From a virus (taxonomy: Duplodnaviria > Caudoviricetes), in the IMG/VR virus record IMGVR_UViG_3300032030_000062, positions 9,039 to 73,038 of that record: 64,000 nt of DNA, one strand, 5' to 3'. Positions 1 to 64,000 of the stretch are shown piece after piece (the first letter of the stretch is position 1; each line of letters opens with the position of its first letter). A program made the translations under genes and the position numbers. A model generated the notes under the pieces. It was not told the origin of the DNA and made no database searches. It was given only the letters and a program-made list of their open reading frames with translations.

Positions 1-248
1 CCTTAATGAATAATGGTCTTATTTCTAAGCTTGAAAATCGTATGTGGTATTTCGGTGAAACAGAACAACAGGCTATGGAAGCCTTATCTAAAATTGATGA
101 AGAAACCAAACAAGCGCAAGTAAATGATTTAATGAGTATGGGTAATATAGATTCGTTTAATAATGCTGGTAACAATTCCGGTAATAAAACTAAGGAAGAT
201 GATGAAGAAGATTCTAAAAAGAATAAAAATTCTGACAATTTCTCATAA
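1..248 (+). CDS. Portal protein, C-terminal fragment (gene begins upstream of window)
   Basis: Frame is open from the window start; MWYFGETEQQA motif and acidic tail typical of A118/SPP1-like portal C-termini; lies directly before the minor capsid gene. Confidence 0.7.
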   Translation, partial: LMNNGLISKLENRMWYFGETEQQAMEALSKIDEETKQAQVNDLMSMGNIDSFNNAGNNSGNKTKEDDEEDSKKNKNSDNFS

Positions 249-262
249 TAGTGGTGATAATA

Positions 263-1477
263 ATGTTAAGTGAAAACACTATTGAAAATCTTGTCAAACC
301 TATGGTTATAAGACAAGAAGCAATTAACACTTATGTTATTTCAAAGATAGCGGAAAGTGTAAGAAAAATAGGTTCTATATCTGCCTCCCAAATCAATCGT
401 ATGAAATTATTGATTGAATACGGGGCAGATATTAGAGAAATGAATACTGAACTTGCAAGACAATCCAATTTGCAAGTTCGGGATATTAAAGCGATGATAA
501 AAAATGTAGCAGTTAAAGTTAATCTTGATGCTAAACCATTGTATGATTATCGCCATAAGTCGTTTATTCCGTATGATAGAAATACTAAACTAAAACAACT
601 TGTTGCAAATGTTGGTAATAGAACCGCAGGCACTTATGAAAATTTATCACATTCTAAAGCAACAGGATTTTTAATTAGGGATTTAAAGAATCCGACAAGT
701 CTAAGATTTCAATCCATTGATGATACATATAAATCTATATTAGATGAAGCTATACAAGCAAGCGCAAGCGGTGTTATAGATTATAAAACAGCCATGCGAA
801 GAACATTAAAACAATTATCTGATAGCGGTATTCGTAGATTAACTTGGGACAGCGGTTATACTCAAAGATTAGATACGGCTGTAAGAAGAAATCTATTGGA
901 AGGTGTTCGTGCAATTAACCAAGCTGTAGAAGATGCAATAGGAGAAGAAATCGGTGCGGATGGAAAAGAATTAAGTGCCCATAGATTTTGTGCGTTAGAT
1001 CATGAACCATTTCAAGGTCATATATTTACCAATGAAGAATATGAAAAATTACAGAGTAATATGGATTTCATAGACATTGATAATAATCATTTTATGGCCG
1101 TTGATCGTATTATAGGTATATGGAACTGTAGACATATTGCGAGAAGTGTTATTATAGGCGTTACTAAACCAACGTATACTAAAGAACAATTAGAACAATT
1201 TATAGCAGATAATCATGAAGGATTTACATTACCGAACGGTAAACATTTAACTATGTATGAATGTACACAGATGCAAAGAAAAATGGAAACCAGAATACGC
1301 TATGCAAAAGACGAACAAATTGTAATGCAAAAAGCTGGTAATTTAGATGCCGCTAAAATGGCAAGACAAAAAGTTATAACTTTAACAGAAGAGTATAAAC
1401 AATTTAGTAAAGCTTGTAATTTACGTGTAGATATGGAAAGGGCATCTGTTATTGGTTACAGATCAATCAAAACTTAA
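263..1477 (+). CDS. Phage minor capsid protein (A118 gp4 / minor capsid 2 type)
   Basis: LDTAVRR, SAH..CA.DH.PFQG and WNCRH motifs; position between portal and scaffold; start moved to ATG 263. Confidence 0.85.
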   Translation: MLSENTIENLVKPMVIRQEAINTYVISKIAESVRKIGSISASQINRMKLLIEYGADIREMNTELARQSNLQVRDIKAMIKNVAVKVNLDAKPLYDYRHKSFIPYDRNTKLKQLVANVGNRTAGTYENLSHSKATGFLIRDLKNPTSLRFQSIDDTYKSILDEAIQASASGVIDYKTAMRRTLKQLSDSGIRRLTWDSGYTQRLDTAVRRNLLEGVRAINQAVEDAIGEEIGADGKELSAHRFCALDHEPFQGHIFTNEEYEKLQSNMDFIDIDNNHFMAVDRIIGIWNCRHIARSVIIGVTKPTYTKEQLEQFIADNHEGFTLPNGKHLTMYECTQMQRKMETRIRYAKDEQIVMQKAGNLDAAKMARQKVITLTEEYKQFSKACNLRVDMERASVIGYRSIKT

Positions 1478-1550
1478 TTAAAGAACTTTTATAAAATACT
1501 TTATTAAAGTCTTTTACTAATTACTTCATTAAAGTGTTTATTAAAAGTTC

Positions 1551-1579
1551 TTTACAAACAATTAAACTTGTTATATAAT
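1551..1579 (+). promoter_or_regulatory. Sigma-A-like promoter upstream of scaffold/capsid operon
   Basis: TTTACA (1551-56), 17-bp spacer, TATAAT (1574-79). Confidence 0.65.
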
Positions 1580-1615
1580 GATTTTTGAAGAAAGGAAATC
1601 TTTCTTTTCATTCGT

Positions 1616-1746
1616 TTCCTCCCTGTGGTGCGTAGCACTTCAAACCAGTGAAGTGTTACGCATTTGAGGAAAAGTCTTGCATAGGACGTTTAAATATATG
1701 CATACATTCAACCACCAAACTGCAAGGCGGATATATAAATTAGCAG
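1616..1746 (+). promoter_or_regulatory. Structured leader of scaffold gene (long stem-loop plus two tandem H-type pseudoknot candidates)
   Basis: TGCGTAGCACTTCA/TGAAGTGTTACGCA stem; GTCT-TGCAT-AGGAC..TTTAAA..ATGCA and CCACC-CTGC-GGCGG..TATAAA..GCAG. Confidence 0.5.
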
Positions 1747-1778
1747 ATATAAATAGAATGTAAAGGAGATATTGTAAC

Positions 1779-2414
1779 ATGACGGTAAAAGAACTTTTTG
1801 ATAAGGCAGAAAACGGTACTCTTACATGGGAACAATTTCAGACAGCGGCTGGAGATGCAAAATTTGTTGATCTGAAAGAAGGCAATTATGTTTCCAAACA
1901 GAAACATGAAAGTGAAGTGGCTTCTTTAAATTCCAGAATCACTGAATTGAATACAACTATTGAAACAAGAGATACTGATTTAGCTACACTCCAACAGAAA
2001 CTAAAAGATGCTGGTGACATAGAAGCACTAAAAACAGCTTCCCAAGAATTAGCAAACCTGCAAACAAAATATGATGCGGAAACAAAGGAATATCAAGCCA
2101 AGTTATCCAAACAGGCATATGAATTTGCAGTAAAAGATTTTGCGAATGGAAAAACCTTTAGTAGCAAAGCCGCAAAAAGGGATTTTATTCAGTCCATGAT
2201 TGCAAAGAATCTTAGCTTAGAAAATGGTAAAATTATCGGTGCTGAGGATTTCGTAGATATTTACTCAAAGGATAATGCAGATGCATTTGTAGTAAAGTCT
2301 GATCCTAAACCTAAATTTAGCACAGGTACTGACGATAATAAGCCAAAGAAACTTTCATTATCTGAAATGATGAAAATGAAAAATGAAAACCCAGATGTTA
2401 AATTTGATATTTAA
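1779..2414 (+). CDS. Head scaffolding protein (GP20-like)
   Basis: Coiled-coil protein with FVDLKEGNYVSK start and SLSEMMKMKNENP end; immediately before major capsid; AAGGAG RBS. Confidence 0.85.
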   Translation: MTVKELFDKAENGTLTWEQFQTAAGDAKFVDLKEGNYVSKQKHESEVASLNSRITELNTTIETRDTDLATLQQKLKDAGDIEALKTASQELANLQTKYDAETKEYQAKLSKQAYEFAVKDFANGKTFSSKAAKRDFIQSMIAKNLSLENGKIIGAEDFVDIYSKDNADAFVVKSDPKPKFSTGTDDNKPKKLSLSEMMKMKNENPDVKFDI

Positions 2415-2430
2415 GTTGTGGAGGTAAACT

Positions 2431-3639
2431 ATGCCGTATTTTGACAGTAAACTTTTTAACGGTGAGGTATTCCAAAGCTATGTTGATAGGGTACCTAATC
2501 TAAAACTTAATGAACTGCTTAAATCCCGTGCTATTGTAAGCAGACAGGATTTAGCAGGTGCTATGGCTGATCAGGTAGGTGGTAACTATATTACTACGCC
2601 GCTGAAAGGTCTTATTAGTGGAACTATTCCGCTTAACTATGACGGTGTTACTAATATTACTGCTCAGACCACGCAGACTTTCAGCCATTCTCGTGTTGTT
2701 GTCGGTCGTGCGCAGGCATGGACAGAGAAAGACTTCTCCTATGATATTACTGGTGGTGTTGATTTCATGGAGAATGTTGCCCAGCAGGTAGCAGAATATT
2801 GGGACGAAATTGATCAGGCTACGATTGTATCTATTCTTACTGGTGTATTCAGTATGAGTGATGCCGAAGGTCAGAGATTCGTTACTGAACATACCCATGA
2901 TATTCGTGCTGTCCAGAATAGCGAAGGTAAAACTGGATTTATGGATGCTACTTCTCTGAATACTGCTATTCAGAAAGCATCTGGCGATCATAAAAATAGA
3001 TTTTCTCTTGCCATTATGCACTCTGTTGTAGCAACCAATCTTGAAAATATGAAGGTACTTGTGTATCTGAAATATAACGATGCAAACGGTATGGAGAGGG
3101 AAACTGGTCTTGCTACTCTTAATGGTAGACTGGTTATCATTGATGATAGTATGCCTGTTCTTGAAGATACTGGTACTGCTACGTTCTCCAAAACTTCTGA
3201 TACATCTGTTCAGGCGGGCAAGACATATTACACTCGTACCGGTTCTTCTGGTAATTATACATACACTGCGGTAGTTAATCCTGTTGATGCTTCTATTGGC
3301 AGTTACTATGAAAAAACTGGTGCTGGTGATCCGCTGTATGTTACTTATCTGTTTGGTGACGGTGCTATTGAGTATACAAACTGCGGTGCTAAAGTTCCGG
3401 CTGAAATGAGTCGTGATCCCAAGACCAACGGTGGTCAGGATACTCTGTATAACAGACAGAGAAAATGTTTCTCCCCGTATGGTATCAGCTTTACTAAAGC
3501 TAACATGGCTACTCTTTCTCCGACAGATGCAGAACTGTCTGATGGCGCCAACTGGGAACTTGTAAACACCGGTGGTACTAATAAGAAGTATATCAATATT
3601 AAAGCTATCCCGATTGCCCGGATTATTTCCAAGGGTTGA
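2431..3639 (+). CDS. Major capsid protein
   Basis: FDSKLFNGEVF start, NYDG, GRAQAWTEKDF, NGGQDTLYNRQR and IPIARIISKG end; position after scaffold. Confidence 0.9.
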   Translation: MPYFDSKLFNGEVFQSYVDRVPNLKLNELLKSRAIVSRQDLAGAMADQVGGNYITTPLKGLISGTIPLNYDGVTNITAQTTQTFSHSRVVVGRAQAWTEKDFSYDITGGVDFMENVAQQVAEYWDEIDQATIVSILTGVFSMSDAEGQRFVTEHTHDIRAVQNSEGKTGFMDATSLNTAIQKASGDHKNRFSLAIMHSVVATNLENMKVLVYLKYNDANGMERETGLATLNGRLVIIDDSMPVLEDTGTATFSKTSDTSVQAGKTYYTRTGSSGNYTYTAVVNPVDASIGSYYEKTGAGDPLYVTYLFGDGAIEYTNCGAKVPAEMSRDPKTNGGQDTLYNRQRKCFSPYGISFTKANMATLSPTDAELSDGANWELVNTGGTNKKYINIKAIPIARIISKG

Positions 3640-3664
3640 TAATTTATGAAAGGTGGTTGCTTCT

Positions 3665-4084
3665 ATGTATCTAACATATGATGAATATATAAATATGGGT
3701 GGTGCAGAAATAGAAGAAACCACCTTTCAACAGTTGGAATTTGAGGCTCGTGCTGTAATAGATTGGTGGACTTTCAATAGATTGAAGAATGAAACCAGCT
3801 TTCCGGAGGCTGTAAAACGATGCATGTTGAAAATTATTCAGCTTATGAAAGCCAAACAAGATGTTATGGTAACGAGTCCAAGAGATTCTAACGGTAATGT
3901 AGTTGCGGGTCTGTCCAGTGAATCTAACGACGGTGTATCTGCGAGTTATAACATACTATCTGCTAAAGATATGATTGATACATCTGATAAAGCAATGGCT
4001 AATTGTATAAGAATGTATCTAACTGGTGTTAAAAATTCATTGGGACATCGTTTATTATATAGAGGATTATATCCAAATGAATAA
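3665..4084 (+). CDS. Head-tail connector/adaptor
   Basis: YLTYDEY..MGG, SESNDGVSASY, LLYRG motifs; synteny. Confidence 0.75.
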   Translation: MYLTYDEYINMGGAEIEETTFQQLEFEARAVIDWWTFNRLKNETSFPEAVKRCMLKIIQLMKAKQDVMVTSPRDSNGNVVAGLSSESNDGVSASYNILSAKDMIDTSDKAMANCIRMYLTGVKNSLGHRLLYRGLYPNE

Positions 4085-4523
4085 CTATTCTTCATGGTGG
4101 AATACTACTGTTACTATATACAATAAATATACAGACCCACAAACACAGCTTGTTAAATGGTATAGATATGTTATCAAAGACTGTTTTTGGAAATACAGTG
4201 GCGATAAAGTAACTATCAATAATGTGGTGCTTGATACAAAAAGCATTATCTGCCGTATTCGTGTTAATGATCAATTCTTGGAAAAGTATCAATGGGTGAA
4301 TATTCCAAATGATGAAATGGGCAATTATTTTACTTTAAGTCAAGGTGATATAATAGTTAAAGGAGAGGTTGACGATGAAATAAACGAATATCAATCTGGT
4401 AAACGATCATCTGATCTGAAGAAAAAATACAAAGCATTACAAGGCTGTATGGAAATACAAGAGTGGTCAAATAACACTGGTGGCGGTAGAGGTAATGAAC
4501 ATTACTATGCAAAAGGTATTTAA
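4077..4523 (+). CDS. Head closure / minor capsid protein (A118 gp9-like)
   Basis: TVTIYNK..WYRYVIKDCFW, GDIIVKG; synteny; ATG overlaps upstream stop. Confidence 0.65.
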   Translation: MNNYSSWWNTTVTIYNKYTDPQTQLVKWYRYVIKDCFWKYSGDKVTINNVVLDTKSIICRIRVNDQFLEKYQWVNIPNDEMGNYFTLSQGDIIVKGEVDDEINEYQSGKRSSDLKKKYKALQGCMEIQEWSNNTGGGRGNEHYYAKGI

Positions 4524-4525
4524 TT

Positions 4526-5011
4526 ATGCCGAAATACACAGGATACATAAAAGTAACGGCACCATTAAAGCCAACTAAATTACAGCAAGAATTGATGGAT
4601 ATAATCGGTTCTGAAAAAGCTATGCGTGGAGTCCATCGATTATTAGGTGAATTTTGTGAACCTTATGTTCCAAAAAAGACAGGCGGATTACGTGCTGCTA
4701 TGAAAGCTTATCCTGGTTCTGTAAAATGGGAAACTCCATATGCTCATTATCAATATACCGGTGTTGTGTATGCACCTAATTATCGCATAGAACGAAATGG
4801 TGAAATAATTGGTTGGTATTCTCCAGCAGGTAAGAAAAAGAGAAAAACTGATAGAGAACTTGGTGTACCCGGTGAATGGAAGGGCTGGAAATTTGGTTAT
4901 TCAGAACCTGGAACAGCACACCATTGGCTTGATAAAGCAATGGAAGGCAGAGGTAAAAATAATTACAGTATTGCTGTAACAAAAATGTTAAAACAGTTGG
5001 CGCATAAATAA
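4526..5011 (+). CDS. Neck / minor capsid protein (A118 gp10-like)
   Basis: PYVPKKTGGL, TPYAHYQY, HHWLDKAM motifs. Confidence 0.75.
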   Translation: MPKYTGYIKVTAPLKPTKLQQELMDIIGSEKAMRGVHRLLGEFCEPYVPKKTGGLRAAMKAYPGSVKWETPYAHYQYTGVVYAPNYRIERNGEIIGWYSPAGKKKRKTDRELGVPGEWKGWKFGYSEPGTAHHWLDKAMEGRGKNNYSIAVTKMLKQLAHK

Positions 5012-5024
5012 ATGGTGTTTAACA

Positions 5025-5504
5025 ATGATTGACAAAAATCAAGCTGTAATTGATTATTTAATACAATGCCCACAAATATTAAATAGTCCGTTATACTTCA
5101 ATTTTATTAACGCAGAAGATGGAACTAATCAATTTCTTACTGTTAGTTCCGATAGATATTCGAGTAAACCTTTTATTGATGGAAGTGTTGAAAGAATTTA
5201 TACTTTTACAATTATTACGTTTAGGTCTGCAACTGATATAGCAGTAGTAAAAATGGAAGGGTACCCAAACGAAAATATGTCAGATATGTCAGATATTCAA
5301 ACGCTTATTGATTGGGTAAAAGAACAAAACGATTTACATAATTATCCGAATTTCGGAGAAGATTGTATTATAGATTCTATCATGCCGACAACAGATAATC
5401 CGAACTTTGATGGAATTGATGAACAAGTATCTCCTCCGTTAGCCGTATATAGTACATCAATAGAGATTCGTTACATAGACAATAGTAAGAAGATATGGAG
5501 GTAA
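5025..5504 (+). CDS. Tail terminator-like protein
   Basis: Size, position before major tail gene, KPFIDGS..RIYTF motif. Confidence 0.6.
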   Translation: MIDKNQAVIDYLIQCPQILNSPLYFNFINAEDGTNQFLTVSSDRYSSKPFIDGSVERIYTFTIITFRSATDIAVVKMEGYPNENMSDMSDIQTLIDWVKEQNDLHNYPNFGEDCIIDSIMPTTDNPNFDGIDEQVSPPLAVYSTSIEIRYIDNSKKIWR

Positions 5505-5508
5505 GATA

Positions 5509-6018
5509 ATGGCAGTTGCTACATTTAATCTTGCACAGGGTCAAAGAGCAGAACGTAAACTCCTCATTACTGTAGCTGAGTGGACTGAGGGTAATGAGCA
5601 GGTTCGTGAAATTCTCGGTACCCGTACTGAAGATTCCAGTATTGAATATAATCCTGATATTGAAACAACTACTGATATTCTGGGTATTAACTATACTGAT
5701 ATGAATAGGACTCAACCGCAACAGGATTTCGATCCATTTCTTATTCTGGGTGGTTCTAAACTTGGTCCTAAGTTAAATGATATTAGAAGTAGGAATGCAC
5801 TTTCTGAATTAGGTCAGTTTACGATTTATATTATCACAGCATTTGTTGGTACTGCCGGTTCTTATGCCGCTGAAAAGCATACTGGTTGCACCATTGCGTA
5901 TAACAGCATCGGTGGAGATTCCAATGTAAACTTCCCGATCTCTGTATATTACAGTAATAATATTACCAACGGTACTGTAGATAAATTAAGCGATGACTTT
6001 GAATTTACACCTGCTTAA
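5509..6018 (+). CDS. Major tail protein
   Basis: LGTRTEDSSIEYNPDIETTTDILG motif; highly biased codon usage; synteny. Confidence 0.8.
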   Translation: MAVATFNLAQGQRAERKLLITVAEWTEGNEQVREILGTRTEDSSIEYNPDIETTTDILGINYTDMNRTQPQQDFDPFLILGGSKLGPKLNDIRSRNALSELGQFTIYIITAFVGTAGSYAAEKHTGCTIAYNSIGGDSNVNFPISVYYSNNITNGTVDKLSDDFEFTPA

Positions 6019-6056
6019 GTGATGACTTCACATTCACACCTGCAACTGGTGAATAA
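5986..6056 (+). repeat. Tandem duplication of the major tail gene 3' end (29-bp offset; second copy in -1 frame)
   Basis: TTAAGCGATGACTTT at 5986 encodes LSDDFEFTPA*; TTAAGTGATGACTTC at 6015 reads LSDDFTFTPATGE*. Confidence 0.8.
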
Positions 6057-6092
6057 TTACACTAACTAATTTTAAACAGGGAGGATTAACTA

Positions 6093-6566
6093 ATGGCTGA
6101 ATTATTTGCAAATAACCAAAATACTAATGATGTAATTGATATTAGCTTAGATTCTTCAAAAAGGAAACGATTCCGTATAGATAAGGATGACAACAGAATT
6201 ATTGAACTTGATACAACGGATTTAAACATTGTTGATAGATTCCAGAAAAAATATAATGAACTTGTAACCCTTATAGAAGAATCATTCCGTGATCTGTCAA
6301 AATCAGAAGATCCTGATTTTGGTAATGTTGGAGAATCTATTGCTAATGTTGATGCCAAGATGAGACAGATAATGGATGAAATATTCAATTCTAATATATC
6401 AGAAATTTGTGCCCCGTATGGTTCTATGTTAGATCCAATCAATGGTAAGTTTAGATTTGAATATATTTTTGAAACTTTAATTCCTCTTTATGAAAATGAT
6501 ATAAACAGTGAATTAAGGAAACTCAATACAAGGGTACAAAAACATACAAGTAAATACATAAAATGA
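6093..6566 (+). CDS. Tail assembly chaperone
   Basis: Position between tail tube and gp15-like genes; GGAGG RBS. Confidence 0.65.
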   Translation: MAELFANNQNTNDVIDISLDSSKRKRFRIDKDDNRIIELDTTDLNIVDRFQKKYNELVTLIEESFRDLSKSEDPDFGNVGESIANVDAKMRQIMDEIFNSNISEICAPYGSMLDPINGKFRFEYIFETLIPLYENDINSELRKLNTRVQKHTSKYIK

Positions 6567-6578
6567 AAGGATGATTAA

Positions 6579-7163
6579 ATGTATGAAATTCCAATTTCTA
6601 TACAATCATCCGATGGAAAAGAATATAAAATAAGAAATCGAGGAGATTATCGTACAATCTTGGATTGCTTTGATGCATTAGACGATGCCGAATTAGAATC
6701 AAGCGAAAGATTGATGGCTAGTCTCCTCATTTTTTATGAGGATTTTAATTGTATAGAAGATTTATATAAAGTGGACAATTTACAAGAGTTAGTAACTGGC
6801 ATGTATAACTTCTTTAATTGCAATCAAAAATCCAGCGGTTCAGAATCAAAATATAAATTGATAGATTGGGAACAGGATTCACAGTTAATATGTTCTGCAA
6901 TCAATAAAGTGGCTGGATTTGAAATAAGAAGTGCAAACTATATTCATTGGTGGACATTTATGGGATATTATACTGCAATCGGTGAATCTCCTATAAATAC
7001 AATAATCGGCATCAGAGATAAAATAATGCGAGGTAAAAAATTAGAGAAATACGAAAATGAGTATAGAAGAAACAATCCTCAATTTTTTACTTGGAATAAT
7101 AAAACTGTTGATCAACAAGAGGCAGAAGCTTATGTTATGAATATATGGAATAGTGGTGGTTAA
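6579..7163 (+). CDS. Gp15-like tail assembly protein
   Basis: IRNRGDYRTIL, DWEQDSQLI.SA, IHWWTF motifs typical of A118 gp15 family. Confidence 0.8.
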   Translation: MYEIPISIQSSDGKEYKIRNRGDYRTILDCFDALDDAELESSERLMASLLIFYEDFNCIEDLYKVDNLQELVTGMYNFFNCNQKSSGSESKYKLIDWEQDSQLICSAINKVAGFEIRSANYIHWWTFMGYYTAIGESPINTIIGIRDKIMRGKKLEKYENEYRRNNPQFFTWNNKTVDQQEAEAYVMNIWNSGG

Positions 7164-7165
7164 TT

Positions 7166-10100
7166 ATGGCAGCTTACGATGATGATATTCAATTAACTGT
7201 CGGACTGGAACCCGGTAATGTCGTTGAAACAGCGGAAAAACTAAATGACGAAGTAGAAAAAATATTTGAAAGTTCATCTGGCAAAGATCTTTCAGCAAAG
7301 TTTAAATCATTATTAGCCAGTATGGATGCAATCAATACAAAATCTCAAAATATACAGGCTCATTTAAAAGATTTGGCAAATCAACCGATATATACCAATG
7401 ATTATAATAAACTATCTGAGGATGTTACTAAATTAGAACATCAATTAAGCAAATTATATGATCGCAGAAAAACTCAAGATGAGGGAAAAATAGGTCATAT
7501 ATTAAATGATCCAGAATTAAGTGCTAAATATGCAGATACTACACGACAAATTGAAGAAGTAACAACAGAATTAAATAAATTATTAGCGACTCAGGAGCAG
7601 ATGGAAAACGATGGTACAGCTTTTGTACCTGCAGAAGATAGAGAAGGTTATCAAGATTATATTGACAAATTAAGTGAATTAAACAATCAGATGATTGTTT
7701 ACAAAGATCGAGTGGATGCACTTAATGATGGTGAAAGTTCAACTTTTTTAGATAGACTCTATGAAGCCGTTAAAAATACCACTCCGTTAATTGATGAATT
7801 AGGTAATACTATTGCAAGAAGTTTTGGTAGCATAATGGAACAAGGTGCTTCTGTAATGGGAAGTACATTTGTTAAAGAAATGCAACTGGGATTTAATGCA
7901 GTTACTACTGGTGCCCAAAAAGTTGCATCATTAGCAGGTTCTGCTTTTGAAGGTTTACGAACAGTTATTTCAAGAGTAAGTTCTGGTATTATAACATTAG
8001 GTAAATCTGCATTTTCCGGTATGGCTAATGGTGCGAGAAAAGCAGTAGAAGCCATAAACAACCTAAGGACAAGTTTATTAAAATTAGCAGGAAATGCAGT
8101 AAAATCAGGATTAGATAGAATAAAAAGTTCGTTAAACGGAATTGGTAAGAGCGCAGGGAAATCTAATAATGGTTTAAATGTAGGATTTAAAACATTTTTA
8201 CGATACGGTCTTGGTATTCGTTCAACTTATGCATTAGTAAATAAATTAAGACGGGCATTAGGAGAAGGATTTGAAAATTTAGCAAAATCCAATTCTGAAT
8301 TTAATGCCGCTATGTCGCAAATAAAAACATCTGTTGAATGGATAAAAAATAGTTTTGCGGCAGCAGTTGCACCTTTAATTGAAGCAGTGGCACCTGTTAT
8401 AGCATCATTGGCAGAAAAGCTTGTAAATCTTATAAGATTAGCAGGTCAGTTTATCGCCGCTATTACGGGTAAACAAGTAATACAGGCAGATGAAGTTTAT
8501 CAAGATTATGCTGAATCACTTGATAAAGGATCAAAATCCACTAAGAAGTTAAACAAAGAATCTAAAGAACTGGAAAAAACTCTTGCAGGATTTGATGACG
8601 TAGAATTGCTTAAGGTTAATAAAGATAAGGAAAAAGAAGAAGATGAGGAGCAAGAAAAAGCACCATCTTATTCATTTGTACCAGGATCTATAGATGCCGG
8701 TATGTCTGATTTAGCCGAAAAAATTAAGAAGTATTTTAAAGATATATGGGATGTAATAAAACAAGCTTGGGCACAAGAGGGTGCTAAACTTATAGAGTCT
8801 ATAAAAAGAGCATTAGGTGCAGTAAAAGATTTATTAGGTGCAATAGCAAAAACTTTTCATGATGTATTCGTGGACGGATATGGCTTTGACTGGTTAGTAA
8901 GTCTTTTTCAATTACTCCAAACTATATTTGATATAATAACTGCGATAGCAACAGAGTTTAAACGGGCGTGGGAAGAGAATGATAGAGGATATAATTTTAT
9001 AGCTTCTATATTTACATTATTAACTCAGATCAATAATCTATTAAAAGATATAGGTCAGTCATTTATCGATGCTTGGAATAGCGGTTCTGGCTATGCTTTA
9101 ATCGCCGCTATACTTGAATTATTTACTGAAATCAATAATATGCTTACGGCAATAGCAGTTGCCCTAAGAATTGCTTGGAATGAAAATAATATAGGTTATA
9201 CGTTAATCAAATCAATACTTGACCTGTTTACTATAATTGCTGATACATTAGCCGATATTGCAGACGCATTTGGACGTGCCTTTGTAAGTGATGCAGGAAT
9301 AACAATGATTTCAAATATTTTGGAATTATTTAATACAATGGTTAATGTATTATATGTAATCACTGCCGCTTTTCAAGGTGCTTGGAATGATAATGATGCT
9401 GGTTTTAAATATATAACAGAACTGTTTTTAGCATTAGGTGAAATAGCAAGTTTACTGGATTCTATAGGTCAATCATTCATCAATGCGTGGAACGATGATG
9501 ATAGAGGTAAAAAATTATTAAGTAATCTCATAGGATTATTTACAGTTTTAAATATCCTCATAGCCACAGCGTCAAGAACATTTAAACGGGCGTGGGAAGA
9601 TAACGGACGTGGCGAGGAACTAATTGGAAACATTCTTGAAGTATTTAATGAAATAATACTGGCGATAAAAAATATAACAAATAATTTTGCAACCGCATTT
9701 AATGAAGAAACAGGCTATAATTTAGTTGCAAGTTTATTAGATATGTTTAACAAGATTAGTGGAACAATTAAAACTATTGCAATTAGATTTAGATTAGCTT
9801 GGAATGAAGATGATGCAGGATTAGACCTTATAACCTCTATACTCAATAAATTTACAGAGATAAATACAACAATAGGTAACATTGCAAATGCATTTAAACG
9901 AGTATGGGAAGATAACGGAACTATTGATGAGGTATTTGCAAATATCTTTGATGCATTGACCGAATGGGAAAAAGCACAAACAAATGTAATCAGCAGTCTT
10001 GGTAAATCGTTTGAAAAAGGCGGTACTGGTGAACAAGCTATATCTACTATAACATCTTTGATTAGCGATATTATTAAAAATATAGGAGATATAGAAAAAG

Positions 10101-13100
10101 CATTTAATAACGCTTGGGATAAAGATGGTCAAGGACAAAGAACTGTCAATGGTTTACTGGCAAGTGTAAAAGGTATATCTGAAACATTAGATACTATTGC
10201 ATCAGATTTTAATGATGTGTGGAATGACGGTGGTAACGGTGAAGAATTAGTTGGCAGGGTATTACAAGTATTTGAAGATATTGAAGATACTATAGGAAGA
10301 GTATCGGAAGCATTCAAAACAGCGTGGAATGATAACGGTAACGGTAAAAAACTAATAGAAGATATATTAGACGTATTTAAAGAAACATTAACAATTATAG
10401 GCAAGATAACAACAGATTACGGTAAAACATTTGAAGATAGTGGTAAAGGCGTAGAAGCAATACGATCTATACTTGGTGCATTCGATGAAGTAGCAAAAGC
10501 TATAGAAGCGATCGAATTAGCCTTTGATGAAGCTTGGAATGATAATGAAACTGGTAAAAAATATATTGATTCCATTCATGACGCGGTAATAAAAGTTAAT
10601 AAGGCGTTAGGACTTACAGTTGATGCATTTACAAAGGCATGGGAAGAAGGCGGTGCTGGTAAAGAATTATTTAAAACTCTGATGGAATCATTAGCAGAGT
10701 TTAATGGTGCTTTAGGTAATATATCATCTTCCTTCGGTTCCGCTTTTTCAAGTACGGCAGGTACAGACGCTTTTTCCGCTATAATTGAAGATGCAAACGA
10801 GTTAATTAAACTATTAGGTGATATATCTGGTGATTTCTCAGAAGCGTTTGCCGATGGAAGCGGTAAGCAAATGGTACAGGATATTGTCGGATTATTACGA
10901 ACAGCATTTACAGGATTAGGTTATATCGAAACTGCGTTTAGAAAAGCTTGGAATGATGATAAGGCCGGTAAAAAATATATTGATTCCATCAATACAACAC
11001 TAAGTTCCTTTACTACATTATTTGATGAGATTGGACAATCAGCAATAAGAGCGTGGAATAAGAATAATATTGGTAAAAGAATTATTCGTGCAATACTTGA
11101 CTATGTAACCAATATAAATCGAATATTCGGTAACTTAGCTACCTCAATCAAAAATGCTTGGACTGAAGGTGGTAAAGGGGAAAGTATATTTGAAACTTTA
11201 GATAAACTTATTGCCACCGTAGCTGAAAACAGTGCGTCCATAGCCGAAAGTTTTGCAGATTGGGCAAGTGAGTTAGATTTTAATCCTCTTATAGAATCCT
11301 TTGAGGAATTACTCAAAAAAATTCAACCTATTGCTGATTTAGTTATGGGCAGTTTAAAAGAGGGATATACAAAAGTATTACAACCACTTGCAAAGTGGAC
11401 CATAGAAGAAGGACTTCCTGCAACATTAGATGCCTTAGGTGAAGCATTAAAAGTTATAGGATCAGCATTAGAAGCCGCTAAACCTGCATTTGAATATATA
11501 TGGGAAAATATTATAAAACCTTGGGCAGAGAGTATAGGAGTTATAGTTATTGCGGCTATAAAATTATTAACAGATGCACTTTCTGGTTTAAGTAATTGGA
11601 TTAGTAATAATTCAGGACTTGTTTCTAACTTTGTAAAAATCTTTGGCAGTTTTATTACGATGTGGTTTGTTGGCGAAAAGATTATAACTATAATATCAGG
11701 AGTCGCAGGAGCGTTAGGTGCTATTATAGCTTCATTCAATCCGATGATATTAGCTATCGCTGCAATAGCCGCTGGGGCTGCCATTATAGTTACACACTGG
11801 GATGAAATTACAACTGCCGTTAATAATGCATTAGCCGCCATCCGAGAATTTTTAACCGGTGAACTTGATTTTACCGTACCGATTGAAAAATTAAGTAAAG
11901 ATTCCAGAACCGTAGCCAACAATTTAAGAGAGGCACTAGATGCATACATAAGTGAAACAAATAATGCATCAACAGCTATTGATGAATTATATGATAAATT
12001 AGTAAATTACATGCGGACGGGCGGCGATGTTTCACAAATGTTCGATGAATTTCATCAGGCTTTAAGTGATGCAAATGTTTCCACAGAAGATTTTCAAAAA
12101 GCATTATCAGATACAATAGGTACAAACTCAGATGTACAAGCCGCATTATATGGAATAAGAGATGCAACACAGGAAATGTCAGATAAAGTGACCACAGCAA
12201 ATGATAAACTGGGTGAATCTGGTGGTAAAGCAAGTGAAGCAGAAACCTATTTCAATAATTTAGCTGAACAATTCCAGTCAGCTGCTGGTTCTTATGATCA
12301 GTCAGCGAGTAATTTTGATGCGGCAACACAAAAAATCAGTGAAGGCACAAAATCGGCAACTTCTGAAGCACAACAAGATTGGGAAACATTTATAGCAGAA
12401 ACAACCAAAGAAATAGATAATTTACAAAAAGAAATAGACGGTAATAACGGTATTTCAAAGACAACAGAAAACTTTGCTGATACCACAAAAGATACAAGTG
12501 ATGAAACTATAAAAGCATGGGAAGCTATTAACAAAGATGTAAGTTCTGAAATTAAAGAAATGTCAAAAACTGTAACAGATAAATCCGATACTGTGAAAAA
12601 GAATGTAATGAAGGATAATAGTGATGTACAAAAAGATGCAGACAAACAATGGAAACTTGTAAAGACAGGAACGATTAAATATTTTGACGAACTTGTTAGT
12701 AGTATAAAATCAAAATCAACCGAATTGTCAAATGAAGTTCAATCTACATTCCAAGAACTTGCAGATAGCTTACCGGCTAAATTTGAAGGTATAGGAGATG
12801 AAATTGCCAACAAATTTGACGGTGTGAGCGATTTAATAATGGACAAGTTTAGCAATTTACCTGCGTTAATGTATATACAAGGACAGGAAATGGCACGTTC
12901 ATTAGCTGAAGGTTTTAAGAGCATTTATATTCCCACTCCTCATATGAGAATTAGTGCTTGGGATCAGCACGATAACGGAAATGGTGGAATAATTTCTACT
13001 CCTCAATTTACTATTGACTGGTATGCACGAGGTGGATTTCCGAAAAAGGGACAGTTATTTGTCGGTAATGAAAACGGCATAGAAGCCATGGGTAAAATGG

Positions 13101-13543
13101 GCAATAAGAATGTTGTTGCAAATAACCGACAGATTATAGAAGGTATCAAAAACGGTGTACTTGATGCGATGCAAACTGTTTTAAGATCATTAAATAGTAT
13201 GGGAACAAAGTTTAATTTCTCCGCTGAATCTTTATCAAAGTTTACGGAATTAAACAGCAATCTTAATAGATTAGCCCAGTATGCAGTTCCGCTTGTTGCA
13301 CAAGGAAGATTATTACCGTCAACAGCTACAATGACAAATAACATGACAAACAGTTTAAGCCAGATACTTGACGAACTACAGTACCAATCAAACGATTCAA
13401 TAACGATAGATGAATTAAGACCGGTATTGATTGACATATGCAGAAACTATATATCCAGTACAATGTACATTGGTGATGAACAGATTGCAAGAAGCGCAAA
13501 TAGAGGTAACTTACAGTTAAATAGAATTTTAGGGCAGGCATAA
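7166..13543 (+). CDS. Tape measure protein (2125 aa)
   Basis: Very long helical ORF; LAGFDDVELL motif; periodic AW(N/E)xxxxG repeats; C-terminal WYARGGFP..GQLFVGNENGIE domain. Confidence 0.92.
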   Translation: MAAYDDDIQLTVGLEPGNVVETAEKLNDEVEKIFESSSGKDLSAKFKSLLASMDAINTKSQNIQAHLKDLANQPIYTNDYNKLSEDVTKLEHQLSKLYDRRKTQDEGKIGHILNDPELSAKYADTTRQIEEVTTELNKLLATQEQMENDGTAFVPAEDREGYQDYIDKLSELNNQMIVYKDRVDALNDGESSTFLDRLYEAVKNTTPLIDELGNTIARSFGSIMEQGASVMGSTFVKEMQLGFNAVTTGAQKVASLAGSAFEGLRTVISRVSSGIITLGKSAFSGMANGARKAVEAINNLRTSLLKLAGNAVKSGLDRIKSSLNGIGKSAGKSNNGLNVGFKTFLRYGLGIRSTYALVNKLRRALGEGFENLAKSNSEFNAAMSQIKTSVEWIKNSFAAAVAPLIEAVAPVIASLAEKLVNLIRLAGQFIAAITGKQVIQADEVYQDYAESLDKGSKSTKKLNKESKELEKTLAGFDDVELLKVNKDKEKEEDEEQEKAPSYSFVPGSIDAGMSDLAEKIKKYFKDIWDVIKQAWAQEGAKLIESIKRALGAVKDLLGAIAKTFHDVFVDGYGFDWLVSLFQLLQTIFDIITAIATEFKRAWEENDRGYNFIASIFTLLTQINNLLKDIGQSFIDAWNSGSGYALIAAILELFTEINNMLTAIAVALRIAWNENNIGYTLIKSILDLFTIIADTLADIADAFGRAFVSDAGITMISNILELFNTMVNVLYVITAAFQGAWNDNDAGFKYITELFLALGEIASLLDSIGQSFINAWNDDDRGKKLLSNLIGLFTVLNILIATASRTFKRAWEDNGRGEELIGNILEVFNEIILAIKNITNNFATAFNEETGYNLVASLLDMFNKISGTIKTIAIRFRLAWNEDDAGLDLITSILNKFTEINTTIGNIANAFKRVWEDNGTIDEVFANIFDALTEWEKAQTNVISSLGKSFEKGGTGEQAISTITSLISDIIKNIGDIEKAFNNAWDKDGQGQRTVNGLLASVKGISETLDTIASDFNDVWNDGGNGEELVGRVLQVFEDIEDTIGRVSEAFKTAWNDNGNGKKLIEDILDVFKETLTIIGKITTDYGKTFEDSGKGVEAIRSILGAFDEVAKAIEAIELAFDEAWNDNETGKKYIDSIHDAVIKVNKALGLTVDAFTKAWEEGGAGKELFKTLMESLAEFNGALGNISSSFGSAFSSTAGTDAFSAIIEDANELIKLLGDISGDFSEAFADGSGKQMVQDIVGLLRTAFTGLGYIETAFRKAWNDDKAGKKYIDSINTTLSSFTTLFDEIGQSAIRAWNKNNIGKRIIRAILDYVTNINRIFGNLATSIKNAWTEGGKGESIFETLDKLIATVAENSASIAESFADWASELDFNPLIESFEELLKKIQPIADLVMGSLKEGYTKVLQPLAKWTIEEGLPATLDALGEALKVIGSALEAAKPAFEYIWENIIKPWAESIGVIVIAAIKLLTDALSGLSNWISNNSGLVSNFVKIFGSFITMWFVGEKIITIISGVAGALGAIIASFNPMILAIAAIAAGAAIIVTHWDEITTAVNNALAAIREFLTGELDFTVPIEKLSKDSRTVANNLREALDAYISETNNASTAIDELYDKLVNYMRTGGDVSQMFDEFHQALSDANVSTEDFQKALSDTIGTNSDVQAALYGIRDATQEMSDKVTTANDKLGESGGKASEAETYFNNLAEQFQSAAGSYDQSASNFDAATQKISEGTKSATSEAQQDWETFIAETTKEIDNLQKEIDGNNGISKTTENFADTTKDTSDETIKAWEAINKDVSSEIKEMSKTVTDKSDTVKKNVMKDNSDVQKDADKQWKLVKTGTIKYFDELVSSIKSKSTELSNEVQSTFQELADSLPAKFEGIGDEIANKFDGVSDLIMDKFSNLPALMYIQGQEMARSLAEGFKSIYIPTPHMRISAWDQHDNGNGGIISTPQFTIDWYARGGFPKKGQLFVGNENGIEAMGKMGNKNVVANNRQIIEGIKNGVLDAMQTVLRSLNSMGTKFNFSAESLSKFTELNSNLNRLAQYAVPLVAQGRLLPSTATMTNNMTNSLSQILDELQYQSNDSITIDELRPVLIDICRNYISSTMYIGDEQIARSANRGNLQLNRILGQA

Positions 13544-13545
13544 AA

Positions 13546-13920
13546 ATGTATAATTACGGTCCAATAAGGATTGACGGGGTGTTAGTTCCCACCCCGTCAA
13601 CCTATAATTTTGATATTGAGGATTTATCCACAGAAGGTGTAACTGGTAGAACACTTGACGGTATCATGCATAAAGATGTGGTTGACGTTAAAGATTATTA
13701 TACAGTAACGTGGAAACATCTTTCATGGGAACAGATGTCATTGATACTGACCTTAGTAAATGGAAAAGAACAAATGGAGGTAACTATTATTGATCCGATG
13801 AGGCCTAATACTTATGTAACGAAATCATTCTATGTGGGAAAAAGAAGTGGCAAATTACAGAATCTTAATAATCCAGTAAGTATGTGGGCTGATTTATCAT
13901 TACAGTTTATAAGGATTTGA
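13546..13920 (+). CDS. Distal tail protein-like
   Basis: IDGVLVPTPS, GRTLDGIMH, FYVG motifs; follows tape measure. Confidence 0.7.
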   Translation: MYNYGPIRIDGVLVPTPSTYNFDIEDLSTEGVTGRTLDGIMHKDVVDVKDYYTVTWKHLSWEQMSLILTLVNGKEQMEVTIIDPMRPNTYVTKSFYVGKRSGKLQNLNNPVSMWADLSLQFIRI

Positions 13921-13924
13921 TGCA

Positions 13925-16771
13925 ATGAAAAATTTATCGACTGATTTTAAACGTGCTTTAGCACGAAATCATAGAAATTATCTCGCCTATGCGGACATAA
14001 CATGGCCTCAGAATCAACAAGGTCAGCGTCAGACATTAGCATTAAATAATACTAATTTATGGGCAGGTGGGTTCTCATATGAGGAACTTGTATCAGAAGA
14101 TGAAGAATTTACAGCATTAGGTTCTGTATATATGGGAACTGCCAAACTCATAATAAATAACATAGATGAAAGTTATACGCCATATGTATTTGAAGATGCT
14201 GAAAGCATGGTACTTCAAATAGGAATGGAATTTCCTGATACTTCACAGCAATCAGGAAAAAGAATAGAGAAACATAAAATAGGAACATATCATGCGGCAG
14301 AAGTTAAATATGATGGAACAATAGTATCATTATCTTTGCAGGATAATATTGCAAAATTTGATAAACCATATTCTGCAAGTAAATTAACTTATCCTGCTAC
14401 TTTAATTGATATTGTAAATAATTGTTGTACCATTTGTAATGTTCAATTGGCGAACAATTCATTACAATTTCCTCATTATAATTATGTGATTAAATCAAGA
14501 CCAGATGATGATGCCATAACATGTAGGGATGTAATTAGTTGGGTAGCTACTATAGCAGGATGTTTTGTAAAGTGTAATCCAGACGGTCAGATAGAATTTA
14601 AGTGGTTTAATCAGCAAGCTATTGAACAGGAAATGACAATACTCGATGGCGGTACCGTAACTCCGTGGAGTACAGGTCAAAATGTAAACGGCGGTACAGT
14701 AACTCCTTGGAGTACTGGTGAAGTTATAAACGGTGGTACAGGAGAAGGTACATATAATTTTCATACAATAACCAGTTTATATTCTCAAACTATTGCCCTC
14801 GATGATATAGTAATAACAGGACTAACAGTACAAATAGATAAAGATGTTAAATCATCTGAGGAAACTGAAGATTCTACTATATATTCTGTAGGAACTACTG
14901 GTTATATAATTTCGATCACGAATAATAAATTTTTTAATGCGGAAAATGCACAAGAAATATTAACATGGCTTGGAAATCAGTTAATAGGATTTCGATTCAG
15001 AAAATTAAATATAACTATTCCTAATACTCCCGCCATTGAATCTGGTGATGTTATGCTTGTATATGACAGAAAAGGAAGAGGATATGCAAGCTTAGTAACA
15101 AGAACAAGTTTTTCAGTGGGAGGTACACAAGAGATAGTATCCGGTGGAAGCACACCAACGAGAAATAAAGCCACACAGTATTCCGCATATGCACGTAGTA
15201 TAGTAGAAGCCAGAAGATTAGCACAGGCAAATAGAACAGCTTTTGATTCAGCTTTGGAAGATTTGGGTCGGGCATTAGACGCAAAAACTGGATTATATCC
15301 CACTGAAAAAACGACAGAATCAGGCAGTATTTACTATCTACATGATAGACCTAAACTTGAAGATTCTTCAACGGTAATACAAGTAACAAGTGAAGCTATA
15401 GGTATTACAACTAATTATAATAGAGGTGTTGATACTGAGTGGAATTGGGGCGTTACAGTAGACGGTACAACTATAACAAAAATATTAGTTGCAATCGGAG
15501 TAAACGCTAATTGGATAAGATCGGGTAATATAAAGATTGTAAATACAGTAAGTGGACAAGATGAAAAAGAAATTTTTTATGCAAGTATAGATTCCAAACT
15601 TGTTAGAATAGCAAAAGATGTAATAGTTGCTTCAAGTGATGGTATTGTCGTTATTCAAGCAAAAGATACAAATGGTAATGAAACATTTTATCTTAATTCT
15701 GGCACAGGTGTTGTTAGAATCAATGCGACAAGTTTTTCCTTAAGCGGTCGATCTGTAAATCAAATTGCATCTAATGCAGGTGCAACAGCAGGTGCGGATG
15801 CGGCGAATACAGCATTGGCTAATTATGATCCTGCCGATGAATTAACACAAGCTGAAATATTTAATCTATTAACTGGAGGAACGAAAACTACTCCGGGTTC
15901 TACACAAGGTATATGGTTAAACAATGGAAAAGTATATCTTAATTTTTCTTATGCGCGAGGTGGAGCATTAACACTTGGTGGAGCAAATAATGGAAATGGT
16001 ACTTTTAATGTACTTAATGCGGACAACAATCAAATAATCGCAATCGATAATAACGGAACAATTTTCAGAAGTACAACCGCTGACGAATACATTAAAATCA
16101 ATGAAAACATAATTCAAGGATATGCAGGTACACCGGCACGTTTACATAGTTGGATTGATTTATGTGCTGATTATGCTGGTACTGGTAGTTCAACCGTAAA
16201 ATGGATGGTTTTTGAAACCTCGTCATACTCCAAAGGTATAAAGTTGATAGCGGGTGGAAACGGTTCTATTGAATTAGACGCTGGTTCAAGATCAGTTAAG
16301 TTTTTATCAAAAATTGATGCTGGACAAATAAATTCATCAACCTATATAGAAGCCGCAGATCATTTTTATACACCTGGATATGTGGAAGCAAAAGATCATA
16401 TCAATACTTCAGGCAATGTAGAATGCTATAGTTTAACTGTAAACGGAACACCTCCGTGGACAACTTCATCCGATAGACGATTAAAGAAAAATATTGAAGA
16501 TGCCGAAGAACAAACAGAAAATATCAAAAAGCTGAAAGTTCATCAATTCGATTGGAAAGATGATAGTGGTCATGTTCCTGTCGGACTTGTCGCCCAGGAA
16601 TTACAAGAAGTTTATCCAGAACTTGTTAAAGAATCAGATAACGGATTGAGAATTGATTATATCAATATGGTTCCTTATCTAGTTAAAACAATTCAGGAAC
16701 AGAATGATAGAATCAATTTATTGGAGCAGAAATTAAATATGCTTGAAAAGAAATTGGAGAAACTTATATGA
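13925..16771 (+). CDS. Tail spike/baseplate hub protein with C-terminal intramolecular chaperone (S74-like)
   Basis: N-terminal Tal-like region, DGGTVTPWSTG repeats, SSDRRLKKNI..GLVAQELQEVYPELV..IDY C-terminus. Confidence 0.85.
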   Translation: MKNLSTDFKRALARNHRNYLAYADITWPQNQQGQRQTLALNNTNLWAGGFSYEELVSEDEEFTALGSVYMGTAKLIINNIDESYTPYVFEDAESMVLQIGMEFPDTSQQSGKRIEKHKIGTYHAAEVKYDGTIVSLSLQDNIAKFDKPYSASKLTYPATLIDIVNNCCTICNVQLANNSLQFPHYNYVIKSRPDDDAITCRDVISWVATIAGCFVKCNPDGQIEFKWFNQQAIEQEMTILDGGTVTPWSTGQNVNGGTVTPWSTGEVINGGTGEGTYNFHTITSLYSQTIALDDIVITGLTVQIDKDVKSSEETEDSTIYSVGTTGYIISITNNKFFNAENAQEILTWLGNQLIGFRFRKLNITIPNTPAIESGDVMLVYDRKGRGYASLVTRTSFSVGGTQEIVSGGSTPTRNKATQYSAYARSIVEARRLAQANRTAFDSALEDLGRALDAKTGLYPTEKTTESGSIYYLHDRPKLEDSSTVIQVTSEAIGITTNYNRGVDTEWNWGVTVDGTTITKILVAIGVNANWIRSGNIKIVNTVSGQDEKEIFYASIDSKLVRIAKDVIVASSDGIVVIQAKDTNGNETFYLNSGTGVVRINATSFSLSGRSVNQIASNAGATAGADAANTALANYDPADELTQAEIFNLLTGGTKTTPGSTQGIWLNNGKVYLNFSYARGGALTLGGANNGNGTFNVLNADNNQIIAIDNNGTIFRSTTADEYIKINENIIQGYAGTPARLHSWIDLCADYAGTGSSTVKWMVFETSSYSKGIKLIAGGNGSIELDAGSRSVKFLSKIDAGQINSSTYIEAADHFYTPGYVEAKDHINTSGNVECYSLTVNGTPPWTTSSDRRLKKNIEDAEEQTENIKKLKVHQFDWKDDSGHVPVGLVAQELQEVYPELVKESDNGLRIDYINMVPYLVKTIQEQNDRINLLEQKLNMLEKKLEKLI

Positions 16772-17244
16772 TAAGGTTAGAATTTGAGGTAAGCAATCAA
16801 TTTATAAATAGGACAGATCAACAAAAGCCAGTTTCTGATAGTAAGAACTATTTATATTCCCATTTCACTTTTTTAACAGAAGAGTGGCAGAATAAAACGG
16901 TCACTGCATTATTTACAAAAGGCGACAAATCGTTTATAATATTAGTAGATACAAATGGTGATTGTCCTGTACCTTGGGAACTTATTCAGAATGGGGGCGA
17001 TGTATATGTCTCAGTTTATAGCGGAGACTTATCTACCACGAATAACTCAAGAGTAACTATTTATGAAAGTGGTTATATAGAAAATGCAGAAAATTCTCAA
17101 CCACCTACTCCTAATATTTATGCCCAAATATTAGATGATGTAGATGGATTAAGAGGCGAGGTTGCAGAATTAAAAGATTTAATTGATGGCGGCGATGTAT
17201 TGATAATAGACGGTGGCAATACAAGCGACTGGATAAAGGAGTGA
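16768..17244 (+). CDS. Baseplate upper protein (BppU-like N-terminal domain)
   Basis: F.FLTEEWQNKTVTALF, C.VPWE, PPTPNIYAQI motifs. Confidence 0.7.
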   Translation: MIRLEFEVSNQFINRTDQQKPVSDSKNYLYSHFTFLTEEWQNKTVTALFTKGDKSFIILVDTNGDCPVPWELIQNGGDVYVSVYSGDLSTTNNSRVTIYESGYIENAENSQPPTPNIYAQILDDVDGLRGEVAELKDLIDGGDVLIIDGGNTSDWIKE

Positions 17245-17248
17245 TAAA

Positions 17249-18448
17249 TTGGATGCCATAATTCAAAACAGGCGAGGTGACTATTCGGAAGTTATTCCCG
17301 AAAACTTACGACCTGGTGAATATGTTGTTGTACAACAGAATGATCCTAATTCAGATAGTGGTCAATCTGTTTATGTAGGAATTAAACAGGGTGTTGTAAA
17401 AAGACTTGCTTTTTCTAATGAAGTGGGTGATTATCAGATTCAAGCACAAGAAGCGGCAGAACAAGCTAAGTCCGCTCAATCAGCAACAGCAACAATGGTT
17501 GGGCAAGTAAATACAAAGTATAATGAAATAAATACATTAGCTGGACAGGTAGCTACAAACGCACAAACAGCACAAACAGCGGCACAAACAGCAACAACTA
17601 AAGCAAATGAAGCATCCCAATCAAAAACAGATGCCCAAACAGCTTCACAAACATCTGTTAAGGTATTAGGAAGTATGGCTCCTGCTTATGATGCAACAAA
17701 GACATATGCAGTAGGAGATTTAGTTATATATGATAATGCATTAAAACAATGTAACACAGCTATAACTACTCCTGAAGCATGGAATGATGCTCATTGGATA
17801 AATGCTACTGTAGAAAACGAATTAACTAATTTAAAGGAAGATTTAAGTAATACAGACGCTTTGCAAAAATTGCTTTGTGATGATGTTCCGAATACCATTC
17901 AGACATACACGTTTACGGATGGAGCCGTATCGCAGGTAACTCACAGTGCAGACAATGTAGCGGTCAGAACGGATGTTTTTACTTATTCATCGTCATCAAT
18001 AACAGAAACACGGACGCTAAACAGTGGCGAATCTCTCGCAATTGTGACAAACCTTACAACACTGGAAACTACAGTGACTTACAACGAAGCCGAACCTTAT
18101 GAAGTAGTGTATAGCGTTACGGATGCTGTTCAAGGTGCTTGGGTATATAGTAATGGCTCTTATTCAAATAATGGTAGAACAGATAGGGCTGGTTCAAAGA
18201 TGCTCGGATATACGCCGCAAATCGGTGACATTATCAGGGTTGAGGACTCACAAAGACGATATAAATTTACCACTGGAACTGGCATAGATAACTACAGGAT
18301 TACCAGCACAGATGATTTAGTTGTTGACCAGACAGCAATGGCTACATTGAAAACGATTTTGTTTGTAAAAGCCGATAACTCTGACTTTACAAGCAATGAC
18401 CTTGCTTTTTTGAATCAAAATACTCATGTTTATAGACAATCGGTATAA
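17249..18448 (+). CDS. Tail fibre / receptor-binding protein, modular
   Basis: TTG start; IQNRRG N-terminus, Ala/Gln/Thr coiled coil, CBM-like YDATKTYAVGDLVIY, NLKEDL junction, variable C-terminus. Confidence 0.7.
   Translation: MDAIIQNRRGDYSEVIPENLRPGEYVVVQQNDPNSDSGQSVYVGIKQGVVKRLAFSNEVGDYQIQAQEAAEQAKSAQSATATMVGQVNTKYNEINTLAGQVATNAQTAQTAAQTATTKANEASQSKTDAQTASQTSVKVLGSMAPAYDATKTYAVGDLVIYDNALKQCNTAITTPEAWNDAHWINATVENELTNLKEDLSNTDALQKLLCDDVPNTIQTYTFTDGAVSQVTHSADNVAVRTDVFTYSSSSITETRTLNSGESLAIVTNLTTLETTVTYNEAEPYEVVYSVTDAVQGAWVYSNGSYSNNGRTDRAGSKMLGYTPQIGDIIRVEDSQRRYKFTTGTGIDNYRITSTDDLVVDQTAMATLKTILFVKADNSDFTSNDLAFLNQNTHVYRQSV
17824..17846 (+). repeat. Cassette-junction site, copy 0 (inside tail fibre gene)
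   Basis: AACTAATTTAAAGGAAGATTTAA (encodes TNLKEDL); TTAAA-N6-TTTAA dyad. Confidence 0.55.
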
Positions 18449-18466
18449 CAGAAAGAAGGTGTAAGA

Positions 18467-19372
18467 ATGGCAGTTAGTATTTGGGAAGGAAGTAAGGCGC
18501 AGGAACTTATAGATGCAGTAAAAAAAATCTCATCCAGTAGTGGCTTGTCTAATGAGGTTAAAATAGCATTATTGACTTGTTTTAGACACGTGGCATGGGA
18601 CGATGATCAATATCAAGTGTATTATGATGCGTTAGAAAATGCATTAAACCGTACAGACCCAGACCCAGGTTACCCTAAAATTATCGCAAGTTTTAATCAA
18701 GATTATCGAACAATTTATACTGACGATCCTATCAATTCATTAAAAAATAACATTATTGTTAAAAAATACGAGAATATAGATGACACAGATGGAACAATTA
18801 TATCAGATTATACAATACTTGGTACATTAAAGGAAGGAAATAGTATAGTTAATATTTCGTCAGAAGGGCTTAATGCAAGTCTTACCATTCCGTGTGTTTT
18901 ACCTAAATATACATATACTTTTACAGCTAACGATCTAATCCTTTATAAGGGTGGTGTCCAAAGTTGGGACCCGGATGGAAAAGTATATGTACCGTTTTTG
19001 GAGGCTAATAATACACGAAGAGGGTTCATTACTCCAAATGGGACTTATCCTTTAAGAATCAAACCGGGAAATACAATAGTGGAAGGGCATTATCCAATTC
19101 ATATACCATCTGACGCAACGTCTGTTACTATTTCTGTGTCGCCTAATACAATGCAAGTTGCTTGTAACGGTTGGGAAATGGATTTTTCAGAAAAACGTTA
19201 TAGATATATTAGTGATAGTGATTCTGGTTTTTCAACCGGAGGAGTATCGAAAGCTATACCTTTATCAAATAAATATTCTGGCGTACGAGCGTTGGGCATT
19301 ATTCTTAAATTTAATAGTTCCGGCTCTACATTCACAACGGAGCCGACTCAATGCACTGTTACATTTTCATGA
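18467..19372 (+). CDS. Tail-associated protein with Ig-like domain
   Basis: KIALLTCFRHVAW..YYDALENAL motif followed by beta-rich Ig-like segment. Confidence 0.55.
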   Translation: MAVSIWEGSKAQELIDAVKKISSSSGLSNEVKIALLTCFRHVAWDDDQYQVYYDALENALNRTDPDPGYPKIIASFNQDYRTIYTDDPINSLKNNIIVKKYENIDDTDGTIISDYTILGTLKEGNSIVNISSEGLNASLTIPCVLPKYTYTFTANDLILYKGGVQSWDPDGKVYVPFLEANNTRRGFITPNGTYPLRIKPGNTIVEGHYPIHIPSDATSVTISVSPNTMQVACNGWEMDFSEKRYRYISDSDSGFSTGGVSKAIPLSNKYSGVRALGIILKFNSSGSTFTTEPTQCTVTFS

Positions 19373-19398
19373 ATATTATTTATGGATGGTGATATAAA

Positions 19399-20214
19399 AT
19401 GGCAATATATAGTCTTAGTAAGGGCAGACTTTACGATGAATCAGAAAGTGATAGTTTTTTTAAAAATGTGCTAATTACTCGTGGGCGAGTACATAATGCA
19501 AATTATTATATTTTACATATAAATAAACAACGAAATGATGGTAAATTTCAATATCCATTCGTATATTGTCCTAATGGAAGCAGTGCAAGAAATCAGTCAG
19601 CCTTGTCAATGAACATACAAAAAGGATATTATATTGCAATAAATGCCGGTATATTTGACGTTGATGGTCAATATGACAAAACTGATGGGCAAAGAAGAAA
19701 CGCTCCTCTTGGAATAACCATACAAAATTCTACAGTTATTACAGGAAGTGACGGATACTATCATGATGCACTAACCATAAATCAAAACGGAGATCTGAGT
19801 CACACACCTCGTGGTATAGACACAGATGCACAAAGTTTAATAACGAATGGCATTGTATCGGCTGTGACTGGGTTTGGAGCATTTATTGAAAATTATGAGG
19901 TCAATGATTCAGCACAAGGAATTATTGGTAGTTATGATGCGCAAAGACAGATAATAGGACAATATGGAAATGGAGATTACGCCATTATAACCATAGAAGG
20001 CCGTTCGTTTGATAATTCAACGGGTTTATCAGTTGCCAACATAACTGACTTTTGTGTGAATTTGGGATTAAAGTTCGCGTATTTACTTGACGGTGGCGGA
20101 AGTACCGAAACGGTTATAGGCAGAAAACAATTAAATACCATATACGAAGGTACGCAAGGTAGGTTAGTGCCTACATTTATAGTATTTAATGGCATGAATG
20201 TTTTTACCGCATAA
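19399..20214 (+). CDS. Phosphodiester glycosidase (NAGPA-like) family protein
   Basis: AINAGIF, AQRQIIGQ..GDYAIITIEGR, AYLLDGGGSTE motifs. Confidence 0.8.
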   Translation: MAIYSLSKGRLYDESESDSFFKNVLITRGRVHNANYYILHINKQRNDGKFQYPFVYCPNGSSARNQSALSMNIQKGYYIAINAGIFDVDGQYDKTDGQRRNAPLGITIQNSTVITGSDGYYHDALTINQNGDLSHTPRGIDTDAQSLITNGIVSAVTGFGAFIENYEVNDSAQGIIGSYDAQRQIIGQYGNGDYAIITIEGRSFDNSTGLSVANITDFCVNLGLKFAYLLDGGGSTETVIGRKQLNTIYEGTQGRLVPTFIVFNGMNVFTA

Positions 20215-20226
20215 TTGAGGATATTG

Positions 20227-20250
20227 AATTAACTTAAAGCAGGCTTTTAA
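20227..20250 (+). repeat. Cassette-junction site, copy 1
   Basis: AATTAACTTAAAGCAGGCTTTTAA, intergenic. Confidence 0.75.
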
Positions 20251-20288
20251 ACACATAAAAAATACTGTTTTGGCAAAGGATAATAACA

Positions 20289-20546
20289 ATGCTGTTTAAT
20301 GATATTAACATTGGTGACGTATTTGTAAAAATACATGGATCAAAAGCGCACTACCTTTGCGTTGGTAAAAGTATAAATATAGAAGAAGGTCAAGTGATAA
20401 ATATTGTACATTTATTAAATATCAAGTATCCGCAGTTACCGAAAGCTATACGTTTTGAAGATTTTAAAGAATTTACTAAAGCTGGTCATGAGGATTTAAG
20501 CGGAATCAAACAGATTTTAGATGTAATTAAAGAGAAGTATGTTTAA
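20289..20546 (+). CDS. Hypothetical protein (cassette gene)
   Basis: 85-aa ORF with AAAGGA RBS, flanked by repeat copies 1 and 2. Confidence 0.65.
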   Translation: MLFNDINIGDVFVKIHGSKAHYLCVGKSINIEEGQVINIVHLLNIKYPQLPKAIRFEDFKEFTKAGHEDLSGIKQILDVIKEKYV

Positions 20547-20547
20547 T

Positions 20548-20570
20548 AACTAACTTAAAGCAGGCAGTAT
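20548..20570 (+). repeat. Cassette-junction site, copy 2
   Basis: AACTAACTTAAAGCAGGCAGTAT, immediately after the stop codon. Confidence 0.8.
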
Positions 20571-20582
20571 GGAGATTATTAC

Positions 20583-20705
20583 ATGATAATTCTTATAGCG
20601 GTATTAACATTACTCGGCATAATAAGTTCGATTTATGAAATCCGAAACGAAACCGAGGATGATAAAAAGAAAAAGAAATGGCTGTTTGAACACGGTCTTT
20701 ACTAA
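20583..20705 (+). CDS. Small membrane protein (40 aa, cassette gene)
   Basis: MIILIAVLTLLGIISSIYEIRNETEDDKKKKKWLFEHGLY; GGAG RBS; stop codon lies within repeat copy 3; below ORF-track cutoff. Confidence 0.6.
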   Translation: MIILIAVLTLLGIISSIYEIRNETEDDKKKKKWLFEHGLY

Positions 20706-20722
20706 CTTAAAGCAGACGGTAT
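20700..20722 (+). repeat. Cassette-junction site, copy 3
   Basis: TACTAACTTAAAGCAGACGGTAT. Confidence 0.8.
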
Positions 20723-20736
20723 AAAGGATAATACAA

Positions 20737-20820
20737 ATGGTATATTTAATAGGTGGTTTAGTTATAGGTTTTGCAGGCGGGATGATGTTTGCAACTATGA
20801 TATTCGATAAGGAGAGATGA
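20737..20820 (+). CDS. Small hydrophobic peptide (27 aa)
   Basis: MVYLIGGLVIGFAGGMMFATMIFDKER; AAAGGA RBS; ATGA overlap with next gene. Confidence 0.5.
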   Translation: MVYLIGGLVIGFAGGMMFATMIFDKER

Positions 20821-21077
20821 ATATGACATTTGGAGAAGCACTTGAAAAAGTAAAAGAAGGTAAACGTATTTCAAGAAAAGGATGGAATGGTAAAGAACAA
20901 TATGTAGAACTTGCTACCCATGTTTCGTATCAAAACTCTAAAGGTGAAATTATAAATCCACAACACGATGCATTTGCAGGAAGTATTGCCCTTGCTTTTG
21001 TAGGTACTTCTGGAATACAGATTGGATGGCTTGCTTCACAAGCAGATATGTTAGCTAACGACTGGGAGGTTAAATAA
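20817..21077 (+). CDS. DUF2829 / Tad2-like protein (putative anti-Thoeris sponge)
   Basis: MTFGEALEKVKEGKRISRKGWNGK..GWLASQADMLANDWEV matches the DUF2829 pattern. Confidence 0.8.
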   Translation: MNMTFGEALEKVKEGKRISRKGWNGKEQYVELATHVSYQNSKGEIINPQHDAFAGSIALAFVGTSGIQIGWLASQADMLANDWEVK

Positions 21078-21349
21078 TGAACTATACACTGGTTATATCG
21101 GTATGTTCTTTACTCTTAGCCGGGTATACTTTTCTCAGTAAGAATAATAAGGAAAATACAACAGAACTAACAACCGTCATTGTGAAGTTGGAAAATATAG
21201 GTAATGGAATAAGGGACATTAAGACTGAATTAGCTACATTAAAGAATGATCAGAAAGAAGATCATGATAAGATTATAAAGTTGGAAGCTTCTATAGCAAC
21301 TGCCTGGAAACGCATTGATGAGATAAAGAAGGAAGATGCAAATTTATGA
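21077..21349 (+). CDS. Holin-like / XhlA-like membrane protein
   Basis: Single N-terminal TM helix plus coiled coil ending AWKRID. Confidence 0.55.
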   Translation: MNYTLVISVCSLLLAGYTFLSKNNKENTTELTTVIVKLENIGNGIRDIKTELATLKNDQKEDHDKIIKLEASIATAWKRIDEIKKEDANL

Positions 21350-21545
21350 TTTTACAGTTCCAGAATTAAATAAGTTTAGGGAATTATGTAACTTTGATGA
21401 ACAGGAATTAACTTATTTTAATTTCCGCGCCCGTCATAAATCAAATACATTTATCTCTATGGAGATGCATGTATCAGAAGCACAAGTATCAAAGTTGGCA
21501 AAACGTGTAAAGAGTAAGATTTTAAGAGTAACTCCTTATTTATAA
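21336..21545 (+). CDS. Small HTH regulator (sigma region-4/LuxR-like)
   Basis: ELCNFDEQEL.YF..RAR.KS..ISMEMHVSEAQVSKLAKRVKSKI pattern. Confidence 0.6.
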   Translation: MQIYDFTVPELNKFRELCNFDEQELTYFNFRARHKSNTFISMEMHVSEAQVSKLAKRVKSKILRVTPYL

Positions 21546-21564
21546 AAAACGTATAATTTTTGTA

Positions 21565-21596
21565 AGAGTACCGTATAAGTGCGGTACTCTTTTTTT
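21565..21596 (+). terminator. Rho-independent terminator or operator palindrome
   Basis: AGAGTACCG-N8-CGGTACTCT followed by T run; TATAAT at 21600-05 directly after. Confidence 0.65.
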
Positions 21597-21632
21597 GTCT
21601 ATAATTACAATCAAATAAAGGAGGTGTAAGCG

Positions 21633-21812
21633 ATGCAAGATATTGGTGAGGCATTAAATACGATAATGCAGGAAAAACAATGTTCGCCCGTTTATGCCTT
21701 CTTTTTATTATCTGAAAGTCAGAGAGAAGGTGGTAAAGATGGGCTACGTGAATTACAATCCAAATCCGACAAGAAAATTAGTAGGAGATTGCGTTATAAG
21801 GGCGATTTCTAA
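21633..21812 (+). CDS. Small hypothetical protein (59 aa)
   Basis: AAAGGAGGTG RBS, ATG 21633, TAA 21810-12; overlaps next gene. Confidence 0.5.
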   Translation: MQDIGEALNTIMQEKQCSPVYAFFLLSESQREGGKDGLRELQSKSDKKISRRLRYKGDF

Positions 21813-22116
21813 AACAATGGACAGAGATTGGGAAGATGTATATTTGGATGTAATGATACAAGGTTTTACTATGCATGATATGCCATCTTCCAATGACGTA
21901 TGGGGAACTTATTTAGCAGATCATGGTTTTAGAAGATATGTTATTCCTGATACTTGTCCCTATTGTTATACAGTAAATCAGTTTGTAATGGATAATCCAG
22001 ATTTAACTGGAATACTCGCTACTGGTACTCATGTAATAGCAGTAAGCGATGGAAATTATTATGATACATGGGATAGTGGAAATGAAGTTCCCATTTATTA
22101 TTGGAGGAAAGAATGA
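21739..22116 (+). CDS. Putative papain-fold/C39-like peptidase
   Basis: GDC, GTHV and YYDTWD could supply a Cys-His-Asp triad. Confidence 0.45.
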   Translation: MGYVNYNPNPTRKLVGDCVIRAISKTMDRDWEDVYLDVMIQGFTMHDMPSSNDVWGTYLADHGFRRYVIPDTCPYCYTVNQFVMDNPDLTGILATGTHVIAVSDGNYYDTWDSGNEVPIYYWRKE

Positions 22117-22574
22117 TGGCATATAACAACGGTTTTCCAGTAGGTTATCAACCTATGTATCCTCAGTATAATTTTGTTCCTCAACAGCAACAGTATACTC
22201 CCTCAACTATACCTCAACAGAATTATACTCCATCAACTGTATCTCAACAGCAACCCGTTAATGATACTGGTATTTTATGGGTACAAGGTGAAGCAGGAGC
22301 AAAGTCGTGGGCAGTAGCACCGGGAAAAAGTGTAATGCTTATGGACAGTGAATCAAATACTTTTTATATTAAATCATCCGATCAAAGTGGTATGCCAATG
22401 CCATTAAGAATATTTGATTATCAAGAGAGAACATCCCAAACTAATCAATCCCAATTAGCACAACACCAAGAATTTGATACATCACAATTTGTTACTTGGG
22501 ATAAATTAGATGAACGTATAACACAAAAATTGGATGAATTTACAAGACCATCGGGAGGTAATAATAATGGGTAA
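22113..22574 (+). CDS. Conserved hypothetical, Gln/Pro-rich N-terminus
   Basis: WVQGEAGAKSWAVAPGKSVMLMDSE..FYIKS core. Confidence 0.75.
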   Translation: MMAYNNGFPVGYQPMYPQYNFVPQQQQYTPSTIPQQNYTPSTVSQQQPVNDTGILWVQGEAGAKSWAVAPGKSVMLMDSESNTFYIKSSDQSGMPMPLRIFDYQERTSQTNQSQLAQHQEFDTSQFVTWDKLDERITQKLDEFTRPSGGNNNG

Positions 22575-22788
22575 TTCTTTATATAGTTCAATAGGAAATA
22601 GTTCTCAGAATATGCCGTTTAATATGCAGGAAATAACAAATAGATTAAATCAGTTTAGACAATCTTTTTCTGGTGACCCTAAAGCACAGGTTCAACAGCT
22701 TCTTAATTCTGGAAGAATGACGCAGAGTCAATATAATCAATTATCCCAAATGGCAACACAGATTCAAAAAATGCTTACCAAACAGTGA
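22567..22788 (+). CDS. Conserved hypothetical (Gln-rich, helical)
   Basis: DPKAQVQQLLNSGRMTQSQYNQL; GGGAGG RBS. Confidence 0.75.
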   Translation: MGNSLYSSIGNSSQNMPFNMQEITNRLNQFRQSFSGDPKAQVQQLLNSGRMTQSQYNQLSQMATQIQKMLTKQ

Positions 22789-22842
22789 TACAAATACCAT
22801 GGCCAAGGTTAATGTATAAATTTATTAAGGAGGTTAAAGACG

Positions 22843-23772
22843 ATGGCTTTAACAGAAGGTGGAAATGGAGGTAATGAAATGGTTATGCCTGTAGCACCTA
22901 TGTATGGTGGCGGTGGTTCCGGCTTTGGTGGCTGGGGCGGCGATAACGGTTGGTGGATTATTCTTCTGTTCCTGTTTGCTCTTGGCGGTTGGGGCAACGG
23001 CTTCGGTGGAGGCTATGGTGGAGGCGGTGCAATGCCTTACATCATGAGCAATACTACCAATGCAGATGTTCAGCGTGGTTTTGACCAGCAGGCAGTAATG
23101 AGTGGGATTTCCGGCATACAGTCTGGTATTTCTGGATTATCTACTCAACTGTGTGGATGCTGTGCAGATGTGCAACAGTCCTTATGCAATGGTTTCGCAG
23201 GAGTTAATGCAACAGTTAATAGTGGATTCGCTAATGCTGAAACAGCGGCAAATGCCCGTCAGATGGCGAACATGAATCAGGCATTCAATGCCCAGACAGC
23301 TATGATGCAAGGATTCAACAACATCGGTTCTCAGTTTGCCGATTGTTGCTGTGAGAACAGACTTGGACTTGCCGATCTGAAATACACGGTGGCGACAGAG
23401 AATTGTGCTGATAGAACTGCGGCGGCTCAGAATACAAGGGACATTATTGATTCTCAGACTCGTGGCACTCAGGCTATTCTTGATAAACTTTGCCAGCTTG
23501 AACTTGACGGAGTTAAGGCTCAGGTTGAAGCTAAGAATGATAGAATTTCTGAACTTCAGACCCAGCTTAACATGGCTAATCTTGCGGCTTCTCAGACCGC
23601 TCAGAATGCCCTTATTCAGAATGGTTTTGCTAACGAGGTTGATGCTCTGTATAACAGACTTAACTCCTGTCCTGTCCCGACTACTCCGGTTTATGGTCGT
23701 ACTCCTATTTTTACTTGTTCGCAGAATCCGTACGATGGGTGCAGATGCGGCGGTAACGGATTCGCAAATTGA
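22843..23772 (+). CDS. Gly-rich hydrophobic-peptide / Cys-cluster coiled-coil protein
   Basis: GGWGGDNGWWIILLFLFALGGWG segment, CGCC and CCCEN clusters, long heptad region; strongly biased codons. Confidence 0.8.
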   Translation: MALTEGGNGGNEMVMPVAPMYGGGGSGFGGWGGDNGWWIILLFLFALGGWGNGFGGGYGGGGAMPYIMSNTTNADVQRGFDQQAVMSGISGIQSGISGLSTQLCGCCADVQQSLCNGFAGVNATVNSGFANAETAANARQMANMNQAFNAQTAMMQGFNNIGSQFADCCCENRLGLADLKYTVATENCADRTAAAQNTRDIIDSQTRGTQAILDKLCQLELDGVKAQVEAKNDRISELQTQLNMANLAASQTAQNALIQNGFANEVDALYNRLNSCPVPTTPVYGRTPIFTCSQNPYDGCRCGGNGFAN

Positions 23773-23784
23773 TGAGGTGATACT

Positions 23785-24240
23785 ATGGCAAAGTATATTA
23801 CATCAACGGATCAAAACGTTGCTCTGAACGGTACCTTTCCGTTTAACATTGTATCTATCCCGTGTAATAAAGGATGTGTAATCCCTATCACAACTGGGGT
23901 TCTTACTTTACAAGGTAGCAGAACTAATAGATTTGCGAGATATGAGGTTGAACTTCAGGCAAATATTGCGATTCCAGAAGGTGGAACTGTTACGCCAATA
24001 GCAGTCGCAATCACACTTAATGGTGTAGCTATTCCTGATAGTGTAGCAATTATTACTCCCGCGGCGGCAGAAGATGTGTGGCATATTAGCACATCCGCGA
24101 CAATCACAGTACCGTGTGATTGTTGTGTATCAGTTTCGGCCGCTTACGTGGATGCCACAGAAGATGATGCAACAGTGACTCCTACTCCGTCAATTTTTGT
24201 ACGGAGAAACGCCTCGCTGACCGTATCCAGAACAGCATAA
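23785..24240 (+). CDS. Beta-sandwich protein (BclA-CTD/C1q-like fold suspected)
   Basis: All-beta pattern (ARYEVELQANIAIP, VAITLNG, ATITVPCDCC); fold is inference. Confidence 0.55.
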   Translation: MAKYITSTDQNVALNGTFPFNIVSIPCNKGCVIPITTGVLTLQGSRTNRFARYEVELQANIAIPEGGTVTPIAVAITLNGVAIPDSVAIITPAAAEDVWHISTSATITVPCDCCVSVSAAYVDATEDDATVTPTPSIFVRRNASLTVSRTA

Positions 24241-24257
24241 GAAAGGAGGTATGTCAA

Positions 24258-24992
24258 ATGGATAAGAATTATGAAGCTATAAAAGAAATTCTGGAAGATC
24301 AGATTAAAAAGATCGTCAAAAAAGGAGACATATCTCCTCAGGAACTTGATAATCTCTATAAAGCCTCTGCTATTTGTTTAGACTTTGAAACAAAAGATGC
24401 CATGAAGAAAGCTGAGGAACAGCAAAAACAAGGCGGTCAGTCTATGAACAGCTATAATATGGGTAACCGTAGAGGTTCTTATAATATGGGCGGTTCTAAT
24501 GAAGGTGGAAATTCTACTCATTATCCGTGGTTTATGTACGCAGGTGATGGAACATATGATTTCGGAAATAGTGGTAACTCTTATGGACCTATCTGGAATC
24601 AGGATATGGAAAATAAGTCTCTGCATGAATTACACTCTCAGGACGGCAATAGCAATAGAAGAGGCGTAAAAGGAACCGGACGTGGCAATTCTTATGATCG
24701 TTCCTATGAAGGTGCGTATGACGGTGCTTATGATGGAGCATACGACGGTAGTTATGATGGAAGTTATAACGGTAGCTATGACGGGTCTATGGATGCTTCT
24801 GGTGATAATTCCTATCGCCGGGGCAGAGATCAAAGAACTGGCAGATATGTAAGTCGTGATAATAGAGGATATAGTCGTGCGATGGATAAACAGCGCATGA
24901 TCGGTAAACTCGAAGATATGATGGACGATGCTCCGTCAGAAAAAGAACGGCGTACATTACAGCAATGCGTTGACAAACTGGAAAGACAGTAA
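24258..24992 (+). CDS. Low-complexity Gly/Ser/Tyr/Asp protein
   Basis: YDG(A/S) repeats, RRGRDQRTGRYVSR motif, helical termini. Confidence 0.75.
   Translation: MDKNYEAIKEILEDQIKKIVKKGDISPQELDNLYKASAICLDFETKDAMKKAEEQQKQGGQSMNSYNMGNRRGSYNMGGSNEGGNSTHYPWFMYAGDGTYDFGNSGNSYGPIWNQDMENKSLHELHSQDGNSNRRGVKGTGRGNSYDRSYEGAYDGAYDGAYDGSYDGSYNGSYDGSMDASGDNSYRRGRDQRTGRYVSRDNRGYSRAMDKQRMIGKLEDMMDDAPSEKERRTLQQCVDKLERQ
24693..24788 (+). repeat. Eight 12-bp coding repeats (YD/E/N-G/R-A/S)
   Basis: TATGATCGTTCC TATGAAGGTGCG TATGACGGTGCT TATGATGGAGCA TACGACGGTAGT ... Confidence 0.85.
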
Positions 24993-25002
24993 TCAATTAC
25001 AG

Positions 25003-25033
25003 AAGAGGGAGAGATAATTCTCCCTCTTTTTTT
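25003..25033 (+). terminator. Rho-independent terminator
   Basis: AAGAGGGAGA/TCTCCCTCTT stem plus T run. Confidence 0.8.
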
Positions 25034-25048
25034 ATTAGGAGAATCAGA

Positions 25049-25399
25049 ATGAATTTAGCAGTTATAAATAATATGATAACAGAATTGGAAAAGAATGATG
25101 ATACATCATTATCTAATATAAGGAACTTATCAGCTTTATACATTGTTAGAGATCATTTATCTATAGAGGAATCAAACGATAAAACAGTATCAGAATTAAA
25201 TGATATATTGCCGTCATATATACAATATAAAGCAATAAAGCGCAAATATCAGTTAGGGGAGGCATCAAAAGAACGTGTTCTTTCTTATTTAAAGAGCGTG
25301 TGCAAAGAGATCAAAGAATTTATGCAAACACTATATAGTGGAACAGATATGCAGGAAGAACGTGATATATTAAAACAACTTGTAAAAGATATGCAGTGA
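25049..25399 (+). CDS. Hypothetical protein
   Basis: 116-aa ORF with AGGAG RBS. Confidence 0.7.
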   Translation: MNLAVINNMITELEKNDDTSLSNIRNLSALYIVRDHLSIEESNDKTVSELNDILPSYIQYKAIKRKYQLGEASKERVLSYLKSVCKEIKEFMQTLYSGTDMQEERDILKQLVKDMQ

Positions 25400-25414
25400 C
25401 GCATATCTTTTTTT
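25385..25414 (+). terminator. Rho-independent terminator ending the structural/late arm
   Basis: AAAGATATGC/GCATATCTTT plus T run. Confidence 0.75.
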
Positions 25415-25415
25415 A

Positions 25416-25444
25416 TTGACTTTCTTTTAAATATGTAGTACAAT
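25416..25444 (+). promoter_or_regulatory. Sigma-A promoter
   Basis: TTGACT-17-TACAAT with ATGTAG upstream of -10. Confidence 0.75.
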
Positions 25445-25484
25445 ATTTCTGTAAGCAAGTAAACGCATTCATAAAGGAGGAATT

Positions 25485-25997
25485 ATGAAAAGTATTACTC
25501 TTTTGTTACAGGACGCACTTGATGTTATGGAAGACCTCGATATTGAAGTTGAGCCTATTTCTAAGATTACGTGGAACTACAGATTGAAATCTGTATGGGG
25601 TAAATGTATCAGACAGAATAATATGTACAGGATCGAATTGAATCCGATTTTAGATGATGACGATGTATCTTGGGAAGATGCATTGAATACCGTTATTCAT
25701 GAGGTACTGCATTGTCATCCAGATAGATTCTGTCATACAGGCGAATGGAAAAGATGCGCTGATTTAGTTAATAGAGAATATCCTATTTATCATATTGAAA
25801 GAACTACTTCCGCTGAAGAGAAAGGTGTTGAAAACAAAATTCAGAGGAGTTATAAATACGAAACCGTTTGTTTAGATTGTGGTCATACAGAAAGATGGCA
25901 GAGAGAATCACGGGTGATAAAAGCTTTAAAAAGAAATTCTCATTCCTGCCGTTGCTCATGCGGTTCTACTAATATACAGTTGATTGTTTTAAAATAA
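25485..25997 (+). CDS. SprT-like zinc metalloprotease with Zn ribbon
   Basis: HEVLH..H motif, WGKC, C-terminal CxxC..CxCG. Confidence 0.85.
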   Translation: MKSITLLLQDALDVMEDLDIEVEPISKITWNYRLKSVWGKCIRQNNMYRIELNPILDDDDVSWEDALNTVIHEVLHCHPDRFCHTGEWKRCADLVNREYPIYHIERTTSAEEKGVENKIQRSYKYETVCLDCGHTERWQRESRVIKALKRNSHSCRCSCGSTNIQLIVLK

Positions 25998-26000
25998 TCG

Positions 26001-26029
26001 TTGACAGCTATATAAATGTGTAGTATAAT
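26001..26029 (+). promoter_or_regulatory. Sigma-A promoter
   Basis: TTGACA-17-TATAAT. Confidence 0.8.
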
Positions 26030-26073
26030 ATTTACAGTTACAAGATAACACGATTCAAGAGAGGAGAAAAATT

Positions 26074-26328
26074 ATGGTAAAAGAATTTGAAAAAGTGATG
26101 GCAATGGTTAGTTTAACGGAAAGTTTTGATGATGCATATGATGCATTGGCAGCAATTGGGATGAGTATTGACTCCATTGCTTTAAAGCATAACATTCCGA
26201 TTAACAAGTTACTGGCTCAGTTGATAACTGTCGTTAAAGAAGTGAATGAACAGGACGGACCGCTTACTGAATTGTCTGGAACAAAGTGTACTGTTAAGAT
26301 TGTTAGAAAGGAGCAGAAAAATGATTGA
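26074..26328 (+). CDS. Hypothetical protein
   Basis: GAGGAG RBS, 84 aa. Confidence 0.65.
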   Translation: MVKEFEKVMAMVSLTESFDDAYDALAAIGMSIDSIALKHNIPINKLLAQLITVVKEVNEQDGPLTELSGTKCTVKIVRKEQKND

Positions 26329-27997
26329 CGTTAGATTGGCAGAAGCTACTAAGGTCAACGGGGATTGGTCACTTTATGTGACCTTTCCCTACGATCAGAA
26401 AATCGTTGATGTAATTAGGGGATTTTCAAGTCGTTCTTGGGATAAAGATAAGAAAGAATGGGAACTTCCCATTAAATGTTTTAAGTCTTTTATTGATTCC
26501 CTTCCGGATTTTGATTTTGATATTCATGGGAAATGGGAAGCATTAGCAGAGAAAAAAGAAGTTGCTATTCCTGCCGGATTTCAGTTTAAGACTAATCCTT
26601 TTCAGCATCAGATTGAAGGATTTCAGTACGGACTTAATAACGATAGATGGTTATTAGGGGATGAACAGGGGTTAGGAAAGACAAAGCAAGTTATTGACAT
26701 TGCAGTGGCAAAGAAACTTGTTAAAGGTTATAAACATTGTCTCATTGTTTGTGGTGTGAATGGACTTAAATGGAATTGGGTAAATGAAGTTCGTACCCAT
26801 TCAAATGAAGATGCTTGGATTCTTGGACAGAGATATAAAGCCGGTCATAGAGTTATTGGGAGTCTTATCGATAGAATTGAAGATGTAAAACGCATTAAGG
26901 AAATTGAAAGTTATTTTCTTATTACCAATGTAGAAACATTGAGAAATGAGGAGATTACAAAAGAAATTCAGAAACTCTGTAAAGATGGAACTATTGGTCT
27001 TGTTGCTATTGACGAGATTCATAAATGCAAGAATCCTACATCACAGCAAGGAAAAGCAATTCTGAAAATTCAGCCTGAATGTAGAATTGCTATGACGGGT
27101 ACTCCGCTCATGAATAATCCTTTTGATTTGTATATCATTCTCAAATGGTTGGGATATGAGAAACATCCTTTCTATGCTTTCAAAAAGCATTACGGATTGT
27201 TCGGTGGATACGGTGGATATGAAGTCGTTGGTTATCGTTATCTTGACGAACTTCAGGCACAGTTAGAAGAAATCATGCTTAGGAGATTAAAGAAAGATGT
27301 TCTTGATCTGCCTGAAAAGACTCGTATTACAGAATATGTGGAAATGACTCCAAAGCAGAGACAGATTTATAATGAGGTAACTGCTGATATTAAGATGAAC
27401 ATTGACCAGATTAAAATGCAGAATAATCCTCTTGCGGAACTTATCAGAATGAGACAGGCAACCGGATATACAGGTATTCTTTCTTCTACAGTTAAAGAGA
27501 GTGCTAAACTTGACAGAATGGAAGAACTTGTGGAAGAAGCTGTAGAAAACGGTAAAAAAGTTGTTATCTTTTCTAACTGGACACAGATGACCGATGTAAT
27601 TTGTAACAGACTTATAAAATATTCCCCGGCTGTTATTACGGGCGATATTAGCGATAATATGCGCCAAACAATGGTAAATGAGTTTCAGAATAACGATAGC
27701 TGTAAAGTTATTATCGGTACTATCGGTGCTATGGGTACAGGACTTACTCTTACAGCCGGTACAGTTGAAATCTTTATGGATGAACCGTGGAATCGTGCTA
27801 ATAAAGAACAGGCAGAAGATAGATGTCATCGTGTAGGTACTACTGAAAATGTAACTATTTACACACTTGTCTGTAAAGATACCATCGATGAAAGAATCAA
27901 TGAACTTGTTGAAAAGAAAGGTGCTATGGCAGATGCATTAGTTGACGGACAAGTTAAAATAGATAAAGGACAGTTACTTGATTTTCTCATTAACTAA
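26321..27997 (+). CDS. SNF2-family helicase with N-terminal HARP-like domain
   Basis: DEQGLGKT, DEIH, MTGTP, QAEDRCHRVG motifs; start at ATG 26321. Confidence 0.92.
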   Translation: MIDVRLAEATKVNGDWSLYVTFPYDQKIVDVIRGFSSRSWDKDKKEWELPIKCFKSFIDSLPDFDFDIHGKWEALAEKKEVAIPAGFQFKTNPFQHQIEGFQYGLNNDRWLLGDEQGLGKTKQVIDIAVAKKLVKGYKHCLIVCGVNGLKWNWVNEVRTHSNEDAWILGQRYKAGHRVIGSLIDRIEDVKRIKEIESYFLITNVETLRNEEITKEIQKLCKDGTIGLVAIDEIHKCKNPTSQQGKAILKIQPECRIAMTGTPLMNNPFDLYIILKWLGYEKHPFYAFKKHYGLFGGYGGYEVVGYRYLDELQAQLEEIMLRRLKKDVLDLPEKTRITEYVEMTPKQRQIYNEVTADIKMNIDQIKMQNNPLAELIRMRQATGYTGILSSTVKESAKLDRMEELVEEAVENGKKVVIFSNWTQMTDVICNRLIKYSPAVITGDISDNMRQTMVNEFQNNDSCKVIIGTIGAMGTGLTLTAGTVEIFMDEPWNRANKEQAEDRCHRVGTTENVTIYTLVCKDTIDERINELVEKKGAMADALVDGQVKIDKGQLLDFLIN

Positions 27998-28011
27998 ATA
28001 TTGAAAAATAG

Positions 28012-28041
28012 GTTGACAAGCTAAGTTATTAGCTTGTCAAC
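28012..28041. promoter_or_regulatory. Perfect 13-bp inverted repeat (terminator or operator)
   Basis: GTTGACAAGCTAA-GTTA-TTAGCTTGTCAAC, immediately before a promoter; weak U tract. Confidence 0.55.
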
Positions 28042-28044
28042 TTG

Positions 28045-28073
28045 TTGACAAATTTACTATTATGTTATATAAT
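28045..28073 (+). promoter_or_regulatory. Sigma-A promoter
   Basis: TTGACA-17-TATAAT. Confidence 0.8.
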
Positions 28074-28143
28074 ATTGTAAATGAAAACTATGAGCAGATG
28101 ATAGAAAAGGATGTGATGATTATGTGAATGGAGGTAATTTTAT

Positions 28144-28467
28144 ATGGCAGAAATAGTAAATGATGTGCTAACAAATAATACAGAACGACTACTAAAAATT
28201 GAAGAAGTAGCAGTTATAATAGGTAGTTCTTCTAAATCAATAAATAATTGGTATTGGTTTAAAAGAGAAAATCCTGACAATGAATATTCTCAAATGTTGC
28301 CCGACTATATTCAAGACGGAGAACGACAGACAAGATATTGGAAAGAATCCGATATTTGGAAACTGATTGAATTTAAACAAACAATTCCTCGTGGTAGAAG
28401 TGGAATATTAGGTAGCGTTACTCAAAAGTATTATCATAAACGGAGGGAAAAGAATGAATCTAACTGA
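28144..28467 (+). CDS. HTH DNA-binding protein (AlpA/Xis-like)
   Basis: LLKIEEVAVIIGSSSKSINNWY, RYWKESDI. Confidence 0.65.
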   Translation: MAEIVNDVLTNNTERLLKIEEVAVIIGSSSKSINNWYWFKRENPDNEYSQMLPDYIQDGERQTRYWKESDIWKLIEFKQTIPRGRSGILGSVTQKYYHKRREKNESN

Positions 28468-28855
28468 TTTGGAAAAACTAATTCCGCAATATGCGGCTAA
28501 TAAAAATGAACTTGACAGCTATAAAAAGATTTGCGAAAAGGAAAATGCCAAGATTAAAGAGATCATGAAAAGCTTTGCGCTGGAGCATTTTGAATCCGGC
28601 GGATATAAAGTGACTTATTCTATATCTCCGAGAGAATCTATAGATGAAGAAATGCTTTTGGAAATTATACGAAGAAATCATATCAAAGGAATTATAAAGA
28701 CAAAGGAATATATTGATTTTGACGCATTAGAAAAAGCTATGTATGACGGTAATATTTCAATGGATGTACTGTTAGAAATGGATAAAGCAAAAGAAACAAA
28801 GAATGTGGAAACATTAAGAATAAGTAAAATTAAAGTAGCTAAGGAGGAAAAATAA
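28454..28855 (+). CDS. Hypothetical protein
   Basis: 133-aa ORF overlapping upstream gene; KTKEYIDFDALEKA motif. Confidence 0.7.
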   Translation: MNLTDLEKLIPQYAANKNELDSYKKICEKENAKIKEIMKSFALEHFESGGYKVTYSISPRESIDEEMLLEIIRRNHIKGIIKTKEYIDFDALEKAMYDGNISMDVLLEMDKAKETKNVETLRISKIKVAKEEK

Positions 28856-28950
28856 TGTATATCAATCCGGTTCTTGTAGGTGTTGTTGCTACACTGTTAG
28901 TGGAAATTTGTGTTGCTGTAGTTTATACATATTTTAATGATAGGAGATAA
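28855..28950 (+). CDS. Small membrane peptide (31 aa)
   Basis: MYINPVLVGVVATLLVEICVAVVYTYFNDRR; AGGAGG RBS. Confidence 0.55.
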   Translation: MYINPVLVGVVATLLVEICVAVVYTYFNDRR

Positions 28951-28952
28951 TT

Positions 28953-29153
28953 ATGCAGATTACATCTATTCGTGCCACAAGTCGTGCGTCTATTAAAGTA
29001 CATGATTCATTTTATACCATCGAGTATTGTGAGGAAAGAAGTATTGCTCCTGAAGATAGCATTGAAGAGGAAAGAACAAAACTTTGGGATACATGTAACA
29101 ATGAAGTAGATGGTCAGATTGAAGATATTTTAAAATCTTTCGGAAAGAAATAA
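28953..29153 (+). CDS. Hypothetical protein
   Basis: AGGAG RBS, 66 aa. Confidence 0.7.
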   Translation: MQITSIRATSRASIKVHDSFYTIEYCEERSIAPEDSIEEERTKLWDTCNNEVDGQIEDILKSFGKK

Positions 29154-29169
29154 AATCTTAAAATATTTG

Positions 29170-29198
29170 TTGACAAATAGACTATTATGTTATATAAT
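29170..29198 (+). promoter_or_regulatory. Sigma-A promoter of replication operon
   Basis: TTGACA-17-TATAAT. Confidence 0.8.
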
Positions 29199-29229
29199 AA
29201 TGAAGTCGTAAGAAAGCGACAACAAATAG

Positions 29230-29337
29230 GTTAGCTTGCACCTCCGCCACGGTGCTTGCAATAGTACCTCATATCGGAGTACAGGCTAACAAGAAGTCTA
29301 TACATTTACAGAGTGGCGGCTGTATTTGTATAGACTT
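29230..29337 (+). promoter_or_regulatory. Kissing-loop cis-regulatory RNA upstream of replication initiator
   Basis: Loop CCGCCAC (29244-50) complementary to loop GTGGCGG (29313-19); stems GTTAGC/GCTAAC, GCACC/GGTGC, AAGTCTATAC/GTATAGACTT. Confidence 0.75.
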
Positions 29338-29360
29338 ATTTGTTTTTATAGGAGAATTTT

Positions 29361-30233
29361 ATGAATGGTATATCAAAGCTTCTTAGTACAGATGGATTCA
29401 TACAGGTGAATAAAACATTGATTAAACAAATAGGATTACATGAAGCTATTATTATTGGTGAGTTATGTTCAGAATATAATTATTGGGAAGAACATAATAA
29501 ATTAGAAGATGGTAAATTTTATTCTACCCGTGAAAATATAGAAAATAACACTGGACTAAATGATCATTATCAAAGAAAAGCATTTGCCGTACTTAAAGAT
29601 TTGGGAATCATTGAAATAACTAAAAAGGGATTACCAGCAGTAAATTACTATAAAATAAATTTTGACAAGTTATTAACCACATTAAATTCAAGTAGTTCAC
29701 GAGATGAAGAACAAGACATTCAGGAAATGAACTTAAATAATAATAAACAAACAAAAATAGAAAAACAAGAAAAAGTAGTATCTAAAGATACTACTACAGA
29801 ATTTCAATTTGGCAGTAAACAGAAACAGAAAAAAGAATCTTTATATACCAAATGTCTTAATTTAATTGACAGCTATGATTTTAGTACATGGGGCAATATT
29901 AGAAAGTTACTAATTGATTATCTTAATTATAGATTATCTGTCAAAGAGAAACCGTTATATAGTAATATGTGGAAAGGTATGCTTTCTAAATTAGCAAATT
30001 TATGTGATAATGATATAGACATGTATGAGTCGGTTATTATGCAGAGTATAGAAAGAGGTTATCTTTCATTTTATCCCGTTTCAAATTCTTCTTATAGTAA
30101 AGATTATGATGTAACAAGAGGAAAAGCTTGGGAAGAACATGTAAGTTGTAGACAAGCTACTCCTGAGGAATTAGTTGAACTTGAAAGATTGGATAAAGAG
30201 CGTGAAGCTATGGGATTGAGGACAAGATTTTGA
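29361..30233 (+). CDS. Replication initiator / replisome organiser
   Basis: N-terminal wHTH (IGLHEAIIIGEL, FYSTRENIENNTGL, GLPAVNYYKIN); directly before DnaC-like ATPase. Confidence 0.8.
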   Translation: MNGISKLLSTDGFIQVNKTLIKQIGLHEAIIIGELCSEYNYWEEHNKLEDGKFYSTRENIENNTGLNDHYQRKAFAVLKDLGIIEITKKGLPAVNYYKINFDKLLTTLNSSSSRDEEQDIQEMNLNNNKQTKIEKQEKVVSKDTTTEFQFGSKQKQKKESLYTKCLNLIDSYDFSTWGNIRKLLIDYLNYRLSVKEKPLYSNMWKGMLSKLANLCDNDIDMYESVIMQSIERGYLSFYPVSNSSYSKDYDVTRGKAWEEHVSCRQATPEELVELERLDKEREAMGLRTRF

Positions 30234-30907
30234 AAAATGAAAATTGTTGGTATAAAAGTGTATGTACATATGATTATTGTACAAACTGTATACGATATGC
30301 CGAAATGAAATATTTAATGGATTCAAGTGGTATTCCGAAAAACAGACAGAAGCCCAAAGAACTAATTGCCGGTTCTGATTATGATGCATTTTATAAATTA
30401 AATGATGTTAAGGAAAAAATAGATGAATATGTCAATATAGGCGGATTTAATTTATATATATGCAGTGAAAATACCGGTAACGGTAAAACAAGTTGGGCTA
30501 TAAAGATTCTGTTGAAATACTTTGATAAGATTTGGGCAGGTAATGGATTTAGAGTTAGAGGAATGTTCGTTCATGTTCCCACATTACTTGCAAAATTAAA
30601 AGATTTTGATCATCCAGATCCTTCACTCAAGACATATCGTGAAAATTTAAACAATGCAGATTTAGTTGTATGGGATGATATAGCAGGAGCAAAATTATCT
30701 GATTATGATATTTCGCAGTTGCTTATGATTATAGATAGTCGTATTATAGATGATAAGACAAATATATATACAAGCAATGTAATAACACAAACTGACTTAT
30801 CTAAAGCTGTCGGACCAAGATTAGCAAGCCGTATTTTTAATTGTAGTGCCATAATCGAATTGAAAGGAACTGATAGGCGTCATGGTAGCTTTACAGATAT
30901 TAAATAA
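30230..30907 (+). CDS. dnaC: DnaC/IstB-like helicase loader
   Basis: Zn motif, Walker A TGNGKT, LVVWDD, RLASR. Confidence 0.85.
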   Translation: MKNENCWYKSVCTYDYCTNCIRYAEMKYLMDSSGIPKNRQKPKELIAGSDYDAFYKLNDVKEKIDEYVNIGGFNLYICSENTGNGKTSWAIKILLKYFDKIWAGNGFRVRGMFVHVPTLLAKLKDFDHPDPSLKTYRENLNNADLVVWDDIAGAKLSDYDISQLLMIIDSRIIDDKTNIYTSNVITQTDLSKAVGPRLASRIFNCSAIIELKGTDRRHGSFTDIK

Positions 30908-32183
30908 AATCTTATCCACAAAAGATTATTCTTTGATAGAGAATAATTTATTAACAGTGGATTATTTTGTCGGGTACGAACAGGAATTTGATTTTATTCA
31001 AAATCATGTTAAGCAGTATGGTTCAGTTCCTGATAAAGAAACATTTCTTTCTAAGTTTGACCAATTTGTATTAGTAGATACGACAGAATCGGATAGGTAT
31101 CTAATCGATAAAATTAGGGAAGAATATCTATATTACAAGTCTGTTCCTGTTATACAGAAGGCCGCAGAATTGTTGAAAACAGATTCTAATGAAGCGGCTG
31201 AATATATGATTCATGCGTTGAAAGATTTACAACCTAATTATGCTTTAGGCGGTGTAAATATCATAGCAGATGCGGATGAAAGATATAAGCAATTTCTGGA
31301 ACGTAAAGATCACCAAGATTCATGGTTTTTTACCTGTGGCTTTGAGGAGTTAGATGATTTAATTCATGGCATACAGAGAGAGGAAGAATTATTCGTTATA
31401 TTCGCCCGAACTAATCAGGGTAAATCATGGGTACTTGAAAAGATGTGTACTCATGTTTGGCAGTTAGGATATAATGTAGGATATATTAGTCCTGAAATGG
31501 GAGCGAATAGTGTAGGCTATAGATTCGATACTCTATATAAAAATTTCAGCAATACTGGACTTATGTGGGGTAAAGATGATATAGATGAAAAAGAGTATGC
31601 GGATTATCTAAAAAGTCTAAAAGATACTAAAAATTCCTTTATTGTAGCTACTCCTAATGACTTTGATAGAAAAATAACAATATCAAAACTAAAGAATTGG
31701 ATAACTCAATATAAACTTGATTTGGTAGCTGTTGACGGAATAACCTATATGACAGATGAAAGATATAAAAGAGGTGATAATAAAACTATTACATTGACAA
31801 ATATTAGTGAGGATCTAATGTCATTGTCTATGGAAATGAGAGTGCCAATTCTTATAGTAGTACAAGCTAACAGAGGAGGTGTTGTGCAAGACGATAGTGA
31901 AGGTACACCGGAACTTGAAACGATAAGAGATAGTGATGGTATATCTCACAATGCAAGCAAGGTTATTTCTATACGACAGACAAAAGATGGCATATTAAAA
32001 ATGGAAGTAAAGAAACAAAGATTCGGATCAGTAGGTGGTAAATTAAATTATTCCTGGGATATAAATACAGGATCGTTTGTATTCGTACCTTCAGATGATG
32101 ATGCAGAACCGCAGGAAAGAACCGAGAGAAAAGTTAGGGAAGTAAAGAAGAAATTTAGCGGAGATAAATCAGATGTTTTCTAA
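30882..32183 (+). CDS. dnaB: Replicative DNA helicase
   Basis: ARTNQGKS, SPEM, AVDG, QANR, DSDGI, KQR motifs. Confidence 0.9.
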   Translation: MVALQILNKILSTKDYSLIENNLLTVDYFVGYEQEFDFIQNHVKQYGSVPDKETFLSKFDQFVLVDTTESDRYLIDKIREEYLYYKSVPVIQKAAELLKTDSNEAAEYMIHALKDLQPNYALGGVNIIADADERYKQFLERKDHQDSWFFTCGFEELDDLIHGIQREEELFVIFARTNQGKSWVLEKMCTHVWQLGYNVGYISPEMGANSVGYRFDTLYKNFSNTGLMWGKDDIDEKEYADYLKSLKDTKNSFIVATPNDFDRKITISKLKNWITQYKLDLVAVDGITYMTDERYKRGDNKTITLTNISEDLMSLSMEMRVPILIVVQANRGGVVQDDSEGTPELETIRDSDGISHNASKVISIRQTKDGILKMEVKKQRFGSVGGKLNYSWDINTGSFVFVPSDDDAEPQERTERKVREVKKKFSGDKSDVF

Positions 32184-32394
32184 TGAGATTTGTATGTGGC
32201 TTTGTGCAGTTGATGCTAATAGTAAATTGATTTATGAATGTTCAGATTGTGGAAATATAGTGAGCGATCCTTATAATGAAAATGGTAAAATTAAAATATG
32301 TGAAAAGTGTGGTTTTCCAAAAGTGGGAATATCATATGGTGCTTATTCGGGCGATAATGGAAAAATACACATCGGTCCGTATAAAAATGAATAG
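32173..32394 (+). CDS. Zn-ribbon hypothetical protein
   Basis: CSDC..CEKC. Confidence 0.55.
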   Translation: MFSNEICMWLCAVDANSKLIYECSDCGNIVSDPYNENGKIKICEKCGFPKVGISYGAYSGDNGKIHIGPYKNE

Positions 32395-32642
32395 GAGGAT
32401 GTATTTTGATACTAACAATAGATGATTTAAAACAGATACAGGAAGAAATGGAAGAAGCTGAAATGATGAGGAACTTGCTATGGTCTTATAATTGGGAACA
32501 TGAAGATGCAGGAGATAGAGATTGAAAATTTATATATGGCATAATACAAGAGGAAGTGCAGATCAATATTTTGTTTGTGTTGATGATAGGGTGTTATTTC
32601 AAATTCCAAACTTTATAGGCAGATCAATATTAAGGAGAAAGA

Positions 32643-32825
32643 ATGACTGTTAAAGAACTTATTACTGTATTACTTGATATGGACATGAATAAAGAAATTT
32701 ACATTGAATATCCGACAGATAAAGGATTGATTGTTGGCAACTATTCAAGATTTAATGAATCTGAAAATTTCAATGTTAATGAATATGAACATGGAGTTAT
32801 CATAGGGGTAACAAATGATGTTTAA
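32643..32825 (+). CDS. Hypothetical protein
   Basis: MTVKELI start, AAGGAG RBS. Confidence 0.6.
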   Translation: MTVKELITVLLDMDMNKEIYIEYPTDKGLIVGNYSRFNESENFNVNEYEHGVIIGVTNDV

Positions 32826-32965
32826 TAAATTAAAACGTAAATATAATAAATGGTTAGCATATAAGCATCCATTTCATAGACGTATTTTTGAGATAATACC
32901 ATTATATAATTCTTCATTGTTCTGGTTTTACATGAGTTGGAAAGATAAAAAGTGGAAGTGGGAGA

Positions 32966-34027
32966 ATGATAATTAACGAGGTTCAATTTAATGTTGAGTT
33001 AAATGATATTTTAATTGAACTAAAACATGAGTTAAACGCAAATGGAATTGAGTTACTTTCTAAGATGAAAGAAGGTCCTACTCATATACAGATTCAATGT
33101 CCTTATCATTCTAATGGTCACGAAAGAAAACCTTCTGCCGGAATAAGAAAAGAAGATGGGTTATTCCATTGTTTTGCCTGCGGAGAAGTTCATAATTTAC
33201 AGGAAGTAATATCATATTGTTTTGGATATACAGATGATATTGTAGGATCATTTGGATGGCAGTGGTTATTAAAGAACTTTGTAACGATACAAGTGGAGGA
33301 GAGAAAAGATGTTTATTTGGACTTTGCGAGACATAATTGGTATAATAATGCTAGGAGCACTTGTGGTTTGTATACTGATATTAGGAATTGCAATAGTAGT
33401 GGAGAAGATAAAAGATATATTTCAGAAGAAGAATTAAATAAATATAGATATATACATCCATATATGTACAAGAGAGGATTGACAGATGATGTTATTGAGT
33501 TATTTGATATTGGCTTTGATCGTGATAATCAGTGCCTCACTTTTCCTGTCCGTGATATTAGCGGGAATTGTTTATTTGTTGCTCGGCGCTCTGTCAAGAC
33601 TAAATTTTTTAATTACCCGGAAGGAGTAGAAAAACCACTATATGGATTGTATGAGTTATATACATACGGAATGGCTTATGCAGTAAATGGACGAGGTTCT
33701 ACTAAACGAGGCCCTTTATTTACAGAGGTTATTGTATGTGAATCTATGTTAGACGCATTATCATTCTGGACAATAGGTAGATATGCGGTAGCGTTGAACG
33801 GACTTGGAAATGAATTGCAATTTAAGCAGTTAAGAGAATTACCTTGTAGAAAGATAATACTTGCAACAGATATGGATGAAAGAGGATTAGCGGCGAGAAA
33901 AAGAATAAAAGCGAATTTACATAATACAAAGATTATAACAGAATATATATTTCCAAAAGGAAGAAAAGATGCAAATGAATGTACAAAAGAAGAACTGATG
34001 AATTTAGAGGAGGTGTTAGTTTATTGA
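32966..34027 (+). CDS. dnaG: DNA primase (CHC2 Zn finger + TOPRIM)
   Basis: CPYH..HCFAC, CESMLDALS, ATDMDERG, KDANE. Confidence 0.9.
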   Translation: MIINEVQFNVELNDILIELKHELNANGIELLSKMKEGPTHIQIQCPYHSNGHERKPSAGIRKEDGLFHCFACGEVHNLQEVISYCFGYTDDIVGSFGWQWLLKNFVTIQVEERKDVYLDFARHNWYNNARSTCGLYTDIRNCNSSGEDKRYISEEELNKYRYIHPYMYKRGLTDDVIELFDIGFDRDNQCLTFPVRDISGNCLFVARRSVKTKFFNYPEGVEKPLYGLYELYTYGMAYAVNGRGSTKRGPLFTEVIVCESMLDALSFWTIGRYAVALNGLGNELQFKQLRELPCRKIILATDMDERGLAARKRIKANLHNTKIITEYIFPKGRKDANECTKEELMNLEEVLVY

Positions 34028-34451
34028 TATTCCTAGATGTTAATATGCCAGAAAATACGTTTGAGTGCCAATTTTTAGAGGAAGATTGCGAAACCAATGA
34101 GTTGTATTGTTATTTCAAGTCAGCTAGTGGTGAATCTGGACACTGTGTCGGCTTATGTGCGAAAGGATGTCCTATAATACCTTCTGTGAAAGGAGAGATT
34201 TTCTAAATTCAGATTTTCATGATACTGATGAAGTGGATAGAGGTTATGTTGATGCAGTTAAAATATCATTAAAAAATGGTAGGACCTACAATGTAAAAGA
34301 ATCGTATACGGAAATTATGCGTATGATAACGAGAGGAGAATATTAAAAAAATGTCATTAGATGATTATTTTGATTTACTGGAAGAACAGCATAATCATGA
34401 TGTAATTTTATCGCCATCAAGAATTGAAGTTATTATTGAGGATAGTAAGTA

Positions 34452-34640
34452 ATGAAAAAAGATTGTTATTTTTATGACGAATTATCAGGAATATCAACGT
34501 GTAAGTATTATTGTGGACTCGGATATTGTCCGTGTATTGATTGTAAAAAATATGTCAGTGAATCGGATGTATATGAATTGATTAAAACTATTGTTGAAAC
34601 GGCAGAACGATGTGAGGAAGAATCAGATGAAAGTGAGTGA
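34452..34640 (+). CDS. Cys-rich hypothetical protein
   Basis: 62-aa ORF with six Cys in N-terminal half. Confidence 0.5.
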   Translation: MKKDCYFYDELSGISTCKYYCGLGYCPCIDCKKYVSESDVYELIKTIVETAERCEEESDESE

Positions 34641-34845
34641 TTTTTATGACTGGTCTCCATGTTTAGTCATTGCAAGCAGATCAATAAAAAATAGATTGCA
34701 TATGATTAAAGTGTATGCGGATTTTGAAAAAGATAGTTTAAAATACAAGGTCGTTTCTTATAATATAGCAGATAGTAAACACATATTATATGCAGAGGTA
34801 TTTTATACGCTTGATCAGGCATTGAAATGCTATGAAAAATTATAA
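34627..34845 (+). CDS. Hypothetical protein
   Basis: ATG overlapping upstream gene. Confidence 0.5.
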   Translation: MKVSDFYDWSPCLVIASRSIKNRLHMIKVYADFEKDSLKYKVVSYNIADSKHILYAEVFYTLDQALKCYEKL

Positions 34846-34853
34846 AAAATAAG

Positions 34854-34882
34854 TTGACATATATAGTATTATGTACTATAAT
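34854..34882 (+). promoter_or_regulatory. Sigma-A promoter of SSB-polA-glycosyltransferase operon
   Basis: TTGACA-17-TATAAT. Confidence 0.8.
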
Positions 34883-34924
34883 AAAAGAGTCGAGATAACG
34901 ACAGTATAAAAAGAAAGGAGATAT

Positions 34925-35119
34925 ATGCAGAAAAGACGAATAACTTTGCCAGAGGCAAAAAAAATGGTAGCCGACAACAAAGAGAATACCAGATTCTTTG
35001 ATGGATCATTTAAGGTTGACAAGTTGTATAATATTTTCATCAAAGATTTTACCGATGAGGAATGTAAAGTAATAATTGCTTCCCTTCGATTAGCTGGTGC
35101 AAAATTTAACTACAGTTGA
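34925..35119 (+). CDS. Hypothetical protein
   Basis: AAAGGAG RBS, 64 aa. Confidence 0.65.
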   Translation: MQKRRITLPEAKKMVADNKENTRFFDGSFKVDKLYNIFIKDFTDEECKVIIASLRLAGAKFNYS

Positions 35120-35132
35120 AAAGGAGAAAAAT

Positions 35133-35804
35133 ATGGCACGATTTAACACTGAAACCGCTGATAAGTATGGTGGACAGGGAGGAACAGGATATTTCTCACT
35201 GAAGAACGATAAAGATACAGCACAGGTCAGATTTATGTATAACTCCATTGATGATGTAGAAGGTTATGCAGTTCACACTGTCGATATTGATGACAAGAAA
35301 CGGTATGTGAACTGTCTTAGGGAATATAATCAGCCAGTAGACGTTTGTCCTTTCTGTAGAGAAAAGAAACAGACTGCCGCAAAGCTGTTCATTCCTATTT
35401 ATAATATTGATGAGCAGAGAGTGCAGTTTTGGGAGAGGGGGAAGAAATTTGTTTCTAAAATTTCTTCTATTTGTTCTCGTTATCCAAATGTTGTTTCTCA
35501 TGTATTTGAGATTGAGCGAAACGGTAAAAAGGGAGAACAGACTACTACTTATGAGATTTATGAAATAAAACAGGATGATACAAAGCTTGAGGATCTTCCT
35601 GAAGTAAGTGATCCGCTCGGTTCAGTTATTTTAGATAAGTCGGCAGACGATATGGAATTTTTCCTCGATAACGGATATTTTCCACCAGATGATGAAGATA
35701 TGCCTGTTAGACGCAGATCAAGTCGTAATGAGACTGAGGATGATAGAGAAGAGGAACATGTGTCAAGAAGAACACCAGCAGGTACGAGAAGAGATAGATT
35801 TTAA
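35133..35804 (+). CDS. Single-stranded DNA-binding protein (gp32-like)
   Basis: GYFSLKND..AQVRF, H..C..CP.C Zn motif, acidic/basic tail; precedes polA. Confidence 0.75.
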   Translation: MARFNTETADKYGGQGGTGYFSLKNDKDTAQVRFMYNSIDDVEGYAVHTVDIDDKKRYVNCLREYNQPVDVCPFCREKKQTAAKLFIPIYNIDEQRVQFWERGKKFVSKISSICSRYPNVVSHVFEIERNGKKGEQTTTYEIYEIKQDDTKLEDLPEVSDPLGSVILDKSADDMEFFLDNGYFPPDDEDMPVRRRSSRNETEDDREEEHVSRRTPAGTRRDRF

Positions 35805-35816
35805 TAACGGAGAAAA

Positions 35817-38120
35817 GTGATGGCGCTATTTAATGTTCCAAAACGTCCGGGAAGAGAACAAGATACAGCTATTGCAACAAAATCAAAGTCCAAAGTAAAA
35901 GCACCCACTACTGTAAAAGGTAGTGGTCTGCTTGGACAGATAAATCAGATTAAAGCAATGGTTGAAAAATATCTTGGCAAATATAAAGATGATTATATAG
36001 TTATACAAGATGTTGTATCATTAGATGAATATTTTGCCAAATGTATACAGAATCGAGTTATATCCGTAGATACAGAAACGACTGGTCTTGATCCTATATT
36101 AGATAAGATTGTTGGTTTATGTATTTATACTCCAGGTCAGCCAGCCGCATACGTTCCAATAAATCATGTGTCGTATGTGACTGGTGTGAGAGTTGATAAT
36201 CAGTTGACAGAGCAGGAAGTTGCGACTAGTTTAAAAATTCTATTAGATTTTCATCCAGATATTATTATGTTTAACGCCAAATTTGATATGAGAGTTATTC
36301 GTAATCAATTAGGTGTTAAAGATATATATTGTACATGGGATGCTTATTTAGCTGGTAGACTCCTTAATGAAAATGAAGAATCAAAAGGACTTAAAGCATT
36401 ACATCAGAAATATGTACTTGATGGAAAAGAAGATGAATTTAAGTTTGATGCTTTATTTAAGGGCATAACAGCAGATAAAATTCCCATCAATACATTCTAT
36501 CTTTATGCGGCTCATGATGCTATTATCACATATGAACTGTATCAATATCAGAAGCAGTATTTGTATTATGATCCTACAGTAACGCCAGAAGCAAGAAATG
36601 GAATGAACGGTGTGTCGTGGGTATTCTTCAATATAGAAATGCCTTGCATTAAAGTAGTTTGCGATATGGAAGATAACGGAGTAAAGTTTGATTTTGATTA
36701 TCAGCAAAAGTTATCGGAGAAGTATAACAGACTATTAGAAGAAAAAACACAGGAGTTTTATAACGTATGTTCTGCTTATGATGAGGAGATAGAGGAGTAT
36801 AAAAAGAAAAATCCGAATCATAAACTTGATACTCCTATCAATATCGGAAGTCCTACACAGATTGCAATTCTTCTTTATGATATTATGCAGATTGAACCAC
36901 CTGATCCTAAGAGTCCGAGAGGAACAGGAGAAGCAATATTACAGAAGATCGATAGTCCAATAGCAAAAGCAATATTAGATTATCGTGAAATGTCCAAACT
37001 TGTTTCTACTTATATTGATAAACTTCCTAATTGTGTAAATCCGAAAGATGGAAGAATACATTGTAGTTTTAATCAGTATGGAGCAGATACGGGAAGATTC
37101 AGTAGTTCAGACCCCAATCTTCAAAATATTCCATCACATAATAAAGACATTAGAAAAATGTTTGTAGCATCTGATGGATATGTTTTAATGTCCTCTGATT
37201 ACAGTCAGCAGGAACCGAAGGTCATGACACAGATGTGCGGTGATCCTAAGATGATTAAAGCATATCAAGAAGGGAAAGATTTATATGCAGAAATTGCCGC
37301 TTTGTCTTTTAACACAACCTATGAGAATTGCCTCGAATTTAGACCGGACGGTACAACTAACCCTGACGGTAAATCTCGCAGAAGTCAAGCAAAATCAATT
37401 TTGCTCGGAGTGCTTTATGGAAGAGGTGTGCCAAGCATTGCAGAACAGCTTGGAACCACTACCAAAAAAGCACAAGCAATAAAAGATTCCGTATTTAAAG
37501 GATTTCCGGCAATACCGAAGTTTGAAGAAGATAGTTTGGATATGGCTTATGAAAAAGGATATGTTACTACCCTGTGGGGTAGAAAAAGAAGATTGCCCGA
37601 TTTACAGTTGCCCGAGTATGAATTTAAATGGAAAGACGGAACAAGACCTGATGCAGATTTGCTTGACTTTAGCGAGGAAGAATCTGAGAGTGAAGTTTAC
37701 GTGCCAGATGAATTACAGCAGAAGTATATCAGAAGATTAAGACAAGCATATTTTGGACAGAAAAGAAAAATCTTTGAAGAAGCTAACAAAGAAGGAATTT
37801 GGGTTATTGATAATACAATGAAGATTGCAGATGCCCAAAGACAATGTGTAAATGCAAGAATCCAAGGATCAGCCGCAGATATGAGTAAGTTAGCAATGAT
37901 TTTAGTCGGAAATGATGAAAGATTAAAAGAATTAGGATTTAGACTTCTTATACCTGTACACGATGAATTGATAGCAGAATGTCCAGAAGAGAATGTAAAA
38001 GAATGTTCTGAAAGATTTGCTATGCTTATGGCAAAAGCGGCAGAGAGTAGATTAACAATTCCCATTAAATGTGATGTAGAAGTCACAAGAGAATGGTATG
38101 GAGAATCTATTTATGAATAA
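35817..38120 (+). CDS. polA: Family A DNA polymerase (3'-5' exonuclease + polymerase, no 5' nuclease)
   Basis: DTETTG, FNAKFD, YAAHD exonuclease motifs; TGRFSSSDPNLQNIP, DYSQQE, RSQAKSILLGVLYG, VHDE. Confidence 0.97.
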   Translation: MMALFNVPKRPGREQDTAIATKSKSKVKAPTTVKGSGLLGQINQIKAMVEKYLGKYKDDYIVIQDVVSLDEYFAKCIQNRVISVDTETTGLDPILDKIVGLCIYTPGQPAAYVPINHVSYVTGVRVDNQLTEQEVATSLKILLDFHPDIIMFNAKFDMRVIRNQLGVKDIYCTWDAYLAGRLLNENEESKGLKALHQKYVLDGKEDEFKFDALFKGITADKIPINTFYLYAAHDAIITYELYQYQKQYLYYDPTVTPEARNGMNGVSWVFFNIEMPCIKVVCDMEDNGVKFDFDYQQKLSEKYNRLLEEKTQEFYNVCSAYDEEIEEYKKKNPNHKLDTPINIGSPTQIAILLYDIMQIEPPDPKSPRGTGEAILQKIDSPIAKAILDYREMSKLVSTYIDKLPNCVNPKDGRIHCSFNQYGADTGRFSSSDPNLQNIPSHNKDIRKMFVASDGYVLMSSDYSQQEPKVMTQMCGDPKMIKAYQEGKDLYAEIAALSFNTTYENCLEFRPDGTTNPDGKSRRSQAKSILLGVLYGRGVPSIAEQLGTTTKKAQAIKDSVFKGFPAIPKFEEDSLDMAYEKGYVTTLWGRKRRLPDLQLPEYEFKWKDGTRPDADLLDFSEEESESEVYVPDELQQKYIRRLRQAYFGQKRKIFEEANKEGIWVIDNTMKIADAQRQCVNARIQGSAADMSKLAMILVGNDERLKELGFRLLIPVHDELIAECPEENVKECSERFAMLMAKAAESRLTIPIKCDVEVTREWYGESIYE

Positions 38121-39309
38121 GCGAATAGCTGTAATAAATCCAGTAGGATTTGAGCCTGGAGGAGCGACTACCTTGTGTGTACAATATGCAAAGTTGGGCA
38201 TTGATTGTTGGTTGAAAGATTCGACAATAGATAGAACTTTGAATGCCAATATGTATATTTACACGAATACGGACGAACTGATAAGGGCGATAGATGAAAA
38301 TGAATATGAACGACTACTGTTTTTAAATATGTGGTATGGGAAGATGCCACCAGAAACAGCATTGAATGAGGTTGTGAAAATACGAAATGCACATCCATCA
38401 TTAGAGATATGTCACATAAATTGTAATAGAACACCTCATCATCTTTATAATTTACAAGAGGCATGTAAAAAATGTAATTTTATGTTTGATCATATATTTT
38501 CAATATGTAAAGATATTGATAAGTTTGATTTATGTAATTGGACATATATGAATATAAATGCTTTTGTGCCATTTGCTTATGAACCGGTATCATTAAAAGA
38601 TCGTAAAAACATAATATTTACAGCAGGTAGAATAGAAGGATTTAAGGGTATAATTAAATTTTTAAGTTCGATAGACGATGATTTTATAAAATCATCCGAT
38701 GATTTTACATACTTACATGAAGGTGCAAAGTATAATTGGAATAAGAATGGAACAGGTGTTAGTTGTCCACCACAATTATTGACTATATTTAATACTACAG
38801 TATCTCCTAAAGTTTTGAAATCACAATTTGCATTAAGAAGTTATAGTGAAGAACCAATTAGAAATAAATTTAATATATATCCATTTTATGATGTACGTGA
38901 TATACGAGATAGATGGCGTTATTATTATGCAGGAATTTGTTGTATAGGTGGTACACGATATGGATATAATAAAGTTAGTTCATTATTTGGTAATAAGTTT
39001 GTAATGAAAGATGCCAGAGAACGGACACAATTAGAGAAACAAGTAACAAGATGGAACGATGCATTAGAATATGCTGATATAGAGAAGATAATGTTCGGCA
39101 TTCCAATGTTTATTTCAAGACAATATTCAGAAATTGTTGAATTTAATGATGAAAGATTGATTTATAATTCTTTTTCGGAAATTACAGATAAAGCAAGACT
39201 TTTAAGGGATTGCTATGATGAAGTTAGGCAAAATCAATATGAATGGTTTGTTACTAAAAATAAGGAAACAAATAATAATATAATAAAAGAATTTACAAAG
39301 GAATTATAA
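38113..39309 (+). CDS. GT-B-fold glycosyltransferase-like protein
   Basis: N-terminal IAVINPVGFEPGGAT, IFTAGRIEGFKGI, late LEYADIE..FGIPMFIS; overlaps polA stop. Confidence 0.6.
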   Translation: MNKRIAVINPVGFEPGGATTLCVQYAKLGIDCWLKDSTIDRTLNANMYIYTNTDELIRAIDENEYERLLFLNMWYGKMPPETALNEVVKIRNAHPSLEICHINCNRTPHHLYNLQEACKKCNFMFDHIFSICKDIDKFDLCNWTYMNINAFVPFAYEPVSLKDRKNIIFTAGRIEGFKGIIKFLSSIDDDFIKSSDDFTYLHEGAKYNWNKNGTGVSCPPQLLTIFNTTVSPKVLKSQFALRSYSEEPIRNKFNIYPFYDVRDIRDRWRYYYAGICCIGGTRYGYNKVSSLFGNKFVMKDARERTQLEKQVTRWNDALEYADIEKIMFGIPMFISRQYSEIVEFNDERLIYNSFSEITDKARLLRDCYDEVRQNQYEWFVTKNKETNNNIIKEFTKEL

Positions 39310-39313
39310 TATT

Positions 39314-40174
39314 ATGCGAAAAGATTTTGCCCTTTTTATATGTACTCATGGTAGACCTGATAAACAATTAACATTAAAAACTTTTAAATATCATGGATAT
39401 ACCGGAAAATATTTTTTAATTGTTGATGATACAGATGAAACTATTCAAAAGTATATAGATAATTATGGTGCTGAAAATATAATAGTTTTTAATAAAAATT
39501 ATTATATCAATTCCGATAAATTTGATAACGGTGATAACAAGTTACATGATAAGTGTATTTTATACGCAAAGAGAGCCGCGGAAGATATAGCAAAAGAATA
39601 TGGATATAAATTTTTTATAATTGCAGATGATGATATAACTAATTTAAGTGTGCGTTATCCAAAAGATGGTAAGGCAAAAAGAGTTAGCATAACTAATTTA
39701 GATGACATTCTGAATACTCATATAGAATTTATAGAGGAGACAAATATAGTTTGTTTAGGATTTGGTAATGTTACGCATTATTTTTCTGGTGTTAGCGCAT
39801 TTAACTGGAATAACTCAAAACATAGATTATTACCTTATCAGTTATTGTTGAGAAATGGTAAATTTAGTGTTAATTGGTTATCATGGTTTGCCGAAGATGA
39901 TGTTACAGAGTATCAAAGCTGTATGCTCGGTAATTTATGGTTAGTTTCGTTATTCGTGATGTACGATATTGAACCTGTTGGCGATATAAACGTAACTGGT
40001 GGTATGGTTGATGTATATAAACAAAATGATCTATTTAGTTTGCAGTTTAATGCGGTTAAATATTGTCCTCAAAGAATAACATTACGCAATCATAGAAAAA
40101 ACGGTAAGATTGTTATGGACAGACATAATGAGATTTGTTTTCCAAAAATATTAAGTTGGAGGTATCAGAAGTGA
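39314..40174 (+). CDS. GT-A glycosyltransferase, TET-associated (TAGT)/GREB1-like, paralog 1
   Basis: FICTHGRP, LIVDDTD, IIADDDI, EDDV, GGM motifs. Confidence 0.75.
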   Translation: MRKDFALFICTHGRPDKQLTLKTFKYHGYTGKYFLIVDDTDETIQKYIDNYGAENIIVFNKNYYINSDKFDNGDNKLHDKCILYAKRAAEDIAKEYGYKFFIIADDDITNLSVRYPKDGKAKRVSITNLDDILNTHIEFIEETNIVCLGFGNVTHYFSGVSAFNWNNSKHRLLPYQLLLRNGKFSVNWLSWFAEDDVTEYQSCMLGNLWLVSLFVMYDIEPVGDINVTGGMVDVYKQNDLFSLQFNAVKYCPQRITLRNHRKNGKIVMDRHNEICFPKILSWRYQK

Positions 40175-40572
40175 GTGCCTTATTTACTGTTGCATCAAAG
40201 TTAGTGGATGAAAATAATAAGTATACTAAAAAAGTTCAAATTCCACAATACGTTCCAGATAAAGTTTGCCCAAAACTGGATGAATTGAGTAATATTCAAA
40301 AATATGGTAAACTAATCGCACATATAAATAATTCCAATGTGTCAGATGATGAGAAAAAGTTTTTGCGATTCGCGGCAAGTAGACATATAATATTTAATTA
40401 TGCAAAGATAGCGGATTATTATGCTCATGCAAGCAAAGAAATGCAGGAGTTAATGGAAGAATCCGCACTTGTTATAATTGATATTGATGATGCAATAGCA
40501 AATGGTTATGTTAAACTAAGCAAGGAAATTATGGACATAGTAGAAACTTCTGGTAGAAATACAAAAACTTGA
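40171..40572 (+). CDS. Conserved glycosyltransferase-associated protein
   Basis: YTKKVQIPQY, FLRFAASRH..FNYAKIADYYAHA..MQELMEESALVIID; GTG start overlapping upstream stop. Confidence 0.7.
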   Translation: MSALFTVASKLVDENNKYTKKVQIPQYVPDKVCPKLDELSNIQKYGKLIAHINNSNVSDDEKKFLRFAASRHIIFNYAKIADYYAHASKEMQELMEESALVIIDIDDAIANGYVKLSKEIMDIVETSGRNTKT

Positions 40573-40582
40573 GGACATATAC

Positions 40583-41440
40583 ATGCGAAACGATTTTGCC
40601 GTTTTTATATTAAGTCATGGTAGGGGAAATAATGTAAAAACAGTAATTACATTATTGAAGTATGGATATACTGGCAACTGGTATATTATTATTGATGATG
40701 AAGATAATCAATCGGATAAATATTATAGAAACTACGGAAAAGATCATGTAATTATGTTCAGTAAACAAGAGATGGACAATAAGTTTGACATAATGGATAA
40801 TTTTACTGGACGATCAGTTCCAACATTTGCCAGAAATGCTGTATATGAAATAGCCAATCGATTGAATTTAAAATATTTTCTGGAAGCTGATGATGATTTA
40901 ACATGTTTTAGGCATAGATATTTAGATAGCAAGGGAAAGTTATGTACTAAATATATAACAGATATGGATTCTGTTATAGAAAGATATTTAGAGTACATGG
41001 ATAATACAAATATAACGGTTCTTGCATTCGCACAAACTGGAGATTTGATCGGTGGAAAAGAATCTAAAATGTATTCAGATGTATATAGACGAAAAGCAAT
41101 GCAAGGATTTATTGTGAGAGTTTCAGATCCTATAGAATATGTAGGAAGATTTAACGATGATGTTAATGCCTACGTAGATCATGGAAAGCGTGGAAAATTA
41201 TTTTTAACTTTTCGTGATATTGTTATGGACACTGCCGAAACACAAGTACAGAGTGGAGGAATTTCACAAATGTATTTAACATATGGCACTTATGTTAAAT
41301 CATTTTATTCTGTTATGTTATGTCCAAGTTCTGTTTTTATTGATATGATGGGAATGAATCATAGACGCATTCATCATATGATAAATTGGGAAACTTGTGT
41401 ACCAAAAATTATAAGTAGTGATTTCAGAAAGGAGAATTAA
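40583..41440 (+). CDS. GT-A glycosyltransferase, TAGT/GREB1-like, paralog 2
   Basis: FILSHGRG, IIIDDED, FLEADDDL, GRFNDDVN, QSGG, RRIHH..W...PKI. Confidence 0.8.
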   Translation: MRNDFAVFILSHGRGNNVKTVITLLKYGYTGNWYIIIDDEDNQSDKYYRNYGKDHVIMFSKQEMDNKFDIMDNFTGRSVPTFARNAVYEIANRLNLKYFLEADDDLTCFRHRYLDSKGKLCTKYITDMDSVIERYLEYMDNTNITVLAFAQTGDLIGGKESKMYSDVYRRKAMQGFIVRVSDPIEYVGRFNDDVNAYVDHGKRGKLFLTFRDIVMDTAETQVQSGGISQMYLTYGTYVKSFYSVMLCPSSVFIDMMGMNHRRIHHMINWETCVPKIISSDFRKEN

Positions 41441-41441
41441 C

Positions 41442-41615
41442 ATGATTATTCCAGTAGAATTGAATATTACAGAACAGGATTTAGGTAAGTTGAAAAAGAA
41501 AATTTTGTATGATAACAAGTTCGGTGATATTAAATTTGTTTTAGATGGTGCTGTTATATGTGAATCTCCTGTTGTGCTTGAAAAGTTGTTAGTTCATTTG
41601 GAGGAAATAAAATGA
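41442..41615 (+). CDS. Small hypothetical protein
   Basis: AAGGAG RBS, ATG 41442. Confidence 0.55.
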   Translation: MIIPVELNITEQDLGKLKKKILYDNKFGDIKFVLDGAVICESPVVLEKLLVHLEEIK

Positions 41616-42340
41616 AAATAGGTTATTTTCCTATGGTAGCTGATGTTCTACACGCTGGTCATATATTAGCAATAAAGGAAGCAAGATCAAAATGTGATTA
41701 TTTAATAGTTGGATTATACTGTAAACCAGAACGTAAACCAAATATTGTTCAAAGTATATTTGAACGGTATGTTCAATTATCTGCGATTAGTTATGTGGAT
41801 GAAGTAATACCATATGAAAATTCGGAAGATGCGTGTCGTGTAATATTATCATTAAAATTTGATGTATATTTTCTTGGAGCAGATTATAAAAATAAAAGTT
41901 TTGAAGGACAAGATTTATTAAAAAATTTGAATAAGGAAATTTGTTATATATCAAGAAATCATACTATGAGCAGTTCCGAATTAAAATCTAATATTGTAGC
42001 TACTTCCAAAGAAGCAAAATCTGGTAAGATAATTGCTGTAGACTTTGATGGATGTATATGCAGTTTAAATTGGCCAAATATAGGTGATCCAAATTGGGAA
42101 GTAATCAACGCTCTTAAAAAAGAAAAAGAATGTGGAGCAAAATTGATTTTATGGACTTGTAGATCTGGTAACTTATTGCAATCGGCTTTAGATGCGTGTA
42201 ATGAATGGGGAATACAGTTTGATGCAGTTAATGAAAATTTACCGGAGCGTCTTTTAAAATATGGATATTCTGAATCCAGAAAAATAAGTGCCGATGAATA
42301 CTGGGATGATTTAGCCGTTTTAAAAGGAAATAATAATTAA
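41612..42340 (+). CDS. Cytidylyltransferase (TagD-like) fused to HAD-family phosphatase
   Basis: ADVLHAGH, RYVQL..ISYVDEVIPY, GADY, SSSELK; then IIAVDFDGCI, WTCR, KISADEYWDD. Confidence 0.85.
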   Translation: MKIGYFPMVADVLHAGHILAIKEARSKCDYLIVGLYCKPERKPNIVQSIFERYVQLSAISYVDEVIPYENSEDACRVILSLKFDVYFLGADYKNKSFEGQDLLKNLNKEICYISRNHTMSSSELKSNIVATSKEAKSGKIIAVDFDGCICSLNWPNIGDPNWEVINALKKEKECGAKLILWTCRSGNLLQSALDACNEWGIQFDAVNENLPERLLKYGYSESRKISADEYWDDLAVLKGNNN

Positions 42341-42361
42341 CATAAAATGGGAGGAATTGTT

Positions 42362-42613
42362 ATGCAAGTCATTAAAAGAGTATTTACACAGATTCATACC
42401 AGAAAACTTGATCGGTCAGTAGCACATAGAAATATGGAACGGTCACATATACGTCATGTTAATAGACATGATTATAGTACCTATAAAACTATGTCAGGAA
42501 TGACAGTACAGGAATATATTCCGAGTTATTTTGCAAGACATTGGAGAGATTATGTTGATATACCTACTGTAGATTTAAGGAGGAGTAAGCATGAAGAACT
42601 TGAAATTCGGTAA
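42362..42613 (+). CDS. Hypothetical protein
   Basis: GGGAGG RBS. Confidence 0.6.
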   Translation: MQVIKRVFTQIHTRKLDRSVAHRNMERSHIRHVNRHDYSTYKTMSGMTVQEYIPSYFARHWRDYVDIPTVDLRRSKHEELEIR

Positions 42614-42785
42614 GATTAAGATTTATTTTCGTGATGGAAAAGTTGATGTTATTCCAAAAAAGTTATGGGATGATTATGAATACAATGGATCTTTATTTAT
42701 TGTAAAACGCTGTGGCGCATGGGTATATACTTATAATATTGGTGATATTTCTTGTATCATTGTAAATAATAAGAAAGTAAAATGA
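42591..42785 (+). CDS. Hypothetical protein
   Basis: AGGAGG RBS. Confidence 0.6.
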   Translation: MKNLKFGKIKIYFRDGKVDVIPKKLWDDYEYNGSLFIVKRCGAWVYTYNIGDISCIIVNNKKVK

Positions 42786-42973
42786 TAACAAATGTTTATG
42801 TTCAGGATTTACCAGGACAGGAGTTAAAATTATGGTGTTCTTGTATTTCTTGTGGAAAATCATATGAGCAGGATCATAAAATGATACAACTAACCTTTAA
42901 AAGTGATAGCGGAACAGGAACAGTTATCAATCTTTGTGATAAGTGCCGCAAAGAATTATATGAGATTTTGTAA
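42782..42973 (+). CDS. Zn-finger hypothetical protein
   Basis: CISC..LCDKC. Confidence 0.55.
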   Translation: MITNVYVQDLPGQELKLWCSCISCGKSYEQDHKMIQLTFKSDSGTGTVINLCDKCRKELYEIL

Positions 42974-42990
42974 TTTCGGAGGAATAGTAT

Positions 42991-44088
42991 ATGAAACTTA
43001 CAATTAAAACTGAAAAGCTGAAAGAAATGGTATCTCGTGCAGTAAAGGGAGTAGGTAATAATAAACTTATTCCGCTTACAAGTCTTATGTGTATTGAATT
43101 AAAGGATAATAAACTTACTCTTATTACCACGGATGCTACAAATTATTTGTATATAACAGAGGACAAGGTTATCGCAGATGATTTTTATGCCGTAGTAGAT
43201 GCTAACATGTTTTCTAAATTGATTTCAAAAATGACCTGTGATAATATTACATTAGAAATAAAGACAGGTATTCTCAGTGTGAAGGGAAACGGAAATTATA
43301 AGATTGAACTTCCGCTGGATGAAAACGGTGAACCTATTAAATATCCTGATCCTTATGAAAAGTTGTGTGATGTATCGTCAGATGTAGGAACAATCAATAG
43401 AACAACTATTCAGGTTATTCTTGAAACAATTAAACCAGCACTCGCAACAACACTTGAAAATCCTTGTTATACAGGATATTATGTCGGAGATAATATTGTT
43501 GCAACAGATACATATAAAATTGCAAGTATGGGAGTTAAATTGTTTGAGTCTGATCCTAAGCTTGTTAGTGCTGAATTGTTAGATTTACTGGCTGTAATGA
43601 ATGCAGAAAAGATCAGAGTGGAAACATCTGATAACGATGTAATATTTATTACGCCCGATTGCATTGTATGCGGTAAGTTTATGGAAGGCATCGATGATTA
43701 TGCTATTGATGCAATCACTGATTTAGTAAATACTGAAATTGATAGCTTTTGTTCCGTGCCTAAGAGCGCATTGTTACAGTTATTGGATAGACTTTCATTG
43801 TTTGTCGGTACTTATGATAAAAATGCAGTACATCTTACATTTACAAATGAAGGATTGCAAGTATCATCTAAAGCGGCGAACGGTATTGAATTGATAAAGT
43901 ATGTTGTAAGCGATAACTTTAAGGACTTCACCTGTTCTATTGATATTCAGATGTTGACGCAGGAAGTAAAGGCAATTCAGAGTGATGTTATCGAAATGTA
44001 TTATGGCGAAGATAATGCTATTAAGATGACAGATGGTAATATAACAATAATTGTCGCATTATTAGAGGATGATGATATGGAAGAATAA
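42991..44088 (+). CDS. dnaN: DNA polymerase III beta sliding clamp
   Basis: 365 aa; LITTDATN, VATDTYK, LDRLSLF; three-domain clamp pattern. Confidence 0.88.
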   Translation: MKLTIKTEKLKEMVSRAVKGVGNNKLIPLTSLMCIELKDNKLTLITTDATNYLYITEDKVIADDFYAVVDANMFSKLISKMTCDNITLEIKTGILSVKGNGNYKIELPLDENGEPIKYPDPYEKLCDVSSDVGTINRTTIQVILETIKPALATTLENPCYTGYYVGDNIVATDTYKIASMGVKLFESDPKLVSAELLDLLAVMNAEKIRVETSDNDVIFITPDCIVCGKFMEGIDDYAIDAITDLVNTEIDSFCSVPKSALLQLLDRLSLFVGTYDKNAVHLTFTNEGLQVSSKAANGIELIKYVVSDNFKDFTCSIDIQMLTQEVKAIQSDVIEMYYGEDNAIKMTDGNITIIVALLEDDDMEE

Positions 44089-44097
44089 GTAATAGAT

Positions 44098-44145
44098 AAA
44101 GCTACTGATGGTAAAGCGTTTTATTTGCTGTCAGTAGCTTTATTT
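44098..44145 (+). terminator. Terminator-like hairpin
   Basis: AAAGCTACTGA/TCAGTAGCTTT. Confidence 0.6.
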
Positions 44146-44148
44146 TGC

Positions 44149-44177
44149 TTGTAATTTAGTCGTATATGTTATATAAT
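44149..44177 (+). promoter_or_regulatory. Sigma-A promoter
   Basis: TTGTAA-17-TATAAT with ATGTTA upstream of -10. Confidence 0.6.
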
Positions 44178-44220
44178 ATTTATGTAACATATAAACAAAC
44201 TCAAAAAAGGAGAATAGTAT

Positions 44221-45012
44221 ATGGCAAGACAATCGTTAAAAAATGTGTGCAGGTTAATAAATGCGGCTAAAGAAGTATTATCACCAGAACAGGAGTTTTT
44301 AAATGATCTGAAGAGGTCTATTGAATTAAATGCTGATAAAGGACAAAGATTACCAAGTAAGACATATAAACCATCTGGTATGAATTGTATTCGTGCAAGT
44401 TATTATCAAGTATCTGGTATTGAACCTGATCTGTCAAGTTCAAATTATACGTTAGTTGGTATATGTAATAGTGGAACAGATATTCACGTTCGGATTCAGA
44501 CTGCTGTTGAGCAAATGAAGGAGAATAACATTGATTGTGAATATATAGATGTGGCAGAATTTGTAAAACAAAGAAATTTGGATTATCTCACTATTGTTTC
44601 TAAGAATGGTATGGAAACAAAGTTGTATTACGAAAAATTAAATCTGTCGTTTATGTGTGACGGTATTATAAGATACAAAGGACATTATTATATTCTTGAA
44701 TTAAAAACAGAGAATAGTTATAAATTTACGAATAGGCATGAAGTTGATCCATCACATTACAATCAGGGAACAGCTTATTCAATAGCATTCAATATTCCTG
44801 AGGTATTATTTATATATATTAGTAGAGATGTGTTAGACATGAAAGCTTTTATGTTTGTGCCTACAGATGAGATGAAACAGAATCTTATAGGCTATATAGA
44901 GGAATGCAACGGGTATGTATCAAGAATGATAGCACCTCCGAAACCAGAAAATGTAAGTAAAAAAGCGTGTTCTTATTGCGGATATAAAAATCAATGTAAG
45001 AAGGATGGCTAA
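44221..45012 (+). CDS. PD-(D/E)XK exonuclease, Cas4/RecB-like
   Basis: PSGMNC, GTDIH, CDGII..ILELKT, Q..AY, C-terminal CxxCxxxxxC. Confidence 0.85.
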   Translation: MARQSLKNVCRLINAAKEVLSPEQEFLNDLKRSIELNADKGQRLPSKTYKPSGMNCIRASYYQVSGIEPDLSSSNYTLVGICNSGTDIHVRIQTAVEQMKENNIDCEYIDVAEFVKQRNLDYLTIVSKNGMETKLYYEKLNLSFMCDGIIRYKGHYYILELKTENSYKFTNRHEVDPSHYNQGTAYSIAFNIPEVLFIYISRDVLDMKAFMFVPTDEMKQNLIGYIEECNGYVSRMIAPPKPENVSKKACSYCGYKNQCKKDG

Positions 45013-45199
45013 TATGAAAGTGCAGGTTATATTTAATGACTTGAAAACAGATGGTGCTATGCCAGCTACATGTGAATTAACTGTTGGATATGGAGAACAA
45101 TCAGAATTTTTAAATTTAAGGTTCGATGATCTTGATTTAGAAGTAGCTATTCCATTGTATTATATAGGATTAGTGTTAGGAGGTGAAGAACACGGATAA
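45005..45199 (+). CDS. Hypothetical protein
   Basis: Overlapping ORF, 64 aa. Confidence 0.55.
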   Translation: MANMKVQVIFNDLKTDGAMPATCELTVGYGEQSEFLNLRFDDLDLEVAIPLYYIGLVLGGEEHG

Positions 45200-45744
45200 T
45201 GGCTGTTAATAGAGGGAAACGGTTTGAAGATGTTATACGCAAATCTTTTGAGCGTGTCGAAGGTGTTTCTATTGACCGTCTAAATGATAATACCGCTGGA
45301 TTTAAGGGGATCGCGGGTATTTGTGATTTCATAGTATATAAAGAGCCGTATGAATATTATATAGAATGTAAATCCGTACATGGAAATACATTGAGTATTC
45401 ATAGTAACGATCCTAAACATAAATATGGAAATATAACAAATACTCAATGGGAAGGACTTTTAGAGAAATCAAAAATAGAAGGTGTATTTGCAGGAATTAT
45501 TTGTTGGTGGATAGATAAAGATGTTACCGCATTTATACCGATTTGGTATCTCGATTATTTAAAACAAAATCAAAAGGTAAAAAGTATCAATGTAAATTCA
45601 ATGTTAAAAGAAAGCGAAGAATTGGAAAAATATTTTGATTTTAAAAATCCACACTTTATACAGATAAAAGGAAAAAAGAAAAGAGTTTTCTTTGATTATG
45701 ACATGGAGGAATTTTTTAATGTCTTTACAGACTGTGTTAGATAA
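45199..45744 (+). CDS. recU: Holliday junction resolvase RecU
   Basis: NRGKRFE, CDF..Y..IECKS, Q...L motifs. Confidence 0.85.
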   Translation: MAVNRGKRFEDVIRKSFERVEGVSIDRLNDNTAGFKGIAGICDFIVYKEPYEYYIECKSVHGNTLSIHSNDPKHKYGNITNTQWEGLLEKSKIEGVFAGIICWWIDKDVTAFIPIWYLDYLKQNQKVKSINVNSMLKESEELEKYFDFKNPHFIQIKGKKKRVFFDYDMEEFFNVFTDCVR

Positions 45745-46729
45745 TTTACCACAATTTAAAAGTGATGAGATTATAAAAGCATTTGTTAAAGGATATTCAA
45801 TTATAAATAATCCAATGTATAAACGTCCTATTTGTTCAATTTCCGGCGGCTCAGATAGTGATGTAATGCTTGACATTATTCATAGAATAGACGAACAAAA
45901 GAAAGTAACTTATGTTTGGTTTGATACTGGACTTGAGTATAAGGCCACAAAAGAACATCTAAAATACCTTGAAAATAGATATGACATAAAAATCCATAGA
46001 GAGAGAGCAATTAAACCAATTCCTCTTTGTACAAGAAAGTATGGACAGCCGTTTTTGAATAAGTTTGTATCCGAGCATTTAGGAAGATTGCAGTATCATA
46101 ATTTCGTTTGGGAAGATGGTACATTTGAAGAATTATGTGAAAAGTATACTAAGTGTGTAGGTTCAATTAAGTTTTGGTGTAATAAATATCCAGTTAAAGA
46201 TGGATATACAAAGTCCAAGCTTAATATTAACTATAATAAATGGTTAAAAGAATTTGTTATGATGAATCCGCCTACGTTTACAATTTCCAGTAAATGTTGT
46301 TACTATGCAAAGAAAAAACCTTCTCATGATTTGATGAAAAAGTTAGGCTGTGATTTAGTTATTATAGGTGTTCGCAAAGCAGAAGGTGGTATTCGTGCTT
46401 TACAATATAAGAATTGTTATACTCAGGGAGAGAATCAATATCGACCATTATTTTGGTTTAATGATAGTGATAAACAGATATATGCAGAAGCATTTGATAT
46501 AATACATTCAGAGTGTTATGAAAGATGGGGATTCAAAAGAACTGGTTGTGTAGGATGTCCGTATGGACTTAATTTGACAGAGGAATTAGCTATTGTACAG
46601 AAGTATGAGCCAAATTTATATAAAGCTGCCAATAATGTATTTAAAGAAAGTTATGAGTATACAAAACAATATAGACAGTTTGTAAGAGAAATGAAAGATA
46701 AAGAAAGAGGAAGGAGAAAGTTATTTTAA
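45719..46729 (+). CDS. PAPS reductase-family (PP-loop, Fe-S) protein
   Basis: SISGGSDS, FDTGLEY, CC..AKK, IGVRKAE, RTGCVGCP. Confidence 0.88.
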   Translation: MSLQTVLDNLPQFKSDEIIKAFVKGYSIINNPMYKRPICSISGGSDSDVMLDIIHRIDEQKKVTYVWFDTGLEYKATKEHLKYLENRYDIKIHRERAIKPIPLCTRKYGQPFLNKFVSEHLGRLQYHNFVWEDGTFEELCEKYTKCVGSIKFWCNKYPVKDGYTKSKLNINYNKWLKEFVMMNPPTFTISSKCCYYAKKKPSHDLMKKLGCDLVIIGVRKAEGGIRALQYKNCYTQGENQYRPLFWFNDSDKQIYAEAFDIIHSECYERWGFKRTGCVGCPYGLNLTEELAIVQKYEPNLYKAANNVFKESYEYTKQYRQFVREMKDKERGRRKLF

Positions 46730-46936
46730 ATGAACTATCTATGTCCTAAATGTGGAAGTTTTATGCAAACAATTGTGACAGCATCTATACCAGCTATGGT
46801 ACGTTATGCGTGTTTTAATTGTGGTTATAAATCTAAGTCAGAAAAAGAACCATTGTATATGACTTTACCAAAAGAACTTTGGTCAGATGATGCTAAAATT
46901 GAGTAAGTGTAAAAAAATTATTGGGAGGATAAGTTA

Positions 46937-47344
46937 ATGATTATTGTTATTATGTTTTTAGCTACAGTATTATTAGGTGTAATAACATGGGCCACCTATT
47001 GGAAGTTTGAAACTGAAATTATTTGTTGTATATCACTCCTATTGACAGTTATATCAGGTATAATAACAACCTTCATGTTGATTAGTTGTATTTTTGTCCA
47101 CATTCCATTTTGCAAAAATCAGAGGTTAATTGAATATGAACAGAAATATATAACCATTACTCAGGCGATAAATACTGATGTTAGTAATATAATTATATTG
47201 GCAGATCAAATAGCCGAATATAATTCGGATATACTTAAAGGAAGAATGATGCAAGATAGTAAATATTTTAATGTGTTAAATTATGATTTTTATTATGATT
47301 TGCCCCTTATTGAATTAAATGGAGTTAATAGTGATGCCGAATAG
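46937..47344 (+). CDS. Membrane protein (2 TM)
   Basis: Two hydrophobic helices then soluble tail. Confidence 0.65.
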   Translation: MIIVIMFLATVLLGVITWATYWKFETEIICCISLLLTVISGIITTFMLISCIFVHIPFCKNQRLIEYEQKYITITQAINTDVSNIIILADQIAEYNSDILKGRMMQDSKYFNVLNYDFYYDLPLIELNGVNSDAE

Positions 47345-47573
47345 ACGTAAAGATTATAAAAATATGGATAAGTATCGAAAAACCAAAAAAGAACAAAGTA
47401 CACGATATAGATTAAGAACAGGAGCATTTTTATATCCTCGTAGACCGTGGGAAGAATGGGAAGATGAACTTGTGCTGGAACATAGTTATAAGGACACTGA
47501 ATTAGCAGTTAAATTGGAACGATCAGTACAAGCTATACAGAATCGTAGATGGAGACTTAATCATGAAATTTAA
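47334..47573 (+). CDS. Myb/HTH-like DNA-binding protein
   Basis: WEEWEDELV..ELAVKLERSVQAIQNRRWRL. Confidence 0.65.
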   Translation: MPNRRKDYKNMDKYRKTKKEQSTRYRLRTGAFLYPRRPWEEWEDELVLEHSYKDTELAVKLERSVQAIQNRRWRLNHEI

Positions 47574-48093
47574 TTTAACAGATGAAGAACTGGACAAAAT
47601 TCACGATATAAAAGATGATGTAGAAGGAAAATCTACAGTTATTGATGAGATTGTCAATAGTATTATTCAACCGTATTGTAAAGACCTTGATAAGTATGTG
47701 CTTTTTATCAAAGATTGTTTAAAAGATGGTGAAAATCCACCAACTACAGATGAACTTGATGATTTTTGTCTTAATTTATCTACTTATATTTATTTTGCCG
47801 GTGGTATGTGTGAACAGCTTGGAATTAGGGATGATATAGCAAAAGCGGTGTACAAAGAAATGTATCACACAGCAAGGGCAAGTCAAGATAAGGGTACTGT
47901 AGCAGATAAAGATAGTTTGGCAGAGTTGGCAAGTCAGGAACAGTTTATAGTATCATCGTCTTATACACGCGCTTATAAGACGATGAGATCAAAGGTAGAA
48001 AATGCACAAGAACTTTTAGGAAGTGTTAAGAAAGTTTTATCTAGGCGTATGTCAGAAATGGAACTTACGAGAATGGGAGGTAGTGGTAAATGA
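47563..48093 (+). CDS. Conserved hypothetical protein
   Basis: 176-aa helical ORF, GTVADK motif. Confidence 0.7.
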   Translation: MKFNLTDEELDKIHDIKDDVEGKSTVIDEIVNSIIQPYCKDLDKYVLFIKDCLKDGENPPTTDELDDFCLNLSTYIYFAGGMCEQLGIRDDIAKAVYKEMYHTARASQDKGTVADKDSLAELASQEQFIVSSSYTRAYKTMRSKVENAQELLGSVKKVLSRRMSEMELTRMGGSGK

Positions 48094-48250
48094 ATAAAGA
48101 TTATATGGATAAAATTATTAGCATATTGGATGATGCAAGCGAACATGAGTCATTGGATGATTATTCGATTTTGCTTGATAATGTGATAACAGAAGCGGCA
48201 GGTAGAATGGACACATTAGATTGTGCCAGTTGTTGTGTGGGGGACTAAAG

Positions 48251-48616
48251 ATGACAGGTAGTGAATATCAAAAGGCAGCTATGAGAACATGTGATGTACC
48301 AAATATAAATGTTAGACAGGTACTTGGTCTTTCAGAGAATGATTATTGTAAATTTAAGCATGGTATGTATGGACTTGTATCAGAAATTGGTGAAGCATCT
48401 GGTATTCTTCAGAAAATTTCACAGGGACATGACTGGGATGAAAATCATTTTCTGAAAGAACTTGGCGATTGCTTATGGTTTATAGCAGAATTATGTGATG
48501 CATTCGGAGTAACAATGGATATGATTATGCAGATGAATATTGATAAATTAAAAGCACGTTATCCTGACGGATTTGATTCAGAACATAGTTTGCACAGGGA
48601 AGAAGGAGATATTTAA
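48251..48616 (+). CDS. MazG-like NTP pyrophosphohydrolase
   Basis: GLVSEIGE, KELGDCLWFIA, NIDKLKARYP. Confidence 0.85.
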   Translation: MTGSEYQKAAMRTCDVPNINVRQVLGLSENDYCKFKHGMYGLVSEIGEASGILQKISQGHDWDENHFLKELGDCLWFIAELCDAFGVTMDMIMQMNIDKLKARYPDGFDSEHSLHREEGDI

Positions 48617-48990
48617 TGTCATATTTAGATCAGGCAATATCACAGGCAGCATCACAATTAGAATCTAAATTGAAAAATAATATTATTGAAAAATTAGAAG
48701 ATAATGTTAATCATCCAAAACACTATGAAGGATCGTGTTCCATGGAATGCATTGATATTATGCAGATGATATTTGGTCCAGAAATTGTATGCTGGTATTG
48801 CTTAGTTAATGCGTTTAAATATATGTGGCGATGGAGAAATAAAAATGGCATAGAAGATTTAGATAAAGCTGATTGGTATTTAAACAAATATAGATCAATC
48901 GAATTTACTCCATTATCACGTATGTCAGTTATATATAAGGATTTAAGTAAGATGATGCAAAGATTTAGGGAGGAAATAAAAGATGATTAA
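48616..48990 (+). CDS. DUF3310-like protein
   Basis: DNVNHPKHY, ECID, NAFKYMWR..KNG.EDL.KA.WYL. Confidence 0.85.
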   Translation: MSYLDQAISQAASQLESKLKNNIIEKLEDNVNHPKHYEGSCSMECIDIMQMIFGPEIVCWYCLVNAFKYMWRWRNKNGIEDLDKADWYLNKYRSIEFTPLSRMSVIYKDLSKMMQRFREEIKDD

Positions 48991-49669
48991 AGTAGAAAAA
49001 ATTGATGCGTGGGGATTTGAACATGCTATTAGAGGTATGAGAAATCCTATGAATAGTTGGGATAAGAGTGATAGTTTGCTTTGTGGAGATATTGCACATC
49101 CTGATTTAATTGTAGGACAAAATGATTTAAACCTTATGAGAAGATTATATAAAGCAGGTACAGAGCATAGAAAGTATCTTAGGCAGATTTTTGTATCTAT
49201 GGATATAACAGCACCATTATATTGGTGGAAAGAATTTAGCACATATAAATTCGTTGATCCTGATTTACCACATATAGATACAAATTCCTGTTCTACTATG
49301 CATAAGATTACTGCCAAAGAATTTGAATTGGATGATTTTAGCCATGAACATCTATTTCATGACGGTAAACTGTCGTTAATAGATACTATAAATGTTTTAA
49401 ATCGTTGGAGAAGAATTTATTTAAATGGTGACGTTTTTGCCCCACACAATTCTAATGTAGTTGAAAAAGTTGAGCCGAAAGATAAGAGAGTTTGGTGGCA
49501 GTTAATACAGTTACTTCCATCTTCTTATAATCAGAAAAGAACTGTAACATTTTCTTACGAAACCGCAATATCTATGATTAAACAACGAACGGGACATAAA
49601 TTAGATGAGTGGAGAAATTTTGTTGAAATACTGAATAAATTACCATACGTGAAAGAAATTATGGAGTAA
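48983..49669 (+). CDS. Divergent ThyX-like protein
   Basis: AIRGMRNPMNSW, DITAPLYWWKE, NSCSTMH, LLPSSYNQKRT; canonical RHR motif absent. Confidence 0.6.
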   Translation: MIKVEKIDAWGFEHAIRGMRNPMNSWDKSDSLLCGDIAHPDLIVGQNDLNLMRRLYKAGTEHRKYLRQIFVSMDITAPLYWWKEFSTYKFVDPDLPHIDTNSCSTMHKITAKEFELDDFSHEHLFHDGKLSLIDTINVLNRWRRIYLNGDVFAPHNSNVVEKVEPKDKRVWWQLIQLLPSSYNQKRTVTFSYETAISMIKQRTGHKLDEWRNFVEILNKLPYVKEIME

Positions 49670-49672
49670 ACT

Positions 49673-49921
49673 ATGAAAAAGCCTATTGATTTTACAACCT
49701 TTAAAAAAATTAAAAGCATGTCCTTGAATGATTTTAATAGATGGCTATCAGATTTATGCAGTACCGTATACGATGACGGTTTTAATTATGCCATGAAAGA
49801 TGTAAGTACAGAAATAACTGATGATAGACTATTGGAGATTTTATTATCTGTAAAGGGAATAGGTAAGAATAGAGCTAAAGAGGTAGTAAGTAAAATTTTA
49901 GAAGAAGGAACATTTATGTGA
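49673..49921 (+). CDS. Helix-hairpin-helix protein
   Basis: LLSVKGIGKNRAKEV. Confidence 0.65.
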   Translation: MKKPIDFTTFKKIKSMSLNDFNRWLSDLCSTVYDDGFNYAMKDVSTEITDDRLLEILLSVKGIGKNRAKEVVSKILEEGTFM

Positions 49922-49922
49922 A

Positions 49923-50129
49923 ATGTTTATATGTACAAAGTGTGGTTCCAAACAATCCAAAATTATTGAAACCAGATTATGCGGTGAGAATGTTATTAGG
50001 TTAAGAATTTGTAAAGCCTGTAATAACAGAATGTATACTGAGGAAAGTAAAATAGATTATTTTGACGGTTGGGATAAATTATCTAAATTTTACCGAAAAC
50101 AAAGGAGCAATCATGGGATCAAAACTTGA
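49923..50129 (+). CDS. NrdR-like Zn-ribbon protein
   Basis: CTKCG..IIETR..RLRICKAC..YTEE. Confidence 0.65.
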   Translation: MFICTKCGSKQSKIIETRLCGENVIRLRICKACNNRMYTEESKIDYFDGWDKLSKFYRKQRSNHGIKT

Positions 50130-51138
50130 CGAAATTTTAAAAAATACCAACAAGAAATTTAAAGAGGAAATTCTTACTCAAGGTTTAAACGAGTTTTCTT
50201 ACAAACGTATTCCATTTACATCGCCCAGAATGAATTATTGTACATTCGGTGGTATCCCAATCGGAAAGATTACAGAATTTTATGGAGAAGAGCATGGCGG
50301 TAAAACAACGACCGCTTTGGATATTGTAGCTAATTATCAGAAATCAGATGATACAAGAGATGTATTATACATAGATGCAGAAAATACACTTGACGTAGAG
50401 TGGGCGAAGAAAATAGGTGTAGATGTAGCAAAATTATATATATTACAACCTAAGTCTCAGTCGGCAGAAGAGATATTTCAAATTATTTGTGATAGTGTAG
50501 ATACAGGCGAAGTTGGATTATGGGTTCTTGATAGTATAGGTGCTTTAATGTCAGCACAGGAACTTGAAAAGACTATGGAAGATAAAACGTATGGTGGTAT
50601 TTCAATGCCTTTAACAAAATTTGGTAAAAGAATTGAAATGCTTATGCAGAGACATAAATGCACCGGTATAGGAATAAATCAGATCAGAGAAGATTTAAAC
50701 AGCACATGGGGAGGTATTTCTACTCCCGGTGGAAAAGCATGGAAACATTTTTGTGCTGTAAGAATGCAATTTAGTAGAGGTAAGTTTATAGACGAAAAAG
50801 GAAATGAACTTACAAGATCAGCAGAGAGTCCTGTTGGTAATATTGTAATGATGAGTATGACAAAGAATAAAACATGCCCGCCGACAAGAAGAACAGGATT
50901 TTATACAATCAATTATGAAAAGGGAATTGATTATTTACGTGACTTAATAGAGGTTGCTATCAGATATGATATTGTGAGAAAATCTGGCGCATGGTTTGAT
51001 ATAGTAGATATAGAAACAGGCGAGATCATAGAAGGAAAAATTCACGGTCAAGCGGCAGTGAATGAATTGTTAGCAAATCATCCTGGTTATCTTCAAAGAG
51101 TAGAAGAATTGGTAGATCAAGTCATGCAAAAAAATTAA
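50113..51138 (+). CDS. recA: RecA/UvsX-like recombinase
   Basis: GIPIGKITEFYGEEHGGKTT, IDAE, VLDSIGAL, INQIR, TPGGKA. Confidence 0.95.
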   Translation: MGSKLDEILKNTNKKFKEEILTQGLNEFSYKRIPFTSPRMNYCTFGGIPIGKITEFYGEEHGGKTTTALDIVANYQKSDDTRDVLYIDAENTLDVEWAKKIGVDVAKLYILQPKSQSAEEIFQIICDSVDTGEVGLWVLDSIGALMSAQELEKTMEDKTYGGISMPLTKFGKRIEMLMQRHKCTGIGINQIREDLNSTWGGISTPGGKAWKHFCAVRMQFSRGKFIDEKGNELTRSAESPVGNIVMMSMTKNKTCPPTRRTGFYTINYEKGIDYLRDLIEVAIRYDIVRKSGAWFDIVDIETGEIIEGKIHGQAAVNELLANHPGYLQRVEELVDQVMQKN

Positions 51139-51147
51139 AATTTGTTG

Positions 51148-51176
51148 TTGACTTCTATCTGATTATGTAGTATAAT
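51148..51176 (+). promoter_or_regulatory. Sigma-A promoter
   Basis: TTGACT-17-TATAAT. Confidence 0.8.
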
Positions 51177-51181
51177 AATCT

Positions 51182-51310
51182 TGTTGCAAGAGATAGCATA
51201 AAGCGTGAGCGATATAGCGATTCTCAAAAGAGTGGATTGCTTAAAGCGTTTTTGCCCCACTGCTCCTACGGGATGAAAAAACGTTACGGATGAGATATTC
51301 TCTTGCAACA
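51182..51310 (+). ncRNA. Candidate ~130-nt structured RNA
   Basis: 12-bp closing stem TGTTGCAAGAGA/TCTCTTGCAACA starting at the predicted TSS; internal hairpins. Confidence 0.6.
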
Positions 51311-51339
51311 CCTATAAAAACTATAGAAAGGATGAAATC

Positions 51340-51570
51340 ATGAAATCTTATTGGCCTATGGCAATAGCAATGGATAAAGAGAAGCCGTTTATGTTATTTA
51401 CTTATGATAGTTGCCAGTCGATTGAGGATGCCAAGAAAGTTATGAAGTGTTGGCAAAATGATTATAAGTATGTCCTGTTATCTACTTGGATTCATACAGA
51501 TGATTCAAGTGAGGTTATAGAACATAGATGTCATATTGATTCACTCGGAAATGTGAGGAAGATAATATGA
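51340..51570 (+). CDS. Hypothetical protein
   Basis: GAAAGGA RBS. Confidence 0.6.
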   Translation: MKSYWPMAIAMDKEKPFMLFTYDSCQSIEDAKKVMKCWQNDYKYVLLSTWIHTDDSSEVIEHRCHIDSLGNVRKII

Positions 51571-52124
51571 TAGCAGATATATTAAAAGACTGGACCGGAG
51601 AAATAGAAATAGCTGATAAACGCTATACAAGCGTAGGCGCATGTAGAAGCGTTTTAAACAGCGTTTCTGATGATACGCATATAATTCTTCATTCGATCAA
51701 TAAAACAGTGAATACAAGCGTTTTAAACATTTCAGAAAGCGATGTAAAAGAGTATCGTGTAACTGTTAAGAAGTATATGACAGAACATGCAAGCCCGAGT
51801 TTCGATTTTATGTCAAAGTTCAATAACGATAATCCAATGCCGTTGAGAACAATGATCGGCACGATTGAAAAAGAAACTAAGGGCATGATATATATGAAGC
51901 TACACGGACATGCAGAACCTGTTGTAAAGTGCATACGATGTGGACGTACTCTTACAAATCCAATATCAATGAAATACGGTATTGGTCCTGAGTGCATTAC
52001 TAAGATTCCATTTTTAGCATCATTGGATATAAATGATGTAGAAGGAATAAAAAAGAAACTCGTTGATGTAATTTGGGAAGGGTGGATAATAAAATCTGCA
52101 ATCACAGAAAAGGAGGAACTATGA
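51567..52124 (+). CDS. DUF6011-like Zn-finger protein
   Basis: CIRCGRTLTNPIS..GIGPEC. Confidence 0.7.
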   Translation: MIADILKDWTGEIEIADKRYTSVGACRSVLNSVSDDTHIILHSINKTVNTSVLNISESDVKEYRVTVKKYMTEHASPSFDFMSKFNNDNPMPLRTMIGTIEKETKGMIYMKLHGHAEPVVKCIRCGRTLTNPISMKYGIGPECITKIPFLASLDINDVEGIKKKLVDVIWEGWIIKSAITEKEEL

Positions 52125-52303
52125 AAACACAAAACGAAATCTGGATTTATCTTGAAGAGCTTAGACGAAGTGGAGTTACAAATATGTACGGTGCCGCTCC
52201 GTATCTCATGAATGAATTCGGATTGAGCAAAGTAGAAGCACGAAAAGAACTCGCAAACTGGATGAAAAATTACGACAGCGATGATTATGAGGAGGAAATG
52301 TGA
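52121..52303 (+). CDS. Conserved small phage protein
   Basis: YLEELRRSGVTNMYGAAPYL; AAGGAGG RBS. Confidence 0.7.
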   Translation: MKTQNEIWIYLEELRRSGVTNMYGAAPYLMNEFGLSKVEARKELANWMKNYDSDDYEEEM

Positions 52304-52554
52304 TGATTAAATGTGATCTTGGTGTTGTAGCTGTCAAGGGTCCTAAAGCTGTGATTGTAGTAGAACTTACGACTTTATTACATACCTTGTACGAAAAGAA
52401 TCTGTTGACCAAAGAAGATATTAAGTGGAGTTTTGATACGTCCATGAGAGATACTAAAGAAGTTGAGGAAGAAGTTAAACAGGATATTGATGAGCATAAG
52501 AAAAAGTCGGATGATGATCTTACTATGGATCTGTTGCGTATTCTTTTGAGTTAA
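52300..52554 (+). CDS. Hypothetical protein
   Basis: GAGGAGG RBS. Confidence 0.65.
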   Translation: MMIKCDLGVVAVKGPKAVIVVELTTLLHTLYEKNLLTKEDIKWSFDTSMRDTKEVEEEVKQDIDEHKKKSDDDLTMDLLRILLS

Positions 52555-52561
52555 TTGTATA

Positions 52562-52595
52562 GTGCGGCAAAGTAAAAAAATGTACTTTGCCGCAC
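52562..52595. other. 13-bp hairpin before tRNA island
   Basis: GTGCGGCAAAGTA/TACTTTGCCGCAC; no U tract on + strand. Confidence 0.55.
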
Positions 52596-52602
52596 AGATT
52601 GA

Positions 52603-52690
52603 GCGGGTATGACGGAATGGGCAGACGTAGCGGACTTAAAATCCGTTGAGAATTAGCTAACTCGTGTGGGTTCAAGTCCCACTACCCGTA
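52603..52690 (+). tRNA. tRNA-Leu (anticodon TAA)
   Basis: GCGGGTA/TACCCGT acceptor, GCGGA-CTTAAAA-TCCGT, long variable arm, GTGGG-TTCAAGT-CCCAC; no encoded CCA. Confidence 0.9.
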
Positions 52691-52757
52691 CTTGCGTTTT
52701 GTTGCGGTAGCAACGCACAATTTCCACATGTCCTTGGATGGAAAAATGAATCGCAAC

Positions 52758-52826
52758 AGTGAGGAATTAAACAGCATAAAAACTCTGATTGCTTCGGTTA
52801 TGCTGTTTTATCCACAATTCCTCACT
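52758..52826 (+). ncRNA. Long hairpin ending 2 nt before tRNA-Ile
   Basis: AGTGAGGAATT/AATTCCTCACT and AAACAGCATAA/TTATGCTGTTT. Confidence 0.45.
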
Positions 52827-52828
52827 CA

Positions 52829-52902
52829 CGGGAATTAGCTCAGTAGGTTAGAGCGGTGGCCTTATAAGCCATGTGTCCCGGGTTCGAGTCCTGGATTCCC
52901 GA
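52829..52902 (+). tRNA. tRNA-Ile (anticodon TAT)
   Basis: CGGGAAT/ATTCCCG, GTGGC-CTTATAA-GCCAT, CCGGG-TTCGAGT-CCTGG. Confidence 0.9.
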
Positions 52903-52951
52903 TTCTACGGTAGTTGCAAATACCGTAGACGTACTTTCAAAATCCATTTAT

Positions 52952-53036
52952 GTTTGCGTGTCCGAGTGGTTTATGGTGCTTCCCTGCTAAGGAAGTGTAC
53001 GGAAACGTACCGGAGGTTCGAATCCTCCCGCAAACG
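52952..53036 (+). tRNA. tRNA-Ser (anticodon GCT)
   Basis: GTTTGCG/CGCAAAC, CTTCC-CTGCTAA-GGAAG, variable arm GTACG-GAAA-CGTAC, GGAGG-TTCGAAT-CCTCC. Confidence 0.92.
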
Positions 53037-53046
53037 TTTTTTATGT

Positions 53047-53228
53047 TATGTGGTGGCGGAATAGGTAGACGTTTATAGGGAATTGATGAGTGGTTCAAGT
53101 CCACGCAAACGGGGACAATAAAAACGGTGAAAAGCAACGGTAGTTTCATCGTAACCCGTCGTGCAATCGGAGCGCACAATTTGGAGATCGTGACTCACCA
53201 TGTAAGGTGCAAATCCTTACCCACATAA
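53047..53228 (+). ncRNA. Oversized tRNA-like RNA A (182 nt)
   Basis: TATGTGG/CCACATA acceptor, TG-GCG-GAATAGGTAGA-CGT D arm, GTAAGG-TGCAAAT-CCTTAC T arm; ~130-nt insert replaces the anticodon arm. Confidence 0.65.
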
Positions 53229-53229
53229 T

Positions 53230-53438
53230 TGCAAGTGAAATAGTGCGCTATGTGTGAGTACGTATAAACCACATGAATTAAAGTGGGAACAATAAGCGCC
53301 TCCCCGGTAACTTGCATTTTTTGCACAAGTACGAAACTTTCGGATCGGTAATCAGGAGTAATTAACCTGTCTTGTGCAAATCGACTGGTTTGTTAATGAG
53401 CATTAAAGTGCGGTCGAAGGCCAAGACTGCCGCCAGTT
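53230..53438 (+). ncRNA. Three adjacent closed RNA domains
   Basis: TGCAAGT/ACTTGCA (53230-316), TTTGCACAAG/CTTGTGCAAA (53320-380), GACTGG/CCAGTT (53383-438). Confidence 0.5.
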
Positions 53439-53442
53439 AAGC

Positions 53443-53567
53443 GAAAGCATGATGGAAATTGGTAGACATGGACGAGGATGTAATTAGTTAATCACTATTC
53501 CTGGGAGAGGTTTGAGACGGCTTACAAGTTGATAACTTGATTGAAGGTTCGAGTCCTTCTGCTTTCG
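53443..53567 (+). ncRNA. Oversized tRNA-like RNA B (125 nt)
   Basis: GAAAGCA/TGCTTTC acceptor, TG-ATG-GAAATTGGTAGA-CAT D arm, GAAGG-TTCGAGT-CCTTC T arm; ~70-nt centre with no canonical anticodon arm. Confidence 0.7.
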
Positions 53568-53571
53568 TTAT

Positions 53572-53644
53572 TGCCCTATCGCCAAATGGTTAAGGCACTG
53601 GTCTTTGACGCCAGTATTTGATGGTTCGAGTCCATCTGGGGCAG
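53572..53644 (+). tRNA. tRNA-Gln (anticodon TTG)
   Basis: TGCCCTA/TGGGGCA, CTGGT-CTTTGAC-GCCAG, GATGG-TTCGAGT-CCATC. Confidence 0.9.
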
Positions 53645-53683
53645 TTTGTTGCAATAAACAAGCTAAAGAAAAGGAGAAAAACT

Positions 53684-53824
53684 ATGAAAAACTATAACAT
53701 CATCGTATCTAAGAAGGCTCAGGAAAGAATCAGAAGAAATAGAAAGAGAACATTTAATACTTGGAAGAATGTAAATTTTGCAAAATTCTATATTGAAGAT
53801 CATGAGAGAGTACAGGATAAATAA
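53684..53824 (+). CDS. Small basic protein
   Basis: AAGGAG RBS, ATG 53684. Confidence 0.5.
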   Translation: MKNYNIIVSKKAQERIRRNRKRTFNTWKNVNFAKFYIEDHERVQDK

Positions 53825-54188
53825 TTATGAAATATTTACAGGAGAGGATTTAATAATTGCTGATTTAATTCAGAGAAGAAGATACCAATTATTAGTCCAC
53901 TCCTGTATTTATTATAATAGGCATACAAGTATTGTTGCAGATCAAATTTGGGATAGTTGGGCAAAGGAATTAGTTGAATTACAAAGAACTTATCCAGATA
54001 TTTCAAGACAAGTTATATTATATGAATATTTTGAAGATTTTGATGGGTCAACAGGATTTGATTTACCTATTGAAGAAGATTGGGTAAATGAAATAGCTGA
54101 TAGATTATTAGGAAAAACTAATACTATCATAGTATCTGCACCTGTTAAAAAAGAAAAACCTAAGAATAAGAAAAGGAGATTATTTTAA
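53802..54188 (+). CDS. Stand-alone NAD-dependent ligase N-terminal (domain Ia-like) protein
   Basis: LLVHSCIYY..IVAD..WD....ELVELQRTYP resembles LigA H...YY....ISD.EYD.L..EL..LE..YP; start uncertain. Confidence 0.6.
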   Translation: MREYRINNYEIFTGEDLIIADLIQRRRYQLLVHSCIYYNRHTSIVADQIWDSWAKELVELQRTYPDISRQVILYEYFEDFDGSTGFDLPIEEDWVNEIADRLLGKTNTIIVSAPVKKEKPKNKKRRLF

Positions 54189-54351
54189 TGAAAACAGTGC
54201 CTTGTAAAGATTGCAAGGATAGGCATGTTAGTTGCCATTCAAGTTGTGTAAAATATATTGAATGGAAACAGATGCTTAATGAGCTGAAAACAGAACTTGC
54301 CAAACAGCGTATGTATACCGGAATTTCAAATAGAGGTAAATGTATTAGTCG

Positions 54352-54380
54352 TTGACTTTTATTATAACATGTAGTATAAT
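54352..54380 (+). promoter_or_regulatory. Sigma-A promoter
   Basis: TTGACT-17-TATAAT. Confidence 0.8.
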
Positions 54381-54416
54381 AATATTGTAACAATAGAAAG
54401 CATAAAGGAGCGTAAA

Positions 54417-54755
54417 ATGTTACCTACAAGATACTATTCAAAGCAACAGGAGAAAAAAGTTGCAAAAGCGGTAAAAGGTAATAGAACTGCTAATAGCGGA
54501 GCAACAGCTTTTCAGAAAGGAGATGTTGTTACACAAGATTGGCTCATTGAGTGCAAGACAAAAACAAAGGATTGCAATTCTTTTACAATCAAAGAAGATT
54601 GGTTGTTAAAGAATGAAGAAGAAGCGTTTGCAATGGGAAAGAATAATTCAGCATTGTGTTTTGATTTTGGACCCAGTGCAAATAAAAGATACTATGTAAT
54701 CTCAGAAAGACTATTCAACCTATTAAAAGATTATATGCAGGAGGAAGATTCATGA
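54417..54755 (+). CDS. PD-(D/E)XK nuclease / Holliday-junction-resolvase-like
   Basis: QEKKVAK, SGA..KGDV, WLIECKT. Confidence 0.75.
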   Translation: MLPTRYYSKQQEKKVAKAVKGNRTANSGATAFQKGDVVTQDWLIECKTKTKDCNSFTIKEDWLLKNEEEAFAMGKNNSALCFDFGPSANKRYYVISERLFNLLKDYMQEEDS

Positions 54756-55054
54756 AATCAACACCGACACTTGTAGGAGATCAGATTAAGATTGATGCTT
54801 ATAAGTTTTTGAATTGCCAGGTTAAAGCCCAGAAACTTATGAGAAAACATTTCAATTCTTTACCTGTTAGATCAGCGGCAGAAATGGATAAAAATCCAAC
54901 ACAGTTGTTTGGTCTGAAGGAAATGTGTGATTTAATTGAATTACCGTACAAACGAGAAGATTGGCAAGGTAACGCTCATACTAATGTTAATTGGGATATT
55001 GTTTACATTGATTATAAAGGATATAGATTTTTTGAATTGGTGGATAAAGAATGA
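54752..55054 (+). CDS. Hypothetical protein
   Basis: GAGG RBS, ATGA overlap. Confidence 0.6.
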   Translation: MKSTPTLVGDQIKIDAYKFLNCQVKAQKLMRKHFNSLPVRSAAEMDKNPTQLFGLKEMCDLIELPYKREDWQGNAHTNVNWDIVYIDYKGYRFFELVDKE

Positions 55055-55719
55055 ATATTTACGGATTGCAGAAATTGACATTACTTGATTATCCAGAGCA
55101 TACAGCTTGTACTGTTTTTCTTTCTGGATGTAACTTTGATTGTCCGTATTGCTATAATAAAGAACTTGCACACAAAGAAGTAAAACCACTCATGTCATCT
55201 ATTCGCTTCCTCTCATGGCTTGATACTATGAGAGGAAAGCTTGACGGAGTATGTATTTCTGGTGGAGAACCTACTCTGTGCGGATTGCTTGGTAATTTCA
55301 TATCAGCGATTAAGAATATGAATTTTCTTGTTAAGCTTGATACAAATGGATACAGGACGTCCGTTTTGCTTAGTACCATCTATGAGCATAACATTGATTA
55401 CATTGCGATGGACATAAAGAACAGTCCAAAAAAATATGCTATAACAGCTGGTTTTGAAGGAGCATTTAACTTTGATATAATCGAAACTTCTGTGGATGTA
55501 ATTATGACCTGTAAACATCTGTCAGAATATGAATTTCGTACCACAGTAACAAAGTCAATGCACGATGATTCAGATTTTGAAGAAATTGGAAGACTGATAA
55601 GAGGAGCAAAAAGATACTTCCTTCAGAAGTGTACAACAGATACGCCATCAGATGAAGATATGCAAAGATATAAATCAATTATGGAAAAGTATGTTGATTA
55701 TGTTGGTATAAGAGGATGA
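55051..55719 (+). CDS. nrdG: Anaerobic RNR-activating radical SAM protein (NrdG-like)
   Basis: GLQKLTLLDYP, CNFDCPYC, ISGGEPTL, KLDTNG, YEFRTT. Confidence 0.85.
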   Translation: MNIYGLQKLTLLDYPEHTACTVFLSGCNFDCPYCYNKELAHKEVKPLMSSIRFLSWLDTMRGKLDGVCISGGEPTLCGLLGNFISAIKNMNFLVKLDTNGYRTSVLLSTIYEHNIDYIAMDIKNSPKKYAITAGFEGAFNFDIIETSVDVIMTCKHLSEYEFRTTVTKSMHDDSDFEEIGRLIRGAKRYFLQKCTTDTPSDEDMQRYKSIMEKYVDYVGIRG

Positions 55720-55934
55720 GCGGAAGTAAAGTAAGAATATTAGAACATTTAAAACGATACGGCAGTATTACAAGTATGCAAGCATTTCATTTATACGGCA
55801 TAACGAGATTATCAGCACGAATTAAAGAATTAAGAGATATGGGTTATAATATTATAACTCATATGATAGAGGATAAAAATCGATATGATGAACCAGTTAG
55901 ATATGCAAAGTATGTATTGAGAGGAAGTGAGTAA
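55716..55934 (+). CDS. Winged-HTH protein
   Basis: ILEHLKRYGSITSMQA..GITRLSARIKELR..G. Confidence 0.75.
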   Translation: MSGSKVRILEHLKRYGSITSMQAFHLYGITRLSARIKELRDMGYNIITHMIEDKNRYDEPVRYAKYVLRGSE

Positions 55935-56249
55935 TTGGAACATTTAGTATCAATAGCAATCAATGTGGATGATGAAGATATAAAAGCAAAGATCGAGGAT
56001 AGAATAGCAAAAGAAGTTTCTGACAGGTTAGTTGAAAAAATATCCTCTTATATGTTTGCTAAATACGGCGGAGTTAATAATGCTACAGCACAAATAATTG
56101 ATACTGTGGTAAACAAGTATAAAAAAGAGATCATAGAAACAGCCGTTAAAGATGTTTCTTTATCTATAAAGCGCAGTCCTAAGTATAGAACGGTATTAAA
56201 CAAAATTGAGAAGATCGGAACTGAATTGGAGGAATATTATGGCAGTTAA
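55935..56249 (+). CDS. Hypothetical protein
   Basis: TTG start, coiled-coil. Confidence 0.55.
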   Translation: MEHLVSIAINVDDEDIKAKIEDRIAKEVSDRLVEKISSYMFAKYGGVNNATAQIIDTVVNKYKKEIIETAVKDVSLSIKRSPKYRTVLNKIEKIGTELEEYYGS

Positions 56250-57285
56250 GTCATTAGCAGTTAAGTATCGTCCTAAAACATGGAATGATGTTACAGAGCA
56301 GAATAGCACCAAGATCATTTTACAGCAACAACTTGAAGCTGGAGAAGTTAAAAACGCATATCTGTTTTGTGGGCCTGCCGGATGTGGAAAAACAACGTGT
56401 GCGAGAATTTTTGCAAATGATATTAACAAAGGAGAAGGAAATCCTATTGAACTTGATGCCGCAAGTAATAATGGTGTTGATGATGTAAGAAATATTATAC
56501 AGCAAGCGCAGACCCAATCATTGAATAGTGAATATAAAATCTTTATCATTGATGAATGTCATGCTATCAGTAACGCAGGATGGCAAGCTATGTTAAAGAT
56601 CATTGAAGAACCACCCGCAAAGAGTATTTTTATCTTTTGCACGACCGATCCTCAGAAAATCCCAAAGACAATTCTTTCCAGAGTGCAGAGATATGATTTT
56701 CAGAGAATTTCTCAGAAAGGCATTGTGGATAGATTAAATTATATTATATCAGTGGAGAACGGTATTGCACCACAAAATATTCATATTGATACGCCAGATG
56801 CGATTGAATATATAGCAAAGATAGCAGATGGTGGTATGCGGGATTCAATCACCCTACTTGATAAGTGTTTAGCATATTCAAAAGATTTAACACTTGCGAA
56901 TGTAGTAAAAGCATTAGGAACTACAGATTATGATACAATGTTCAAGCTTACTGATTACCTTATCGATAGTAAAGTAAAATTAGCATTGGCTCTTATCGAG
57001 AATATTTATAATGACGGTAAAGATTTAAAAACATTTGTAAGGCAGTATGTACAGTTTTTACTTGATTTATCGAAATGGGGATTAGGATGTGATTGGAATT
57101 ATCTTACACTTCCGAGATTAGCAGATTATGAGCAGTGGTTGAAAGATTGCGGAGATAGAGAATTTGAAGCAATAACAGATTGGTTATCAGTATTTGTAAA
57201 TCTTAATGCAGATATTAAATGGTCACAGTCTGTTAAATACGATATTGAAGCCGCTATTTTAATTCATACAGAGGATATTAAATAA
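56239..57285 (+). CDS. dnaX: Clamp loader gamma/tau-like subunit
   Basis: LAVKYRP, GPAGCGKTT, DAASNNGVDDVR, IIDECH, EEPP, TILSR, GGMRD. Confidence 0.93.
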   Translation: MAVKSLAVKYRPKTWNDVTEQNSTKIILQQQLEAGEVKNAYLFCGPAGCGKTTCARIFANDINKGEGNPIELDAASNNGVDDVRNIIQQAQTQSLNSEYKIFIIDECHAISNAGWQAMLKIIEEPPAKSIFIFCTTDPQKIPKTILSRVQRYDFQRISQKGIVDRLNYIISVENGIAPQNIHIDTPDAIEYIAKIADGGMRDSITLLDKCLAYSKDLTLANVVKALGTTDYDTMFKLTDYLIDSKVKLALALIENIYNDGKDLKTFVRQYVQFLLDLSKWGLGCDWNYLTLPRLADYEQWLKDCGDREFEAITDWLSVFVNLNADIKWSQSVKYDIEAAILIHTEDIK

Positions 57286-58121
57286 TGATAGGTCAAAAGA
57301 ATTTACAAAGTCGAATTGAACAGCTTATAAAAGATAGAACATTCCCTCGGTTCAGCATTTTAGTTGGACCGAAGGGAAGTGGTAAGAAAACGATAGTGCC
57401 TGAAATTGCAGGTAGAATGTTGGCAAATTATGTTAAGGCATTAGATGTTAAAATAGATACAATTAGAGAGATTATACAGCAGAGTTATAAAGTAGTCGAT
57501 GCCACGGTATATTTTATTCCTGATGCGGATAATATGTCAAATGCCGCTAAAAATGCACTTTTGAAGGTAACAGAAGAACCTCCTAATAATGCGTATTTTA
57601 TAATGACATTAGAGGATGAAAATAATACTTTAGAAACAATAAGAAGTCGTGGAACAGTATTTCACATGGATAGATATACACCAGATGAAATATACCAATA
57701 TGCAATGGCATATGCACATGATAATGAAGATATTATAAAAGATATTTGTGAAACTCCAGGTGATGTAGATTTATTGTATAAAGATAGTCCAAAAGAGTTT
57801 TATGATTATGTACAATTAGTGGTAGATAATATAGCAGAAGTATCACTTGCAAATGCATTTAAGATACCTAATAAAGTAGCATTGAAAGAAGATGCAGAAG
57901 GATATGATTTACGATTATTTTGGAAAGCATTTATATCTGTATGTATGACAAGAAGAAAAACACCAGAACAAGCGAAAGATCATTTTAAAGCCGCTTATAT
58001 TACTTCAAAATATTTACAGAAGTTAAGAGTAAAAGGAATAAATCGTAGTATGTTAATGGATAATTGGGTATTGGAAATAAGAAAGTTATGGATGAAGAAC
58101 CGTGGGTTGAAAAATGTATGA
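57285..58121 (+). CDS. holB: Clamp loader delta-prime subunit
   Basis: GPKGSGK, NALLKVTEEPP, TIRSR. Confidence 0.8.
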   Translation: MIGQKNLQSRIEQLIKDRTFPRFSILVGPKGSGKKTIVPEIAGRMLANYVKALDVKIDTIREIIQQSYKVVDATVYFIPDADNMSNAAKNALLKVTEEPPNNAYFIMTLEDENNTLETIRSRGTVFHMDRYTPDEIYQYAMAYAHDNEDIIKDICETPGDVDLLYKDSPKEFYDYVQLVVDNIAEVSLANAFKIPNKVALKEDAEGYDLRLFWKAFISVCMTRRKTPEQAKDHFKAAYITSKYLQKLRVKGINRSMLMDNWVLEIRKLWMKNRGLKNV

Positions 58122-58249
58122 AATGTGTTCATTGTTATCAAACTAAAAATGACGCAGATGAATTAAGATGCCGTTGTAGAAATGGTTGTAATTTTAAAGA
58201 AGTGAAGAAGAACGGAGCAACAGTAGAGAGGAAGATTAAATGGACGTAA
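58088..58249 (+). CDS. Small Cys-rich protein
   Basis: CMKCVHC..CRCRNGC. Confidence 0.45.
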   Translation: MDEEPWVEKCMKCVHCYQTKNDADELRCRCRNGCNFKEVKKNGATVERKIKWT

Positions 58250-59187
58250 GTACATTAAAATCTCATATAAAATTAAAAACGATTCCTACGTTTTTAATTT
58301 TTTCTGGGCCAGAATGGAAAGTACAGGAGATATATATAAAACAGATTGCAAAAGTAACAGGTAGAGAAATTAAACAGATAGATAGTATTACAGATGTTTA
58401 TTCTACGCTGAGAAATAAATCTTTTGTCAATAAGCCAGTTATCTACAAAGTTCGGGATGATAAGGAGTTAATGCAAAATGAAGCGTTACAGCAAAATTTA
58501 AGCACTATATTAGCTGATAACATGCTCATATTAACGCTTACAAGCGTTGATAAACGCACTAAATTTTATAAAGTGTACAAAGATACTATCATAGACTTTG
58601 AAACGCTTACAGACTCGATTTTGAAGAAGTATATAAAGAAGGAAATTGATTTGTCCGACAGAAATTGTCAGATACTTATGGATATTTGTGAACATGACTA
58701 TGGACGTATTCTGTTAGAGATTGATAAGATAAAGAGGTATAGAGATTTTTATAATGAAGGTAGCAGTAATGAAGTTGAGCCAAATCAAGTATTAGAATGG
58801 TTGTTAAAAGATGGAACAATATATGAACCACCATATGATGCGATATTTGATTTGGTAGATGCTATACTTGATCGAAAGGTAAATAAAACATTTGACCTGC
58901 TTCAGCAGTCATATGATGTTGGCGAAGCCACAATGGTTATGCTGTCAGTTCTTTACAATAATGTCAAAGCAGTATTGCAGGTACAGACATACAGTGGACA
59001 GAAGATCACAGAAGGAACAGGATTGACCGGATGGCAGATAAAAAATGCTAAACCTCATGTTGGAAAATATAGTGACGATGAATTGATTGGTATATTGCAG
59101 TTAGTTCAGAAAATTGAAAGCGGAATTAAGACAGGAAAGATGGAAGATGAGTTTGCCATGCAATATTTATTAACCCATATATTATAA
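58240..59187 (+). CDS. holA: Clamp loader delta subunit
   Basis: DKRTKFYK, EIDKIK, IFDLVDAIL; adjacent to dnaX and holB. Confidence 0.75.
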   Translation: MDVSTLKSHIKLKTIPTFLIFSGPEWKVQEIYIKQIAKVTGREIKQIDSITDVYSTLRNKSFVNKPVIYKVRDDKELMQNEALQQNLSTILADNMLILTLTSVDKRTKFYKVYKDTIIDFETLTDSILKKYIKKEIDLSDRNCQILMDICEHDYGRILLEIDKIKRYRDFYNEGSSNEVEPNQVLEWLLKDGTIYEPPYDAIFDLVDAILDRKVNKTFDLLQQSYDVGEATMVMLSVLYNNVKAVLQVQTYSGQKITEGTGLTGWQIKNAKPHVGKYSDDELIGILQLVQKIESGIKTGKMEDEFAMQYLLTHIL

Positions 59188-59202
59188 GGAGGATAAATAA
59201 TA

Positions 59203-59505
59203 ATGGATGCTATAAAATTTATTGAGGAACGGAAAAGATATTGCTCAAACCATTCAGATGATATAAGCTGTGATACCTGTTATCTTTGGAAAAATCATAT
59301 ACCCTGTGGTAATCTTAATGCAATCACCAGACCAAAGGAACTTGTTACGTTTATTGAGGAATGGTCAGAGAAAAATCCAATTAAAACCAACGGTGATAGA
59401 TTTAAAGAAGTATTTGGTATTAAAAAAGCAATAATTGGAACTAAAACTTGGGAAGAGATAAATGAATGGTGGAATTCAGAATATAAAGAACCGGAGGATA
59501 AATGA
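59203..59505 (+). CDS. Hypothetical protein
   Basis: MDAIKF..C..C..C, WWNSEY; AAGGAGG RBS. Confidence 0.65.
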   Translation: MDAIKFIEERKRYCSNHSDDISCDTCYLWKNHIPCGNLNAITRPKELVTFIEEWSEKNPIKTNGDRFKEVFGIKKAIIGTKTWEEINEWWNSEYKEPEDK

Positions 59506-59759
59506 TGGATACAAAACTCAGGAGTAATATGTCGTTTCGTGAAGCATGGTTTCAGATGTTACTGGGCAATAAAGTAAAACGTCCACTATGGGAAGGATAC
59601 TGGGCATGGGAAAATGGAACTATTATGATGCATTGTAAAAATGGTGATGTAATAGATATACGACAGACTGATAATCCAGCTTATACATTTACAAATATAG
59701 CAGAACGAGATTGGCGAGTGGTTGTGGAGAGAGAAGATCATGGAAAAGAAGGATCATGA
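59502..59759 (+). CDS. Second DUF2829/Tad2-like protein
   Basis: MSFREAW..G.KVKRPLW..AERDWRVV pattern. Confidence 0.55.
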   Translation: MMDTKLRSNMSFREAWFQMLLGNKVKRPLWEGYWAWENGTIMMHCKNGDVIDIRQTDNPAYTFTNIAERDWRVVVEREDHGKEGS

Positions 59760-59895
59760 GTTTTGTTTACGATGCGGTAGAAAATTAAAAAATCCACAAG
59801 CAAGAGAAATAGGATATGGTAAGATATGTTTAAATAAAGTAAGAGTGCAGGAAAATAAAAAGTTATTTGATAGTACGGAGGATGTAAAAGAATAA
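59740..59895 (+). CDS. Small DUF6011-like Zn-finger protein (51 aa)
   Basis: CLRCGRKLKNPQAREIGYGKIC; below ORF-track cutoff. Confidence 0.65.
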   Translation: MEKKDHEFCLRCGRKLKNPQAREIGYGKICLNKVRVQENKKLFDSTEDVKE

Positions 59896-59907
59896 TTAGA
59901 ATCATTG

Positions 59908-59939
59908 AAAGAGGAACTGTAAAAAAGTTCCTCTTTTTT
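59908..59939 (+). terminator. Rho-independent terminator ending the replication arm
   Basis: AAAGAGGAACT/AGTTCCTCTTT plus T run. Confidence 0.8.
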
Positions 59940-60047
59940 GTTTGAAAAAAAAGCTTCTTATATAAAGTGATTTTTGCTCATGCGTTTATATCTGTTTTTG
60001 ATTGCATTATATAAGAAGAAACACGTTTTTGGCGTGAGAAATAATGA

Positions 60048-60076
60048 TTGACAAATATTAGAGTACATGTTATTAT
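60048..60076 (+). promoter_or_regulatory. Sigma-A promoter (27-bp identity with 61792 copy)
   Basis: TTGACAAATATTAGAGTACATGTTATT; TTGACA-17-TATTAT. Confidence 0.75.
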
Positions 60077-60120
60077 ATGTATGTAGTCTAATAAAGTATT
60101 TTTTCAATGGAGGTAAAAAC

Positions 60121-60552
60121 ATGCTGGTGAAAAATTATGACCTGTACAAAACAGGGGAAAAGACGAAACGTGTAAACAAGTTGATGGATATGAAATATGA
60201 GGTCAAAACGTATCTTGACCTGAGCCTGCTGGATGATCCGGCTATTGATATTTCTGAAGAGGAAAAGGATCATATTAAGAGACATATAGCTGAAACCCAT
60301 ATAGTGTGGGAACGTCAGGATATATTCATCATCCTGTATGATAATTTTACAGACTTTACCGTTAAGGCTCAGTTTGCCAATCATAACGTGTTTAATAAAA
60401 AGACCTATTCTAAATTATACCGAATCTGCGAACTGACTCGGGTACAGGTCATTAAAGGAACTCGTAAAGATGTATACCAGCAGATGTATGATAATGTAAC
60501 ATATGAGGCTAATAATCATCATTCAGAACCGGCAATGGACATTGAAATTTGA
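60121..60552 (+). CDS. Hypothetical early protein
   Basis: GGAGG RBS, ATG 60121. Confidence 0.7.
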   Translation: MLVKNYDLYKTGEKTKRVNKLMDMKYEVKTYLDLSLLDDPAIDISEEEKDHIKRHIAETHIVWERQDIFIILYDNFTDFTVKAQFANHNVFNKKTYSKLYRICELTRVQVIKGTRKDVYQQMYDNVTYEANNHHSEPAMDIEI

Positions 60553-60565
60553 AAGGAGAAAAAAA

Positions 60566-60778
60566 ATGACACAATTTGAGGAATTTGCCTTTGAAGTTTT
60601 GGGAAAGATAGATATAGGAAATGATGGTATGTATGCAGGGTTAACAAATGCGTTGGCTAAAATCGCCACTGAGGTGATTTTATCAGATGACGAGGAAGTA
60701 TTTAATCTGGATTGGGATTCTCAAAAGAAACTTATCCTTGATAAATTTTATAGCGTGTTTCCATATTTAAGGAGGTAA
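60566..60778 (+). CDS. Hypothetical early protein
   Basis: AAAGGAG RBS. Confidence 0.65.
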   Translation: MTQFEEFAFEVLGKIDIGNDGMYAGLTNALAKIATEVILSDDEEVFNLDWDSQKKLILDKFYSVFPYLRR

Positions 60779-60949
60779 CATAATGAGGAAGATTAAAACA
60801 AAACATGATATGAATATTCCGGGTTGGGGAGTAATCCCCACCGGAACTGCATTTAGAGTGGTTCGCTTTAATAAGCGTTTCGTGTATGTTTTGGTTAAGG
60901 ACGGTGTAACATTAAGACTTGCTAGAAAGGCAGATTGTGAGGTGATGTA

Positions 60950-61165
60950 TTGATGTATACGATTGAAAAGAAAGTGGTCAGTACGATAAAGAACTATCGG
61001 GGACGTCCTGGTATCGGAAAAGAAACTCGTTGGTATATTGTTGATGAAACTGGTCAGTATGCAACTACTGACCATTTCGGATTCATTTCACCAAGTGGAC
61101 TGTATTATACAAAGAAGTATATGGCGCAGGAAGAATGTGATAGATTGAACGAGGAGGTAAGATAA
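60950..61165 (+). CDS. Hypothetical early protein
   Basis: GAGGTG RBS. Confidence 0.6.
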   Translation: MMYTIEKKVVSTIKNYRGRPGIGKETRWYIVDETGQYATTDHFGFISPSGLYYTKKYMAQEECDRLNEEVR

Positions 61166-61334
61166 TGAAAAAGGAGAAGGAATGCAAGTACATGAATGAA
61201 TACACAGGAGTATTATATTTTTCCCTGTTTCATGCGGTGAGATCCATTATTTCGGATATGATCCATTTTCCTAAATGTAGAACATTGAAAATGTGGAGAA
61301 TTAGTAAAGTAAAGATCGGCGGCATAACGGAGGT

Positions 61335-61556
61335 ATGAAAATGAAAGTCAGATTGCAGGGAACTGGTTGGCATGAAGCTAAGGCAGTAAAAGATCTTCAG
61401 ATCGGAGATACTATAGAGTGGAACTTTGGATACACTTCTGAAGTGGTAGAATTGAATCCTACAAAAACAGGAAAACAGATCAATGTCCTGCTGAAGTCAG
61501 ATAGCGGTATTCATAATAGAAGAATGGGAGCAGAAAGGCTGGTGGCAGTAAAATGA
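61335..61556 (+). CDS. Small beta-rich (SH3-like) protein
   Basis: AVKDLQIGDTIEWNFG; GGAGG RBS. Confidence 0.6.
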   Translation: MKMKVRLQGTGWHEAKAVKDLQIGDTIEWNFGYTSEVVELNPTKTGKQINVLLKSDSGIHNRRMGAERLVAVK

Positions 61557-61723
61557 AAAATACAAAAACATTATGGAAAACAAGAAAAGCAGGAGAAAAA
61601 GTAACTATTTTAGTTTGGGCAACATTTGAAGAAATGGAAAAGATGTTTCAGGATGATATAATAATAGATTATACGGATGTAAAATATTTTACTCCAAAGG
61701 AATTAAAAAAGTAAAGAAACAAG

Positions 61724-61754
61724 ATAAGCTGTCCTGACGGACAGCTTATTTTTT
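61724..61754 (+). terminator. Rho-independent terminator
   Basis: ATAAGCTGTCC-TGAC-GGACAGCTTAT plus T run. Confidence 0.85.
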
Positions 61755-61791
61755 GTTAATAAATTTGTAACAAAAGTTAATACTTTTGTAA

Positions 61792-61820
61792 TTGACAAAT
61801 ATTAGAGTACATGTTATTCT
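61792..61820 (+). promoter_or_regulatory. Sigma-A promoter
   Basis: TTGACA-17-TATTCT; same 27-mer as 60048. Confidence 0.7.
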
Positions 61821-62090
61821 ATACATATAGAATAACATGATGAAAACTAAGGGAAGTAGTAGCTGGCCCTGTTGGATACAGAACTACGACGGGAGTTGGC
61901 GAAAAGTACCAAGATTCATCCAAAACTCAAGAAAGGAAGAGGAAAATGACAGATTTTGAATACCAGCAAAGATTGGCAAATATTGAGTCTTTGCAGGAAG
62001 CAGGATTTACTGAAGAAGAAATCGAGATTATTCTGAATGCAGATGATCCCAATGCCAAGATTGAAGAGTTCTTTGAAAGGAGATAAAGAA

Positions 62091-62333
62091 ATGACAAGGC
62101 AGAAAAAAGAAATTATTAAAAAAATGGATGAAATTAGAAACTTTATTTATGCTGATACTGAATTAGGATGTGGATTTGCTCCTGCTGGTGCATACGATGA
62201 TTTGTATGACCAGTTGTATGATCTCCAGACTGAATTATCTCAGTTACGCGGATTTGAAAGTTTTGAGGCTGAATGTGATGCGGATATTACCAGAATATTT
62301 GTTGATGATATTGAGGATCTTCCGTTTAATTGA
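62091..62333 (+). CDS. Acidic hypothetical protein
   Basis: AAAGGAG RBS, ATG 62091. Confidence 0.65.
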   Translation: MTRQKKEIIKKMDEIRNFIYADTELGCGFAPAGAYDDLYDQLYDLQTELSQLRGFESFEAECDADITRIFVDDIEDLPFN

Positions 62334-62335
62334 AA

Positions 62336-62396
62336 AGTCTCCTGAAGAGTCGCTGAAAATTGTGACGAAACACTCCTGAAAAGGAGTGTCGGGACT
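62336..62396 (+). ncRNA. Hammerhead ribozyme (type I)
   Basis: AGTCTC-CTGAAGA-GTCGC/GTGAC-GAAA-CACTCCT/AGGAGTG-TC-GGGACT; complete core, GUC cleavage site at 62390. Confidence 0.9.
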
Positions 62397-62410
62397 ATAA
62401 AAAATAATCG

Positions 62411-62439
62411 TTGACAGCTTGTTTAATGTGTAGTATAAT
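62411..62439 (+). promoter_or_regulatory. Sigma-A promoter (near-copy of 26001)
   Basis: AAAATAATCG-TTGACA-GCT..AATGTGTAG-TATAAT. Confidence 0.8.
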
Positions 62440-62484
62440 GTTTATAGTTAGAAAAATAGAGTGACTTCCAGAAAGGAGAACACC

Positions 62485-62988
62485 ATGAAACTTAGATTTT
62501 TTCAGAATGTTAAAACCAGAAACGAATTGAAGAAGGAGTATATCAAACTCCTGAAGCAGTATCACCCCGATAATGGCGGGGACGTAGAAATCTGCAAGGA
62601 ATTGAATACGGAGTATGAGTATTTGGCAGACAAGTTACCGCAGACGTTTGAAGATGGGCATGAGCCAACCGAACGTGAGAAGAAGGCAGCGGCTGATAAT
62701 GATAAGCTGATTCGTGATCTCCTTTCTAAGATTATTCATATGGAAGGGATCGAGATCGAGATCGTTGGTATCTGGGTATGGGTAGATGGTAACTCATACC
62801 AGTGGAAAGACGAACTGAAAAAGTTCGGCTTTACCTGGAGCAAAGCCCGTAAAAAGTGGCACTGCTGCCCATACGGGGAAGGAAATTGGTACAGAGGAAA
62901 ACGCCGTGATTTCAATACGCTCCGTGCTATGTACGGTAGCGATAAAGTTGAGACAGAGAAACAGCCGAAGTTGAACAAGGCTGTATAG
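62485..62988 (+). CDS. J-domain (DnaJ-like) protein with aromatic C-terminal domain
   Basis: LKKEY..LLKQYHPDNGG..ELNTEY; W.WV.G..Y..K..LKKFGFTWSK..KKW. Confidence 0.8.
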   Translation: MKLRFFQNVKTRNELKKEYIKLLKQYHPDNGGDVEICKELNTEYEYLADKLPQTFEDGHEPTEREKKAAADNDKLIRDLLSKIIHMEGIEIEIVGIWVWVDGNSYQWKDELKKFGFTWSKARKKWHCCPYGEGNWYRGKRRDFNTLRAMYGSDKVETEKQPKLNKAV

Positions 62989-63070
62989 ATAGATGCTTTT
63001 ATACTGCGACCCGCAGTTGAAATGTGACTGCGGGTCATCTACAAAGTTCATACCAGAGAGGAGAAACAGA

Positions 63071-63328
63071 ATGAAAAGGATTCAGGTTATTCCAGAAGAA
63101 CAGCTGATCATTGGTCTTGGAGAAGATCTGTTGCCCGTATATAAGGCAATGGAACGTGCTTATTATAATTGCAGGTCAGATTATTCACCTCGTTATCTCA
63201 GCACTCCCAAACTGCCTCGGAAAAAGATGTATGGTATATTTATCGATGTTGATGGCATGTTTAATATTGTAACTGCCGATTTCGTCCTTTGGTATTTAAT
63301 AGAATCTGGAAAGGAGAAAAGAAAATGA
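63071..63328 (+). CDS. Hypothetical early protein
   Basis: GAGGAG RBS. Confidence 0.65.
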   Translation: MKRIQVIPEEQLIIGLGEDLLPVYKAMERAYYNCRSDYSPRYLSTPKLPRKKMYGIFIDVDGMFNIVTADFVLWYLIESGKEKRK

Positions 63329-63735
63329 GGAAAAATACATTGGTATTTAATAGCTGGGAAGCGTATGAGAACTGGACAAATCAGTTCAGCGGTTGTTATG
63401 AGTATCAGGAAATTCCGACCGCAATAGATGATGGATGGAAAATATCTGTAGATATGTTTACCGCGTGCAAAAGTTGGAAAACTGTCCTGCGATGGTTTGA
63501 GAAGGCATTTGGAAATATAAGTCCTGAGATTCATACTTGGGTAGAATGTATTCGGGAAAGTTGTGAAAGTGGATATTTCAAAGATACTACAGGTTGTTAT
63601 CCGGCGTGGACAACTGATCCTGAGGAGATAAAGAAATTTTTAAAAGGAGGTTCATATTCATGGGAAGTGGAAGAAGTGTATGAAGGTTATTGGTATATAT
63701 TCCTCAATATATCCGGAGTATATGCTGGAAGATAA
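63325..63735 (+). CDS. Hypothetical early protein (Trp/Tyr-rich)
   Basis: AAAGGAG RBS, ATGA-type overlap. Confidence 0.65.
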   Translation: MRKNTLVFNSWEAYENWTNQFSGCYEYQEIPTAIDDGWKISVDMFTACKSWKTVLRWFEKAFGNISPEIHTWVECIRESCESGYFKDTTGCYPAWTTDPEEIKKFLKGGSYSWEVEEVYEGYWYIFLNISGVYAGR

Positions 63736-63753
63736 TTTATAGGTGGTTGTGCG

Positions 63754-63785
63754 ACAGCCAGCAGGTTTGCTGGCTGTTTTTTTTT
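63754..63785 (+). terminator. Rho-independent terminator
   Basis: ACAGCCAGCA-GGTT-TGCTGGCTGT plus T run. Confidence 0.85.
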
Positions 63786-64000
63786 CAGCACCTGTTCACA
63801 TCTGCTAACTGTCGTTAGATCAGGCTAACAGGTATTCACATCTGTCAACTGTCATTAGTGCAAACTAACTGGACAGCACCTGTTCACATCTGCTAACTGT
63901 CGTTAGATCAGGCTAACAGGTATTCACATCTGTCAACTGTCATTAGTGCAAACTAACTGGACAGCACCTGTTCACATCTGCTAACTGTCGTTAGATCAGG
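63786..64000. repeat. Perfect 88-bp tandem repeat array (about 2.4 copies, truncated by window end)
   Basis: CAGCACCTGTTCACATCTG at 63786, 63874, 63962; each unit is two related subunits of 40 and 48 bp. Confidence 0.95.

Follow-up and report, generated by a model that had tools for sequence, protein, structure and literature searches.

A short TTAAAG motif as a candidate joint between exchanged tail-fibre and accessory gene modules in a tailed phage

The window analysed in this study is a stretch of 64,000 nucleotides (positions 9,039 to 73,038) of the IMG/VR virus record IMGVR_UViG_3300032030_000062, a complete genome of the Caudoviricetes (Duplodnaviria) of 73,038 bp with direct terminal repeats (100% complete). 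In the zone described here, a tail-fibre gene and two further genes are followed by small accessory genes and then by a conserved block that ends in a strong terminator (Table 1). The 301-aa protein behind the fibre had been called Ig-like in a sequence-only reading of this DNA; it matched no Pfam or PHROG family. For the 85-aa protein, a single search gave a CarD/TRCF-RID-like fold, which we treat as a lead. The gene for this protein was always accompanied by CAGGCTTT(T)AAA. The putative 27-aa ORF was missing from L177, L179 and L205.

Table 1. Positions of the motif copies and genes discussed in the text.
Feature	Position	Strand	Remarks
Tail-fibre gene, 399 aa	17249-18448	+	mosaic: aa 1-200 resemble P0128 (L228 fibre), aa 189-397 resemble P0126 (L230 fibre)
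Copy 0	17819-17848	+	in-frame joint, GAATTAACTAATTTAAAGGAAGATTTAAGT = ELTNLKEDLS; overlap of N-side and C-side homologies
301-aa protein gene, no family match	18467-19372	+	resembles the gene after the L230 fibre over about the first 60 aa only
Phosphodiester glycosidase (NAGPA) gene	19399-20214	+	last tail-accessory gene; 37% identical to L228 counterpart
Copy 1	20227-20251	+	AATTAACTTAAAGCAGGC and imperfect right half, TTAAAG-CAGG-CTTTTAA; left border of 85-aa cassette
85-aa cassette gene	20289-20546	+	present in at least 4 other genomic contexts
Copy 2	20548-20565	+	AACTAACTTAAAGCAGGC; right border of 85-aa cassette, left border of 40-aa cassette
40-aa membrane-peptide gene	20583-20705	+	homologue (42 aa) in L205
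Copy 3	20700-20717	+	TACTAACTTAAAGCAGAC; takes in the stop codon of the 40-aa gene
27-aa hydrophobic putative ORF	20737-20820	+	AAAGGA ribosome-binding site
Tad2-like (anti-Thoeris family) gene	20823-21077	+	within variable accessory block; absent from L228
Conserved downstream block, start	21062-21591	+	L228 homology back at about 21062-21065
Ribosome-binding site and 90-aa gene	21077-21349	+	conserved downstream block
69-aa gene	21336-21545	+	conserved downstream block
Strong terminator	21564-21591	+	conserved downstream block
RecA homologue, phage-encoded	50062-51138	+	PF00154, 1.7e-40; sole recombinase found in the genome

The hexamer TTAAAG starts at 17831, 20234, 20555 and 20707, each time on the plus strand, and the spacing between the sites gives units of 2403, 321 and 152 bp. 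The sites, their sequences and orientation and the unit sizes agree with the sequence-only reading, as do the location of copies 1-3 at stop codons or just past them and the presence of AAAGGATAATA(A)CAATG-type leaders behind copies 1 and 3. Copies 1-3 share the form A[AT]YTAACTTAAAGCAGRC, starting at 20227, 20548 and 20700, and copies 2 and 3 lie within a 35-nt repeat (80% identical) that covers the whole intergenic spacer. The intergenic form can be written as (A)AC-TAACTTAAAG-N4-(CTTTAA), with TAA stops in two frames and the third frame open as T-N-L-K. The in-frame form ACTAATTTAAAGGAAGATTTA codes for a conserved fibre linker, (E/D)xLTxLKxDL; copy 0 does lie in frame in the fibre gene (ELTNLKEDL), as had been proposed, though it is a weaker match than copies 1-3. 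Overall, the site is 13-23 nt long, the next start codon follows at a variable distance of 20-75 nt, and the palindrome has a geometry of 6+4+6 or 7+2+7 bp. The right arm is absent in copies 2 and 3, and many relatives likewise have the half-site only. In the 16-bp dyad TTAAAG-N4-CTTTAA the arms are kept and the spacer varies, a pattern that resembles a protein-binding site.

With up to 2 mismatches, TAACTTAAAGCAGRC had three matches in the window against 0.25 expected, and none of 100 shuffles gave three or more. When up to 3 mismatches were allowed for the 18-mer, copies 1-3 were the only matches on both strands of the whole 73,038-bp genome. With a weight matrix derived from 18 instances, copies 1-3 scored 31-32 bits and copy 0 scored 17.0 bits; apart from copies 1-3, copy 0 alone exceeded 10 bits in the genome (both strands), and the minus strand had no copy above this value. 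In control phage DNA, a score of at least 17 bits occurred about once per 2.4 Mb. The motif is therefore restricted to this zone; the sequence-only reading had named an equal frequency across the genome as telling against its proposal, and this was not observed. Copy 0 agrees with the intergenic consensus at 14 of 18 positions, which two other genome loci equal, and judged by its letters it is a borderline case (p roughly 0.05-0.1). What validates it is the comparison with other phages, three of which show a mosaic breakpoint at this site.

Homology with relatives breaks at all four copies; the sequence-only reading had named the opposite result as refuting its proposal, and its suggestion that the sites delimit exchangeable units is thus borne out. 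At copy 0, the DNA-level relative L228 (74-80% nucleotide identity across shared blocks) matches the window up to 17848 and again from about 21062; over the motif itself it is identical at 21 of 22 positions, compared to about 77% across the 1.4-kb aligned segment. L230, which has the same fibre tip, begins to match at 17817 and ends at 18519, and L213 shares 17823-17849 only. At copy 1, homology begins at 20230 (L175), 20229 (L177) and 20227 (L179), with unrelated upstream genes in each, and at copy 2 the same three stop matching at 20564, 20556 and 20548, respectively. At copy 3, homology to L205 stops at 20701. Compared to L177, the window has 264 extra bp. L175 shares with the window only 335 bp (20230-20564), namely the 85-aa gene from motif to motif; it is an otherwise unrelated contig of 11.9 kb that encodes Prophage_tail, a pectate-lyase protein, a holin and a Glucosaminidase-CHAP lysin. 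In L228 the motif is present after the NAGPA gene and the cassettes are absent, so that this locus represents an empty site. The 2403-bp unit was exchanged whole in none of the relatives found (L230 stops at 18519 and the L228 block extends to about 21062). On these alignments, the motif marks almost every point at which the fibre tip and the small accessory genes were swapped with other phages, related or not. Breaks close to gene ends would be expected in any case, and part of the coincidence is therefore not motif-specific.

The motif recurs in phages that otherwise have no content in common, with genomes of 18 kb, 32 kb and 73 kb among them. Its canonical form, AACTAACTTAAAG-N4-CTTTAA, was seen in many metagenomic phages behind their last tail gene and had 8 matches in IMG/VR against an estimated 0.2 or so expected, nearly all at the stop codon of a tail-type gene. 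Other mini-gene arrays bracketed by the motif were found in L010, L135 and L220. The motif is followed directly by a Tad2 gene in L202 and L204, by a holin gene and Tad2 in L206 and by a Tad2 remnant in L182; in L205, it lies upstream of the 42-aa homologue, with the Tad2-like gene directly downstream. L228, L230, L059 and L216 also combine an in-frame copy in the fibre with a later, intergenic copy past the last tail-accessory gene. Many fibres conserve the linker peptide, which coincides here with a fibre domain junction at aa 189-200. In the fibre linkers, TTA AAG was used in all four that were recovered, compared to 13% expected from the codon usage of the genome, and we take this as a point in favour of the module joint proposed below. 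In 185,579 bacterial reference genomes there were 6 motif matches against about 4 expected, which is about chance level, and none was clearly in a prophage.

The search for a tyrosine recombinase that the sequence-only reading had advised gave no Phage_integrase (PF00589) match in the complete genome, which also had no serine recombinase (Resolvase, PF00239), Y1 transposase, RecT, ERF or Rad52. Resolvase was absent from three other motif-bearing records, among which only G002 had a Phage_integrase match. No candidate enzyme in G003 or G004 was common with this phage or with each other, and no protein family was common to all of G000, G003 and G004.

Several known systems can be compared with this array. 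In the promoter-early stem-loop (PeSL) cassettes of T4-type phages, exchange between adjacent copies gives rise to mini-circles (Arbiol et al. 2010, PMC2839356; Comeau et al. 2014, PMC4122927). As here, short conserved intergenic motifs repeat in the same direction and flank small ORFans within a hyperplastic region, the motif bounds the indels and replacements that distinguish relatives, a dedicated recombinase is not known and the phage has its own general recombination system. In contrast, PeSLs carry a strong sigma-70 promoter and a G+C-rich terminator hairpin, both absent here, whereas the present motif combines stop codons with an A+T-rich half or full dyad, has an in-frame fibre version, and is found in one genome zone rather than many and in otherwise unrelated phages. 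Conserved in-frame motifs mediate tail-fibre tip swapping, for example at the T-even distal fibre locus. There too, a short conserved coding linker sits at a domain boundary, and the linker is the sole overlap between the N-terminal homology to one phage and the C-terminal homology to another; unlike there, the linker DNA in our phage resembles a non-coding joint that also bounds downstream cassettes other than fibres. Morons of lambdoid and other phages are likewise accessory genes between the tail-fibre and lysis or late modules that are present or absent among relatives, but classical morons have their own promoter and terminator and no common flanking repeat.

Taking these observations together, we lean towards reading the motif as a conserved module joint that is used by general or short-homology recombination and is functionally PeSL-like. 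Co-infecting phages or prophages would recombine or switch templates repeatedly within the shared patch, because otherwise unrelated phages have it in common, and such events would be tolerated because the upstream genes still stop and the downstream genes retain their own ribosome-binding site. If the crossover fell in the fibre copy, the receptor-binding tip would be swapped together with the downstream accessory genes, while crossovers at an intergenic copy would lead to gain or loss of small accessory genes such as the 85-aa, 40-aa and 27-aa ORFs beside the Tad2-like gene. Every insertion would deposit one more copy of the joint, and this could produce the array. Exchange between two direct copies would also loop out a small circle, which could then enter the single copy of another phage, as has been demonstrated with the PeSL mini-circles of T4-type phages. 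Besides the recombination mechanism and the circular intermediate, we infer a single origin of the intergenic and in-frame forms.

The success of a phage is decided by two traits, host range (set by the fibre tip and its enzymes) and counter-defence (represented by the Tad2-like and small accessory genes), and here both lie in one block edged by a common joint. If the joint channels exchange, it would account for the spread of these genes across unrelated gut or rumen phages and would offer an easy way to locate variable cargo in metagenomic phages by sequence. A defined short sequence makes testable the old question of whether mosaicism arises via short conserved linkers or by random illegitimate recombination, and the PeSL idea would reach beyond T4-type phages.

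A rival explanation is that the motif acts as an expression signal only (an intercistronic element that stops translation in several frames, insulates or enhances it, or serves as an RNA-processing site or as the operator for a regulator), and that the breakpoints coincide with it merely since only gene-end recombinants survive. This has some appeal, as the motif is always at or just past a stop codon, ahead of a ribosome-binding site or terminator, is conserved behind NAGPA genes of low identity, and has a variable-spacer dyad like that of an operator or hairpin; in addition, many IMG/VR matches to AACTAACTTAAAGNAGG are plain stop-plus-Shine-Dalgarno junctions (AAAGGAGG, then ATG). However, the hairpin is weak in relatives (about -2 kcal/mol) and absent from all three intergenic copies of the window, where minimum free energies of 0 to -3 kcal/mol were no better than those of shuffled sequences. 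No sigma-70-type promoter was found at 20227-20251, 20548-20582 or 20700-20736, no promoter or terminator in 20215-21077 (the first terminator is at 21564) and no Rfam family at the motif. The motif occupies one place only in a genome of about 100 genes and so is no general intergenic signal, and its distance to the next start codon is inconstant. An expression signal would also leave unexplained the exact motif-to-motif sharing with an unrelated phage and the in-frame fibre copy as a joint. We therefore regard it as unlikely that expression is the only role; the two functions are compatible because PeSLs are both signals and joints. Local history might instead account for the array, if copies 2 and 3 go back to a small membrane-peptide gene that was duplicated in tandem along with its leader, copy 1 belongs to the flanks of the imported 85-aa gene and copy 0 is a chance or purely coding resemblance, with no shared role. 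The common 35-nt spacer is consistent with this, as are the short hydrophobic ORFs after both copies 2 and 3 (about 47% identical over the first 36 nt) and the modest match of copy 0, whose sequence is accounted for by coding of a conserved peptide. Nevertheless, the motif is at the same kind of position in many unrelated phages, the arrays of L010, L135 and L220 hold unrelated mini-genes, the L205 homologue of the 40-aa gene is also behind a motif copy, and copy 0 has been shown to be a breakpoint against three phages. Because the motif recurs in phages that are unrelated, this explanation is largely refuted, and we consider it highly improbable.

The sequence-only reading had favoured an integron- or shufflon-like site-specific system. 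A host-encoded or new-family recombinase would then act at TTAAAG-N4-CTTTAA with a fixed crossover and circular cassettes. In agreement with this, the cassettes are in direct orientation, each with a bounding site, one was transferred from motif to motif into an unrelated phage, very little homology is shared, the spacer varies within a conserved dyad, and an invariant left half is paired with a right half that moves with the downstream cassette. As in integron attI/attC arrays, small and mostly promoterless ORFs of one orientation have one site each and occur as empty and filled alleles, a resemblance in layout only. But there is no IntI, the site is far shorter than an attC (57-141 bp), AACTAAC agrees with RYYYAAC at 6 of 7 positions and has no GTTRRRY partner downstream, and the window copies are unfolded and give no evidence of a fixed crossover point. 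The proposed comparison with the arm-spacer-arm design of tyrosine-recombinase sites is not supported either, because the 6+4+6 or 7+2+7 bp palindrome is unlike tyrosine-recombinase core sites, with their 11-13-bp arms and 6-8-bp spacer. R64-type shufflons and Gin/Cin/Min systems also use short repeated sites to vary the C-terminal part of an adhesin or fibre, but with inverted sites, an adjacent recombinase (Rci or Gin-type) and inversion, which is excluded here because all sites are direct repeats. The absence of a site-specific recombinase from the complete genome, the half-sites, homology limits that vary by up to 16 bp at copy 2 and the chance-level frequency in bacteria also speak against such a system, which we find improbable. 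The cassette idea of the sequence-only reading is thus retained, while its site-specific mechanism is not. It is equally doubtful that TTAAAG-N4-CTTTAA is the recognition site of a recombinase or nicking enzyme, whether host-encoded or of a new family; if it were, there would be phage-borne, integron-like capture of fibre tips and anti-defence or accessory mini-genes via small circular cassettes, with exchange spanning unrelated gut and rumen phages.

As a point counter to the module joint, the shared patch is merely about 10-18 bp, which is below the length for efficient RecA-type recombination, and the repeated use of one tiny patch could instead reflect an enzyme with sequence preference. 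The persistence of the motif after NAGPA genes that are only 37% identical points to selection on the sequence itself.

Homology between this phage and related contigs was broken at the copies of the motif, of which copy 0 (TTAAAG at 17831) lies in the fibre gene and copies 1-3 (TTAAAG at 20234, 20555 and 20707) are intergenic. The sequence-only reading had made such breaks its key test, and we found them in comparisons with the contigs L228, L230, L213, L175, L177/L178, L179 and L205. L228, a 7.9-kb contig and a DNA-level relative with shared blocks 74-80% identical, was homologous to the window over 16469-17848, and this block ended immediately past copy 0, with 21 of its final 22 bases identical compared to about 77% identity for the entire 1.4-kb segment. 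The homology returned at about 21062, which is the ribosome-binding site of a 90-aa gene. Between the two blocks, L228 carried a different fibre tip (in a 701-aa fibre), a gene for the phosphodiester glycosidase NAGPA at only 37% identity and then ATAACTAACTTAAAGGCACTTTAAC, and the 85-aa, 40-aa, 27-aa and Tad2-like genes of our phage were all absent. Judged from its sequence, L228 is an empty site. In the 250-aa fibre of L230, residues 40-248 matched residues 189-397 of the window fibre (77% identity) and the DNA homology began at 17817. Because the L228 block ended at 17848 and the L230 block started at 17817, the N-side and C-side homologies have only the 30 bp of copy 0 in common. The only stretch of this region shared with L213 was 17823-17849. 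The distant syntenic relatives L095-L097 did not have the motif; they define 17434-21080 as a variable zone and nothing more.

The virus record is 73,038 bp long with direct terminal repeats and a completeness rating of 100%, and the window covers its bases 9039-73038. The long ORFs are all on the + strand. Past the fibre gene, the order is the gene of the 301-aa protein, the NAGPA gene, several very small genes, the Tad2-like gene and two small conserved genes. A CBM_5_12-like segment lies 3' of the 21-nt repeats of the fibre shaft; metagenomic proteins of very large size contain many repeats of this segment. No usable close relative was present in the GenBank phage collection, where only the Tad2 gene gave a match, of 80 bp, to Lactobacillus phage SA-C12. 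With the fibre, the 85-aa protein, the 948-aa tail protein or NAGPA as the query, no related loci were retrieved from IMG/VR, and NAGPA retrieved none from metagenomes either. The source names of distant Tad2 homologues (Blautia, Hominenteromicrobium), together with Glucosaminidase/CHAP lysins in phages bearing the same cassettes, suggest that the hosts are gut or rumen Bacillota.

Features of the variable zone and of the genome around it (positions in the window)
Feature	Position	Strand	Length	Remarks
Tape-measure-sized gene			2125 aa	
Tail protein			948 aa	Carries a Peptidase_S74 chaperone domain
Fibre gene	17249-18448	+	399 aa	
Fibre shaft repeats	17444-17653			A 21-nt unit (GCACAAACAGCGGCACAAACA and similar) in six diverged copies, encoding an Ala/Gln/Thr-rich repeat
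Protein downstream of the fibre			301 aa	No known family
85-aa gene	20289-20546		85 aa	
Membrane peptide	20583-20705		40 aa	
Tad2-like gene	20823-21077			Anti-Thoeris family, PF11195; within the variable block
Strong terminator	21564-21591			Follows the two small conserved genes
RecA homologue	50062-51138			PF00154, 1.7e-40, plus RecA_C domain

The units between the intergenic copies behaved as cassettes in other phages. The 85-aa gene had only four clusters of homologues among 5.8 billion proteins, and these occurred in differing contexts. L175, an otherwise unrelated phage with the gene order Prophage_tail, pectate-lyase protein, 86-aa gene, holin and Glucosaminidase-CHAP lysin, shared with the window only 20230-20564, a segment that begins with the first base of copy 1 and stops where copy 2 ends, and had the motif on both sides. 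L177/L178 and L179 differed in their upstream genes, and their homology began at 20229 and 20227; in L177 and L179 the Tad2-like gene followed directly 3' of the 85-aa gene. Compared to L177, the window held 264 additional bases (20557-20820) beginning within copy 2. In L205, where a 485-aa gene, the motif, a 42-aa homologue of the 40-aa peptide and the Tad2-like gene stood in this order, homology stopped at 20701, just inside copy 3, and restarted at 20807. The Tad2-like gene also occurred with the motif in L202 (M14 peptidase-motif-Tad2), L204 (motif-Tad2), L206 (70-aa gene-motif-holin-Tad2-lysin) and L182 (271-aa gene-motif-truncated Tad2 remnant). At L182 1626-1720, this gene was cut to its first ~31 codons and joined to ...GGAGGCTTTAAAATAATG, a sequence similar to the joint's right half; the remnant appears to be a scar left by a deletion. 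In L202 (2258-2560; window 21077), the Tad2-like and conserved 90-aa genes are separated by a 100-aa gene that matches DUF4406 weakly and whose borders do not carry the motif, so some indels in the zone do not use the joint.

The 40-aa membrane peptide and its 42-aa homologue (L205 1513-1641) share the C-terminal tail ..ETE(D/E)DKKKK(K)(W/I)WLFEHGLY, and this conservation implies that the 40-aa ORF is a real conserved micro-gene. The 85-aa protein had no sequence family match; its Atlas model (pTM 0.79) resembles the CarD/TRCF RNA-polymerase-interacting domain (TM 0.66), which is only a lead towards a candidate host-takeover factor that may bind RNA polymerase.

All four motif sequences were confirmed at the coordinates given by the sequence-only reading, with spacings of 2403, 321 and 152 bp, and similar leaders do follow copies 1 and 3. 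Copies 1-3 have the form A[AT]YTAACTTAAAGCAGRC and start at 20227, 20548 and 20700; these three matches compare to 0.25 expected, no shuffle ever reached three, and even with up to 3 mismatches allowed the whole genome contained no others. Their recurrence is far beyond chance. Copies 2 and 3 are included in a 35-nt repeat that spans the entire spacer. By a weight matrix built from 18 instances of the joint, copy 0 scored 17.0 bits against 31-32 bits for copies 1-3, and apart from these four copies no site on either strand exceeded 10 bits; control phage DNA gave about one match as strong per 2.4 Mb.

The core, AAC-TAA-C-TT-AAA-G, contains TAA in two frames, and the upstream genes terminate, depending on the phage, at either core stop (..N* or ..LT*) or just 5' of the motif. 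The open third frame reads T-N-L-K, identical to the copy 0 peptide inside ENELTNLKEDL. The peptide (D/E)xLTxLKxDL is kept in many fibres at a domain boundary: residues 1-200 of the window fibre are covered by P0128 (the L228 fibre) and 189-397 by P0126 (the L230 fibre), and dozens of proteins cover ~190-280 only. The codons TTA AAG were used in all four recovered fibre linkers, against 13% expected from the codon usage of the genome itself, which is only suggestive given the small sample and the relatedness of the fibres. On our reading, a single sequence patch would serve both as the intergenic joint and as the coding linker.

We considered several roles for the motif. The window copies showed no folding, so we rejected an RNA structure for them; relatives form a hairpin of only about -2 kcal/mol. 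At L228 5672-5715, AACTAAC of the joint has a perfect GTTAGTT partner 28 nt downstream, and their pairing would place the small dyad inside a larger stem; no other instance of the joint showed this. Neither a promoter nor a terminator consensus was present at the copies, so both roles were rejected, and no Rfam family matched the motif. An epsilon-like translational enhancer was considered because the intergenic motif resembles the T7 gene 10 leader, TTAACTTTAAG; against this role, the motif lies at varying distances from the start codon, and terminators follow some copies. The sequence-only reading had proposed an integron- or shufflon-like array with site-specific exchange. Comparison with relatives supports its cassettes and junctions, but not this mechanism. 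The complete genome lacks tyrosine and serine recombinases, Y1 transposase, RecT, ERF, Rad52 and integrase (families PF00589, PF00239, PF01797, PF03837, PF04404 and PF04098 absent), and PF13479 was below its cut-off; a Phage_integrase match occurred in only one (G002) of three further motif-bearing records. The dyad is short (6+4+6 bp), copies 2 and 3 have its left half alone, every copy is a direct repeat and the limit of homology at copy 2 shifts by 16 bp among relatives. Together with the lack of a fold, promoter, terminator or Rfam match, these findings argue against membership of the integrons or shufflons and against a tyrosine-recombinase site.

Most likely, the motif is a module joint at which general, short-homology or template-switch recombination resolves, as suggested by the phage's own RecA homologue and by the precedent of the promoter-early stem-loop (PeSL) cassettes. 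In these closest counterparts, found in T4-type phages, a conserved intergenic motif flanks ORFans, indels between relatives end at the motif, and exchange between neighbouring copies gives mini-circles; a dedicated recombinase is not known. A junction of this kind would be tolerated because upstream translation is stopped in two frames and the downstream genes keep their own start signals. Functionally, the joint is like PeSL and fibre-linker exchange combined. The wider debate on short conserved linkers against random illegitimate recombination is laid out in PMC3945230. The module-joint reading has two weaknesses. One is the shortness of the shared patch, 10-18 bp. The other is that the joint sequence is kept though flanking genes fall to 37% identity, which makes a further function of the joint itself probable; possibly a sequence-preferring enzyme, perhaps from the host, acts there.

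The joint deserves attention because it serves the receptor-binding tip as well as accessory and anti-defence genes and is common to unrelated phages. The canonical form AACTAACTTAAAG-N4-CTTTAA was found at 8 loci in IMG/VR, where our own estimate of the expected number was about 0.2, and at 20 metagenome loci. A tail-type or carbohydrate-active gene has its stop codon within the motif or just 5' of it at nearly all of the IMG/VR matches and at about half of those from metagenomes, and next comes a terminator or the ribosome-binding site of the following gene. Among the carriers are records of 18 kb and 32 kb that have essentially no proteins in common with this phage or with one another. In three further loci, two copies bracket unrelated mini-genes: L010 (174 bp, 49-aa ORF), L135 (212 bp, 40-aa ORF) and L220 (three copies). 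An in-frame fibre linker followed by an intergenic copy past the last tail-accessory gene was also the layout in L228, L230, L059 and L216. In 185,579 reference bacterial genomes there were 6 matches, about the chance level and none clearly within a prophage. The exact 15-mer had 94 matches in IMG/VR, mostly chance coding ones (DNLKQA and similar), and its true intergenic sites were on five contigs, representing four distinct sites. Nothing relevant to the motif string turned up in the literature. Near position 9200 in L142-L160 (e.g. L143 9195-9235) lies a related element, AACTAA-TTAATTAAAG-N4-CTTTAATTAA, with a 10-bp A+T dyad and a variable spacer; in these ~35-40-kb viral contigs, which form a large group, it separates differing upstream genes from a downstream leader that is conserved, and it appears to be a sister family to the joint.
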